NCBI GenBank assembly: GCA_002811645.1
Contig: PDIP01000057.1
Span: forward strand, 115,802-179,801
Direction of reading: 5' to 3'
Source of the DNA: Corallochytrium limacisporum Hawaii
Lineage: Eukaryota > Protista > Pluriformea
DNA length: 64,000 nt
In this document: positions 1 to 64,000 of the stretch, piece after piece
Layout of the letters: each line of letters opens with the position of its first letter
Numbering within the stretch: the stretch's first letter is position 1
The notes under the pieces: generated by a model
Seen by the model: the letters and a program-made list of their open reading frames with translations, nothing else
Told to the model about the DNA's origin: nothing
Database searches by the model: none
Made by a program: the position numbers and the translations under genes

Positions 1-561
1 GCACCATCGCGTGGCGACGTGACAGAGCCTGCAGGCCCATCTCGACGTATCGATCGGGCACATGCCGGCTAAGTGCTTCAACTGGCACTGATTCCATCCT
101 GTCCTTTTTCCCGTTAATCTGATCCTAGAAATTCATACTTATTTATGTGTGGCATTGTGCGGTCATCTGGCCACATAATACAGGGAATGTATCTAACATC
201 ATGTAGCTGCGTTACCTCCGAGAAAACACCGGGAGCGTTCAACTCCGCCCCTTGGGTTTTCCTCTGGAGACTCCCCTCCCCGGCGAGCCACCCCCGGGTG
301 GAAGGGGAGGCCAGGGATGTGGTGTCCAGCAATGGGTAAACGTATCGTGTGGCGGTTTATCAACACTGGAGGATTACAGCGCGAACGCGACCTACAATCA
401 TATTGATGTGACCACGATCATGTGTCTCATGTAGGTTGTTCAGACACTGCCCTTTTGAATCCTAAACTGGCCGGTATGATATAGATGCAACATGCCGAAA
501 TGGGTCGTCCAAGGTCTCTTCCCCTCGAGGGAACCCGCAGCAACCGGCTTTTTCATAAACA

Positions 562-587
562 TTAATCAATAAAATATTATTGATTAA
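562..587. repeat. Perfect AT-rich inverted repeat (11-bp arms, 4-nt spacer)
   Basis: TTAATCAATAA-AATA-TTATTGATTAA. Confidence 0.9.
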
Positions 588-3028
588 ATTATCAAGCCAC
601 GTTTTCGACATGAGCTTCCTCACCATCGCTTTCACCAGACAGATCCAATCTGTGCTAGCCGCTATTTCACCAATCAACATATCTTTGATTCGTGTTGAGC
701 ATGGTGATTAGAAAACCAAGGCCAGGGGTACAGCAATGATCTTACTGTGACGATACTCCCGTGTGATGACATGGGCCACGGATGAACAAGCCCAAGCCCG
801 CAATTGGCGCGAACTTCCTCGTTCCCTCCGGTGGTTTTATACGCGCTAATTTCACAAACTGCGGGCCACCAAAAGCGCTGCTGGTCAATTGTCTTATCCC
901 CTGGTTCCTCCCGGCATCAAATCGCCTCTCCCCATCGTACACAGATATGGCCTGGTGTGCGCTCCGGCTGCATGTCCGAACTGCTCAAAGCGACACGACC
1001 CCAGCGCCACAGACCCGCCGTTTTGGAAACGAGGAATGGGGGAGCGGTTGGAGTGTGGCCCGCTCGCCCAGAACGTCTTGAGCGAACAGGCCCACAGGAA
1101 AAATCACGAACACCCATTTCCATAGTGAAATAAGGGCAGCTCAAAACCACAGAGGTGCGGCGAGACCCACTTCGAAGCCGGCGGGTACCTTTGGCAACCC
1201 TTAACGACCGCTTTCATTCCATCCGGAAATCAGAGCCAGCTCGACTATCAACTGGGGCTCATTTTTCGCGCCAAGTCAAAGCCAGCGACGAGCCCAGTAG
1301 TGAACGTATGGTGCTTTGCGCGGCAGTTGTTGCAGCCGGCGGTTGATGAAGAAAGGGAGCACCAGCGGGATGGGTGTGAAGGGTCATGAGACGAGACTGG
1401 CCGAGGGGAGGGGAGGAGGGGGGGTTCGCGTTCAGCGGCAGAGGAATTGTGTGTTACGTTGTTCCTGCAAGCTGCGATCTCACCGCAGCGCACACTATTA
1501 GCGACAACCCCGGTCGCGTACCCAGATGAATGAAAGATATGCTTTTAAGCCCCGGTCCACATGCAGCACCGTTCTTTCCAGCTTTCGGCAACGACGTTCT
1601 CGACCGCTCACCCTCACTCCGCCGTACCCACCCGCCCTAGCAATGAACAGCACCGCAGGCCACAAAGAACGACACATCTCAGAGCATCTGAGAGCATCCA
1701 TGGGCCACCTGGCCCGCTGTTGGGGCCACAAGCAGTATTAGAGGAATCTGCAACCGTGCCGATGCCGTGGATCCACCGGCGGCCCGGCACAAAAGGCACA
1801 CCCAGATCGAATAAGTCCCGCACCAGAAATGAATCACGTAGCGGAGCCGGAGCTCTGATACCCACCATTGCCCGCCCGGCAAAAAAGGGGCTGGCAACCG
1901 ACCTAACCACCGGGGAAGAAATTGAAAGGCCAGCGAAATTGCTTGCTATTTTTTTTTTTAGCGGACGCGTCACTCAACCCTTCTCAGGGACTGGTGACAA
2001 ACAGCGAATCCCGCACGCACAAAAGTTTTGGGAAGTGGTTCACTCGCTGTTACACTTTTTGGGAAGTCTGCCTACCCCTAGAGGCAGGTCATGGCATAAA
2101 CGGTATTGAAACTATGGGAGACCATCGCTCACGAACAGGCGGAAAGGGAGCATGTCAAAACACTGGCAAATTGAAAAAAAGGAGGGACAAAAAAACTTTT
2201 GCTCATAATTCTATTCTGTTCTGGCGCGCCTCAGCTCAAGACCCGGTTGTGGACTATATGTTTCAAGGCAAAATTGGATTGCAGCCGGAGACGGTTTGCA
2301 GCCGGGGATGGTCTCTCTGTCCCTTTTTGCTTTGCCTTCCAACGGGTTTGCACCGTGCCGACGAGTTAAATTTGCCGTATGACCATATCGTATCATTCAC
2401 ACATTTTGCATGAATGCAAAAGGGAAACTCACGGGAAACACTTCCCTTATGATTTCCGTGCGAACAAGCTGAGTGCCATCGGCGGTTCGGGCATTAATCC
2501 GTTCTGTTATTTTTTTATTGCTGCAGGTTTACTCACCAAGAAAAAACTTTGGCCGCCCCTGGCCCGCCCTGTCCCTGCTTCCCTCCCCGGGGGGCTCAAG
2601 CGAGAGCACTCCGTTTTTGCACATTGCCACTGCCGGCTACCGGGCAGGGGCAGGGGGGAAGATGTCGTCATTTTTGATAGGGACTTTTGCCCTGCTTTGG
2701 TCAGCGAAAGTGAAACTGTTTTTTTTTCGTTTTAATCCGCAGCGCTGACGATGTGGACAAAGACGCGAGCTTCGCTCCATTCGTCAGCGAAAAGCGCGCT
2801 TCACCCAGCGCGGTGCAATGCGATGACCGACCCCAAAGGAAAACCACCAGGAACTTTCGTACCCACCGTGGCTCCTCTCCCTCTCCTTTCCCCAACACCC
2901 AACACCCCCCCCCCGGGGGGGGGCGGTGTGTCATTTCTCCACAACATTTTTCACCGTGTTCCGATAGCGTTGGATTCCAGCCAATGAGGCGCAACTATTC
3001 ATTCATTTTGGAGTTGAGGTCTCCCGTT

Positions 3029-3029
<1 letters not shown>

Positions 3030-3069
<40 letters not shown>
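3030..3069. repeat. (CA)n microsatellite
   Basis: Directly visible in the sequence. Confidence 0.95.
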
Positions 3070-3071
<2 letters not shown>

Positions 3072-5954
3072 GAAATGAAAAATGCACGGCATACGCTGTA
3101 CATAGCCTTTGAAGGAAAAGGCAGGGAAGTAGTGTTGGATAATGAGTTCCGCGGGCATAGGTCATCGGTGTCATCTCCAGCTCCATTGCAGGAACGTAAA
3201 ACGAATGTACGGTGTTCGAAAAGCCATCGTCAGTAAAACTGAAACTGATCACTTCTCCAAGGCACTCCGTGCTTTTTGGCCTGTATTTACATGTCAAAAA
3301 ACTCGTAGGGTACATTTACGGCAGAATGAGGACGCAATTCGTCATACGTCCGTGGCCCCTCCTGTAACACTGCGCCGCTGGTGGCTCTCCTTTGGTGCGC
3401 TCCATGGTTCCATGCACCAACGCTACTGTTTCGATGGTCTGATGTCAGCGGACAGCAGCATGCAGCCATGTCTTGAACCGGTTGCCTTTCTCAACCCTGG
3501 ATCCATTGGTTTTGGATGACGGTTGTGTACGGCTACCTGCTAAGAAACACAGAGATAGATGTAACGGCCGCATACACACGGAGCGTAGGCGGGTCTAGAG
3601 CGGCCAGAGGTAGCAGTGCCCGCTGCGGTGGCAAATGCAAAGGACCGCCATGTCGTCTGGGCAGGAAGCTCGACGGTTGAGCAGCACCATTGGTGGCTTA
3701 TGCTGTACCCGTGGCCATGCTGGCATAAATCATACTCTCTTGGGACTCGGCCATTGCGTGCTGGCGATCATTGCGATAGCGTTCGCGTCAGGTCTCTTGC
3801 GTAGTGCCAGGGGCGCCCCGTTGCCACCCCGCTTCTGTACTTGAGCGTCGGCAAAAAGCCATGGCAGTAGGTAATAAGAGCTTTTGAATGATGTGGACAG
3901 CCGGTGCTTGGGTGTCTTTAGCTATTAAAGAGTGCGAGGAACCCACCAAAAAATGCACAATCACAGCAGGGGCCGGAGCCAACTCTCTTGTCCTTCCCCC
4001 TTCCGCGCTTCCTGACCTCCCGCCGGGCGCTACGGTCCTCCGCCCTCCTAAAATCACCTTCGATGAGGTGATCCGCACGCTTTGGATTTCGTCGGTTCTT
4101 TGGATACTGAGTTCGGGGTCTGGCTTTTTTTTTCGTGCAATCTCCGGGCCATTTTTTTCTTTTTTTGGGAGTAGTAGTGCCCAGTGCGCGGGTCTGCGCC
4201 ATTTTCTTCATCCGGTCGTCGCGCGTGCTGCAAATGGCCCAATGGAAATTTACTCGCTGTGTGTCTGTGTGTGTGTGTGTGGCACAGTCTACCTCTCCGA
4301 CCAAACTCGGCCGTCCGAACACACACACACACGTCCTCTCATGCTTGCAGCCAAGACTCGAGAAGCAAAGCCGTATACGTACGTTGCCAATTCTTCGACG
4401 GTTCTCTCGGTATGGAAAAGGTCAGAGGGGGCACGGTATTGCGTCCCAACCGGTCCACCAAAAAAAGTGCGCAAAAACGGGGTGCTTGCGCGGGGTTGGT
4501 TTGTCTGTGCTACTAAAACCCTCCCTTGTCTTTTTTCTCTTTGGTGTGCGTGCCCCGGCCCCATTTTTATCCATTTTCTGCCCAAGAAAGTTCCATTGCG
4601 GGTGCATCGCGCAAGGCCAAAACGGTCTGGCACGACCCTCCCAAAAACAAAAAAAGAAACAGAAGAACAATCGTCCTCCGCTCGTTTGGAATGTTTCTCC
4701 GCCGAAAAAAGCAATTGGAGACGGCAGGTAGAGATGAGGCGCGAATGCGAAGAGAGAGTTTCCACGGACCACCCAGGTCAATTAAAGAAAAAGGGTTTCA
4801 CAAAAGCGCTTGAAAATGTATTGGCGCCGGCTGAGAATGTGGCGCCCTCGTTTCCCCTTTTTTTTCCGTAAAGTACGTAAGTCTGGGTCCCCCCGGGGGG
4901 AGGGGAAGAGGCGGGTTTCGCTCAGTTGGCAAGCGGGCGGGCCCACCACTACCGGCGCCGTCCTGGATTATGAGTTCCCGGCTGCTGGCTCCAATCGTGA
5001 GCGAGGGCGGGGAAGATGGTGGGACCAGCTCACGGTGTGCTCGTCGAGTCCATATAAAAAGTATAGAGAAAGACTTTCCCTCTATTTTTCTCGGCCGGTG
5101 GCGGGGGAGAGTTCCGTTCTTGCGAAACGCTGAAGCAAGCAAGCGGGGAGCCGGGGAACCAATCTCCAACACCGGGTCAGCCAGCCAGGGAAGGGGAGGC
5201 AGTGAGGGGCAGCCTATCGCAGCGCAACGATTTTATCCTCTCCCCCCTTCCCCCCACTTTTATAATGGTACCGTTCGGGTCGGTGTCCTGTGTAGGACCG
5301 GGGAGAGGCATCTGGCATATTGCTACTTGGCTTTTGGGGGGAGAACGAGACGATGGGTTGGCGGTTTGTGGGGGGGGGAAACGGGGTGTGGATCTGATGA
5401 AAGGTGACAAGGGTTACCCGCCCCCCCCCCCTCTTTTGGGCTTTTTTCTATGTGTTTTTTTTGGTGAGTTTTCGTTGGGAGCACAGCTTTTTGCAGCGGC
5501 CACATTCTTCCGCGCTTCCACGGGCACAAGTGGAGGAAGCGAGGCGTAGGAACTCGAGAAACCCGGTGATATCTTAATTCCCTATATGTGGTCTGGGTTC
5601 GGTCTGATGGGCATTGGCAACTCGGAAGTGCTTGACGATTGGTTCGGAAGCTGCCGGGGTTGTAGTAATGGTGATATCGTGATGAACTGTGAGACACGGG
5701 CTGCGAGATGCTACTTGATCATCGCGAGTTTCAACATTGGATCCGATTCGGACCAGCCAAGAACCTGTGGTAGCTTTCGAGTTGGAAGCATACGGGTGTA
5801 ACAGAGCGTGTTTGAAAAAGTGAGTGGACAACAAGTGAACGTCTTCGCGACCCCGGGTGCAGAGTATTTTGTGTGAAATTCAGAGTCTTGAGCTAGCCGG
5901 CCAATCCTACAACCAGCAGAGTTACGGAACAGATTGAAAGTGAACGTCGCAGTG

Positions 5955-6614
5955 ATGCCAGCTTGTGTCGAAGTGGCGTCAGTCTGCAGCTCAGACCTTT
6001 CGGGAAGCTGGGTGGATCTGGGGGAGCCAATTCCGCGATTCCATGAAGTTGTTGTGAGCCACAGTGGTGAAGGCTCACCCGGAGCAGACTCCCCGCGCAG
6101 CACACACAGCGATATTTCGCATTTGTCACAGCTTGTTAATGAGCTCCTAAATGATGAACAGTTTCAGGGTTCCCTTGCGAACTCTTTGGATGGCGATGGT
6201 CCCGTGGACGCCGTGGGCAAAGACATTCTAAAGCGCAGTCTCAGTGAAATCTACCACTTGAACGAAAAAGCCAAGGAACGTGAATTGGAGGCAAAGTCAG
6301 AAACGCACAGTCGAACTTGTCGCCAGGCTAGTGGGCCCGAAGCAGACAAGGAATTGCCATGCATCAAAAGAGTATGGAGTGTCGCAAGGGACCTCGATGG
6401 CCAAGATCAGCGCACCATTGTGGCCCTCAGGAACTACGGCATCAGCAAACGGAGGCGTCGCAACTCCCTGCGGACAAGAGTCCTACAAGCCAACCTCCAG
6501 GAAGACGCTTCAAGATTCCTTGTGAGTCACCTGGCGCTTCTTGTGGTTGGTCTTTGGCTGGGCAATGATGTGGGAATACCCGGAGCATCTCCTATCCAAA
6601 ATCTCTTCCGGTAA
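5955..6614 (+). CDS. BNIP3/NIX-like tail-anchored protein (putative mitophagy receptor)
   Basis: 219-aa ORF from ATG 5955. It has a Ser-rich N-terminal SDLSGSWVDL LIR motif, a basic KRRRRNSLR segment, and a single C-terminal TM FLVSHLALLVVGLWLG with BNIP3-type SH-x6-GxxxG spacing. Confidence 0.65.
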   Translation: MPACVEVASVCSSDLSGSWVDLGEPIPRFHEVVVSHSGEGSPGADSPRSTHSDISHLSQLVNELLNDEQFQGSLANSLDGDGPVDAVGKDILKRSLSEIYHLNEKAKERELEAKSETHSRTCRQASGPEADKELPCIKRVWSVARDLDGQDQRTIVALRNYGISKRRRRNSLRTRVLQANLQEDASRFLVSHLALLVVGLWLGNDVGIPGASPIQNLFR

Positions 6615-6906
6615 TGAAAAAAATGTGTGCAGTCAAAAATGTGTAAAGACAAACTTCCATCTTCCATCATAAGTATCTTCGTTTTGCCATTCTCACCTCG
6701 TTGCCCCATGGCCACTGCAACAGTGATCAATCTTTTGCTTTTGAAGACGTAAGGTCACAAGACTTACTTAAGAATTCGCCAGTATCATAAGAAAGCATCG
6801 AATTACATGATCTTCCAGTATGAATGGTATTGTTCACGTGTTGTTCAAGGCTAATAGAGTACAGAAAATGTTCTTTAACTATTGTTCTATGTTACATTGT
6901 GCGATA

Positions 6907-6972
6907 TTGTTGCTACCACGGCACCTGTCATTCAATCAATTGTTGCTACCACGGCACCTGTCATTCAATCAA
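6907..6972. repeat. 33-bp perfect tandem duplication spanning the HGH1 stop codon
   Basis: TTGTTGCTACCACGGCACCTGTCATTCAATCAA x2. Confidence 0.95.
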
Positions 6973-8128
6973 GAGACTCGGCTTCAGCTTCAGCCTTCTT
7001 CTCGGTCTCTTTGGCGGCGTCGGCTTCACCAGCAGCATCAGCCTCTTCCTTGGCCGGCCCGCCCTCTAGAGCAGGGCGATTGGCCGCCATCTTGGCACGC
7101 TGTTCGTCAAACGATTTTTGATACTTTTCAGGAATTTCCAGAGTATGTAGGTTCTCGTCACCCTCTACACTAAGCAAAATGTGAATCACGTCCGTTACTT
7201 TCTCGTCGCAATCAGCATTATCTTCGGTCTTGTGGTACTCACGCAAGAGTGGGTAGCATTGACGTGATCGCATGTAGTCGCGCCCCTGCCTGGTTCCGCA
7301 TAGGGCAAAGATTGCTTCTAGAATGGTGAGACGGATCTCAGGATTTGGTTCCCGCTTCTTGTCATCCTCCAAAAACTGCAAGTCCTCCGGCAGGCCCTCC
7401 ATCTCATCGTCCCGGAATTCGTCTTCGGGGCCGGCCAGCGGCATCATGAGCGCCAGGAACAGGTCATCGCCCATGCCCTGGAACATGTTCTCCACACATT
7501 CGTAGTCCATGCCCAGGTTCTTGAGGATCATGAACACAGCCTGGCGAATAAAGTCATCTTCGTGCCGGGAGAAAGTCATAATCTTCTTCAGCTGCTTGGC
7601 ATCATCGGCAAGCAGGGCCTTCCGAACACCGCCCTCCTGTGCCATGTTGGCAATGGCCGGTAGCAGGTACTTCGCCCTCTGCTCCTTCTTGTCATTCACT
7701 CCCGCAGTCGCTACGGTATCAATGAAGAGATCCACCACTTCGGCAATATTCTCGTCCTCGGCCACACACTTTCTCAGAGTAATTGGGCTCCGTGTGATGT
7801 TGTTCAAAGCCATGGCAGTATAGTCAACCATATGGGCCTTGTTCTTCAGGGTGTCTGCAAGAGTGCGGATAAAGTATTTGGGAACCTGCTCAAAAATGGC
7901 GCCATCATCGTGTGCGGTGACGTTCACAGTTAACTGAACAGCAGCATTACCCACAATCTCAGGTTGTCGAATGCATTTGTTCAGTCCAAGCCAGAAGTCT
8001 GGTAGAGATGCAAGAGCCACTGTTACATCCCGGTCGCCAGTGACACTCAGGCAAATCTGGATGGCCTGCATGGACACATCAATACGGTCCGAACTCAGAA
8101 AGCCCGCAATTTCTTTATACTGTTCCAT
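6965..8128 (-). CDS. HGH1: HGH1 (FAM203) eEF2 chaperone, ARM-repeat protein
   Basis: Motifs PLAGPEDEF..EMEGLPEDLQFL..DKKREP, LCGTRQGRDYMR and YPLLREYHKTE are typical of the Hgh1 C-terminus. The first ATG is at 8128. Confidence 0.9.
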   Translation of the reverse strand: MEQYKEIAGFLSSDRIDVSMQAIQICLSVTGDRDVTVALASLPDFWLGLNKCIRQPEIVGNAAVQLTVNVTAHDDGAIFEQVPKYFIRTLADTLKNKAHMVDYTAMALNNITRSPITLRKCVAEDENIAEVVDLFIDTVATAGVNDKKEQRAKYLLPAIANMAQEGGVRKALLADDAKQLKKIMTFSRHEDDFIRQAVFMILKNLGMDYECVENMFQGMGDDLFLALMMPLAGPEDEFRDDEMEGLPEDLQFLEDDKKREPNPEIRLTILEAIFALCGTRQGRDYMRSRQCYPLLREYHKTEDNADCDEKVTDVIHILLSVEGDENLHTLEIPEKYQKSFDEQRAKMAANRPALEGGPAKEEADAAGEADAAKETEKKAEAEAESLD

Positions 8129-8646
8129 GATGAGAGAATATGAAAGCAACCTCTATTCGAACCGAGCTGCCAATTCAAACTCGTTCGAATGTATGCACCT
8201 CGGTACAAGGCCTTCTAATCAGATTCACGAACACGTACTGAGTACCTACGTGAGTAACATGCATGTCCATGCAGTCTGTCTGTTCATACACATGCGCACT
8301 CATACACTTCACAAAACACGCAGCGTTGCTGTCTCTGCTCAGAAGAAACCATTGCGCTTCCAATTGTGTCCCCCTCCCACATGCGCAGGAGGGTCCCATC
8401 GCTCCCCGCTGCGGTGCCCACCTGAATGCAGTGCCTTGGAGAGACCCGCCAGGTTGATTCAATATGAGCAGCACTCCCCGCCCTTTTCTTCCGGAACGTC
8501 CTCCCCCTCCGAGCCAGAAACAGTGTTTGCACCAGTGTATCAATATTTACATTAATTTATTTAACGAGGTTATCAGTGATGTAAGGACAGACTTTGTTTC
8601 TACTACACTTTCTGCGCCCAGACCCGGGCCCACAAAAAAAAAACCC

Positions 8647-9112
8647 NNNNNNNNNNNNNNNNNNNNNNNNNNNNNNNNNNNNNNNNNNNNNNNNNNNNNN
8701 NNNNNNNNNNNNNNNNNNNNNNNNNNNNNNNNNNNNNNNNNNNNNNNNNNNNNNNNNNNNNNNNNNNNNNNNNNNNNNNNNNNNNNNNNNNNNNNNNNNN
8801 NNNNNNNNNNNNNNNNNNNNNNNNNNNNNNNNNNNNNNNNNNNNNNNNNNNNNNNNNNNNNNNNNNNNNNNNNNNNNNNNNNNNNNNNNNNNNNNNNNNN
8901 NNNNNNNNNNNNNNNNNNNNNNNNNNNNNNNNNNNNNNNNNNNNNNNNNNNNNNNNNNNNNNNNNNNNNNNNNNNNNNNNNNNNNNNNNNNNNNNNNNNN
9001 NNNNNNNNNNNNNNNNNNNNNNNNNNNNNNNNNNNNNNNNNNNNNNNNNNNNNNNNNNNNNNNNNNNNNNNNNNNNNNNNNNNNNNNNNNNNNNNNNNNN
9101 NNNNNNNNNNNN
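8647..9112. other. Assembly gap (N run)
   Basis: Run of Ns. Confidence 1.
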
Positions 9113-9127
9113 TCTTTCTTGTTTCCA

Positions 9128-9154
9128 CTGCTGCTGCTGCTGCTGCTGCTGCTG
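9128..9154. repeat. (CTG)9 microsatellite
   Basis: Directly visible in the sequence. Confidence 0.95.
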
Positions 9155-9906
9155 CGGCCGTTGCAACCCGGCGGAGCATGTGCCCCGGGTGTCCTTCACC
9201 CGTTCTTCGAGCACAAGGCCCTGCCATCCTCCTCCTTGCCACTTTAACTCCCTGCGGGGTTTCGGTGTTACTTTCAAGCTTTCATTCTGGGGGAGGGGGG
9301 CCCTTACATTTTCCTCCTGAGAGTGCCCCTCATTTTTTGGGGAGAAGGTGCACACGCCGCACCCATGATCTGCAAGACACCTGCACCCCACCCATTTCCA
9401 AAGGGAACGGAGAAAAGCCAGTTCTGACACCTCCCGGCCCCAAGACTCGCGGTGTTATGCAGTAGTCAGCAAACGGACGAAACGGTGAGAGTACCGGTGA
9501 GAAGGTGAAACTCTCCGCAGGAGACACACGACGATCTCAAAGAATCTCAAATAGTTGATTTAGTAGTACTGATTCGTTCACTAATATGGATAAGCTATTA
9601 TAGAGTACTAATATCAACAATCTGATATTGATTTGATGTGTCAATCAGTCAGTTGACACCCTCGAAAGCGTCCGGCTTCCTTCGGCAATAATTTTGACAG
9701 AACAATACGAAATGCTCCTGAAAACTGTCATACGTCCACTATTTTGCATTGTGATCTTGTCAAGATCATGACCTATACTGTCAGAAGACCTCAGGGCCGG
9801 CTCCTCCAACCCACCTTCCGTGCGAAGTCAATGTGCGTCACGGTCGTCCTAGACCAGGCGGCGGTCCCTTTGGAACACACCTGGTACCACGAGCAGTTCT
9901 AGTTAT

Positions 9907-9934
9907 CACACACACACACACACACACACACACA
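9907..9934. repeat. (CA)n microsatellite
   Basis: Directly visible in the sequence. Confidence 0.95.
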
Positions 9935-11276
9935 GCCGGGCGCCGATGGCACGCCCTTCAAACCCTGGAGTAGCATTTGGAGTGTCGGCATGGGCTCGCT
10001 GATGATGGCCGCGGTTGCGGTGATGAAGTGGATGATGTCGTAGACACTCCCGGCAGATGTTCTCTTTCCTTCGCCGTTTGCTGCATCCCCGCGGCAAGTG
10101 TGGGTACGCGCCTGGGATCAGTAGATAGGTTAGTCTTCGAATTGGGTGCGTGTGTGGAGGGAATATTTAATATTTAACGTATTGGAATATACGCTCCACT
10201 TGTACATATAATCAGTATTTCGATATTCCTGGACCGTCGCGGCAGACTGATTGCCCAAAGACTAACGCGCGTAGGCAGGGGCCCGGGTTGCTGCGTGTGG
10301 GCGCGACTTGTGCCAGATCTCGCATTTTCCTCTCAGGTAATCCGTGAAAATGCAATACAGTTTCTACCAAATCGGGTCACTTCAAGCTCCAGAACCGTCA
10401 ACCCCGGCCTTACAGTTTTGCGCTGACGCGCCTCCTTTTTTTGGTGTACAGTTCACTACTTTCTCCATTAATTCACTACTGAAATGGGGTTCCACGGCAC
10501 ACTGGGGCGGAGGCCATGGCGGTTTTCATGTCGTCCACCGAGTTTTCGTGAACTGGCCCACTGCCCGTGAACATGCGGCCCTTTCAATAGTAAATGTAAG
10601 GCTCCCGCCCACCATCCGTTCCTTTCTTTTCTTTGTGCCCTCGGTACCATTTTCATCGCGCGGGCGGGCGGTCACCTTTTTTTTTGGCACAAGCCCCGCT
10701 CCCGCCCAGTTCTACTTTCTCTTTCCTCTTTTTTTTTTTCTTTATACTTTCCCTTACCGCCTCTGTGAACGCCTGCGCAAATGCAGACGTGGCTGACTCG
10801 TCTCCGCTTCCCCTCTCTCCGGGGGCCTTTGGTCTTTCTCCGGTTACCCGCAAAAAGGCGGGACACGAGATAGCCAGGAAGCCAGCCAGCCAGCATAGGC
10901 ACACGCGTAAGGGTCCCCCCTCGAAGAGATTATATGTGTATTGATAGGACCACACCGATGGGTATCTATTACGGCTCCGGGTGAGTTTTCATACACACGT
11001 ACGGCGCGAGGCTTTTCCTCCTGGGCAAACAGACACACGGGAAACACACTGCAACTGCTGCGTTGCGTGTCATCGTCCAACCCTTCCCGTTCTCCCCGCA
11101 ATCTCAGACTCGTTCGGGCTCCCTGCCCCTTAATTTTCTTCACCTTCTCGGAAATTTTTGAGGCCACACACCGACGGAAGGATGTGGGGTGGGAGGGTGG
11201 TTGGGGGAGAGGTAGGTTTGAAGCGCTGAGTGAGCCGGTTGTTCCCCAAAAGGCGAGAGAGAGGGGGGGGGGGGGG

Positions 11277-11506
11277 NNNNNNNNNNNNNNNNNNNNNNNN
11301 NNNNNNNNNNNNNNNNNNNNNNNNNNNNNNNNNNNNNNNNNNNNNNNNNNNNNNNNNNNNNNNNNNNNNNNNNNNNNNNNNNNNNNNNNNNNNNNNNNNN
11401 NNNNNNNNNNNNNNNNNNNNNNNNNNNNNNNNNNNNNNNNNNNNNNNNNNNNNNNNNNNNNNNNNNNNNNNNNNNNNNNNNNNNNNNNNNNNNNNNNNNN
11501 NNNNNN
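11277..11506. other. Assembly gap (N run) flanked by poly-G
   Basis: Run of Ns. Confidence 1.
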
Positions 11507-12076
11507 GGCGAGAGGCAAGTGGGGGGGGGGGGAGGGGGAGAAGTTCTAACACTTCGGAGCGAGTACGGTGGTAGGAGAAGCGATGAGGTGGGCTTGATTT
11601 CGCACTGCAAACTGTTCATACTTTGGGGGGGGGGACGGAACGGAGAGGTTGGTGGGAAGGGGGAGGGGAAGAATCAGGACGACGGTTGCGTATGTGCTAT
11701 ACATATAGATTGGGGCTAATAATAAAATTTACATCCCTCCAACCAACCGAGGGCCAGAGATCATGTGTCTTGGGGAGTCAGCACCGAGGGCGTACCTACT
11801 CTCTTACAGCACGGGGCTTGCAAGATAGATTTCCCAAGCCTTTGTGCTTTCTGATCCGTTTTCTTTGTTGTTCCTTAGCTCACCAAAGGGGTGTGCCCAG
11901 AACAACGATGGAGACAGTTGCTTTGCTGGTACAACAGATCGGTGTATTTGAGGTGGTGACATAAACGTCGGCCGGGGCAGGTATACTTAATTGTACTTGT
12001 CGTTGATCCATAGTGGATAGCACGGGATATAACATGCATTTATAGCGTAGCAGATAGGTCCTAGAAAAAGTGACAA

Positions 12077-13066
12077 ATGATAAGATCGCCTACCAGTCGG
12101 ATAAGACTCAGTGACGTCGAGGCAACAAGCCACGCAACCTCTGTACAGTTTACAAAGACACTACACAGGCACGACAAACTGGCAGCCGCAATTCCTCCGG
12201 TTCTGGCCCTTCAGCTCACGATGATCTCGCCAGAGGTCGTCGCGGGACTGACATCCGGTTTTGTTTCCACGCTGGCCACGCATCCTTTAGACACAGTGAA
12301 GGTTTTTATGCAGGGACAAAATGAACCCATGGGCACATTCAAGGCGACACGGGAACTGTTTCGTCAGGACGGTCTCCGTGCACTGTACCGCGGCATCGTT
12401 CCGCCTTTGGCTTCACGCCCAATGATGCATAGTATCGGTTTTGGAAGTATGAGCTACTTCCGTAAGATCTTCGGGAACGAGACTACGTTCAAGCCCCAGG
12501 CCACAATTGTCGCGGGTGGGGCAACGGGTATGGTAGTGAGCCTGATGCAGACCCCTATTGAATTGGTCAAGATTATCCAGCAGACCCTTGGAGGGCGGGC
12601 AACCAGCTATCAGTCTCTGCGCATCGCTGTCCAGAATTCTCCGCTCGGACTGTGGCAAGGTCTGGCGCCCACAGCCCTGCGCAATACAAAGGGGTACGCC
12701 GGCTTCTTCCTCGCGGCGGATGTCGTACAAGAATACAACCGCCGACACGAATTCGCACCAGCACGGGCGGCCACTCTTGTTGCTGGTGGGTGTGCTGGCG
12801 TACTGTCCAGCGCTTTGAGCATGCCTGCGGACTTGATCAAGACGCGCATTCAGATGAGTGCCGTTGAGGGAACGCCGCAGTACTCAAGCATGCTTCATTG
12901 CGCGCGCATTGCATACCAGGAGGGTGGTGCACAAATTTTCTGGGCGGGCCTAAGGCCTACGATTGCTCGCAACTTCTTGGCTAGCGCCATTGTTCTATTG
13001 ATTTATGAGGAGACAATGAATATTCTCACGTCTTTGAAGCAGAAGCAGTACCTTGAACTGCCTTGA
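12077..13066 (+). CDS. Mitochondrial carrier (SLC25 family, carnitine/basic amino acid carrier-like)
   Basis: Three Px[DE]xx[KR] signatures (PLDTVK, PIELVK, PADLIK). The true start may be ATG 12221. Confidence 0.9.
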   Translation: MIRSPTSRIRLSDVEATSHATSVQFTKTLHRHDKLAAAIPPVLALQLTMISPEVVAGLTSGFVSTLATHPLDTVKVFMQGQNEPMGTFKATRELFRQDGLRALYRGIVPPLASRPMMHSIGFGSMSYFRKIFGNETTFKPQATIVAGGATGMVVSLMQTPIELVKIIQQTLGGRATSYQSLRIAVQNSPLGLWQGLAPTALRNTKGYAGFFLAADVVQEYNRRHEFAPARAATLVAGGCAGVLSSALSMPADLIKTRIQMSAVEGTPQYSSMLHCARIAYQEGGAQIFWAGLRPTIARNFLASAIVLLIYEETMNILTSLKQKQYLELP

Positions 13067-13309
13067 GAGCAAGGCATACTCTGTGATCAAACATACCATT
13101 TCCGTACTTCCATTCCATTTCATTCCATCCCATCCATTTTCTATATTCATCATCACCATGTCCCGTATTTGACATTGAACTCCAGAGGAATGCATGAGTA
13201 GTAAGCCTCATCCAGCCTTTGTCGACCTAGTTTGTAATTGTATTACCAATAGACACGTCCAATTTAATATTGATCATTTGTTTTAACGATATTTATTGAC
13301 TGTACGAAT

Positions 13310-13921
13310 TCAGAACGGAATCGTAAGCAAGTTCTTGGGCATCAACCGATAGTGCTTGGCGAACATGACCACACGGTGAGCCACCGCAGTCCGGCCCTCG
13401 AACTCATCGTACAGATCGCGGTGGTGAAAGTATGCATGCGCAATGATGCGATACAAGCGGCGGGTCTGGTACTGGAACTGCTTTACACTCTCTGCTGGTA
13501 TGCTGATGCGGCTTGGGAAGTGCTTCGATGAAGTCAGAATGCTAGTAACCATGTCTACTGTATGAGAGATGTAGTTGAAGGCAGTGCATTCTTTGGGTGG
13601 TGTGTGGGCGGCACAGAGATACTGCGAGTCGTCGTCGAGGACCATTGTGGGACATGTCTCTTCAGTACATACTCCGGCCAGCTCCGTTGTCAAGATTGAC
13701 AGGTCCGCGCAAAGCTGCCGTAGATGCTCATACTGCCATACCGCAGGGTCAAGGGACTCTGGTGCTTCCATGAGCTCATGCACTGGTGTTCCCTTGCGAA
13801 TCAGTTGCTGTAAGTACTGTTGGCCGGAGAGCACAGAATCCATATCGTCCAGCTCAGCGTCTGGCCACACTCGGAATTCTTTGGCCCGACAGCCCGGTTT
13901 GCTTCTCCTCAATAATGCCAT
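13310..13921 (-). CDS. MOB4: MOB4/phocein (STRIPAK subunit)
   Basis: Motifs LRRSKPG, VWQYEHLRQ, LCAAHTPPKEC, HFPSRISI and RRLYRIIAHAYFHHR match phocein. Confidence 0.93.
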   Translation of the reverse strand: MALLRRSKPGCRAKEFRVWPDAELDDMDSVLSGQQYLQQLIRKGTPVHELMEAPESLDPAVWQYEHLRQLCADLSILTTELAGVCTEETCPTMVLDDDSQYLCAAHTPPKECTAFNYISHTVDMVTSILTSSKHFPSRISIPAESVKQFQYQTRRLYRIIAHAYFHHRDLYDEFEGRTAVAHRVVMFAKHYRLMPKNLLTIPF

Positions 13922-14685
13922 TTCTAGAAATGATTTGTTAAGTACGCGTTTGACTAATCAACTATGAAATTCTCGAGCACGGAACCGTCTTCCCTACTGT
14001 CTCGCTGGACCTAAGGTTGGTCTGTTTTCGTTTTCCCTGCAGCAATTGCCTTTGCCTATGTAGGCTTCAGACGAATCTCAAATACCACAGGCTCAGCCTA
14101 GTCTGCAGTCAGGTCTCCGTGTAATGAAAATTGTACCTTATCCCCTGTGTGCGAAGTATTCTCCGTTGTCTCCGGTGCAAAATAGGAAAGAATAAGGAGA
14201 CCAAACTGCGCACTTGAACCAAGCTGCGCCCCGCGCACAGCCTCCGGACTCCCTCTCCTTCAATTGGCCCGTTTCTGTCTGCCCCTGCTCCTTCCGGTTC
14301 TGTCAGTATTGCTGAACTTCTCCGTCACCATCGCTTCCCGCCCTTCTCTCCGCATCCCCCCCTTCCCCAGAGAGAGGGCCCCTGCCCCCCGGTGAGGGGG
14401 GACTGTGCGGGGCTTCCAAGCCCACCGAGCCCACAGGGGTCCGATTTGCACCGTCAGGGGGGTTTGTACTCAGGTATCTGTGGTGCGAGTACGTGCATGG
14501 CATGCTATACACCGTGTTGGCACGGTACTTGCGAATCGCTGTTTCTTACATACACAGAAAACAACGTGTGGAGTTTAGGAAGGAGAGAGGTTTCACTGAA
14601 TGCACAAGCACGTACGACCTGCGTGAGTTCATAGACAACATGGTGGGAACGTAGTTGGTATTGATGGCACAGTAGAGCTTCAACC

Positions 14686-17064
14686 ATGGACAAGAAGCTG
14701 CAGCTGTCCATGCTGCATGTGGCAGGACCCGCATCCGGAAATTCTAGGGGTGGTCACAGGGCATACGTGATATTATTAGTTAGTACGAAAGTACAGGAGA
14801 GCTTCGCTAACGGATCTGACATAGGGCCACAATGCGCAACGTTCTCGATTGGGGGACGAGACTATATAGCAGCTGTAGGATTGGACCCCTTCCTTACAGG
14901 AGCAATAGCGCACAGCTATGATGTCTACCACGAGTATACGTACCCGAGAAAACCGAATCCGGAGCAGCTGAAGGAATCTACAGCCTCGTGGCACCACAAT
15001 GTTGAGGTACGGATGTGGTCGATATCATCCACAGCTCACTTCTCCGCCAAATGCTCCGTTTCTTTATCAACCATTCAGCAAATTGATGAAGTGCGGGAAG
15101 CAAAGCTTAGATTCTTCTTGAGACAGATATTTGGACGGTTAAAGGGACCAGCTGCTGAGGGAGCCTGTAATATGAGCATTCGAATATGTGATCTCGGGAC
15201 CAAGGGGCGGCTCAGCCTGGCTGTCACCTTTACGGCGACTGAGACAGTGCTAGAGTACGACACTGCTGATGTTCGTATTGAACAACGTCAGATCAATAAT
15301 GGCAATAGACCGGTCACAGATGGTATTCTGGAGCACAGTGAGAAAGGGACTGTTGCCGCCGCCGAGACCGCCTTACATCGACTCTTTGCCATGCATTCCA
15401 GCACAAATGACCGCAGTGAATTGTCGACAGGCGACCACTTGCGTGCAATGGGGATCACGCGTCTGGAGCACGGCCTGCTTTTAGTGGGCCCACCTGGCGT
15501 GGGCAAGACCAGTATTGTACGGCGAATGGCTGATCAGTGGAACATTCCTGTCCTGGAGCTGGATCATTTGAAGACTGGCGATGCCAACACAGCGGACGAG
15601 CTACCGGAGAGACATCTCATGGCTACCTTCCGTAAGGCTCGCCAGCTGGCTAGTCAAACACGGCCATGTGTAATTTTCATCGACGAAATCGATTCAGTCT
15701 GTCCTGAACGGGCCAACACGAACGCCACTATCACGAGCACCGTGAGACGCTTCATCGCACAGCTGTTGATTGCCATGGACGGCTTAGATACCTCTTCAGT
15801 CACGGGCACGAAGGCAGACAATGGTAGCGTGCTGGTTATCGCAGCCACCAATCGGCCCAATGCGATTGATGCAGCCATGCGTCGGCCAGGACGTCTCGAC
15901 CGCGAAGTGGTAATCGCGCCCCCAGCCTTGGAGGAGCGGGCCCAACTTATGTACAGTATGATCAGGACGACCATGCCCCATGTCGAAGTTTCCAGCGAGG
16001 ATAATGACCCACTCTCGACCCTGCGGAAAGTCAGTCGTTTCCTGCAGGGTTTCGTAGCAGCAGATCTCATCACTCTCCTCCGCAGAGCGGCACTAAGGCA
16101 GATTGTGGTGCAGGCGCGTGATGGGCCGGCGGATGTTACACGGGTTAGTCTGACCCAAGAGATGCTTCTGGAAGAGGCAGTGAACCAGGGTGGACCGGCT
16201 TTGCTGCGTGGCTACACCGTCCTTAGACCCTCGTTGACTACGAGACAATTCAATGCCGGCGTCACGCACCACAACCCGCGACTGCAGTCTCTACTGACCC
16301 GTTTGGAATGGACCGTGCAGCAAGCTTCCTCTACTGGTATGCCGGACAGTGGCAAGCCCAATGCACCACTGCTCTCCTTGGTGTCCACCAAAGGCATTCT
16401 CCTGCACGGTCCGCCTGGTTGCGGTAAAACTACGTTTCTGCGTGCCCTGAGCAATGTTCTGTCGGTTCCCGTGCTCGTGTTCGACTGCGCTTCTGTCTAC
16501 AGCGCGGTGGTCGGGGAGAGCGAACATATTCTCAACGATGCATTCCGAACAGCTCGATATTGTGCCCCGTGCATTCTTGCCCTCGATGAAATTGACGCTA
16601 TTGCCACAAAGCGCACCGGCGGTGACGGGGCCAGCACCGTGACCTCTGTGGCCAACCGCATTCTCGGCACACTGCTCGATGAGCTGGATGGTATTCGCGG
16701 CGTGAAAGGTGTGATCACAGCGGCGGCCACAAATCGCTTAGATGCCCTTGATGAGGCCTTGATCCGCCCTGGGCGCTTTGATGAGGTCTTAGAGATTGGT
16801 ATACCTGAACTTGACGAACGCGAGAACTTTCTTCAGGAGCTGCTGCGGCCTCTCATTGCGCCGGCAGAGGCTGCTTCTATTGACGTGAGGGAGCTTGCCA
16901 AGTCTTGCGAGGGCCAAACCCAGGCTCAGATCGCAGAGCGCGTAACGCGTGCGAAATGGGCTGCACTGCAACGTCTGCAACAGCGTAGCGATGACACTCA
17001 TGAGAGCACAATCGCAGTCACAGCAGAGGATTTGAGGATCGCATTGACGGCACCGATGGTGTAA
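14686..17064 (+). CDS. Two-domain AAA+ ATPase of the CDC48/AFG2 family, AFG2B (SPATA5L1)-like
   Basis: Walker A GPPGVGKT and GPPGCGKT, Walker B IFIDEID and LALDEID, and SRH motifs AATNRP..RRPGRLDRE and AATNR..RPGRFDE. Confidence 0.8.
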   Translation: MDKKLQLSMLHVAGPASGNSRGGHRAYVILLVSTKVQESFANGSDIGPQCATFSIGGRDYIAAVGLDPFLTGAIAHSYDVYHEYTYPRKPNPEQLKESTASWHHNVEVRMWSISSTAHFSAKCSVSLSTIQQIDEVREAKLRFFLRQIFGRLKGPAAEGACNMSIRICDLGTKGRLSLAVTFTATETVLEYDTADVRIEQRQINNGNRPVTDGILEHSEKGTVAAAETALHRLFAMHSSTNDRSELSTGDHLRAMGITRLEHGLLLVGPPGVGKTSIVRRMADQWNIPVLELDHLKTGDANTADELPERHLMATFRKARQLASQTRPCVIFIDEIDSVCPERANTNATITSTVRRFIAQLLIAMDGLDTSSVTGTKADNGSVLVIAATNRPNAIDAAMRRPGRLDREVVIAPPALEERAQLMYSMIRTTMPHVEVSSEDNDPLSTLRKVSRFLQGFVAADLITLLRRAALRQIVVQARDGPADVTRVSLTQEMLLEEAVNQGGPALLRGYTVLRPSLTTRQFNAGVTHHNPRLQSLLTRLEWTVQQASSTGMPDSGKPNAPLLSLVSTKGILLHGPPGCGKTTFLRALSNVLSVPVLVFDCASVYSAVVGESEHILNDAFRTARYCAPCILALDEIDAIATKRTGGDGASTVTSVANRILGTLLDELDGIRGVKGVITAAATNRLDALDEALIRPGRFDEVLEIGIPELDERENFLQELLRPLIAPAEAASIDVRELAKSCEGQTQAQIAERVTRAKWAALQRLQQRSDDTHESTIAVTAEDLRIALTAPMV

Positions 17065-17162
17065 ATCAGTGAACTTGGAATCTTATATAGAGTAGTATTG
17101 ATACACGTTTTAAATTCATTAACATTTATGGAAAGGTCAGAAGAACATTTTCAGAACAAGCT

Positions 17163-19010
17163 TTACGATGAGGACGGATCGTTCCTGGGCCTCTTCGCAA
17201 CATTGGTATTGGTGTAGTGATCGGGGCGGCATCGTGTTCTGTGCTCGCGCCAGTCCTGACGTTGGCAGCGAGAGGAACAATAGTACACTGTGCGGCAAGC
17301 GGAACAACGACGCCGGGCTGCCGCACCACACGTCTGGCATGTGTGTGTCGTACCGTGCCCAGTGCTGCCATCCTCATCATCACCGGCCTCCGAGGAATCC
17401 TCGAGAGGAACAGGGACTGGGGAAGGTTCACGACCGTCCGAAGTGGCGGGTTGTGGTGCGGTGGGAAGTCGGGCACCGGTGCTTGACGACTGGCCCGCAT
17501 TGTCGTTACTGGCGTCGCTAGTGCTAGGTGCAGTAGGGAAGTCAAGATCTGCCCGTTCCTCACGTGGAGTCATGCGGTCACGGGCTTGTTCTGCCTCCTG
17601 GCGCATGGTTTCCACATTGGAGCCGTGGTCCGGACGCAGCTCAGCCCGGCATGTAGGGCACGAATTGTGGAGGCTTAGCCATTGTTCGATGCATCCTGGA
17701 TGGTAGAAGTGACCGCATGGCATGATCTTGACCTCTCCGCCGGTAGTGTACTCTTCCAGACAGACACTGCAGGCATGACACTCACGAATGTTGTCACCGG
17801 AAGGGGGATAGGGTCTCTGTGGCAAGGCTTCCACCTGTTCCCGAGCGGCTGGTGGATTGCCTTGCGGGCCCTCGGTCATGAGCTGACGCAAGATGTCCTC
17901 AAAGCCTCCCGCAAACAGCAATGGAGGCATCATACGAAAGAGTTGTGCGGGGTCACCACGGAACATGATGCGTTGTGGACCTTGCTGTACGGTCATTCCT
18001 CCCGGATGGAATGTGAATTGACGGAATGCAGCAGTTGGCCTACCAGTACCTGCGCGTGGTTGAGTAGTAGTCTCATCGCCTGTTCTGTTGACTGCTTCGT
18101 CGGTAGGCCCCCGTTGTTCGGGACCCGACTCTGGCTGCTGCTGCTGTGGATCCTGCTGCTGTGGGTCATGCTGCTGTGGGTCATGCTGCTGCGGGCCTTG
18201 CTGCTGGCCTTGCTGCTGCGCAGCATGGCCACGCAATGCTCCAAATATTGCCTGGTTCAAGGCCTCGAAAATGTTTCGCGCACCCGCAGGTTGCGGGCCA
18301 GGGTTCTGTTCCTGCTGCGTCTCACGATTCTCATGCTCACCTTCCCGCTGTGCTGTTGAGGAGGGTACCGGTGCTTCAGAATCCTGGGTCTGTCCTGGGT
18401 ATGTAATTTGTCTTTGGCCTTGATTAGTTGGTCCCGATTGCTGGCTAGGTTCTTCACTTGCACTATTGCCTCTTGTTCGTTGCAGATACAGTATTTGGCC
18501 CGACGGCAGCATAAATAATTGAGTCTCTGTGTCATCTCGCAGCTGATTTCTGTTGTTTTCATCATGCTGTGTCAAGGGCCTAGGGTCACTATCCCGTTCT
18601 TGACCTCCTGTACGTCCCGTTTCTCGACGTTCCGGTTCATCCTGTGTCGGTGGAGTATCGCCGCGAGGCAGGTTTCTAAGCTTAGACGCCATTTGTCGCA
18701 ATTCCTCCAGTGCAGCATCACTCTTCAGCTGTGGGAGCTGATCAAGCCGTAGGCCATCCCGGTACTCGGTCACCAGGGTCTTGATTGACTCCAGATAGCA
18801 CAATGCCATTTCCACACGCTCCTCGTCAGTCATATCCGTGTGTGGGCTGCGTGGGCCTGCAACACCATTGTTCCGCGGGTTCTGCACACCGTCACCAGGA
18901 TTTGTGGTGGTCATGCTCCCATCATTCATGACTGGAGCAGCTGTTTGTAAGGGGCCTTCGGTAGCCCCTGTAGGATCTATGAAGAAATAAAACTGGCCAG
19001 GAAGGTTCAT
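17163..19010 (-). CDS. RING-H2 E3 ligase (RNF126/RNF115/Praja-like) with a C-terminal MYND zinc finger
   Basis: RING-H2: GNPPAA..CSVCLEEY..PCGHFYHPGCIEQWL..SCPTCR. MYND: CQTC..CSAC..YYCSSRCQRQDWREHRTRC. Confidence 0.85.
   Translation of the reverse strand: MNLPGQFYFFIDPTGATEGPLQTAAPVMNDGSMTTTNPGDGVQNPRNNGVAGPRSPHTDMTDEERVEMALCYLESIKTLVTEYRDGLRLDQLPQLKSDAALEELRQMASKLRNLPRGDTPPTQDEPERRETGRTGGQERDSDPRPLTQHDENNRNQLRDDTETQLFMLPSGQILYLQRTRGNSASEEPSQQSGPTNQGQRQITYPGQTQDSEAPVPSSTAQREGEHENRETQQEQNPGPQPAGARNIFEALNQAIFGALRGHAAQQQGQQQGPQQHDPQQHDPQQQDPQQQQPESGPEQRGPTDEAVNRTGDETTTQPRAGTGRPTAAFRQFTFHPGGMTVQQGPQRIMFRGDPAQLFRMMPPLLFAGGFEDILRQLMTEGPQGNPPAAREQVEALPQRPYPPSGDNIRECHACSVCLEEYTTGGEVKIMPCGHFYHPGCIEQWLSLHNSCPTCRAELRPDHGSNVETMRQEAEQARDRMTPREERADLDFPTAPSTSDASNDNAGQSSSTGARLPTAPQPATSDGREPSPVPVPLEDSSEAGDDEDGSTGHGTTHTCQTCGAAARRRCSACRTVYYCSSRCQRQDWREHRTRCRPDHYTNTNVAKRPRNDPSSS
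18135..18219 (-). repeat. Coding 15-nt tandem repeat (PQQHD/PQQQD) in the RING-MYND gene
   Basis: Units such as TGCTGCTGTGGGTCA are repeated. Confidence 0.85.
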
Positions 19011-20439
19011 GTGTTTCTGGAATCCGGTATAACTATACAGCTGCTCTGTGGTAAAGATCTACACCAAGTACAAATCCTATACGCACACAGCACTACTACT
19101 TCGCTATTGGTCTCTTCTGGACTATCGGTTCTGGTTCGCTGTCTATTTGAAACATGTCACAGATCAGACCGGATGCCCATACCACTATCATTGAAATACC
19201 ATTGTACTTCGGGAGCGCACATCACCAGCGCCCTGACATTTGTGTGACGCCTCACAGTACCATTTGTTACGATAGTTCGAAGCCGGTCCCAGGCCACATT
19301 CGGAAGCCACCAATGAACCAGAAGCTCTCCAAAAGATGCAAAATTCAGGATTCAACGAAGGGCGACGTCCTGACCGGGGTCCGGATGCTGTGCACAATTT
19401 TTTTATCCAACTGCAGGTGTGCCTCTGTTCCCGTGGGCATAATTGGCTCTGGGGGGCTTAGTGCTGCTGAAGCTCCTCCGGCCGGCCCCTACCGACCGTC
19501 AGATGTCAGACCCGCAGTCGGAGCCTCTCCGGTCGGGCACCGCGGGAGAGACGCTTTTGTTTACTTTCCCTCTGCCGTCGACACCTCCCAACCCCCGGAG
19601 CAAGGCCGGTCGCGGTACATTATTAGTGGTAATTTTCCCGATGGGAAGAGTGAGGCGCAGTCAGAAGTGGGGGACCCGGCAGCACCAGTCAGCAGAAAGA
19701 CCGCGAACATTCTCCTCGTTGGTCGGGAACAAATGGGATCTTTACAATTTTCAGTGGGTCGTTGGGTATGAAACCTGGCATTGCTTGTCAGACTGGGCGG
19801 TGGGGGAAAAGGGAATCGGAAGCGCCGGTGATGGGAAGGTCTGGGTCGCAGAACAAGTCGAGCATCTCTATCCGACATCCAGTGAGGCATGTTGGCATGT
19901 GCATGTGTTGACGTAGGTGCCAGCTTTGGATGACAGATCAAGTGATCTTGCCGGACCATTTGGACGACGTGTGGGATTCTGCGGCACAAATGCCGGGCCG
20001 ACAACTCTTGCGCACAGTGGGAAGGCCAGGAGCAGAGTTCATTCTTGCAAGTGGGGACGGCGTGCGGAGGGATTCAACTCTTAGCGAACATGCGGGCGTT
20101 CCATGCAGCCGCGAACTCTGAACTATGGTAAACCCACCTGGGGCCCACACAAGACACGAGAATGTCAGATGACGTCTAAACGTTTATACATGATGTTTTC
20201 GGATCCACGGATGGCTCCGTTAAAGGTAGTATGTTCTGTCTGAATCTTGTTCCCATCGGCAAATACCATATTCACAGAAGTATTATTCGATGGTGATGGA
20301 GACGATGTCCAATTGGTCATGTTTGCTGCACTCGAACGGAATTGGAAAGAAGATTGTGCACTGAACCATGATCATGAACAAGATGTGAATATCCCACTAT
20401 CGATGGGCCACTGTAGCGATAGCCACCTCTACCAATCAC

Positions 20440-21585
20440 TTACCTCTTCTTTCTGCGGAAGAAACCACAGCAACCACCATCCGCAGAGTTGTCCACAGCT
20501 GTTATGTGCGGCTTATCATGGGCATTGTTGTTGTTCTGCTGCTGGCTGACATTCCTACTTCCATTCAAGTCTTCCTTGGACGGGTTAATGGCTGCAGTAC
20601 GTGGATCCTTCGGCTTTTCCAGATGGACCCCCTTGTCCTTGCCCTGGATCCAATCAAAGTTGTCGTCCTGGACCCATCCTTCACGTTCCATGATCTTACG
20701 GAAAAGGCCTCGGCAGTACTCATAGTCTGGGTCCTCAGTGAAACCGAGGCTGCGAGCATACTTCAGGTACCGGGCAAACTCATCCGGCATGGTCTCGCAC
20801 AATTTCTCAATGGGCGTGCTGATCTTGGTGTCACCAATCTTTTGGTAGCGTTCCTTCAGCGTGTCCGCCTTCAGGCCCTGCCAAGGCAATGACTTGCGCT
20901 GGAAGTAGCAGAACATGTGACCGAGGGCTTCCAAATCGTCCCGACGGCTTTGTTCTTTACCCTGATGGGTATTAATACTCATGTAACGTGCAGTGCCCGT
21001 CAATGACTTGTGCTCACGATATGGAATGTGTTCCCGTGTGCGGGGGTCAATGTACTCCTTGGCCAGACCAAAATCGATAACGTGAACGCGCTTTTCAGTT
21101 CCCTTGCTCTTCAGACCGGTCAAGAAATTCTCAGGCTTGACATCGCGGTAGATAATATGGTGAGAGTGAATGCACTCAAACCGGGTCAGCAGCTGAATGG
21201 CAATCATGCACACAGTCTTTGTTGTGAACTTCCTGTTGCACATATCATAGCAGTCCTCGAGAGAAGGTCCCAAAAGGTCCAACACCATAGCGTTGTACTT
21301 GCCAGATGGTCCGAAGAAGTGAACGTGAGGGAAGCCTTCCTCCTTGGCGAACAATTTGTAGAACCGGTATTCAATGTGCAGCTGAGGTGTCCGAGCCTTC
21401 AGACTCTCGAGCTTAATTGCAATTTCTGCATTGTTATAGAGATTCTTACCAATGTGAATCTCACCAAAGTTACCGCAACCGATCTTCTTGCCAACCCGGA
21501 AATTAGGGCCGACCATGACCAACGCATTTCCGGAACCCTGGCCACGCTTGCCAGAGTAGCCCTGTTGAGGACGGTTTGATCCCAT
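20440..21585 (-). CDS. CSNK1G: Casein kinase 1 gamma
   Basis: Motifs [42 protein letters not shown] and [21 protein letters not shown]. The C-terminal [10 protein letters not shown] is a palmitoylation tail. Confidence 0.95.
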
Positions 21586-24500
21586 GGTTTATATTGTACT
21601 GCTTCTGTTTAAAACTTTCTGTACGGAATATCGCAAATTCTGCGGGTTTCACGGCCGACTATACTAAAAGAACAAACCGTGGTTGGTACGTTTTCCTAAT
21701 TCCCCTATAGTATCATTCCGCTTCAATTTGCAGCTTCAATTCCCAGTGTGACTTAAGCTTTGACTAAGGATAGTCGCCTCTTCAGACCTAGCTGAAATGT
21801 GATCGCTGTTTATGAACAACCCGGTACAATGGGGATCTTACCAGTTCATATAATCGTCTTGACTAGTACAAATACTCCTTCCGCTATAAGGAATCGAGGC
21901 ATGCGCTCCTGAAATAACAGATCGAGCCATTAAAAAAGGTTTGAAATATTCTTATTTACGTCCTGTTTATTTATTACATGTACCAGACAACCGTGTGATA
22001 GAAACAGTGCTCCAGCACCCAAAAGACAAAAATGCTCGAGCCAGGAATTATTGTTTTGGTTTCATTCACAAAAATGTTGTGGCTCTCATAATGAAACCGA
22101 AAAATGCCCTTCGTGCCGTGCAACGGGAACAAGAAAGTGAGAGGTGCAACCTCAGTGTTGGAAGACACCGGTCCAAACAGTCTGTTGCCATCTCTCTGTT
22201 TCTTCTCCCGATACTGACTTTACTCTGTTTGTGTTTAGATTCTATGCCAGTTTTCTGGCGCAGAGTGAGGGGCGACGGAAGTGTGGACACTGGCACAGTC
22301 TTCTTCTTGTGCGCTTCTGTCCCGATGGACAAGGTATCACATATTGTCGTAGGGAAGGGGAGAGGGGAAATTGGTAACAAGCTCCTCCAGCCAACAGCAA
22401 GCAGTGCCCCCCCCCCCTCTCTCCCCCGGAAAAAAACAAAAAGCGTGAACGCCACCAACGGCAGAACCAACCAACCAAACGCGCAATCCTCAGCAGCACA
22501 CACACACCAACACAAAAAGTGTTCCCCCGGTCGTCGGCGGTGTGGGGAGGAAGGGTGGTCAGGGAGAGGGAGGGGGGGGGACACACACCGCCCCTTCTCG
22601 CCCTCGCCCCCTGTTTCTTTGTCCACAAACAGCCATCCATCCCTCCTCTTTGGACGGAAGGGGAGGCCCTCTTCCCACCTGCACAGATTCATTGTATGCT
22701 CACCAAGAGTTTACCTTTTTTTTCTTGTTACGTGCTGCAGATCCCGTACTATGGAAAGTTTCAAATGGGCAGGCCGAGGAAGGGAAGGAAGGAACACGCT
22801 CTGACGGTGACCGGAGTGTGAATCGGCAAAAATACCGGGGTTCTACGGGGGAATCATGGCAGAGGCGCCGTAATCTTTTAAAAGCGCACCGTTCTCCCGA
22901 CCCGAACGACCGGACCCGAACGCCACGACCGGACAAGACCGAGGGATCAACCACGCGCAATGACAGCCACCACACACACGCACACACGAAGTCTCATGGT
23001 CCGAAACAGCATAAATGAAAACCATGTTATGTTAGCGGTTAGTTTCCATACCAGCAAAAAAACCACAGAGATTTTTAACTCCATGTTTTGTTCAAATTCT
23101 TGTAATCGATGCGGCAACAAATCCGCACGCTGATGTGAGATCGCATCAGAAGAGAGAGTTAGAAAAGGGAAAACACGGAAAGTCCTTGTGTGTGTTCAAG
23201 ACAAAACTTTGTGGCGAACGTTCAAACCCGGCACGCTGCCAAGGGGGAACCAGAAAAGGTCTGAAAAAGGACACCAGCTCGAGAGTGATGAAATCGGCAG
23301 CTTCCTCCCCTCCCTGCCTTGGGATACAATAGCACCAGTCTCTCACATCACACAGACTCTGTTTTGCCTTTTCCCTTCAATCTGTGCAAAGGGAATAAAG
23401 CTGAAACTTTTTCCTTTGCCGGGTGGGGAAGCTAACCATTGTGCCCGATGTCAGTTGGTAGTGAGTGTATTGTACTTCTTCCCGCTCTGCGTTGGGATCT
23501 GAAGGATTTTGGGTTTCGCACCGCTACCCTGAAGAGGCGGCGATGGTAGCCAAGAAGGAATCCTGAAGAAAAAAACAAATCGATACGTTGCACTGGGGCG
23601 GGATCAGCGAGGAACTCAGCACCAGCTTTCTCGATAACAAGAAAACGCGAGGAAAAAAAGGGGTTAAAATTTCCTTGCAAAAAGGATTGAGAACTTGTGC
23701 ACAGCGAGTCACCCCTCCTCCCTCCTCCGCGGGTGGCCAATGGTGCCTCCGTTTCCATATTTGCTTACTTTTCGAGAATGCTTAACTGCTTTTGGGTTCG
23801 AACATTTTCGTTAATGTGTGAGACAAGAACGATACAAGATGGTTCCATTGGTGATAAAATCTTTGAATGTTTTGTATAGTAAATGGAGTTTATCATGGAA
23901 TTTGACCATAGAGCTCATGGCGGCCGCCATTAATACTGATGCTCAGGGTCCCTCGCGGGCAGCTCGCTTCCTATGCGGACTCACCGATTGGAGAGGCTCA
24001 GACACCGCGCTCCCAAACAATTACTCAAAAGCGATCACTTTGGCGGAGAAGAGTCAATGCAAAACTTATACTTTGGGTGGTAACCGGAGACGGGCGCTTG
24101 CTATTTGACATCATTGCATTGAGGAGTTGCCCCGGGCGAAGTGTCACCTGACCAAACGTTCTCGGTACCTGCACTATGGCTTCCCAAGCGGACATATTCG
24201 CTGCCAAAGGTCATCACATTTCCACACCGGAAGGAGATCGTCCTTTCGGTTCAGTTTTGCAGTACATCCACTATGTGATCTGACGCTACTAACGAACCAC
24301 GGTGGCAGGGTCCGACGCCTAGAACACTTGCTTCCCCTTTGCAGTTGGTATCGTGGTTCAATTCGAGTATCTGGAAATTGAGAGCACTGGAAGATTCTGT
24401 GTCCTTCTCTCCCCTGGTTTTTTATCTTCTTTATTTTTTCCCATACCAGAGTCAATATAGACACTGTGGCTGGAGGCGATCCTCTGCCGCAGGACCCCTT

Positions 24501-26169
24501 CTCTCCATTTCGTTTTGGTGGTTCGGCTGTTGTCGTCGCCAACCGGGGGACCGTTCGGCACCGATTATGTTACGGAAATTGCATAGCTAATATATGGATA
24601 TTATTCACAGAATACTACATGTATTAAACGAAACGAGGATTCCGTTCCCGGATTTTTTTGCGCATTTAGTAGCTGTTACGAAATTGATTAGGTTGTCAGT
24701 TAAACTTCCGAGTTGAGGCCTCCCATTGGCTACAAATGCTTCTCTTTCCTCCCTTTCCGGCTCGTCAATTGTAAAAAAAAAAAGAGGAGATAGAGAGGAT
24801 CCAGCAGAGGCCGACATTTTGGCTCCTTTCTTTCGCCCTGTCCCCCCACGTCCTCGAGGTCTCCGAACTGAACCAGCTCCACCGGAGGTCATGAGGCCAT
24901 ACATTCTGCACTGCGGGATTTCTGATTCAGAATTTTATCGAAAGTTCGAGCCACGTCGACGCGCAAACCCCCGGGCGGGAAGGGGAAGAAGAAGACAACA
25001 CCCAAAGAAGGGAAGAGAGCGGCGCGATGGACGGACACGGAGCAAACTTTGGAAGGGCGGATTGGGGACAAAAGGGCGAACTGTGACAATCCCGGGGAAA
25101 CCGAAGTACGACAAGAGATGCGGACACGGCGACCCTCAAAATCGATTTGGGTGGGGGCTGTGTGAGGCAGCCGTGCTCGCCCTTCGATGAAAACACAAAC
25201 GCACATCAGGTACTGAATTAGTTCGCAATTCTTGAACGCGTTCGGCAAGCGTTAACGATTCCACGGCGTAGGTGAGAGTAGAAAAAAAAAGGGAGCGGGA
25301 GAGGAGGGACAGGGTCCATCCCTGGCTGCCCTGGAGTCAACCGGCTATCGACAGAAGTTGAGAATTTTTTCTTCCGCAAAACTCGTGGTCGCGCTCTTGT
25401 GAGTCAGGACCAGAAGGTAAAGCCGACCGCAGATATTATTGCCCGCAGTGGATGTTAGTATGTGACTTGAGAGGAAGGGGCGGGAAGGGGAGATGTCGCG
25501 AGACGAGAATTAAAAAGAGTGGGGCCTGTGACTGAAATTTTCCTTTTGGGCCGGTCTGTCCCCGCATTGGAATTGCGTTTTGTTCGGTTTCGCTGGTGCC
25601 GCAACTGGGCGCCACGGCCGTTACTGGGCCCATTGTGTAACTATACCGAAGGCAAGAGGGTAGAATGAAATGTGTTATCAGTTCCTATGGTAAAGAGAAA
25701 CTTCAAGTCCAAGGCGGTTGGGTCCCCCGCGGGGGGGGGGAGGGACTGTGATGAAAGCATTCTCAAGTAGTGGCATAATTAGGTCACGGGAACCAGCAAC
25801 GATTCACCACATCCCGCTGCTATGGACGGACTGGGTTTTATCGAAAGAAAGGGGGGAGGGGGGCGCACACCGGTAGTGCCAGAGCAGAGATTGGGTCCGG
25901 GCGGAAATCCCGTGGTTGTGTGGTCCGGTCCGAATGCTACGTAGCAGCCAGATGTCCTTGTGCCTCATGATATGAGGGGATGGTACCTCGTCACATATTC
26001 TGCATGGACTAGGTATTTGGCAGGTCCCTAGGTGGCGATAATCTACTTAACTAACGTGGCATGAAGTAGAGAGTAAAGAAACTAATACCACCTTTGGGTA
26101 GCGTATGTCAACGAACGTAGTATGTAGGATTGATATAACTAAAGTAAAGAAACCTCACAGAAACACACA

Positions 26170-27348
26170 ATGGGTAAACAACTTATTCAGGGTCATACCC
26201 GCGTCTATTGCGGTGGAAAATTCACATTGGGGCCTGACAGTCAGGGATTGGGCTTCATTGTAGTACTGATTCCGTTTGCAACTATCCTATACGGTATTCA
26301 GATTGCACCACACATTTGGACTGACACATCCCCCGCACTACCGATTCTCAGTGGTGTGTTCTTTGTTCTTGCGTATGCATGTATGCTTACGGCAGCATTA
26401 CGGGATCCCGGTATCATTCGGAGGTCTCCTCCTCCGCCTGTGGATGCTCTTCCAGATTTGTACAAGGAATGGGAGATAAACGGTGTGAAGTTCAGGACTC
26501 GCTGGTGCGAAACATGTAATCACTACCGGCCACCTCGGGCTGTGCACTGTGCCGTTTGCAATCAATGTATCCGTGAGTTCGATCATCATTGTCCATGGCT
26601 TAGTCACTGCATCGGGGCACGTAATTACGCGGCATTTTTCTGGTTCCTTATTTGCATAACCATTTTCATTGCCCTTGTCGGTGCACAATGCATTATCAGA
26701 CTTGCACCGGCAGATAGCTATGGAGACCTCTGGGCTGAATGGATTGTAGTCATCCTGGCGGGCCTGTTTATCCTTCCAGTAGGCCTCCTGGCTGGTTTGC
26801 ATATTATGTTGACCGTTAGGAATGAAACTACCAATGAGTACTACCTACGGAGATACCAGAAGAACCCGTTCGACTACGGATTCTTTGGCAACATCAAGGC
26901 GAAGCTGTTTAGCAAAAAGCCGCCCAAGGACATTAGATGGAAGCAGGAATTGCGGGCACACAAAAACGCAGCAAAGGCCTCGAAGAGTGGTCAGGCTGAG
27001 GATTCTCAGATGCCCACTGAGAAGGACTTGGAGGAAGGCAAGGTAAGTGGAGGCCATGTGGAGATTGCATCTTCGACTGCTGGTTCGGAACAGGAGCAAC
27101 TCTCTCCATCACACCTAGATGACTCAAAGAAGACGCCTTCTATGGAAAACATCTACGTTGACTCCCAGGAGGACCGCGACAAGATAGATGATACAACGAA
27201 AAGCAACGGACACACCGAAGTGACTGTGCCCGAGGCCAAGGAGGCTAGCGCTGTCAGTGACACGACTGAGCCCGCAGCGGAGACTGCTGAATCGCACTCC
27301 AATGAACAAGATGAGCCCGAGGATAACGCGAGGGAATCCAACGTCTAG
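26170..27348 (+). CDS. DHHC palmitoyltransferase (Erf2/ZDHHC9-like group)
   Basis: DPG motif, Cys-rich CETC..RPPRAVHC..FDHHCPWLSHCIGARNY domain, TTNE motif and four TM segments. Confidence 0.92.
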   Translation: MGKQLIQGHTRVYCGGKFTLGPDSQGLGFIVVLIPFATILYGIQIAPHIWTDTSPALPILSGVFFVLAYACMLTAALRDPGIIRRSPPPPVDALPDLYKEWEINGVKFRTRWCETCNHYRPPRAVHCAVCNQCIREFDHHCPWLSHCIGARNYAAFFWFLICITIFIALVGAQCIIRLAPADSYGDLWAEWIVVILAGLFILPVGLLAGLHIMLTVRNETTNEYYLRRYQKNPFDYGFFGNIKAKLFSKKPPKDIRWKQELRAHKNAAKASKSGQAEDSQMPTEKDLEEGKVSGGHVEIASSTAGSEQEQLSPSHLDDSKKTPSMENIYVDSQEDRDKIDDTTKSNGHTEVTVPEAKEASAVSDTTEPAAETAESHSNEQDEPEDNARESNV

Positions 27349-27713
27349 ATTAACATACACATCATGCTCTTACATAAACCTAGAAACAAACTTCAACCAC
27401 ATTTTCCTGACCATATGGTCACTCAGTGCATATTCCCAACCCACCCACCCGCCTCTGTGGACGGGATTCTCTTGAGTTTACGGCGAGTCATAGGGGGACC
27501 CGTACGACGGCCGATGATGTGGGGGGAACGACGGCCGCAGCACCAAGGCCACCCCGCGGTCCCGTGGCTGTCACTGGCGTGTGCGCTTGTTTGGTTTTTT
27601 TTTATTTTTGTTTTCCTTGGGGTTTCCCTTTGCCCGCCGAGGAAGAATTACGTGTGACCTTAGGCAGAGTCTCTCTGGCTCCATCCCCCCTCCCCCCCTC
27701 CCCCCCCCCCCCC

Positions 27714-27890
27714 NNNNNNNNNNNNNNNNNNNNNNNNNNNNNNNNNNNNNNNNNNNNNNNNNNNNNNNNNNNNNNNNNNNNNNNNNNNNNNNNNNNNNNN
27801 NNNNNNNNNNNNNNNNNNNNNNNNNNNNNNNNNNNNNNNNNNNNNNNNNNNNNNNNNNNNNNNNNNNNNNNNNNNNNNNNNNNNNNNNNN
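27714..27890. other. Assembly gap (N run) flanked by poly-C
   Basis: Run of Ns. Confidence 1.
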
Positions 27891-28112
27891 CCCCCCCAGA
27901 TCCCAGCGAGGACGGTGAACACCTGAGAGATAGCTGCGGTTCTTTTCCCACCAACACAAAAAAAAAACCCAAACATCCGCAGAGCCACCATAAACGTTCA
28001 AAAGTTGTCCACGGCGGGAAAGGCCTCCACTACCCCTGCCCTCCGCCCTGGGTTTCTCAACTGTTCTTTCTTAGCTGGCAGGGCGCGGAACCGCGGGAGC
28101 ACGGCCCGCAAA

Positions 28113-28190
28113 TCTCTCTCGCTCTCTCTCGCTCTCTCTCTCTCTCGCTCTCTCTCTCTCTCGCTCTCTCTCTCTCTCACTCACTCACTC
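28113..28190. repeat. Interrupted (CT)n tract upstream of SEC22
   Basis: Directly visible in the sequence. Confidence 0.9.
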
Positions 28191-28421
28191 CCTCGCTATC
28201 GTGCAAGTGACCGGCTGGTAACGAAATTTGGGGTATTTCAATCGTGGGTCGTTATAGGTTCTCAAGGGATAGCGGAATTAAATTTTCTGCGAAGACGACA
28301 TTAAACATTTTCAGCGACCGCCAAAATAAAAATCCAACTTGCTCGTTGGCAAAGGGAATCACATGAATGGATAAAACATTCCAACTTTACATATAGAACG
28401 CGGGAAACACAGGCAGAAATC

Positions 28422-29072
28422 ATGGTCTTGGACACTGTTATTGCCAGGGTCACGGATGGTCTGCCGTTGGTAGCAACCATGGAAAGCAGCGGTCACAAAG
28501 AACACAAACATCAGGCTAAGATGCTTTTGAAGAAGCTGAATGAATCACAATCACAGCGTATGACAATTGACACGGACGGCGGATGCTGCTTCCATTACAT
28601 GATTGAGAAGAACGTGTGCTATATGGTCTTGTGTGAACAGCAGTACCCCAAGAAGCTTGCTTTCAAGTATCTTGAGGATCTGCAGCAGGAATTTGAGCGC
28701 CAGTACCAGGACGAAGTTGAGACTGTCGCGAGGCCCTACGCATTCATCAACTTCGATACATACATCCAGCGCCTGAAGAAGAGCTACGGCGACACTCGGT
28801 CTGCCAAGAACATGCAAAGGCTAAACGACGAACTTCAGGATGTACAGCGCATCATGTCGCAGAATATTCAGGATGTCCTGGACCGTGGAGAACGGATCGA
28901 AAAGGTATCGGAAATGGCTTCCAGTCTTAGCATTGAATCAAAGAAGTACTTGAAGGACTCCAAGTATTTGGCGTGGATGGAGCTCATCTACAAGAAGTAT
29001 GGACCCATCATCCTCTTTGTGGTGGTGGTCCTGGGTGTGCTGTACCTGCGTTTCTACATCTTTAGCTACTAA
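28422..29072 (+). CDS. SEC22: Longin R-SNARE Sec22
   Basis: IARVTDGLPL longin start, RPYAFINFD, NIQDVLDRGE SNARE motif and a C-terminal TM. Confidence 0.95.
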   Translation: MVLDTVIARVTDGLPLVATMESSGHKEHKHQAKMLLKKLNESQSQRMTIDTDGGCCFHYMIEKNVCYMVLCEQQYPKKLAFKYLEDLQQEFERQYQDEVETVARPYAFINFDTYIQRLKKSYGDTRSAKNMQRLNDELQDVQRIMSQNIQDVLDRGERIEKVSEMASSLSIESKKYLKDSKYLAWMELIYKKYGPIILFVVVVLGVLYLRFYIFSY

Positions 29073-29154
29073 TCGTCACATTCAATATAGTATTCTATTA
29101 CAAATCGTAAGGTTACGACTCGTGTTTTCGTATTCTTTAGCATTATGATATGTG

Positions 29155-30195
29155 TCATCGTCCGCTTAGGCTTGAAGCTGGCAAAATCATGGCCATTCCC
29201 TGCTTAGTGATGATCGTGATCAAGAAGAAGACCGGGTTCCACACAACATGTTGTACGGCTTCCCGACCTACACTGAAGGGACCGATCTTTTTGGCAACCC
29301 TCAGATCCTTGTCCGTGATCCAGAAGTGAACTCGACCGAGCTCATCGCCAAAGAGAAGGCATCGGCTGGTTGGGTCCACGATCACGTTCGAAGTGATCTT
29401 GCACTGCGTGTTGGCATCTCCTGCTTTAATAATGTAATCCGGTACCGTATCCTCCGCAGTGTTCATCACCCAACTCAGCCCACTCCTCGCACTCGCGATC
29501 GCGTGTGTCTGGTTCGGGCACAGATATAAAGAATTCCATTTCTGGCCCATAAGTGCGCGGTGCAATGCCCGTCCAGTAGCGGACAGGACTTTAAACGGTC
29601 CCACAGACGGATCTGTCAGGTCATACAGCTTTATGGTTGGCATGTCATGTCCATTACCATCCGAATCTGCGGTTGTAAGCACTGCAAAATACGTGCCGAT
29701 CGGATCCAATGCAGCGCGCGCATGTTTTCCACCCTCGATCACGTGGAGCGGTTTGGCAAGGTCCGTGAGGGTCCAAATGCACACGACGCCGTCTTCGTCC
29801 GAACTTAGCATATGATGACTTGATCCACTCATGGCAAGCTTAGTGACCCGAACTTTGTGGTAATGGAGATATGCTTTGAAACTGTTCTTCGTAATGTCAA
29901 CAAGTCGCAAGTCATGGTTCCCTTTCGACGAACTAATCACTACTTTTCTCCGATCGTGTGTAAAACAAATGAATTCAATACCATATTTTTCCTGGGGTAA
30001 ACTTGATATCTGTTGCCCGGTAAAGGTGTCGTAGAGATACAGAGTTTTGTCTACTTTGGAAGCAAGTGCCAGTGTCCTCCCATCAAAACTGAAGACCGCA
30101 TCCGACACATTGCTCCCAATAGTCCCATCTTCTCGACCGACGAGGAGATTTTGTAGAACCTCTGCATCCAATTTATGTTTTGATGTCATAGCCAT
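29155..30195 (-). CDS. WDR82: WD40 protein WDR82/Swd2-like (COMPASS/PNUTS subunit)
   Basis: Motifs LYLYDTFTG..KYGIEFICFTHD, AALDPIGTYFAV and IKLYD..VGPF resemble WDR82, though divergent. Confidence 0.7.
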   Translation of the reverse strand: MAMTSKHKLDAEVLQNLLVGREDGTIGSNVSDAVFSFDGRTLALASKVDKTLYLYDTFTGQQISSLPQEKYGIEFICFTHDRRKVVISSSKGNHDLRLVDITKNSFKAYLHYHKVRVTKLAMSGSSHHMLSSDEDGVVCIWTLTDLAKPLHVIEGGKHARAALDPIGTYFAVLTTADSDGNGHDMPTIKLYDLTDPSVGPFKVLSATGRALHRALMGQKWNSLYLCPNQTHAIASARSGLSWVMNTAEDTVPDYIIKAGDANTQCKITSNVIVDPTSRCLLFGDELGRVHFWITDKDLRVAKKIGPFSVGREAVQHVVWNPVFFLITIITKQGMAMILPASSLSGR

Positions 30196-33100
30196 GGCAG
30201 CGAACAATAATTCTTATCCCATCCATGCCACCAGGATCTACTTTCCCATCGTCATTTGTGATTCGGGGCCCCACTATCTCCTTCCAGTTTGTTCCTGATT
30301 CGTCAAGTACGAGACACCTATTGTGTTCGTTAGTTCAAGGCAATGAATACCATATTTCTGGTGTAGCCTGTGCATCAGTCTGATGGAACTAGCATTCCAA
30401 GTTCCGAAAGAAACTCGCAGCGGTCCACATGCCATCGCCCGTTCTACGGAGCCCCGGGAGACCGAGGCACTAACCCATTCCCTTGGTCTGTACACCCCCC
30501 CCCTCGGGGAGAGGGACCCCTTCGTCTCGTTCCGCGCGCTGAATATTGATTATTTATTGATCTACTTTGGTAGACCCCAAAGGCCGCCATATCGAAAACA
30601 CAGTGATAGTACATTCACTATGAAATGCCCCCTTCTGGCCCTGGTCCAAGGGGCGCATACTGTGTCCCAGGCCAAGTCTACATACGCAGTCGACATCAAT
30701 CACTTACTTGTTGAAGGCCACTACCCGGGAGCTGTATCAACGTCAAAGTAACAGAGAAGCATCGCGTGCTCAACCATTGCACATTCCAACAAACTCCATA
30801 AGCAAAGTCGTACTTGGGTATCTTTATGGTGCATGGCACGGAAGGAGAGGTCCACTTGTTACTGATGAGACGTGGGTGAGAGCTGTTGCCTGATGACAGC
30901 CACGTCTGATGGCTGATGTCGAACATAGAGACTGACTGTGCAGCCCGCTATCTCTTTCGGTCGTTTCCTTCATTCTTGTTATCTCAATATCCTAATCTTC
31001 AGCAAACGCAACAGCGGTGACACAGACAGAAATTCGTTCGCATATCAAAGTCTCGTTGAGAACCCCGATGTATCCTACCCCATCAATGACAGAGGACGAT
31101 GAGGACGTACAAGCTCATCATCGTCGCTGCTCCCAATACTCTGTCTTGAGCGACCTTTGTTGTTAGTACGTGAGATATGGGCTTGCGAGAGCGTTGCAGC
31201 AGTGTTTCCCATCGTGAAAGCTGCGTTGAGGGCGCGAGTCATTCAACGCCATCGTACAGTGTCAACATCACCAGCAACAAACATGCGAGTAAAGGCAATC
31301 TGACCATGGTGGCTTGCTGTTGATGTAGCGCACGATTAAGAAAATCGTGTACCGTCACATCATCCCGTCAGCATGCATGCAAAACAGATACCCTCAGGTT
31401 AAGAGGGCCCAGCAGCGGTCGATGTTGCGACCTGTAGATATGGGAACATGTGTGGCGACTGGCCTGCCAGGCATAACGAGCACCTGATTCGTATGCACTT
31501 TGACCATCAGCAAGCAATATTCTGCAAACATGCATGTCTGAAAAGCAAAGCAAGGCCAAGCCGACATCAGGGACGATATCATCAGAGTGCTGGCAAACTA
31601 CGCTATAAGGTCGGAATATATGCTGATGGTGATCCACATAATGATGGTGATGGATCCGCATCGCATCTCTCCAGGCACCGACTGTCCGAGTCGGCCTTTC
31701 CGTGTGTCCCACTATCGTTTGTCCATGTCTAAGAATAAATCTGTCACATTGAATACAGCGGCTTCGTGTGCATACTTGGTTTCATCCCCTCATTTTGTGG
31801 AAATGCTACCGCTATTCACAACAATGTCCAAGGGGCACCCGTGAATCCTATGCTTGGGCCAGGCCAATGCCAGGTGACCGGCACTGCGCAAGAGTGGGGT
31901 ATACCCGCGGGGAGAAAAAGTAGCGGAGTCAGACCCCCAGAGAGAAACGAAAGGAAAGGAGGCAGGAGCAAGAGCAGGGTTGGCTCCGGCCCCCGTTGTC
32001 TCCGTGCGCGGGTGCACTCCGTATTGGCCCATACGCACTTCTCCCTGATTCGGACAACAATTCAAAAAAACTTTCTTTGAAAGCCAATGTTTGGGAAACC
32101 GTCTCGGAAGAAGTGGGAGGTTCAAGAAAAATATTACATACACTATCTAACCCCGGGCTCGTAGGAAAATTCTTCTTTTAGTTGGGGCCTTGTCATAACC
32201 CCCTCCCCCCCCCCCGGGGGTCCTCCGTTCCGCGCTGGATTTTTTCTTCCATGCCGTCCCTCCCTCCCTTTGAAGGTACAAGAGCCACCACCACCACCGC
32301 AGAGAGTGTACCTAAACGGCGAGAGATGGATGGCGCAAACTGATCGTTTGAAAAAAAAAAAGCAAGACTCTGGACAAAAAAAAACAAAGAGGCCGCGACA
32401 AAAGCTGGGCAAATGCGGGAGAAGACCAGAACCGTTTTCGCAGGTGAGAGACCAAGAGAGAGGTAAGACCATGGAATTTGGATATGGGCAACCGGCCCCC
32501 CACAGGGCCCCCGGGGGAAGGGGGGGGGCAGAGAGGGAAGAAAACTCAAGCGTGCGTCGGTACTGAGGTCAGGGAAGGGCAGGAACAATAGCGGACACTG
32601 TGAAAAAAACCGGGGGGGAGGGGAGAGAAAGAGAAAAGGGCAATGCGCAAGCAAAAAACGAAAGCCCCCAGGCTCGTGGCTATGCCACCAAAGGCAAGGG
32701 AGCGCACCACAGCCCCTCAGCACAGCAGGAGCAGCTCACTACGGCCTGGTTTCATCCGCAGAAATTTTATGCACACATCTGGCCGCTCCCGTACGTTATT
32801 ACCTCATTCAGCAGTCATCTTCCTTAATTAATCACGTTCTTCCAGTATTGAACCGGCACAACTAACTGAAATTCTCGGCCGGACTACCCACCAACCCCTT
32901 CGCGAGCTGATGTCAATATGCAGCGCGCACCTTCGGGAACGAGCTCTGTCACCGTTGGTCGGTTGGTTCGGACTCGTCGCGGTGTTTTCAGTACTGAAAA
33001 CAAGCCCCTCTCCCTTCCTTGGCTTCCCCTTGCTCTCTGGTGTCCTGGACCCGCCGCCCGGGTTCGAGGGGCGGGCCTACCACCTCTTTTTTCTTCGGAG

Positions 33101-34684
33101 GTGCCATTTCCTTGGGCCTTTGTTTTGCCTTTTTTTTCCTCCTGGCCCTGGCTCTCACTCGCCAGCACCTCCTCCTCCACGCGTCCCCCCTCCCCCTTTT
33201 TGTCTTTATCCTCCCCTTCCCGCCGGCGGCCTTCCCCTCCTCCGCGAAGAAAGGAGGGGGGAGGGGGGACCAGGACTGCGAGGGATAGAGACTCTCTCGC
33301 CAGAAGGAAGGGGGGAGCGATGTGGAGAGGACAGTTTCCATACCGAAAGTACCGACGCAGATCAGATCGCGAGAGCGACCGGACGGACGGGAAGGGCGAG
33401 AGCGATGAAAAGATCGAGACCCACACCGGGAAATCAGGGAGGAGGAAAGGAGACATCGTGCTCGTTTCCACTTTTTTGATATCCTTCGTAGCTTCTCTAT
33501 TTCTATTTCTACCTGCATTGTACTCTCACTACGGGCTATTTTTTTGTGTTCTGGTCTTGTGCTCACACGCGCACTCTTCGCATTCGTTCATGGGACGGAA
33601 GGCGGGGGCCCGGACACCATCACACAAAACTGCAAAAATGTAAATAAAAAGTTAGTAGCGGAAGAATGAAATGGCATGACTTGGCGGCCTCTCCCCCCCT
33701 CTCCCCTCGTTCCCTCTCCTCCCCCTACGCCCCGTTTTCTCCTCCCAGTCTTCGGGTGGATACGTGACGGTGTGTGGTCGGCACGAGAGGTATAATGAAA
33801 CCGCCTCCCCATACCCTCTAAAGAAAAAAATTATGAGAGCAGTGGCGCTTTTGACTCCCCAACCCAACCCAACCCCCAACCTTACCCGCTCCCGTTTTCG
33901 CTCGCTCACTGTTTCTCTCTCTCTGTCCCCAGTAATCTGTCTGGGCTCACTATCTGCCGCATTTTGGTGCACAAAATTTTTGTTGTCTCGGCTGGCCCCC
34001 GCTGTGCCTTCCCTTCCGTCCCGTTTCATCGCCGTACGGGCCTGTACCGACTGCGGCAAGTCACAGTTGTGGTGCTGAAGCGAGGTGGGGCCGGCCCTCC
34101 CAGGGTTGGGGGAAGGGGGGGGGGGGAGAATGAGCGGTTGGTTGGTCTCTTAGACTCCCTCCCCTCCTCCCCTCCCCTCCGGCCAAGCGGAGGAGTATTG
34201 GTTTCGAGCCGCAAAGCACACCGCCGCCGCCGAACCAAGCATACACCGACACCGAGACCGTGGGTCCGTGGGCCACCACGACGTAAGGTCTATTCCTTCA
34301 AAGAGCAAAGGCTCATTTAACACGCGCAGAGCAGGCATCTCGCACGCACACAGAGCACAGCCAGGAGCGGTGGTGGACTTTGAGAACGAATTTCATTCTC
34401 TAATAAACTAGTTGGACTTTCGAGGGTCTGGTAAATGGTAGCCCGAAGTTTTGGCTGTATTGCTGCGGCGGAGGTAGATCAGAACTAAAATCTCTACGTG
34501 GATAGAATTGCATTCGAATTAGCGGACGATAATTACAGAACACCCGTCAGGGCCGGCAAGCATATTAAGAAAATAGAAACAGGGCCATTAAACATAATGA
34601 GTATTTTCTACCGTTGACATAGACCAACATCAAGAAACAAGAGAGGTAGTAGAAAAATCTAAAAATTTACACGAACAGATCAGA

Positions 34685-37501
34685 ATGAGTGACGCAGGTA
34701 GTGTCGCCAGCGGTGGCTACGACGAGCAGCATGAGGAACGTCACCCAGCAGAACAGCATCCCGCGGAGCGTGGAGAGAGTGCAGGCGATAACAATGTCCT
34801 AGAGGAACAGATGGGGCCAACCAGGCCAACTGCTTCGAGTTTGAGGAACTCACGGGTGCTGAGTACGTCCGAGCAATACGATTTGCATTTTACCTTGGTG
34901 GGCTGCAAGGACCTGGCCAAGAAGGACTTGTTTGGACTCAGTGACCCATACTGCAGGTTGTGGGTAAACAAGGCCGACCAGCTCAAGATGAGCACCGTCA
35001 AGAAGAAAACATTGACTCCGAAGTACAATGAATCGTTCGTTTTCCGGGTGAACCCGGCCTCTACGACTATACATGTTCACGTCTATGACAAGAATCGTCT
35101 GACCCGTGATGACTTTCTGGGTGCTGTGGAAGTACAGCTGAAAAATTTCCCAGTTGAAGGCAATGAGTCGTGGGGTCCAGCTACGAACCGCGTGATTTGC
35201 ATGAACCTGAAGGCCAAGATTGGCAAGCCTCAGCGCGTACAGGGAACGATTGAGTTTAAGTTGTGGTATCTGGGAAGGACACAGGCCACCATTGATCCCC
35301 TCGCAAAGAATTTGAATAACATGCAGGTCAGCGAAGCGGGCTCCCTGACCTCCTTGAATGGACCTCAAGCGCGGCCGAACAAGTCTCGCAATGCCACTGT
35401 GGCTCAAGTCGCGGCGGCCGCTGGTGGCACTGAACGTCTCCGCGACCAACTGCTGGATGAACCTGTTGTGCCTAATGGTGCCGCAGGAACCAGCAATGGC
35501 AATGTCATGCCGACACAGTCAAGTGATGGTGAGGATGAGCTGCCCGAAGGCTGGGACCAACGGTGCGATCAGAACTATCGAATCTACTATGTCCATCACG
35601 CTAGCCGTACAGTGACCTTTGAAAGGCCGACAGTGGAAAATGCAGACCGTTTGATACAATCATTGGAAGCACAGAGGCGCCAGCAGCTGTATCGTAACTC
35701 CATCCTGACCCGCAACCACGAGGCGGCTGGCGGTGCTGCAGCAGGTGCTTTGGAAGGCGAGGAGCTGCCAACCCCGGACATGGGCGTGCCCACTACAGGC
35801 GAAGACAGTGCGAACGAGGCTGGCAGACAACTGGATCCTAGTAGCTCATCAGCTCAGGCGGTGAAAGCCTTGCCATCGATCAAGGATAACATTGTGCCGG
35901 GCCTGGCTGACAAACGGAAGGGAGCTGACCTCAGTGGCAATACTCCCTCTGTTGCACATGCGAACGGACACCACGCTCTGACTCCAACTGCGAGCTCCGG
36001 ACGGCCACGTAGCGCATCGGGCGGCAAGAAGAGTAAGAAAGATGATGCGAAGTATCAGGCCCTTCCTGCTGGTTGGGAAGTGCGTTGCATGCCGGACGGC
36101 CGCGTGTTCTTTGTCGATCACAACACAAAGACCACGACGTGGACAGACCCTCGCTTACACCAAGACAAAAAGGGACAAGCACACGGTGGTGGTGCCACAG
36201 GCACTCGCAGCTCACACACCAAACAGCTCGGCCCACTCGAACCTGGATGGGAAGAGCGCCGGATGCCTGATGGCCGGATCTTTTTCGTCGATCATAACAC
36301 GCGCACCACACAGTGGGAAGATCCCCGTCTGCACAGAAATCGCCAGGGAACCCAGGCCGTTGCTTACAGCCGAAACTACAAGCAGAAGTTGGCCTACTTC
36401 CGGTCCAAGCTGCGCCAGCAGGAGGGAAAGATGGAAATCATCATCAATCGCAGCAACCTCTTCGAAGACTCGTTCCGTGCAGTAATGAACAACAACCCTA
36501 CCGATCTCAAGAAGCGCCTGTGGATCATCTTTGAGGGGGAGGAGGCCCTTGATTACGGTGGCGTCGCCCGTGAATGGTTCTTCGATCTGAGTCACGAGAT
36601 GTTCAATCCGTACTACGGTCTTTTCGAGTACTCTGCCGCAGACACATACACGCTGCAGCTGAATCCTAATTCTGGGGTCAACCCGGAGCACCTGGAATAC
36701 TTTAAGTTCATTGGGCGGGTTACAGGTATGGCTGTGTTCCACGGCAAGCTCATTGATGCCTATTTTGTACCGAGCTTCTACAAGATGATGCTGGGCAAGG
36801 AGCCCACGCTCGAGGACATGGAAACCGTGGATATGGAGTTCTACAATTCCATGAAGTGGGTGCTCAGTAATGATATTGAGGATGTCCTGGACCTGACTTT
36901 CAGCATGGATCAGAATATCTACGGTGAGCTGGTCGAGGTGGACCTGAAGCCGGATGGTCGCAACATTGTTGTTACCGATGAGAACAAGTTTGATTACGTC
37001 AGACTCGTGACCGACTGGCGTCTGAAGCGGGGTATCCAAGAACAGATGTCTGCCTTTATGGAAGGTTTCAACGAGTTCATTCCCCAGAACTTGATCCAGC
37101 TCTTTGACTCCAAGGAATTGGAACTGTTGCTGGGTGGTATAACCGAGATTGATGTCAAGGATTGGCAGCACAACACAGAGTACCGCAGCGGCTACAACCC
37201 AAAGGAAGAGGTTATCGTCTGGCTATGGAAATTCATCTCAGAGATGGACAACGAAATGAAGGCACGGACACTTCAGTTTGTCACGGGTACATCGCGTGTG
37301 CCGATGAATGGCTTCAAGGAACTTCACGGAAGCGACGGACCTCGCCGCTTCTGCGTCGAAAAGTGGGGACGGCCTGACAATCTCCCGCGTGCCCACACAT
37401 GCTTTAACCGTCTAGACTTGCCGCCCTATGAGAACGAAAAGCAACTGCGTCAGAAGCTGCTCATTGCAATTGAAAACACCCGCGGTTTTGGACAGGAATA
37501 A
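34685..37501 (+). CDS. NEDD4: NEDD4/Rsp5-family HECT E3 ubiquitin ligase (C2, 3 WW, HECT)
   Basis: C2 domain (DLFGLSDPY), three WW domains (LPEGW, LPAGW, LEPGW), and HECT with [15 protein letters not shown] and [13 protein letters not shown]. Confidence 0.93.
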
Positions 37502-37609
37502 CCACAACCACATACCGAACCAGAAAAACACAAAATTTCGATCATTTTATATTTTTAACCTTTGTGATTATTACTATTACATTTGCCCTGTATACACTAA
37601 ATGATTTCT

Positions 37610-40024
37610 TTAAGCAATCATGAAGGTGTCCTTGTTGTTCGCCACCAACCGCTGTGCGTAGGCCTTGCCAATGATGCGTTCCAATTTCATGAGATCATGA
37701 GGGCAGTAGAGCACCATACACAGGGCCTGGGTACCAGACTGGATCATGTTCAGCAGTTCAGCGTAGAACTGTGGATTCTCCGGTAGAGAGTAGAAGATCA
37801 GATGTTTGATGCCCTTAATGCGGTACCTCTTGAAGAAGTGAAAGCGTTCGCTCATCAGCACGTACCGTTCCTCGCCCTTGTGGAACGCCGTGCGCGTCCG
37901 ACTCACATCAGGTCCGTCCGAGTACTCCGAGAGCTTGCCGAAGACCACCTCGGACCGCTTGCACCAATTCTGTACCTTGAGAAATTCAAAGTAGGTGCTG
38001 GTAAAGATCATGACGCCATCGAGCTTATTCTGGCGGACCTTTGGCCAGACATGCTGTGCAAAGTGGGCCAGGCGGGCATCCGGGATGTCAGCAACGCCAC
38101 TCGGAGAGAAACGGAGGAACGTCTGCGGCACTGATCGCAGCAATCGCGCGATAGCAACCTGGGTAGTGGGTGTGCGAAGAATGACCTTACCTGACCCGTT
38201 GGCGCAATGACGCTTGAGCAGAGTTCTGGCTTGCGGGTGGTCGTAGCGGCTGAGAATAACTGTTTGGCGGTAGTTCTGCATGAGGCCGTCAATATACCAA
38301 CTACGCAAGCGGCTAAAGTCTGTGTCCTCATGGCGGTCTTTCAGGTGCAGATTGGTGTGGGCCAGGAGGTGATTCAGATGATCAATATTCTGCATCAGAA
38401 TCGTGTCAAAGCCGTCCACAATACAAACCTCAATACTACTAAGAAAATCGTAGTCACCCGTCGCACCAGGGCGGGTCTTGCCAGTGTCGCGATCCTTGAT
38501 ATCCTTGTGCTCTCCGATAATTCTTCTCATGCGCAACGGCGATGCAAGAATGATGTCGGCATGGTAGAACTTTGTGTAGCAACGCAGACCTTTCCGGAGA
38601 ACGGTAACACCCACGGCAAAATCATCATCAATGTTGCCATGAAAGACCTGCTGAAAATCCTTCGGCTTGATCGAAAAGTTGCCCATCTCTTCCTCGTCGG
38701 CGAATTCTTGGTAGAAACGCTTCCAGCCCCGGATTTGTCCCTTGACCTTTTTCATAGCCTTGCGCATGGCATCATTAGCCGAAGTTGCGTTGTCGTCCTT
38801 ATCACTTTGAAAAGAAAGTGATGTGGCTGCACTGATTTTGCCAGTGGCATGTAATTGTGCGAGCATGCATACGTATTCATATGCAACGTTTCGCATGGGT
38901 AGAACGACCAGGACCTTGGGACGGGTAAATCCTTGGTCGGCGTATCCGGTGTCATCGATTCCCGTGCCCGTTGTGTCTTCTCCTGCATCTGCCTTGGCCT
39001 TTAGCTTCGCGTTGTTCTTCAATACGCGATCGCGGCCACGAATGACATGGTTCAATGCATGGCACGTCAGCACCGCTCGGGCAGCTGTTCCTGGCATGCC
39101 AGATTCGATCCCAGTCTCCAGGACATCCTTGTACGAGCACACAGCAGCCGCAAAGTCAGCGATCCGATTGCTGGACTTTGGTGCTTTGGACCTCTTCTTC
39201 TTTCCTCCCAGGGCTGCACTTCCTGAGTCCCTGAGAGTCTCTTTGACCGAGCAGTCAGCGTACACTTCATGTATGGCACGCGGCTCATCGTCATTGGCCT
39301 TCTTCAGTATATAGTCCGCCTCCGTGACCCCTGCGACCAGCGCAGGAGTACCGTTGGCAAGGGTTTCCTTCTCAAAACGATTAGCGGAGGTGTTCTTCAG
39401 GACCTGGCTATAGTCTGCCACCATCTGGGCCTTGTAGCCAATCGCCGCCTGTATTTCGTCTTCAACATCCTCCGAGTCCGAGTCGACGTCCACTGTATTC
39501 GGCGGGGTCTCTGATGCCTCTTCGTCCTCACCGTCGTCATAGTCATCGTCTTCCTCTACTGGAGGAGCTTCGTCGAAATCGTCCTCACTTTCTTCAATGT
39601 GATGATCTTGATATCCATTTTCCTCCTCAAGGTCTCGGCCCCCGGTGTTTTCGGAGATATCTTCGCCATCCGCACTACCATCCATTTCTTCGTCGTCTTC
39701 ACGTTCTTGTTGTGCCTTAATCAGCGCTGCCTTCCCCTTTAGGCCCAAAGATTTGACCAAATCAGTGTATGCATTCTGGTTCTCATCTTGTTCGTCCTCA
39801 GCAAGTAGTTTCTGATACTCCTGGTCGATAGCTTCTGCCTTCAATGCCGGCCGATCCGCTTCCTCGAGGTCACGCTCGGTCAGCTTTACCCGGCGACGCT
39901 TTGCAATGGCATTTTCGATGTCACCCTCACGTTCCGCGGCGGTGTTCTCCAGGGTACCATATTCTGTTAGACGTTCTTTGTCTTTCCTCGAAAGAGATCG
40001 TCCACCTTTCCGTTTGTTGCCCAT
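37610..40024 (-). CDS. UTP25: U3 snoRNA-associated protein Utp25 (DEF/DIEXF)
   Basis: Motifs DQGFTRPKVL, FHGNIDDDF, DIILASPL, DFLSSIE and SERFHFFKRYRIKG. Confidence 0.95.
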   Translation of the reverse strand: MGNKRKGGRSLSRKDKERLTEYGTLENTAAEREGDIENAIAKRRRVKLTERDLEEADRPALKAEAIDQEYQKLLAEDEQDENQNAYTDLVKSLGLKGKAALIKAQQEREDDEEMDGSADGEDISENTGGRDLEEENGYQDHHIEESEDDFDEAPPVEEDDDYDDGEDEEASETPPNTVDVDSDSEDVEDEIQAAIGYKAQMVADYSQVLKNTSANRFEKETLANGTPALVAGVTEADYILKKANDDEPRAIHEVYADCSVKETLRDSGSAALGGKKKRSKAPKSSNRIADFAAAVCSYKDVLETGIESGMPGTAARAVLTCHALNHVIRGRDRVLKNNAKLKAKADAGEDTTGTGIDDTGYADQGFTRPKVLVVLPMRNVAYEYVCMLAQLHATGKISAATSLSFQSDKDDNATSANDAMRKAMKKVKGQIRGWKRFYQEFADEEEMGNFSIKPKDFQQVFHGNIDDDFAVGVTVLRKGLRCYTKFYHADIILASPLRMRRIIGEHKDIKDRDTGKTRPGATGDYDFLSSIEVCIVDGFDTILMQNIDHLNHLLAHTNLHLKDRHEDTDFSRLRSWYIDGLMQNYRQTVILSRYDHPQARTLLKRHCANGSGKVILRTPTTQVAIARLLRSVPQTFLRFSPSGVADIPDARLAHFAQHVWPKVRQNKLDGVMIFTSTYFEFLKVQNWCKRSEVVFGKLSEYSDGPDVSRTRTAFHKGEERYVLMSERFHFFKRYRIKGIKHLIFYSLPENPQFYAELLNMIQSGTQALCMVLYCPHDLMKLERIIGKAYAQRLVANNKDTFMIA

Positions 40025-41730
40025 CTTGGCCGTTTACCACTGATCGCCATTAAGACTGGACCAAACTATCCACGACCAACGTAAGACACAGCATAATCAG
40101 AGTGCCGACATTGCTGGTTCTCCTCTTCAACGCTTTTTGCCAAATACACAGCCAAGAATTTTGCACAGACGACCATGTCCACGGCTGCGAGTTTTCGAAT
40201 ACCAGTGGTATAGACCGGGCCCGTCTCGCTCCGCGTGGGTGCGCACCGGGCGCGCGCTCTCTACCCGGAAACGAGACCCGCACTTCCTCTCCCCCTCCCA
40301 CCTCCCGTCCCTTTGGCCCTTCATTCTATTAACTGAACCCGTAATTTAAATATTGCCGCCGGGGATGAGGGGATCCCAATCCCCCCCCCCAAACGCCGAG
40401 ATAGGCCGACACCTGCCGCAGCGTGAGCGGACGGACGGACGGTGGCACGCAATCAAACAGCGCCTGGTAACAAAAAAACCGGTGCATTCACCGCCGGCCG
40501 GAACCTCAAAAGACTTTCCCCAGGTACGAGGCGCATACGAGCGTGGCAGCGAACCGTCGAGACTACCCCCCCCCCCCGCGGCGGTGTCCTCCGGAATGAG
40601 GCAAAAACTCAATCACCGATCTTCCCCGCCCCGTGGGTTTGAGGCCCAAAAAGCGAGTTCATTTGTTATTGATCGGCTGGCTGGGAAATGGAAAACGTCA
40701 TCCTTACGACCATTCCTCTCATTTGTTTCTGATTGAGACGGAGGAAAAAATTCTTCGTGCTCGGTCTTTGAGAATACTATGAGGAAGAAACACTAGCCAA
40801 AAGTGAAAGCCGTTGCAAGAAACTGGTCATACTAAATCAACCCTTAACGCGGACTGTTTTGCCGTTTTGCCTTTATTTGCCAACCCCCCCCCCCTTTTTC
40901 GAATCCAAGTCCGATGCCTTTTGGACCGGAACCGAGCAGGATGGCAATCCTGCGGACGAGAACTTTGGTGGACCCAGGTGCGCCCGGTATAACGAATGTA
41001 CCACAGGTTATATCACCGAACGCGGCGCTTCCTCCAGAGCGGTGGAAGGTGTGCGCTGATGGACTTATCCTTTTATCCCCGCCGTCCCCGGCACACTCTC
41101 ACCAGCAAGGCCACCACCAGCTGAAAGCGCTTTGGGCCTTGGCCAAGGGCTTTTTCCCATCACCGGTAGCAGAATAAGATTCTCGGCAGCTTTGCTAATT
41201 ATGTGCATCCTCCGCGACTCCCAATGACGTATCCGCGGCTCTCATGTATAAACTACGGGCGAGAGTTTGATTGTGTGCCCCTTTGACCGCCACTGGGACG
41301 CATAAGGCAAAACACAGGAACAACAGTGCTTACTGTGCCCCGAAGGAGGAGCGTTACTCACCCACTTTTATTGACTCAATACCGAAGCAATAGACTTAAG
41401 GGGTGTGTTTCTGGTGGGTTGTGGCGCCAGTGTGTGCGAAAAGAAGGCACAATACTGAGTTGTAAGCGAAAGGGACCAAGCCGTGCGATAGCGCCCTTAA
41501 TAGTTCTGTGACGATAAGGCTGAATTCCCACTTGTAGCGAATCAGCATACATCATGGCGCATGGGCTGCATTAAAGTGAAATATTGTTCGGACAGCAAAC
41601 TTTTGCTACTCGGTGCGCACGACCATTACGGGTATTCAGAGGAATATGAATCCTGTTGAATATTCCACATCATCATTCCTTTTCTTAAACTAGTCACGAA
41701 ACCTTTCGGGTATCAGACAAATCTTCCAAC

Positions 41731-42384
41731 ATGGCCGGAAAGGACGACGAATACGATTACCTGTTCAAGGTGGTTCTGATTGGTGACTCTGGCGTCGGCA
41801 AATCTAATTTGCTTAGCCGTTTCACTCGCAACGAATTCAACCTGGAGTCTAAGTCGACTATTGGCGTGGAGTTTGCTACTCGCAGCATCCAGATTGAGGG
41901 CAAGACCGTCAAGGCACAGATTTGGGACACTGCTGGACAGGAACGTTACAGGGCCATCACCTCTGCATACTACCGTGGTGCCGTCGGAGCATTATTGGTG
42001 TACGATATTGCTAAGCATCAGACGTACGAAAACGTTGAGCGCTGGCTGAAGGAGCTCCGTGACCACGCCGAGGAATCCATTGTGATTATGCTGGTTGGAA
42101 ACAAGAGTGATTTGCGCCACCTCCGGGCTGTCCCCACTGAGGAGGCCAAGGGCTTTGCAGAGAAGCAGACTCTGTCCTTCATCGAAACCTCTGCTCTGGA
42201 TGCCACAAACGTTGAGGAGGCTTTCGAAAACATCTTGACAGAAATCTATAAGAAGATGAGCAGTAAGCAGCTTGCGGGTGACGATAACGAGGTCGCTGTG
42301 CCCTCAAGCAATGTGGAGAAGATCATTGTTGCACCCACTGCGGAAAACAATGCGGCAAAGAAGAATAACTGCGGTTGCCAGTAA
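41731..42384 (+). CDS. RAB11: Rab11 GTPase
   Basis: Motifs [44 protein letters not shown] and [15 protein letters not shown], with a C-terminal CGCQ prenylation site. Confidence 0.97.
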
Positions 42385-42582
42385 GTGCATTTTGCGGGAT
42401 CTCAACATCATTGAATTCATTTTGGTATATAAAGCATTCCTCCATTCGTAAGAAAGTCTAACTATGTTACATGCCAGTGCCACGGGAAGCAAATGCACAC
42501 TAGATAGTCGTGGAACGGTATCACGAAATGGAATGAGTGTTTTCGACACGGTTGTTTTATTTGATCATTAACTGTAGGTTCT

Positions 42583-43197
42583 TCACTCGCTCAAAATCCT
42601 TTCGGTCTGGTCCCAGAACGCGTTGACGGCCTGGAAACGAGTCATTTGTTCAACATCAAACGTCATCTTCTTGATGTCTTTAGTCTTCTTGACACTGTCC
42701 TTGACGCAGATGTTGGCTTCCCAGCTCGTCGAGGAGCTTGTGTTCGTCCACTGTAGGGGAGCGATGAAATTGTAGAGGTCACGAATAGCGAGGGCATCCT
42801 GGTTGGAGCGGGATATGTGCTCCACCTTCCTTTCCTCAGACGAAACCTTTGTGAATGTCGACTCAGCATGCCTCTTGTTGTTCTGAAGACCTCTGCATTC
42901 GTCCTCCAGTACGTTAGCAAGCTTGGCCAGGGTGAGTTGTTCGTTTTCCATGGCTTCCTTCTTGGCTTCAAACTGTTCCTCGGATTCAGGCTCAACGATT
43001 TGCGCGTCTGTGTCCTTTGCGCGTTCTGTGAGCTCCCTGATGGTGTCGGCTGCAGTCCTTATCTTCTTCTTGTATTCGGTGGTTGCCTCTTCCAGCCTCC
43101 AGTGAATGTCGACGAGGCCATCCTGATCAGTGTTCTGGTCGAAGATGTGCTGCATCTCCTTCAGAATAGCCCGTGTTTCGGTAAAAATTGCGCTCAT
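42583..43197 (-). CDS. SPC24: Kinetochore Ndc80-complex subunit Spc24-like
   Basis: 204 aa with an N-terminal coiled coil. The C-terminal RWD-like part has LY..I..LQW and the terminal MTRFQAVNAFW pattern typical of Spc24. Confidence 0.7.
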   Translation of the reverse strand: MSAIFTETRAILKEMQHIFDQNTDQDGLVDIHWRLEEATTEYKKKIRTAADTIRELTERAKDTDAQIVEPESEEQFEAKKEAMENEQLTLAKLANVLEDECRGLQNNKRHAESTFTKVSSEERKVEHISRSNQDALAIRDLYNFIAPLQWTNTSSSTSWEANICVKDSVKKTKDIKKMTFDVEQMTRFQAVNAFWDQTERILSE

Positions 43198-43520
43198 TTT
43201 GAAGGCTTATGTGTAATAGACTCTAACTAGGCAACCAGTACCCGCTGTCGTACCAACTACGTCAAGTTCATTACACAAAGGAAATCTGACACGTAGCAGA
43301 TGCACTTCCTCCGTTGTACCTTTCTTCATCTCATCAAGTCATGATCCAATCCTCGCAGCACACTAACCGTTGTGCTGCATAGATATTATGCTAACGTCTA
43401 CTCTAGTTATATTAGAACAGAACCATTCTTGAGTCAGAGGACATGCATGTAAGCTAGTTTGTCAAGAAACGGTTCCGGGGTCTTGGCCCGCCATTTCGGC
43501 ACCCAGAGGGCAAACCCCCC

Positions 43521-43541
43521 TTTGAATTTCTGGCGGGAAAA
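43521..43541 (-). promoter_or_regulatory. Adjacent CHR-like (TTTGAA) and E2F (TTTTCCCGCCA) motifs upstream of SPC24
   Basis: The + strand reads TTTGAATTTCTGGCGGGAAAA about 330 bp upstream of the ATG. A CCAAT box lies at 43623-43627. Confidence 0.45.
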
Positions 43542-44379
43542 GGGGTCCTCTCAGCCTGTCCCGCTTGGTTATTCGGTCAGTAATACCGAATGTACGGCAG
43601 TTCTACCGGTCGGATTTCCTAGCCAATAGGCTCCATAGCGAAAGTACGGGGCGCTTTCCAGGACTTTTTAAATGAGGGTTTCAGTGTTAAGAATGGCAAA
43701 GTTCATGTTCTCTGGGGAAGCATATGTTTTTCGCACCTGGGGGCTTTTTGCTCCCATACTTTTCCAACCCTTCCGTCACTTTCAAAGACCCTCCATTTTC
43801 CACAGACGTGTCTGCCTTGAACTCCTGGGCTTTTGTTTACGAAGGCTGTGCATGCTACTGAATGTACTGAACTTAGCAAGCGCCAATTGTTGTTTCGGGC
43901 ACGCAGCCAGCGGTGAAAACACAACATAAAATCGGCAAGACCAACCCTGTTCTCTTCTGTTCCAGTAGCATAACCATAGGGGACACACAAGTGTTTGCCG
44001 GACCAGCCCTGTCCGCACACCACATGACCCCGGTGGTTTTCACTGCCAATGTACTGGGGTGGAGAATTTCTACCCGCACGTCGTGGGTCAAACGGAAAGA
44101 GCTCGGTTGAAGTCAGCAGGGCTGTCTGTTACTTGCAGGGCCCAAAGGATATTCTTTTGGTACAACGGTTTATTGCTCAGTTCCCGCAAGGAACCGGCGT
44201 CTGATTATGTAAGTGGGATAGTTATCTGCGAAACCAATTGTAAATTTTGTCGCGTCAAACTTGTTGTCTGGTATAAATGAACCGTTCCCGGCGTAAACAA
44301 CATTGTATGTATGTTCGAGCGATCAACCACTGGCTTTATATCTACTAGTACGGGTTCGATTATAGCTTTATTTTTCAAC

Positions 44380-44907
44380 ATGTCGCTGCAGCGCACCGTC
44401 GGAATGTTTCGGCCCTTCGGCCGGATAGTGGCTCGCTCCGGTCGTCCCACTGCCATCCAAGGTAAGTATGTTTATGAAACTCGGGATGAATGCGCTCAAC
44501 TGAAAAATGGGACGGTACATACTAACATGGGCTCTAATTGTCAATCCTCTTTACATATTGTAGCAAAGCGTTTCTTCTCTTCTGATCTGACTGACGCTGA
44601 ATTCGACGAGGCCTGGGAGAAGTTCTTCAAGCGGGAGGATCTCGATAACTACCAGATGCGTCGTGGTCTGGACGATTTGTTCTCCCACGATTTGATTCCT
44701 GAGCCTCGCATCATCGTTGCAGCTCTGCACTGCTCTCGCCGCCTCAATGACTTCGCCACCACCGTGCGCATTCTGGAAGGTGTGAAGGACAAATCTACTC
44801 TGGACCCTTCTCTGTACGACTGGGTTCTGGGTGAGATTAAGCCAACTCTGCAGGAGCTCGGTGTTCCCACCCCCGAGGAGCTTGGACTGGACGCCTCCAA
44901 CAAGTAA
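44380..44907 (+). CDS. COX5A: Cytochrome c oxidase subunit 5A (yeast Cox6), two exons 44380-44461 and 44564-44907
   Basis: Motif EFDEAW..HDLIPEPRIIVAAL..RRLNDFATTVRILEGVKDK and an Arg-rich presequence interrupted by a GT-AG intron. Confidence 0.92.
   Translation: MSLQRTVGMFRPFGRIVARSGRPTAIQGKYVYETRDECAQLKNGTVHTNMGSNCQSSLHIVAKRFFSSDLTDAEFDEAWEKFFKREDLDNYQMRRGLDDLFSHDLIPEPRIIVAALHCSRRLNDFATTVRILEGVKDKSTLDPSLYDWVLGEIKPTLQELGVPTPEELGLDASNK
44462..44563 (+). other. Spliceosomal intron (102 nt) in COX5A
   Basis: GTAAGT donor, TACTAAC branch point at 44520-44526 and TAG acceptor. Removal joins ...TAIQ-A-KRFFSS. Confidence 0.85.
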
Positions 44908-45635
44908 ATTATTCGATGCTCCCGGCATTCATGTAATACTCTATACTACACATAATGATTGGAATTTGAAGTCTCCTATGGGTCTCGGGAAACTTGAGAG
45001 AGTCAGGGTTGCGATCACAGAATTCTCCAAGTTACGTCGATTCGAACCAGTGAGCTCCAAAGCGTCCAATCCCATCAAAAACAGCTGTTAGAAAGTCATC
45101 ATAATCGTAACATAGTGGCCTTTGACCAGCATGTTAAAATTCCCAATATGTCTTATTGTCTTATGTTTTGATGTTCGCACAGGACGTAAAGGCACCTCTT
45201 TTCCGGTGCCGTCAAGTCCGATCAATTATCTTCACAATACGATTCGCTTTTATTGGTCTTATATACTGAGACTCGAAGGAAACCCGGAGAGAGGGAAAGG
45301 GAAGGGGAGGGGGGAAAGCAGAGGGAAAGATTTCCTATTGAAATCTCACGGGGCCGAGTTTCACTGCGGGGTGGGTCTCAAAGTCCACGCCAAAAGGTCT
45401 CGGTCTCTTCTAGGAGTCTCCTAGATGGAATTCCGGGGACAAAGCATTGGATCCGACCGCAGACATTCACTCCAGCCACATCGCTTCTACTGCAATCATG
45501 TCAGTAGATAGTGAGGTAGTTGAATGGTATCTCCGACAACTCATATGAAAGTCATCCTGATCAGAGAGACTGACATGAACCAGGTCACTTGTTGGTCATA
45601 TCATTGTCCTGTAATCCGCATCAGATCCATCAAAA

Positions 45636-46253
45636 ATGCCCAAGCAAAATGGTTCAGTCAGTTCCACTCATTCAGTGGGTAGCAATGAACATTGCTGTCC
45701 AGGAAGAAGAGGTGTTCCGGAGAACCCTATCACGATCGACGACCGTCGATTGCCCACAAAAATGGGATCGAGGACTCCCAAGATCATCGTAAAAGATCCG
45801 AGGGTAGGACTCATTGTCGACCTTCAGGGAAAGCCGATCCAAGGCATGAAGTCTCCCCTTCAAAACACGAACCGCCCAAACGCCAAAGCTTCGCGTATGA
45901 ATGGTAAACCCTTTGCTGGTGCCGTTGTAAGCAAGAGGGTACACTCGCGTGGCTTGCAATCCAAGATATTGATCAAATCATACACCTTGCCAACCAAGCT
46001 ACCTGAGGATCGTTTGGTATATCCACGGTGTGTACCGCCAGCTCTGTCTAACGGGAGCCCCAATCAGGTCGTTCCGGAGTCTGATCCAATTTCACTCGAG
46101 ACAACAAACGAATTCAAAGTTGTACATCCACACCCTCGAACGGAACGATCCCCGCCCCTGATTGTACCAGTTACTGGTTCAGCATCCTCACTGACCCATA
46201 CCATTGATGATATTCGAGCTGCCAATGCTTTGTTAGCCATGAGCAGAGGATGA
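45636..46253 (+). CDS. Hypothetical Pro/Ser-rich protein with C-terminal DIRAANALLAMS helix
   Basis: 205-aa ATG-initiated ORF in an A-rich start context, free of intergenic-type homopolymers. No recognised domain. Confidence 0.5.
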   Translation: MPKQNGSVSSTHSVGSNEHCCPGRRGVPENPITIDDRRLPTKMGSRTPKIIVKDPRVGLIVDLQGKPIQGMKSPLQNTNRPNAKASRMNGKPFAGAVVSKRVHSRGLQSKILIKSYTLPTKLPEDRLVYPRCVPPALSNGSPNQVVPESDPISLETTNEFKVVHPHPRTERSPPLIVPVTGSASSLTHTIDDIRAANALLAMSRG

Positions 46254-46819
46254 TGACTCGATCGACTCCTCGCCCGGTCCTTCTCAACGAGCTGATTGCT
46301 GTGCACCTTGCACAGTGACGAGGAGGGGGAAGGGGAACACTTCGCCTGTCGCAACAGAAAGGGAAGTAAAGTACTAGGTTACCTGTACATCCATCACTAG
46401 GGGCCGGGCAGGGTCTCACTGGTCCGTTCGGACGGGCCGGTCCCCACAGCAGGCATTGGTGACAATGCGGAAGAGCATCGTGGCAGCCATACTGGACAAA
46501 GTACACACCGTGTGGAAATGAAGGTAAACACATCAACAAACTAATATCATTGTCAATTTAGATTATCTTGTAAGCATATGAAGTACATTCCACAAGATAG
46601 CCGTGCCGTGTGCGACCACACATCACACAGAGATTGACCTGGTCAGAATGGCGACACGGGCAAACTTTCTCAGGGCTCAGGAACTTTCTTCACGACTGCC
46701 ACCTCCTCCAAGCAGGATCAAACAGAAAGTTTCTGGAGTGTCCAAACAATGACAGGGTGGAACATGTTTCCTCTGGAGTGATCACGGACTCAGTCTACGG
46801 TCCGATCGCATATGCGCAG

Positions 46820-47487
46820 CTTCCGTGCACAACCGAAACATTGCTGCCGTGCTCACTATGCAGTGTCTAACACTATTACAGCAGCATACAGTGGCGGTGA
46901 CATCATCTCATGACATGCCTCGACAGCGTCGAAGGTCTGCAAAATCCCGATGGAAGAAGACGATGAGTGCCTGTGCATGGCCTACGACAACCTCAGTAAC
47001 CGCAACGCTGTCGCTGGCAAGAAGCTCAGCATTCTTGTCATGGATGCTGAGACCAACAAACCCATTATTCAGCTGCGCGAAGGCTTGTAGAATCAGGGTC
47101 ACCGCAACCGTATTTCACGAAGCTGTGGGATATAAGTGCCGGCAAGGAGAAGCAAAAAGTCGTTTTCCATGAGCATGCCAACGGCAAGGAAATGCCCTGC
47201 ATGATGGACGCCTCTCAATTCAGTAAGCACAGTGATCAGTTCGCTGGTGGGGGTGGAGGAAACGAGAATGAGTTGCATATCTGGGATGTGCAGCCAATCG
47301 TCCTCTAGGAAGGCTGGCTATTTTCGAAAAGGAGGTGTACACCATTGATTTCCACCCCAGTGAGCCTTTGCTTGCTGTCGGTGATTGCGCTGGCGCCCTC
47401 TGGATGGTCCGTTTCGAGGAATCCGACGTTCTGCAAGGTATCCCGAGTGCTGTGTCCTCCGGTGTCAGAATTTCTAGCCACGAGTAG
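46820..47487 (+). pseudogene. Disrupted WD40-repeat gene
   Basis: WD40-like fragments in shifting frames (AAYSGGDIIS*H, CLCMAYD..VMD, GHRNRI, KLWDI, AGGGGGNENELHIWD, VYTIDFHPSEPLLAVGD). Stops lie at 46911 and 47088, with frameshifts near 46845, 47114 and 47288. Confidence 0.7.
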
Positions 47488-48846
47488 GTGTTGATTCTTA
47501 GATGGACATGAGCCATCCAAAAGAAAACACCCAGGTGAGATCACCCCAGCCGCTTAGTTCCGAAGAACGACCAAAAATCCTAAGTAACCCGAGGAGAAGT
47601 CCCAAGATCTGTATCAAATAAGCTCCCCAAATGCCCCGCTTCCCACCTAAGTATTGATTTGCTTTCCTGACCGAACGGGAGGGTGTTTAGTGGTCGTTGC
47701 GGCAGCAGGTTTCAAGCCCACCCACCCCCTGTAACCCCATAAGGGAGGGTGAATGGTTTTTGCCCTGTGGCTTTTCCTTCCTTCCGTTCCCCTTTGTTCA
47801 ACAGCGCACACCCTTCACACAGTACAAATCCACATTTGTTTCGAGCCCGACAGCAGCCGCACCGGGGGAGGATGGACCCCAGGACCCGTACCAGAGCGCT
47901 TACTGGAGTGCTGACCGGCCTTACTCCCTAACTAACCCTGTTCTTGGCCCCATGTTTTCCTCAACCTGCCTGCTTTGGTGGTCCACCTACTTTAATCCCC
48001 CAGAGTAGAAAAAGGGAAAGTACGAACGGGAAAACCTGGGGTTTACTACGTTGGGAAGCTGCCGTGTATGGTTGCTGCGTGTTAGTTTGTTTTCTCTCTT
48101 CGTTGTGGTCGGTGTGCACCCCTCCCCCCTCCGGGGGGGAGGGAGGGGAACTTCGCCTCCCGCAACGGGAAATGGTGGGGAGGGGCTGCTGGTTACACAA
48201 CCGGAGTGTGCGACGGCGGTGTGTCGGTATCGGGGAGCTGCCCCGGCGAAATGCCGGGGTGGTCGTGTGTGCGTGATGATAGAAAGGTGCCGTCCGTTTT
48301 TTTTACGGGGGAAAGTAAATGGGAGCGACCGAGTCGAAAACCCCCTTCCTCTCCCCCCCCCCCGGCAGGGGGGGGCCAGAAAAACAGGGGACCCAGAAAG
48401 ACGGAACGAAAAAGCAAAGGACAAAAAAAAGGAAATGGAAGAAGGGCAAGAAAAAAAAACATGCACCCCCCCCTCCCCTCTCCCCGGCGGTCTGGTGTGT
48501 CACATCAGAGGGTCCCTGTCTTTTTTAAGTGTGTCCAGGGAACTCTCGCACTTCTGAGCAAACTGGATCGAGTATTGCGGGAGTATTACACTGGGCACTG
48601 AGAACCTGCACCGCTCGTGGTGAAGCAAAATAGGTACATCCCGAAACCGGGCCCCTCTGATAGGGTTTGAGTGTGTGCTCTATCCTCCCTAAGAAGGAGG
48701 TTTTGACGTCGAAGCTATTTCAAGTTGATCCACGGATCAGATTTTGCAGTTTAGATATAATGTGCCGATGTAAATTGGGTACGGATGTAGTGAAGATATA
48801 CACTAGTGAAGAATGGGTTCATAGTTGTTCAGGGGAAAGCGAAGAC

Positions 48847-50496
48847 ATGTCTATCCTGCCGCAGCCTTCCCACAGGGGAGTGTTCAGGGACTTTTCCCAG
48901 CTGCACCTACAGAAGAACGTTCGAACGGCCTTTAGCGTACCGGAGGGTCAGTATGAACTCGATGAAAGTGCGTGCTACTCTCATCCTAGCGGAAAGATGT
49001 TCTTCTGTTCGCAACTCTTACCAGTAACGGCTGAGGTACTTAGCACGAATGCTGAAGATCTACAGATCCCCAGTGCAGAAGAGAGCCTGGCCCGGAGGCA
49101 TGTCTCACAACTTCCAGTGCTGGACAGCGAAGATAGTGGAAAGAAGAAGAGCCGAGGGCGCAAGCTACTAATGTCGCGCAAAGACTCCAAAACCTCCAAG
49201 GTCGTAAAAACATCGGAGCCGAAGAGCAAGGTGGCCGCACTTTTGCTGGATGGCATGCGAGTAATCTGGTTTGGGGTCTTTTGTACTCTATACTACTACC
49301 CATTCCCGAATGCAGAGGGTCAGCCCATGGAACTGCTGGACGACCTCGGTCTCCGGAACGCGGTGACGGCTTTGAAGAGCCAGCTAGTTCCTGCGTCCGA
49401 AGGGGAGGAGCCTTCGGCTCTCAAGGTCCATACTGCAGTGGGATTTTCAGGCGGAGAGGTTCTGTACCGGGATCTGATCAGTCGCAAGGCCATGTGGTTT
49501 AACCAAGAAGGTGTCGGTGCAAAGGCCCCTGTAAACTCAATGGCGTGGTCTCCGGATCGCTCAGGAACATTGCTGTGTGGACATAGCGGGGGACAGATTT
49601 TTGTTTATTCTCTCAACCGCGGAGATGTGGACACAAAATTTATGCAGAACGCTAAAGGACATATCAACTCAGAGAATCCAAAGCACATGCCACCGGCTTT
49701 GTGGATCAAGAACAAGAGTTCCAAGAGCAACCCGATAGGTGTCTGGCGGGTCGGACGGGGTAATGTGCATTGTATGGAATTCAGTCCCAATGGCAGGTGG
49801 CTGGCCATCGGCAGCGCGGACGGGTGGTTGCGAGTGTTTGATTGGCCGTCTCAGAACATCTACTTTGCAGCAAAGAGTTACTTTGGAGCGGTGTACTGCG
49901 TGTCCTGGAGTCCCGACAATATTTATCTCGCAGTGGGCGGTGAAGACGACGTGGTCACCGTATACGACTTTGAGGACAGGCAGCTGATTGCCCGGGGTCT
50001 GGGACACGATAACTGGATTAGTGGTGTCAAGTTTGACCCGTGGTTATGCGACGACACGACGTACCGGATTGCGAGTGTCGGCTTCGACTGTAAGCTCGTC
50101 TTGTGGGACTTTTCTTTAGAGACTCTGAGCCGTCCCAAGCATCAGGCAGCCAATGGACAGGGCAGCATTTCTGCGACGAAGAGCTCTCAGAGCATCACGG
50201 CTATGATAAAGAGCAAGCGCCACAGCCACAACCCAATCACTGGAAAACCGTCAATTACTGACATAGACGCCCGGAAGAGCGACAGCAAGAACCAGCCTCT
50301 CCATCCCACTGGACCGGACGTGGTTGAGCTTCTATATCCCAAGCGCCGCGAGGTCGCCATCATGGCTTCCGTAATGGAACACAAAATCCACCACGAGCCG
50401 CTAACGGACCTGAATTACACTCGTGAAGGTCTGATGACAGTTGATTGCGCGGGTGTGGTCAAGTTTTGGACTCGACCAGCATCCGGAAGCGAGTAA
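48847..50496 (+). CDS. WDR20: WDR20/DMWD (CreC-like) WD40 protein, USP12/46 cofactor
   Basis: Motifs F..PEGQYEL, KSYFGAVYCVSWSPD..LAVGGEDDVVTVY, IARGLGHDNWISGVKFDPW and YRIASVGFDCKLVLWDF. An alternative upstream ATG is at 48760. Confidence 0.88.
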   Translation: MSILPQPSHRGVFRDFSQLHLQKNVRTAFSVPEGQYELDESACYSHPSGKMFFCSQLLPVTAEVLSTNAEDLQIPSAEESLARRHVSQLPVLDSEDSGKKKSRGRKLLMSRKDSKTSKVVKTSEPKSKVAALLLDGMRVIWFGVFCTLYYYPFPNAEGQPMELLDDLGLRNAVTALKSQLVPASEGEEPSALKVHTAVGFSGGEVLYRDLISRKAMWFNQEGVGAKAPVNSMAWSPDRSGTLLCGHSGGQIFVYSLNRGDVDTKFMQNAKGHINSENPKHMPPALWIKNKSSKSNPIGVWRVGRGNVHCMEFSPNGRWLAIGSADGWLRVFDWPSQNIYFAAKSYFGAVYCVSWSPDNIYLAVGGEDDVVTVYDFEDRQLIARGLGHDNWISGVKFDPWLCDDTTYRIASVGFDCKLVLWDFSLETLSRPKHQAANGQGSISATKSSQSITAMIKSKRHSHNPITGKPSITDIDARKSDSKNQPLHPTGPDVVELLYPKRREVAIMASVMEHKIHHEPLTDLNYTREGLMTVDCAGVVKFWTRPASGSE

Positions 50497-50659
50497 ACCT
50501 CAACGCATCGAAAAACTTCATTACACGTGCCACTTGAGTATGTTTCACTACATGCATGAATGATTATGCTATATTTCTTAAGGGATTCTTGGGTTTGGCT
50601 TTGGCTTTTTCGATTCTGGGATGGCATATAAGAGTAAGAGGGCTGAGCCATTATGCTCT

Positions 50660-52102
50660 TTACACGTTGAGGTCCGCCCTGCCCTCAAGTTGATCCTTGT
50701 AGGCGGCACAGATGGGGTTGACCTCCTCGCGGATGAAGCGCTCGCATTGTTGAGGTGCACGGCCAGTAAAGGTGGCAGGGTCCAACAACTCGTCCAGTTT
50801 GGAATGAATTGGCCAGAAGTAGTCAGAGTTCTTGACGCGGTCGATGAGGTCATTGTCTTTACCCTCCTGCTTTACTTGAGCGGCAGCTTGCTGACTGAGA
50901 ACACGGATATGTTCGTGGCAAACCTGACGATCACCGCCTTCCTTTACCATAGCCATAATGATGTTTTCAGTGGCCATAAAAGGCAGCTCAGACATGATGC
51001 GCTTCTGGATGACCTTAGGGTAGACGACGATGCCTTCAGTCACGTTCTGCAGAATGTTTAGCACAATATCGGCAGTCAGGAAGGCCTCGCCCAGTGTAAT
51101 ACGACGGTTTGCAGAGTCGTCAAGCGTACGCTCCAGCCACTGCACTGAAATAGTCTGGTATCCGTTCATTGCCAGTGTCATTAAGTGACGGCTCAGACTG
51201 CAGGCACGCTCGGAGCGCATGGGATTCCGCTTGTAAGCCATGGCACTACTACCGATCTGGTCCTTCTCGAAGGGCTCCTCGATCTCTTTCAGGTTGGCCA
51301 GTAGACGAATGTCAGTGGCAATCTTGTGGCAGCTGCCACCGAGAGAGGCCAGAGCACTCAGCACATCGGCATCGACCTTGCGGCTATAAGTTTGTCCCGT
51401 GACAATGTAGGCCTTCTTGAATCCCGCAGCCTCAGTAACCATGCGATCCAGCTCCTCCACCTTGTCATGATCTCCATCGAAAAGAGACAAGAAACTTGCC
51501 TGCGTCCCTGTGGTACCCTTGACACCGCGGAATCGAAGATCATCGCGTGCTCTCTCAATGTTGCGCATGTCCATGACGAGGTCCTGCAGCCACAGGCACG
51601 CACGTTTGCCTACGGTAGTCAGCTGGGCCGGCTGGTAGTGAGTGAAACCGAGAGTCGGCTGGTCCTTCCATTCCATGGCGAACTTGGACAGACGGCTAAT
51701 GACACGTGCCAACTTCACCCGGAGAATGTCCAGACCATCACGGAGGACAATAAGATCAGTGTTGTCACCGACATAGCAAGAAGTAGCACCCAAGTGAATG
51801 ATGGGGGCTGCCTTGGGGCAGCGGACACCGAAAGTGTGGACGTGTGCCATGACGTCGTGTCGGCGGATCTTCTCCTCCTCAGCTGCCAGCGTGTAATCAA
51901 TGTCTTCAATGTTGTCTTTCATTTCCTGAATCTGCTCCTGTTTGATATCAATTCCCAGTTTCTGCTCGGCCTCAGCCAAGTGGACCCACAATTTGCGCCA
52001 AGTGGTGAATTTTTTGTGGGGGCTGAAGTTGAAGGACATCTCCTTCGATGCGTACCGTGAGACCAGAGGGCTCTGGTACTTCAGAGTGTCCTCGTTCGCC
52101 AT
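50660..52102 (-). CDS. ADSL: Adenylosuccinate lyase
   Basis: Motifs [39 protein letters not shown] and the signature [15 protein letters not shown]. Confidence 0.97.
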
Positions 52103-53091
52103 CGTATTTGTCTTTGAACTCAAAACTTTACAGGTCCGTGTAGGATCCCAGTCCCATAGACTCACATGGATATTCTGAGTTAGAGAATGCGAAGTACCTC
52201 ACTCGCACATTCACATGGACAGGACGATCAATCCTATGAGAGCCATTGCACGGCTGACAGCAGCGCAGGACTGTCCCGTAGACATTACGCACTCCCTCGG
52301 AACAAGTGCAATATAGACACTGGGCTCATAAAGTTCCGCAGGGACACGCCTCCTGTGTGACCAAGTGACTTGCTTGGATTTTCGACTCTGTGTCTGCGAA
52401 CGGGTGTGCTGTGTGTACTTGGTGGGTTCGTACCCGTTGAGGGCAGGGAGCCTCCCGATGGAACAGCAAGCGCAGGTGGGACCGGTTTGGCGGGCACGCG
52501 TGTCTCCCCTCGTCCCGTACGGCCCACCGCCCTGCTGTGGCCCTGCCAGCCCTTTTGACAAGAGACAAGGGCCAGTGTTCCCATAGTAAATGTACCAGCC
52601 GCCCGTGCCTTAATGGGTGTTTCCATTGTGAACGGACACCTCTGCAAATTATCTCAGGCGGTCATTTCTATACTTAATATATGGCTGTCTCACAGCTGTG
52701 GAGAGCAATAACAAACACGGATAATCTTCCGGGAAGCGCCGGGACCAGACCCCGCTCTCTGCCAACGGAAACGATTTGCGGGCCGTTGCGGAGAAATATT
52801 GATTAGTTGTGATCGGAGACGGCGATTCGGCGAAAGGGAGACGCGGAGTTGGGTTGTTCAAGGAGGAGTTTTAAGCGATCAGTACTTTCGGTAAGGGGAG
52901 GGAGCCAGTCTGGGTCCGAACGGCCCTGAGTGTTGCGTGCAAAGTCCACAACGAAGTTGACGCGCCTACAACCGATTACAATTTGCCAAGTCATGTGACG
53001 CGATGAACACAAAAGGTATTGAAACCATTTCTGTGCCTTACCACGGAATTGTTTAGAAAGATCTTCGCTTTGCGTATGAAGAAATTAAAGA

Positions 53092-53520
53092 ATGTTGAAG
53101 GTCAAAGTAGGTGCAGAAGCCACAAACGCACACCACACAATGGACGGTGACAATATGGCAGGGCTGGCGGCCCTGAATTTCGGCACACCCGATTTTATGA
53201 ATCCTTTTGAAACTCTGACTGGATCAGCATTAAATGAAGAGGCAATTTGGTACTTTTTCTTATATTTGCACCCGAGTGAGGATGTACGTCAGGGCGCATT
53301 TGCGGCATTGCGGAGATATAAGGGAATCAAACTGCTCAAGTCTGCATACGATATCATGACAGGTGAGGCACAAATGAAGGCTCTGCGGGCACGGATGATC
53401 CTTAATATTGCGGCGTACATAAACCAAAATCCGAATTTGACACCAGCACAGACACGGAGGTTTGTCCAGGATGAACTCATCAATTTCATTCGGTCAGCCA
53501 AGTATGTATTGGGAGAGTAA
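53092..53520 (+). CDS. Hypothetical small helical protein (142 aa)
   Basis: ATG-initiated ORF of globular composition, followed by an AT-rich 3' region. An alternative start is ATG 53140. Confidence 0.6.
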   Translation: MLKVKVGAEATNAHHTMDGDNMAGLAALNFGTPDFMNPFETLTGSALNEEAIWYFFLYLHPSEDVRQGAFAALRRYKGIKLLKSAYDIMTGEAQMKALRARMILNIAAYINQNPNLTPAQTRRFVQDELINFIRSAKYVLGE

Positions 53521-53707
53521 GCTGGGGTTCTAGAGTTATATAAAGTAAAGTAGATTCGCAAGTATAGTTAGTTGAGCATTGGGTTAGTAGTATGATGATA
53601 TGGAGTATGATTATGTATTACGATGACATTTGTTTACGATGATGGAAAGAATACTACGTATGTCTGTTCTGAAGGTGATGCCTCCCCTTGAAGTGTCCTT
53701 GGAAGGT

Positions 53708-55438
53708 TCAGCTCCATTTCGGTGTGGCGGAGAGGACCATGTCCTTGCCATACTGGGTGTACTGCGGATCCTCCAGCTGAGGTAATTCGACCTTGGCAGC
53801 CTCGCGGCCGAGGGCGTTGAAGCCGTTGAGGAACTTAGGGGAGATGGTCACCACGAGTTGGTCCACGAGACGAGAAGAGAGGAAGGCCTGAATGATGGAT
53901 GCGCCCCCTTCGACCATAAGAGACTCGTAGCCCATTTTTCCGAGATTGTCCAGGACGTGCTCAAGGTCGACCTGACCACCAGTGTTGACCGGGGTCTTGA
54001 CTACCTTGGCACCCAGGTTCTCAAGCTCAGCAACCTTGTCCTTGTTGACCATCGTACCGCACATGATGATAGGCTTGATGTCGTTCTTGAGCAAGCGGCG
54101 GTCGAGGGGAAATCGCAGATGAGTATCCAGCACAACAGGCTGCGGATTTGGTCCTTCAACCAAGCGCACGGTCAGACGCGGGTCATCGGCTACAACGGTG
54201 CCAATACCGACAAGGATGGCAGAGTGGCGAGCCCGAAGACGGTGGGTCATTTCCATACTTTCCTCGCCACTGATTGCCACCTGCTTACGTCCCCGATCAG
54301 CGATACTGCCGTCCAAAGTTTGTGCAAAGGTAAGTGTAACATATGGTCTGGCTGCAGCAGTGCTTTCGCTTACACGGCGCCTATTGAGCTTGCGCAGAGT
54401 GCTAATGGATGGAGAGGGAGCCCGCTGAAGGCTGCGACCGCTACTACGCCGGACCTGACGTTCCTTGGCAATGGCCTTCATGTCCACGGGACCCTTTTCA
54501 TCCGAGTCACTATCCCCACTCCGCTCACTGAAGCTGCTCTCGTCTTCGGTCTGGCCCGTAGTTTCCCGCATATCAATGCGAATGCCCGCTTCCCTATCCT
54601 CCAGGCGAATCCGCTGCTTACCGTCGGAGCGCATGGTCTTGCGCATAGTTATACCGTTGACCGTAGCCTGAGAAGGTCCAGACTCGTCTGTCTTGAGCTC
54701 ATCCAGCTGCTGCGCCAGAATGTTGAGGTTGAGCATATGGTCCATGCGCTTGACCTTGGTGGCGAGGTAGCTAAGATTGTGCTCGCTGCGCAGGGCCGGA
54801 TGCATGGGCATGCGGTCAGCTATATTGATGCCATATTGCTGGAGATCTTCAATTTTCCGAGGGTTGTTAGTGAGGAGTTGCACTGACTTCACTCCTAAGT
54901 CCTTCAGCATGTCGGCAGCAATACGGTAGTCGCGTTCATCGGCGCCATGGCCCAGCATCAGATTTGCCTCGACTGTGTCATACCCCTGATCCTGCAATCT
55001 ATACGCTTTAAGTTTCTCTTTGAGTCCGATGCCACGACCTTCCTGACGAAGGTAAAGGATGATACCCCGACCCTGCTCAGCGACGAAATCCATGGCTGTC
55101 CGCAACTGTTCCCCACAATCGCATCGCAACGATCCCATGATGTCGCCGGTAAAGCACTCGGAGTGCACTCGCACCGGAAGCTTTTCCGCATTCTTAGGAT
55201 CCCCGACAACAAAGGCCAAATGTTCCTTCCCGTCGTACTGGCTGTCATAAATATGGAGATCGAACGGACCAATTGATGTGGGAATGGTAGCAGAAATCGC
55301 TGAGAGCTCGGGTTCGTTCTTCAAAACCTCTTTCAATTTGTCATGGGCCACTTGCGCCTGTTTACCATGTTGCTCAACATCGGTCCCAGAGTCCCGTGTC
55401 ATGTTGAAACTGTCGCTTGCTTCGCCTTCAACGTACAT
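53708..55438 (-). CDS. Bifunctional riboflavin enzyme: GTP cyclohydrolase II (RibA) fused to RibD-C/Rib7-type pyrimidine reductase
   Basis: RibA motifs VRVHSECFTGD..SLRCDCGEQL, QEGRGIGL and LLTNNPRK. Reductase motifs PYVTLTFAQTLDGSIA, ILVGIGTVVADDPRLT and LMVEGGA. Confidence 0.92.
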   Translation of the reverse strand: MYVEGEASDSFNMTRDSGTDVEQHGKQAQVAHDKLKEVLKNEPELSAISATIPTSIGPFDLHIYDSQYDGKEHLAFVVGDPKNAEKLPVRVHSECFTGDIMGSLRCDCGEQLRTAMDFVAEQGRGIILYLRQEGRGIGLKEKLKAYRLQDQGYDTVEANLMLGHGADERDYRIAADMLKDLGVKSVQLLTNNPRKIEDLQQYGINIADRMPMHPALRSEHNLSYLATKVKRMDHMLNLNILAQQLDELKTDESGPSQATVNGITMRKTMRSDGKQRIRLEDREAGIRIDMRETTGQTEDESSFSERSGDSDSDEKGPVDMKAIAKERQVRRSSGRSLQRAPSPSISTLRKLNRRRVSESTAAARPYVTLTFAQTLDGSIADRGRKQVAISGEESMEMTHRLRARHSAILVGIGTVVADDPRLTVRLVEGPNPQPVVLDTHLRFPLDRRLLKNDIKPIIMCGTMVNKDKVAELENLGAKVVKTPVNTGGQVDLEHVLDNLGKMGYESLMVEGGASIIQAFLSSRLVDQLVVTISPKFLNGFNALGREAAKVELPQLEDPQYTQYGKDMVLSATPKWS

Positions 55439-55624
55439 TTGTGTCTAGAAAGTACCTATCGCTCAGTAGCTGAGCACTATACTATGCAGTTCGAAAACCT
55501 TGTCCCTATCCGCTAAACAACACACGTGTGGTCCTCACTTTGTCGTCGTAGTACAAATCACCAGTCGCTTTGTGAACCTTGTTCTCTCACTCGCAGCAAG
55601 TTGGCTTATACTCGACGCTGCTAA

Positions 55625-55635
55625 TTATATATAAA
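55625..55635 (-). promoter_or_regulatory. Candidate TATA box of the RibA-reductase gene
   Basis: The minus strand reads TTTATATATAA about 190 bp upstream of the ATG. Confidence 0.35.
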
Positions 55636-57018
55636 TTCTGTTCATGAATGTTGCAACAGGCTCTTGGTATTCCCCTTCACGTACCTCTCCGGCATGTACC
55701 CAACTTAGGATTCGATGCGGCTCACGGAAACTTGAACCCTGAGCGCGGTGCCGTCTTCAAATGTTTATGCCATCTAAAATGATCCAACAATCCGCTGACA
55801 AGGCACACTCGAACCTCGGTTCGCTGGCGGCTTCTGAGCCTTCGAAGTCTCTCCGTTGGTGCGGCGGCCAACACTTCCAGAACTCAACCTGCACGGCCCC
55901 AGCCCTAGGCTGACCAGCCAGTCCATAGGTCTCGTGTGTGAGTCGTGTTTATTTTTGGACTTCGGTGGATGGGAGGGCTTGAGTTTATAGTTCCTTCCGG
56001 TTTGTCCCAGAATCTTTGCTTCGGACATGGGTATTATATTAAACGATTACGACTGCACTCTTTGGCACCTTACTTAACCTACCACAAAGTGCAACACGAG
56101 GAAAAAAATCAAAGTTCTCCCCCCCCTTCACTCCTCTCATCTTCCTCAGTTTAGCTCCTGGTGCAAAATACTACAAGAAAAAGTGTTTACGCAGAGAACT
56201 GATCACGGCTGGGCAATAGCCGTGGGTCGTGTGCCTCGTCCTCTAACACTCTTCTCCGTATTTTCGTTGGCACTTTCCACTGCAGAACACGCCGACCGTA
56301 CCCTTCAGCCCGCTGCGATCTCCCCTACTTTCAATACCACAGCGTGATCTACCGGCCACCGAATGCCGCGAAACGGGGAGTACCTGGGGGCCCTGCTTGG
56401 CTGCCGGTGGGGTCTATTTTTACTCTCCAGGAGCTCGTTCCCTGCTGAATGTACCGAAGCGTCCGCCGGAAGAGGGGAAGGGGGTGGGGGGAAAGAAGAT
56501 CAGGGCCGTGGCCTGCGGTCTGCAGAAGAAGAAGAAAAAAAGCGGGTTCTACCCCCCCCCCTTTCAGCCCCCGGTGATTCCGACGGCTTTTTCTGCCGGA
56601 CCCTACAGACAGGGATTTTTTCTACTCGTTCTCCGCAGCGGGCAAATATGCAAGAGCACAGCAAAGAAATCAGCGGTCGCGAGGGGGTTTTCTTTGACCG
56701 TCGAAGTGTACATACTTCCAAGGAGAAAGAATATCATTCCATTGCTCACGCCGCCAAGTCTCTCTCCGTCTGGTGCGTAGCAGTATATAGACCGGGGAAA
56801 AAGGTTTTTAATAGGTCTCGATGCCGTCGCTTGTGCGTAAAGAGGTGTCAGCGTGGCCATTCTCCTTTGGGCGGGGGGGTGACACATGACCAGCTCTGCT
56901 GCGGTGGGGTACCCCTTCCCCGCGGGTTCGGGTGTGACGGATGGGAGCATCTCCACGGAGCTGGCTCAAGAGTTTGAGTGTGGGACCACGGAAGTTTCTG
57001 TCCGCCTTGCTCTATATA

Positions 57019-57020
<2 letters not shown>

Positions 57021-57058
<38 letters not shown>
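57021..57058. repeat. (TC)n microsatellite
   Basis: Directly visible in the sequence. Confidence 0.95.
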
Positions 57059-57068
<10 letters not shown>

Positions 57069-58500
57069 CTCTTCCCCGGTTTGTGCTTCCGCTTGCGCTC
57101 CTTTGGTCGCCGTGCTCTCTACCTGTCCTTTGTGCTGTAGCCAATCCAAAAGGTTTTCTCACCTATTTTTTTCTGACGGAGTCGCAAAGCCTGCCACACC
57201 GCCACCCGTCCTCGGGTCATGAGACGGTAAGGCCATCCCTCTGTTCGGCCGGGCAAAGCTCATACATCAGCAGTTTCCTTCGCCGGCGAAGCAGAAGGAA
57301 AAGCTCCGGGGGTGCCCGTGAGGGCCAAAAAGCCAACCGCCAGCGCCAGCGCCAGCGTCACTGCCCCTCCGTCTCTTTTGCTCTCGCACGGTACTGTTAC
57401 CAAAAGATCCGATTCAAGCTTGGGAGTCCTTTTAAACGCAGAAGGTGTGTTGGCTGCTGACCCCTCGCTCCTCTCTCTGTGTCCACGTAGGGGCCATGGC
57501 CAGGAGGGGACGTGTCAAAAGGAACCAAGAATGCAAGAGTGGGTCGAGAATGCATGTATCGCTCCGCAGTAAAATTATTATGGAGGAACTGATCAGGCTT
57601 GAGCAGTTATCCATACATGCACAGGTAGGCAATGCACAAATAGTTGAACCACCGCTACCTAACCACACAGCACACCAGATTTCTATAGAAAATGTACCGG
57701 CCGCGACTCCGAAAATACTGGAAAACTCTTTGTGAGAATGAAAGGAAACTTTCTGCAAAGGCGGTACCAAATGTACGAGGGCGAGGCAGCCAAATGAGAA
57801 CCTTGCTAAAGATTGGTGCCCTGTTGCAGGGTTTGGTTTCCTCACCTTCTCGAATTTCTATCCATTTAGTAAATCTCGAGATATCAGGTGGAAAGCGAAG
57901 AATTTCTAGCAAAAGGGAAACAGGAGCGGGAGTTTGGGCGGAAGTGAAGTAACCCAGGAAAAACGCAGTCCTTGATGCAATCTTTCTGCGTACCAAACTG
58001 TTGCGTTTTACTGTAGATTAAGGTAAGGTGCGCTCAAGTGGCAAGGTCTTGGGCCCCAACCGGGGGAGTCGAATTCCCTTGAACTAACTCCGACAGAGTG
58101 GGGCGGCCTAGAGACGCCTACGATCGGTATCGTAGGGAGAGCTTGCTGTGCTCCTGCACCGGACCCTGACTATTGCTCTACTCTTCATTGGTCACGGCAT
58201 GCATGACCTTTAGCAGCAAGGAGGCCTTCGGCTATAGATCTGCTCTGGATGTCTCAAGATGCAGCCGAAATAGATGTATTCGAGACGACTGAGTCGGGCA
58301 CAAGAATACGATGCTCCCTGCTACTGACGGCCGACGAGGAGCACACAAGATGATAGTGAGCAATAGAACAGAGCGAGCAGCAAGAAAACACAGCAAGATT
58401 TAAATTGATCGAGCATCTCCGAGTGATCTGGTCAGAGATGTGTTCAGCATTCCAATTCCAGTTCTGTCATGGATGGGATTAGTGCGCTTCGCTATTTACT
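57050..58500 (+). ncRNA. Putative spliced long non-coding transcript (boundaries approximate)
   Basis: TATATA and (TC)n at 57013-57058. Intron-like 57227-57490 (GTAAGG..GCTGAC..polypyrimidine..TAG) and 58023-58096 (GTAAGG..AACTAAC..CAG). No long ORF. Confidence 0.35.
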
Positions 58501-58553
58501 CGATTGATCAGTATGTCCTAAAGATGTACGGATTTGCTCGACAATGAGTGGGA

Positions 58554-60005
58554 CTATTCGATAAGTTCCAATGGCCGGCCGTTGGGTCCGATAATGGTTG
58601 GTCCGCTGTCTTCAAGGTTATTGCCTCTAGGCATGGCAGAGGACTGGCGGTTCGGAAGTGAGTTCAACACCACGGCCTTCATGCCATCCCAGATCTTCGC
58701 CAGCAACCGGGCTTTCAATTCCCCTGTCTGTTCAGGCTTGCGACAATCAAGGAGGAGGCAATCATCTGTGGTGAGATTCATGTCGGGATAGTCCTCCGTG
58801 AGTTCATTTAAGGTGTTCTTGATGTCGCGGTAGAAGGGCAATACGTCAGCGCGGTCTCCACGACTGACAACCAGGATACTTGGACGCTTGATAACCACAC
58901 TGCCACACGCTTTAAGTTCTTGCAGGAGTAGGCGTAAGATCTCTGGACCAGTTCTCCGAGGGCTGTCCTCCTTGAGTTGGAAGCCAAACGGATCCACCAC
59001 GAGGAGATTCATCTTTGTGCGCTCTACATGTTTAAGGAATGTATGGCCCCTGCCCCGGTTCTCCGAAGCGCCCTCAATAAGACCGGGAATGTCCGCCAAT
59101 GTAATGCTTACTCCTCCGTGCTTGTTCGCCTTCAATCCAAAGTTGTACTGCCGTGGTAGCCCAAGGTAGTCACACAGATCCGGATCGAAATCGATGTGAG
59201 CCACTTGGGGTCGCAGAGTGGTGAATGGGTAGTTTGCCACATGTGCTCGTGCACGAGTCAAACTGTTCAAGAGGCTGGACTTGCCGGCATTGGGGAACCC
59301 GATCAGGCCTACATCTGCAATTGCCTTCAGCTCCAATTGGAAGTGTTTGCCTTTCGGTTTCTTGGCATGCATTTGGCCAGGCATGGGCAGGCCACCACTG
59401 CCACCTTCTGCGAGGACGAAATGGTCTCCCTCTTTGTCGAGATCCGCCAGGATGCGTCCGCCCTTGATGTACTCGTTCCCACTCTGCCCTTGGCCCGCTT
59501 CATTATCAGTATCGAAAATTGATTTCGCAAGAGTTCGTAACATGGGTGTCCGCACGACGGTCCCTAACGGTACATTGACGTATCGATTCTTCCCATTTGT
59601 TCCCTTGAGCTTCTTTGGATGTCCGTTACTACCATGGTCAGCCTTCGCACTCGGCGGAACCTCTGCCAGGGAGCAATTCTCAGCAGCGATCAGTATCACA
59701 TTTCCTCCATGTCCGCCAGCGGATGGTGGATTAAGTGAGGCAAAGCCTCCGGTGCCACCCTGTGCATAAATGAATCGTCGGTCCACGAACCGCCGACTGG
59801 CTCTTTTCCGTCGCTGTGACAGTTTGTTTCCGTATTTCTTGTCATACTCCAGGTCCTCCGGAGTCACCAATGCTCCGTGAGGAATGGTCAAATCCGATGG
59901 GCTAGTTTTGGAACTGTACCATTTCCCTGATAGCAATCCAGCCGGACGGCAATGCGCGACACTGCACCCCCAATGTGGAAGTCGTCTTGTCGTCACTGAC
60001 ATCAT
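58554..60005 (-). CDS. GTPBP10: Mitochondrial Obg-family GTPase, GTPBP10-like
   Basis: Gly-rich Obg fold, G1 ADVGLIGFPNAGKSSLL, YPFTTL, G3 ADIPGLIEGA, the GTPBP10-type VVD..GFQL motif and an N-terminal presequence. Confidence 0.85.
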   Translation of the reverse strand: MMSVTTRRLPHWGCSVAHCRPAGLLSGKWYSSKTSPSDLTIPHGALVTPEDLEYDKKYGNKLSQRRKRASRRFVDRRFIYAQGGTGGFASLNPPSAGGHGGNVILIAAENCSLAEVPPSAKADHGSNGHPKKLKGTNGKNRYVNVPLGTVVRTPMLRTLAKSIFDTDNEAGQGQSGNEYIKGGRILADLDKEGDHFVLAEGGSGGLPMPGQMHAKKPKGKHFQLELKAIADVGLIGFPNAGKSSLLNSLTRARAHVANYPFTTLRPQVAHIDFDPDLCDYLGLPRQYNFGLKANKHGGVSITLADIPGLIEGASENRGRGHTFLKHVERTKMNLLVVDPFGFQLKEDSPRRTGPEILRLLLQELKACGSVVIKRPSILVVSRGDRADVLPFYRDIKNTLNELTEDYPDMNLTTDDCLLLDCRKPEQTGELKARLLAKIWDGMKAVVLNSLPNRQSSAMPRGNNLEDSGPTIIGPNGRPLELIE

Positions 60006-60240
60006 TTCTGCTCTACATTAGGTCATGGTTGGCAATTTACGAACGAAATCCTGATAAGCAGATTCCTCAGATCACTCAAAACGATTCGTACTGGCTTGTC
60101 TCATAAATACAATGCCCATGTCACAAGACATCACGACAAATTCTCCCTCAAGCATAAAATGTGAGCTTGCAAGACACTGTTGAATACCCGCCAGGAGTGT
60201 TGCAACCCGGCCCCACACGCGCCAGCCGACGAGTGGGGGG

Positions 60241-60320
60241 GCGGGGCGGGTCAATAATTGATTCGTCGGCCAGCAGCGGGGCGGGTCAATAATTGATTCG
60301 TCGGCCAGCAGCGGGGCGGG
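60241..60320. repeat. 35-bp tandem repeat (2.3 copies) in the GTPBP10/ZZZ3 divergent promoter
   Basis: GCGGGGCGGGTCAATAATTGATTCGTCGGCCAGCA x2 plus a partial third copy. Confidence 0.95.
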
Positions 60321-60484
60321 GCAGTGTAGAGCTATGTCCGAACGTAACCAGCTACTTAATGCCGCCTACCTTGTGCGTCCTTCTGGATCCGTTTGAGGAT
60401 AGGGTTCATGCGATATGATTCTGTGTTGAAAGTTGAAAGCACAAAGGGTTGCAATAGCAGGATGCGAGCGGAAGCCTCGTCGAC

Positions 60485-61444
60485 ATGGCAGGCGACGTAA
60501 ATGAAGAGGACGAGATCCGTGAAAAGGTTGCGGAATTGGTCGCGTACAAAATTGCAACGACTAAGGAATGGAATCGGATTTGTGATTTGTATAGTAAGAT
60601 AAAGAATACTAAAAACACCGAGAACTATGAAGAGATGTGCTTGGATCTTTTCCGAAAATGCGAGGCTTTGCGAGAGTTCGAAGTGGAGGACGAAAGTGCT
60701 GAGGCAGTGAATACGAGGCAACCGCAGCAGACCATTGCACCGGAGCATCGCAGTCACAATGTTGCTTGGAGCGAAAAGGAACAGGAACTGCTGAACTTTC
60801 TACTAATTAAGTATCCACCGGAGAAGATCAAGTCGAATCGCCACCGGAAGATTGCTGCCGAGTTCCCAACGAGGACAGCGCGCCAGGTCGAGTCAAGAAT
60901 ACAGAAGGTCGAGACCTGGAAACGCAAACAACGCCGCCAGGCACGGAGGAAGCAGAATGTGAAGAAGATGGAATCCAGCAAAGAGCCTGAATTGGGGAGT
61001 CGTTCAAAGACAATAGTGTCAGCTGCCGATACAAGCTACCGTGAAGCACTTGCGCGTCAAGGTGTCTATCCCGCGATGCTAGAGGACTATGTGCCGCCTC
61101 GGGTACTCATGGAAGGTGATGCCGCAGGCCGGCCAGTATCAGTACCATCAGCCAGAAAGAACGGTAACCTTGATGAATCTGACCACCACATTGGGTACGC
61201 TTGCGATGGCTGCGGGATCGAGCCGATCATCGGACCGCGGTACGAGTGTATCTCTTGCCGGGAAGCCGCACCGGCTGGTACGGAGGTCAGCGTAGATTTT
61301 TGCAGCGTGTGCCATGATAAGCAAGTCCGTGGTGACACTTGGATTCACCTTCGGGGCCATCGTCAGAAGATCCATAAGAAAGCCGTGGATGCCACCCTCC
61401 TAGAGTTCAATTATCTGATCCCAGAAGACACCCCCGGGTATTGA
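60485..61444 (+). CDS. ZZZ3: ZZZ3-like SANT + ZZ zinc-finger protein (ATAC subunit)
   Basis: SANT WSEKEQELL..LLIKYPPE..KIA..RTARQVESRIQK, ZZ H.GYACDGCGIEPI.G.RY.C..C..DFCSVC, and a terminal FNYL.P. Confidence 0.85.
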   Translation: MAGDVNEEDEIREKVAELVAYKIATTKEWNRICDLYSKIKNTKNTENYEEMCLDLFRKCEALREFEVEDESAEAVNTRQPQQTIAPEHRSHNVAWSEKEQELLNFLLIKYPPEKIKSNRHRKIAAEFPTRTARQVESRIQKVETWKRKQRRQARRKQNVKKMESSKEPELGSRSKTIVSAADTSYREALARQGVYPAMLEDYVPPRVLMEGDAAGRPVSVPSARKNGNLDESDHHIGYACDGCGIEPIIGPRYECISCREAAPAGTEVSVDFCSVCHDKQVRGDTWIHLRGHRQKIHKKAVDATLLEFNYLIPEDTPGY

Positions 61445-61525
61445 CATAGACAGGTATTGTACATTGTATTGTATAAATGCGTTGTAATTATTTGATAATT
61501 CTTGTGCAAACTCTTTGTAGCGAGG

Positions 61526-61825
61526 CTACCCATATGCTTCTACCAATGCATACTGGATGTTCAATTCTCCATTGCTCTCCTTGAAACACGCATGAAGATT
61601 CTCAAGCGACTCTGTTGCTGTGGGAATGAAGGATTGCCCAATGTAGCAGAACAAGGCACTACCTTCCCCTAGTCCTAAGAGACCTCTCAGGATCGATACA
61701 ATCTTCCCAAAGTTATCCTGTGCGTTAACTTTGAACTTTTTCTTCTTTAAGATGGGAGCATTACCCGTGGCCACAAAGCGCACCGTCACCTTTCCCGTGT
61801 CTACGGCTGGCGCTACTTCGGTCAT
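61526..61825 (-). CDS. ATG12: Ubiquitin-like autophagy protein Atg12
   Basis: Motifs KVTVRFVATGNAPILKKKKFKV and LFCYIGQSF.P, ending in EAYG with the C-terminal Gly. Confidence 0.93.
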   Translation of the reverse strand: MTEVAPAVDTGKVTVRFVATGNAPILKKKKFKVNAQDNFGKIVSILRGLLGLGEGSALFCYIGQSFIPTATESLENLHACFKESNGELNIQYALVEAYG

Positions 61826-62303
61826 TGTGTGCTTTGTTCTATTCTATCCCCATAGTGTCTCGGAGCTACCAAACAGTCTTTACTGTGCCATTGTCTGTCA
61901 TTGAGATCGTACTGCGTGTGGTGCATGTAACAAGTGAACTACCTTTCGCAAGAGTGCATGTCACAACTAATTTCTTCCGCAACACAAGGCCCAACACATC
62001 AGCGCCGTGCCTTGGGGAAAACACCAGAACTTCGCAATGCGAAGACCCGTCCCGTCAGCCCCCCCTTTCCGGGTCTCCTTTCCCTGGCGCCCCGGGGGCA
62101 ACTCCGGCCCACCCGTTTCGTCTGCGTCTGCGGATCCTGTGGTATTTCACGAGCAAGGGACTACGGTGCTTCGAGTTTCCTATCATCGACCCCGGTGAAT
62201 GACAGACATGGTCTCATATTGACGATGCAAGGACGAAAACGACAACTTATGGACGCTTCGAGCGCAGGTGGTGTAGCTGCCGGAGGAACTTAGTGTAGTC
62301 AAC

Positions 62304-63035
62304 ATGGACTTTGATCAAGAGTCACCGGGAAGCACCAGCAGTAGTGGTAGTGCAGAACTGGACTCTGTGTGGAAGCCGGGACTGGAGGCACTGATCGATG
62401 AATACGACCAATACGAACGTAATGTAGCCCGTCTGCAAGCCCCCGTCGATAAGGAAACCGAGAACTTGGATCACCGAGTCAGAGATGCTTTGCTCGATGC
62501 GTACCAGCGCGGGCTGGAACAGCGCAACAGTCGACACGCTCTGGCTCAGCGTTTGAGGGTACACGATCTCGGTGATAATGACGAAGCAATTGGAGCATAC
62601 CGTAAAGTGGCTCGTCTGCTCTCGGCAGAAAATTGGCAGCACTACCTGGCATCACACCGCGCACTCATGAAGCTCGAGGACAGGGTGCACGCAGCTCAGA
62701 GATCCTCACCATCTGAAGGCTCAACTGGAGCAGAGACCAAGCCGAAACCCAAGCCCAAAAATTTCCGGCTGGACCGCCTGGACGGAGTGGAATTACTCAC
62801 GGCCGAGGAGCGGGATCTGTGTACGCTGATCAGACTGGAACCGAAGACCTACCTTAACATCAAGGCGGTCTTCACCAGGGAGGACCAAAACCTCGGCGGT
62901 ACCTTGCGGCTCCGTCGCGCTCGCCAACTGATCCGCATCGATGTCAATAAGACGAGACGCATCTACGATTTTTTGGTAGATCGAGGACTGATTGCGCAGA
63001 CCAAACCAAACAAAGATAGACAGAGAGGCAAATAA
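62304..63035 (+). CDS. Ada2/TADA2A-like protein (Ada boxes + SWIRM) lacking N-terminal ZZ/SANT
   Basis: SWIRM LLTAEERDLC..IRLEP..Y..GGTLRLRRARQLIRIDVNKTRRIYDFL and the Ada-box-like ALLDAYQRGLEQR..YRKVARL. Confidence 0.8.
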   Translation: MDFDQESPGSTSSSGSAELDSVWKPGLEALIDEYDQYERNVARLQAPVDKETENLDHRVRDALLDAYQRGLEQRNSRHALAQRLRVHDLGDNDEAIGAYRKVARLLSAENWQHYLASHRALMKLEDRVHAAQRSSPSEGSTGAETKPKPKPKNFRLDRLDGVELLTAEERDLCTLIRLEPKTYLNIKAVFTREDQNLGGTLRLRRARQLIRIDVNKTRRIYDFLVDRGLIAQTKPNKDRQRGK

Positions 63036-63083
63036 AAAAACCTTCATGGTGTATTAAATCATATACAAACCGCGAACTGGTTG

Positions 63084-64000
63084 TCATATCTTGGGCTCCA
63101 CCACATCATCCCCATTGTCCATAACGGAATCGCTACTGTTCTGAGACTCTAGCTCCGAATCTGCCAGTTCCTGCTCATAGGCGCGGTTCTTAAGGCTAAA
63201 GCTCCACCGACGGAGCAGATGTTCACGCTTCTTTTTCGTCTGCCACAGAGGGCGCAGCCGTGACTTGGCATCGTGGTCGTCAAACGTGCGACCATCAATG
63301 AGTTTCTGCAGGCGCGCCCGATCATTCTTTAGTTTTTTCCAAGTGTCGATGTTGGCATCCAAGTTCTCCACGTTGCTCTTCGCCGCTGGCAACATGTTGG
63401 AGGTGACAACAAAGGCATTCCGTGCCACCTTACTCAGGAACCCAATCTGAATATCAGGAATCTCCTCATCTCTACGTCGATCCATCATCGGCAATGGTTC
63501 TTTACCCAATTCCCTTTCCATGTCGCCCTGCACATAGAACTCAGTAACCAGATCCATGACCTGTTTCAAGTGCTGATCCCAAGGTTTCGCTGTACCACAC
63601 AGATCACATGCCGTGATCAAAATGCTTTCCATCAGCCGAGCATTCTCAGTGCGCTCATGTACCGTGGCAACCAGATCAAGGTCCGGCTTGTTGAAAGCTT
63701 CCAGGATGGCACCCATGTTCTTAAAGTACATTGCCAAGTCCGTACTGATAATGACGTTTTCAATTGTGATCACAGCATCGATAAAGTCTGGACCTTCAAT
63801 GTTGGCAAGGATATTGCAACTGGGATAACTGAGAATGTTAATGGTGCACGCAAAGTGGTGCCTTTCCATGACACTCTGGCCGTACAGATAGGCAAGGTCG
63901 CTATTGATGGCGGCCATGAAACCGTTGTTGACACCCCAGTGGTCCAGATCGTGACCAAGAGCAGCAACAAGCATGGCACACTGAGTAACCTTATTGGTCA
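63084..64000 (-). CDS. Class I cyclic-nucleotide phosphodiesterase catalytic domain (5' part outside window)
   Basis: Motifs ALGHDLDHWGVNN, MERHHF, STDL, TACDL, EFYVQGD and QIGF. Confidence 0.92.
   Translation of the reverse strand, partial: TNKVTQCAMLVAALGHDLDHWGVNNGFMAAINSDLAYLYGQSVMERHHFACTINILSYPSCNILANIEGPDFIDAVITIENVIISTDLAMYFKNMGAILEAFNKPDLDLVATVHERTENARLMESILITACDLCGTAKPWDQHLKQVMDLVTEFYVQGDMERELGKEPLPMMDRRRDEEIPDIQIGFLSKVARNAFVVTSNMLPAAKSNVENLDANIDTWKKLKNDRARLQKLIDGRTFDDHDAKSRLRPLWQTKKKREHLLRRWSFSLKNRAYEQELADSELESQNSSDSVMDNGDDVVEPKI

What the first reader, a model, noticed from the sequence alone, without database searches (positions are those of the whole stretch)
5955..6614. BNIP3/NIX-like mitophagy receptor in a probable non-animal
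Seen: a 219-aa protein with N-terminal S-D-L-S-G-S-W-V-D-L (WVDL at 6009-6020), a WxxL LIR in a Ser-rich context. A basic RRRRNSLR segment precedes one C-terminal TM, SHLALLVVGLWLG (6525-6563), followed by a short tail. Known (recalled): BNIP3 has SLQGSWVEL and NIX has GLNSSWVEL, and their TM SHLLAIGLGIYIG dimerises via Ser-His and GxxxG. The spacing is identical here (S0, H1, G8, G12). The family is usually treated as animal-specific (worm DCT-1), and yeast uses the unrelated Atg32. Inference: receptor-mediated mitophagy of the BNIP3 type may predate animals.
Basis: partly seen in the sequence, partly recalled or inferred. Interest (0 to 1): 0.85.

Follow-up and report, generated by a model that had tools for sequence, protein, structure and literature searches.

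The report
BNIP3-like autophagy receptor in Corallochytrium
A single-celled marine relative of animals expresses a small membrane-anchored protein that carries, in the right order and spacing, the Atg8-binding motif and the membrane-anchor signature of the BNIP3/NIX mitophagy receptors (published as animal-only), but it lacks the family's most conserved core, so shared ancestry is likely but not proven.

Summary
The ORF and motifs are as described. The gene is single-copy, unspliced and present in two putative RNA runs. The host is almost certainly Corallochytrium limacisporum, not an animal.

Standard homology searches fail: no Pfam PF06553 hit, no relatives among 1.8 billion representatives, and whole-profile P is only about 0.002-0.02.

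The LIR block scores inside the family range. The TM block is moderately significant. LIR plus TM in family order scores 29 bits (0/60,000 global shuffles; best of 153 real ORFs 7.7). Genome-wide, the two family patterns co-occur in one ORF only, this one.

New here: an MER-like stretch (V61-Q69, with the key Leu) in the expected place, not significant alone.

Against: the W-x-W-[DE]-W-S-S-R-P core (PPTC7 site) is absent, TM position +4 is Leu instead of a small residue, no basic residues follow the TM, and no intermediate homologue was found.

Verdict: a probable, highly divergent BNIP3-like tail-anchored autophagy receptor outside animals (about 0.65). Mitochondrial localisation is unproven. 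The findings search (this genome only) showed no earlier report on other DNA.

The parts
5955..6614 (+). Intronless ORF, 219 aa, single-copy orphan with one C-terminal hydrophobic segment (tail-anchor topology inferred)
5769..6838 (+). Extent of the putative transcript (contigs of two runs guessed to be RNA), about 186 nt 5' leader without ATG and about 200 nt 3' trailer; strand taken from the ORF, since contigs do not show it
   Evidence: (X3 5769-6818, X4 5769-6838)
5994..6020 (+). BNIP3-type LIR/AIM, D14-L15-S16-G17-S18-W19-V20-D21-L22; S18 is the equivalent of the phospho-serine S17 of BNIP3
   Evidence: 22.6 bits on a family-only PSSM (family 5th percentile 16.8, median 26.1; best background site 14.8 of 65,128); S17 conservation in PMC5526904
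6135..6161 (+). MER/SLiM-like stretch V61-N-E-L64-L65-N-D67-E-Q69 (candidate Atg18/WIPI-binding helix); L65 aligns with NIX L75 and fly L49; the invariant Ala is replaced by Glu
6375..6389 (+). W141-S142-V-A-R145, lying where the W-S-S-R-P core should be; at most a vestige, no PSSM support
   Evidence: spacing (core to S-x-R 20-39 aa; 26 here); core block not found
6447..6485 (+). Basic run plus S171-L-R173, resembling the family's basic + S-[ILVM]-R block, 20 aa before the TM Ser (family 22-28)
   Evidence: 4.0 bits, 52/65,128 background sites, local-shuffle P 0.054
6516..6563 (+). C-terminal transmembrane segment F188-G203 with S191-H192 and G199xxxG203
   Evidence: 6.4 bits; 3/65,128 background sites; 2/145 TM-like segments; local-shuffle P 0.0025
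6564..6611 (+). 16-aa tail; length fits the family (TM Ser to end 29 aa, equal to the family median) but no K/R in the first 10 residues and net charge 0

Best explanation
The gene encodes a highly divergent relative of BNIP3/NIX, descended from a receptor already present in the holozoan ancestor. Shown: a single-copy, unspliced, apparently transcribed gene with one C-terminal hydrophobic segment, and an LIR and TM signature matching animal BNIP3 in order and spacing. Inferred mechanism: (1) the protein is inserted post-translationally as a tail-anchored protein, N-terminus in the cytosol, most likely in the outer mitochondrial membrane (about 55%; ER or peroxisome possible); (2) it self-associates through G199xxxG203 with S191/H192 hydrogen bonds, perhaps more weakly than BNIP3 because +4 is Leu; (3) W19/L22 bind the cell's single Atg8, tuned by phosphorylation of S16/S18; (4) the helix around L64-L65 may dock on an Atg18/WIPI propeller; (5) this tethers the organelle to the forming autophagosome. 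The PPTC7-binding SRPE core is missing, so animal-type PPTC7/FBXL4 turnover was either lost in this lineage or added later in animals.
For: PSSMs built only from 168 natural animal BNIP3 proteins: LIR 22.6 bits, within the family range, background tail 1.2e-8 per site, 0/40,000 local shuffles. TM 6.4 bits, local P 0.0025. Under a deuterostome-only PSSM the TM scores 5.5, against medians of 9.5 for ecdysozoan and -3.6 for lophotrochozoan true members. Ordered LIR+TM 29.0 bits: 0/60,000 global shuffles (maximum 14.3), best of 153 real ORFs 7.7. Whole-genome pattern scan: 8 LIR-context and 54 TM-pattern hits in 24 Mb, with one co-occurrence, this ORF; the patterns match 79% and 86% of family members. 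Spacing lies in or next to family ranges. Atg8, Atg12 and PROPPIN genes are present. The host is a holozoan, where such a homologue is plausible a priori.
Against: No PF06553 hit at E<=10 for the whole protein or five pieces. Whole-profile P is only 0.003-0.011 and hhalign probability at most 14.6%. The W-x-W-[DE]-W-S-S-R-P core, kept even in the ctenophore and (partly) the cnidarian sequence of the published set, is absent. The MER and S-x-R blocks are not significant alone. No basic residues follow the TM. No intermediate homologue was seen in three word-index searches or the 1.8-billion phmmer search, although one search showed only the best 120 of 491 hits. Monosiga lacks the family (PMC5526904). 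The candidate was picked post hoc from a very large scan.
Confidence: 0.65

Rival explanations
1. Convergent receptor: an independently evolved tail-anchored organelle-autophagy receptor (a functional analogue in the way Atg32 or Atg43 are), whose W-type LIR with upstream Ser/acidic residues and GxxxG-containing TM resemble BNIP3 because of shared function.
For: The strongest signal is the LIR, a motif that arises repeatedly (own knowledge). GxxxG is the commonest TM dimer motif (own knowledge). The family-specific core is absent, there are no intermediates, and the tail is atypical.
Against: The match includes positions a generic LIR does not demand (Leu at W-4, 86% in the family; Ser at W-1; Val at W+1). 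Ser-His eight and seven residues before the GxxxG is rare: only 2/145 background TM-like segments score as well. The basic S-L-R block and the tail length also fit.
Confidence: 0.17
2. Chance resemblance: a lineage-specific tail-anchored protein (for example a membrane tether with a central charged helix, aa 86-125) with no role in autophagy, picked out by look-elsewhere effects.
For: It is an orphan in all searches. Each DNA pattern alone occurs at control frequency (8 vs 8 and 54 vs 46). Whole-profile scores are insignificant at proteome scale.
Against: My estimate of the chance expectation is about 1e-5 to 1e-4 per proteome for LIR+TM at these scores and positions (from, assuming about 3.4 million residues and about 2% suitably placed tail anchors), and about 1e-3 for the cruder DNA-pattern co-occurrence.
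Confidence: 0.16
3. Animal contaminant or horizontal transfer from an animal.
For: The family is published as animal-only.
Against: The gene lies in a 282,774-bp contig with flat DNA depth (143-155x), among intronless genes including a GTP cyclohydrolase II-RibD fusion. It is present in two separate putative RNA samples of the same organism and has no close animal match.
Confidence: 0.02

Closest known systems
BNIP3 / BNIP3L (NIX) / invertebrate BNIP3 and DCT-1 (Pfam PF06553)
   Same: About 200 aa with a largely low-confidence (probably disordered) N-terminus; L-x-[GDE]-S-W-V-[DE]-L LIR near the N-terminus with the S17-equivalent; MER-like L-L-x-D-x-Q downstream; basic + S-x-R block; single C-terminal TM with [ST][HN]-x6-G-x3-G; TM-to-end distance of 29 aa
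   Different: No PF06553 hit; no W-x-W-D-W-S-S-R-P-E core (PPTC7 site, PMC11316107); MER lacks the invariant Ala and the following R/H-E-S; TM +4 is Leu, not small; no basic residues after the TM; found in a unicellular holozoan
Yeast Atg32 and other transmembrane LIR receptors (FUNDC1, BCL2L13, FKBP8)
   Same: Membrane-anchored protein with a cytosolic LIR/AIM (general architecture, PMC12339401 and own knowledge)
   Different: Not compared by sequence here. FUN14/FUNDC1-family genes exist separately in this genome (two copies) and the ORF has no FUN14, Bcl-2 or FKBP domain

Membership tests
BNIP3/NIX (PF06553) | Profile match above the Pfam gathering score (26 bits) | tested here: not met
   No hit at E<=10, whole or in pieces; own family HMM 3.1 bits; hhalign at most 14.6%
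BNIP3/NIX (PF06553) | N-terminal LIR S-W-V-[ED]-L with conserved preceding Ser and Leu at W-4 | tested here: met
   22.6 bits, inside the family range, 0/40,000 local shuffles
BNIP3/NIX (PF06553) | MER/SLiM helix with central Leu (NIX L75, fly L49) that binds WIPI/Atg18 | tested here: inconclusive
   L65, D67 and Q69 match in the expected place, Ala replaced by Glu; -3.6 bits, P 0.30 (motif function)
BNIP3/NIX (PF06553) | Trp-rich W-x-W-[DE]-W-S-S-R-P-[ED] core (BH3-distal SRPE, PPTC7 site) | tested here: not met
   No positive site (family minimum 48 bits, though the family set was selected on this core); only W141-S142..R145 at the expected distance; degenerate in Drosophila too
BNIP3/NIX (PF06553) | Basic + S-[ILVM]-R block 22-28 aa before the TM | tested here: inconclusive
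   S171-L-R173, 20 aa before the TM Ser; 4.0 bits, P 0.054
BNIP3/NIX (PF06553) | Single C-terminal TM with [ST][HN]-x6-G-x3-G | tested here: met
   S191, H192, G199, G203; P 0.0025; 2/145 background TM-like segments
BNIP3/NIX (PF06553) | Small residue at TM +4 (A176 equivalent of the tandem small-xxx-G-xxx-G zipper) | tested here: not met
   L195; family S/T/A 96%, V 4%; the role of A176 is from my own knowledge, the paper was not held
BNIP3/NIX (PF06553) | Basic residues directly after the TM | tested here: not met
   0 K/R in 10 aa; 161/168 members have two or more
BNIP3/NIX (PF06553) | Outer mitochondrial membrane localisation, dimerisation, Atg8/WIPI binding, mitophagy induction | not testable with these tools
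   Needs experiments; only monomer folding was available (mean pLDDT 44)

The most novel reading that the evidence does not exclude
BNIP3/NIX-type receptor-mediated mitophagy (LIR plus WIPI-binding MER on a Ser-His/GxxxG-dimerising mitochondrial tail anchor) already existed in the last common ancestor of Holozoa, before animals, and the PPTC7/FBXL4-binding core is a later animal addition or was lost here. This protein would be the first non-animal example (none found in the papers searched).
Probability: 0.4. Interest if true: 0.72.

Novelty: new variant of a known kind. Interest (0 to 1): 0.58.

Why it matters
The dedicated phylogenetic study concludes that BNIP3-domain proteins are restricted to animals and arose with HIF-1a in early metazoan evolution (PMC5526904). 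A homologue in Corallochytrium, on the deepest holozoan branch (PMC5560861), would move the origin back to the holozoan ancestor and uncouple it from HIF. It would also point to the LIR and the Ser-His/GxxxG anchor as the ancient parts and the PPTC7-binding core as dispensable or later, and would imply that profile searches miss such motif-only receptors in other protists. The organism grows in axenic culture (PMC5560861), so the claim is directly testable.

Tried and rejected
No result: Pfam whole and in five pieces; PDB sequence search (one E=2 coiled-coil match rejected); word-index search and phmmer of 1.84 billion representatives, self only; ESM Atlas by features, twice; PF06553 and alignment A1 on the own genome (the first look found no candidates, so uninformative); viral contigs; exact-contig look-up. 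The AlphaFold2 single-sequence model (pLDDT 44) and its atlas fold search (best TM by query 0.32) carry no information. The hybrid query of candidate plus an amphioxus-like fragment returned only chordate-named or unnamed PF06553 proteins.

Strain variation gave no coding differences, so no dN/dS was possible. I first took L033 for a cnidarian; one search shows it is amphioxus-like. No cnidarian, sponge or ctenophore sequence could be obtained by reference, so the PSSMs are bilaterian-only. One pattern was over the 35-place limit and was resent shortened by its first codon.

By-eye resemblances not used as evidence: E-V-V-V-S-H-S-G to the ctenophore sequence, D-S-P-R-S to the family S-P block (it lies before, not after, the MER-like stretch), and D-A-x-x-F-L to amphioxus.

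Full report
Observation. It has one hydrophobic segment, F188-L202 (19-mer hydropathy 1.66, at the low end of the family's 1.63-2.1). Contigs of two runs that the tool guesses to be RNA cover 5769-6818 and 5769-6838 without a joint and stop short on both sides, while DNA covers the whole stretch evenly. This fits a discrete unspliced transcript. The ATG at 5955 is the first in that stretch, the identical protein is in EukProt, and the gene is single-copy.

Host. The genome has 24,109,830 bp in 286 contigs. The window is gene-dense and its long genes are single open frames, including a GTP cyclohydrolase II-RibD fusion and a C2-WW-HECT ligase. The DNA runs date from 2017 and the putative RNA runs from 2015. 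This matches Corallochytrium limacisporum: 24.1 Mb, 7,535 genes, 0.0 introns per CDS kb, RNA data from a 2015 study, on the branch sister to all other holozoans (PMC5560861). The identification rests on these matches; no tool named the organism for my window, though an earlier follow-up on this genome names the same genus.

Conventional homology tests fail. Pfam gives nothing at E<=10 for the whole protein or five pieces. The protein has no relatives in the word-index search, among 1.84 billion representatives, in the PDB or in the ESM Atlas. To test the family directly I fetched natural BNIP3 genes from metagenomes with a degenerate pattern for the Trp-rich core that excludes the vertebrate codon, confirmed them as PF06553, and extended the set with arthropod, mollusc, annelid, amphioxus and fish proteins. 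A whole-length HMM of 132 members gives the candidate 3.1 bits (P 0.003; 220/20,000 shuffles). hhalign finds only the TM, with probability 2.5% and 14.6%. These scores mean nothing at proteome scale.

Motif-level tests succeed for two blocks. I built five PSSMs from 168 members, weighted equally across three clade groups, without the candidate. LIR: 22.6 bits, within the family range (5th percentile 16.8, median 26.1), best of 65,128 background sites 14.8, 0/40,000 local shuffles. TM: 6.4 bits, 3/65,128 sites, 2/145 TM-like segments, local P 0.0025. The family's own TM is variable: under a deuterostome-only PSSM true ecdysozoan members score a median 9.5, lophotrochozoans -3.6 and the candidate 5.5. 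The basic S-L-R block is marginal (P 0.054). The Trp-rich core is absent. In family order and spacing, LIR+TM scores 29.0 bits: 0/60,000 global shuffles (maximum 14.3), 0/60,000 shuffles in 30-aa windows, 1/60,000 in 15-aa windows, and the best of 153 real ORFs reaches 7.7. Caveat: anchor residues were fixed by the regular expressions that defined the blocks, which inflates their weight slightly (168 of 185 members passed).

Whole-genome check. A family LIR-context pattern occurs 8 times in 24 Mb (control 8) and a TM pattern 54 times (control 46). They match 79% and 86% of the family members tested, so they are not fitted to the candidate alone, although I wrote them after seeing it. Only one of the 8 LIR sites has a TM-pattern hit downstream in frame: this ORF, 177 codons apart. 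The naive expectation is about 1e-3. From the PSSM tails I estimate 1e-5 to 1e-4 per proteome (inference, assuming about 3.4 million residues and about 2% suitably placed tail anchors). Allowing for the many motif pairs a reader might have recognised, this still favours common descent, helped by the hit lying in a holozoan.

Departures from the family. (1) The W-x-W-[DE]-W-S-S-R-P-E core binds PPTC7 and drives FBXL4-dependent turnover (PMC11316107). It is present in the ctenophore sequence and partly in the cnidarian one, and degenerate in Drosophila. Here only W141-S142..R145 sits at the expected distance. (2) TM position +4 is Leu; the family has S/T/A in 96% of weighted members. In BNIP3 this is A176 of the helix-packing face (own knowledge). 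(3) No basic residue follows the TM, against two or more in 161/168 members. Such charges usually help direct tail anchors to mitochondria (own knowledge), although the low hydrophobicity and the upstream basic run point the same way. Animal BNIP3/NIX also reach ER and peroxisomes (PMC11555697).

Mechanism. Most likely a tail-anchored selective-autophagy receptor with its N-terminus in the cytosol: the LIR binds Atg8, the MER-like helix possibly binds Atg18/WIPI as in fly and mammals (10.1101/2024.12.30.630714; PMC12339401), and the TM dimerises through Ser-His and GxxxG. The partners exist: one Atg8, an Atg12 and PROPPIN genes. All binding, dimerisation and localisation steps are inferred. 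I put homology with receptor function at 0.65, a convergent receptor at 0.17, chance at 0.16 and foreign origin at 0.02. The full claim, homologous and mitochondrial, stands at about 0.4.

Novelty. PMC5526904 states that BNIP3-domain proteins are restricted to animals and absent from Monosiga. Paper searches combining BNIP3 with Capsaspora, choanoflagellates, Holozoa or protists, and Corallochytrium with autophagy, showed no non-animal member in the titles, abstracts or passages I read. Because the profile and core tests were run and not met, I do not file it as a formal member. It works like a BNIP3 by inference and is scored as a new variant of a known kind. The findings search, which covers this genome only, showed no earlier report of such a protein on other DNA.

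Noticed in passing
window 61529-61768 (-): Atg12 gene (APG12, E 4e-19) on the same contig, about 55 kb from the candidate; it is the weak second ATG8-family hit, so the genome has one true Atg8.
   Followed up: yes
G000:C185:55131-55427 and G000:C3:51636-51932: Two FUN14/FUNDC1-family genes; whether either has an LIR was not checked.
   Followed up: partly
window 3500-5768: No putative RNA contig over 4800-5768, and the RNA word share for 3500-9000 (0.42-0.46) is about what this gene plus its downstream neighbour explain. The long upstream stretch looks untranscribed and its ORFs (3888-4871, 4970-5407, no Pfam hit) may be spurious; it is unusually long for this compact genome and may be regulatory.
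   Followed up: partly
window 6906-6971: Perfect 33-bp tandem duplication at the 3' end of the convergent DUF383/DUF384 (HGH1-like) gene.
   Followed up: partly
window 562-587: Perfect 11-bp AT-rich inverted repeat with a 4-nt spacer.
   Followed up: partly
window 53708-55438 (-): GTP cyclohydrolase II fused to a RibD C-terminal reductase domain, a riboflavin-pathway fusion.
   Followed up: no
window 17163-19010 (-): RING finger plus MYND finger protein, 615 aa.
   Followed up: no
window 60485-63035 (+): Myb/ZZ-like ORF (60485-61444) and SWIRM/Ada2b-C-like ORF (62304-63035) with the Atg12 gene on the opposite strand between them; both resemble parts of Ada2-type proteins, and whether they are one gene or two was not checked.
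   Followed up: no
window 5369: The DNA run X1 reads G where the assembly has T, a possible assembly error or allele in the upstream region.
   Followed up: no
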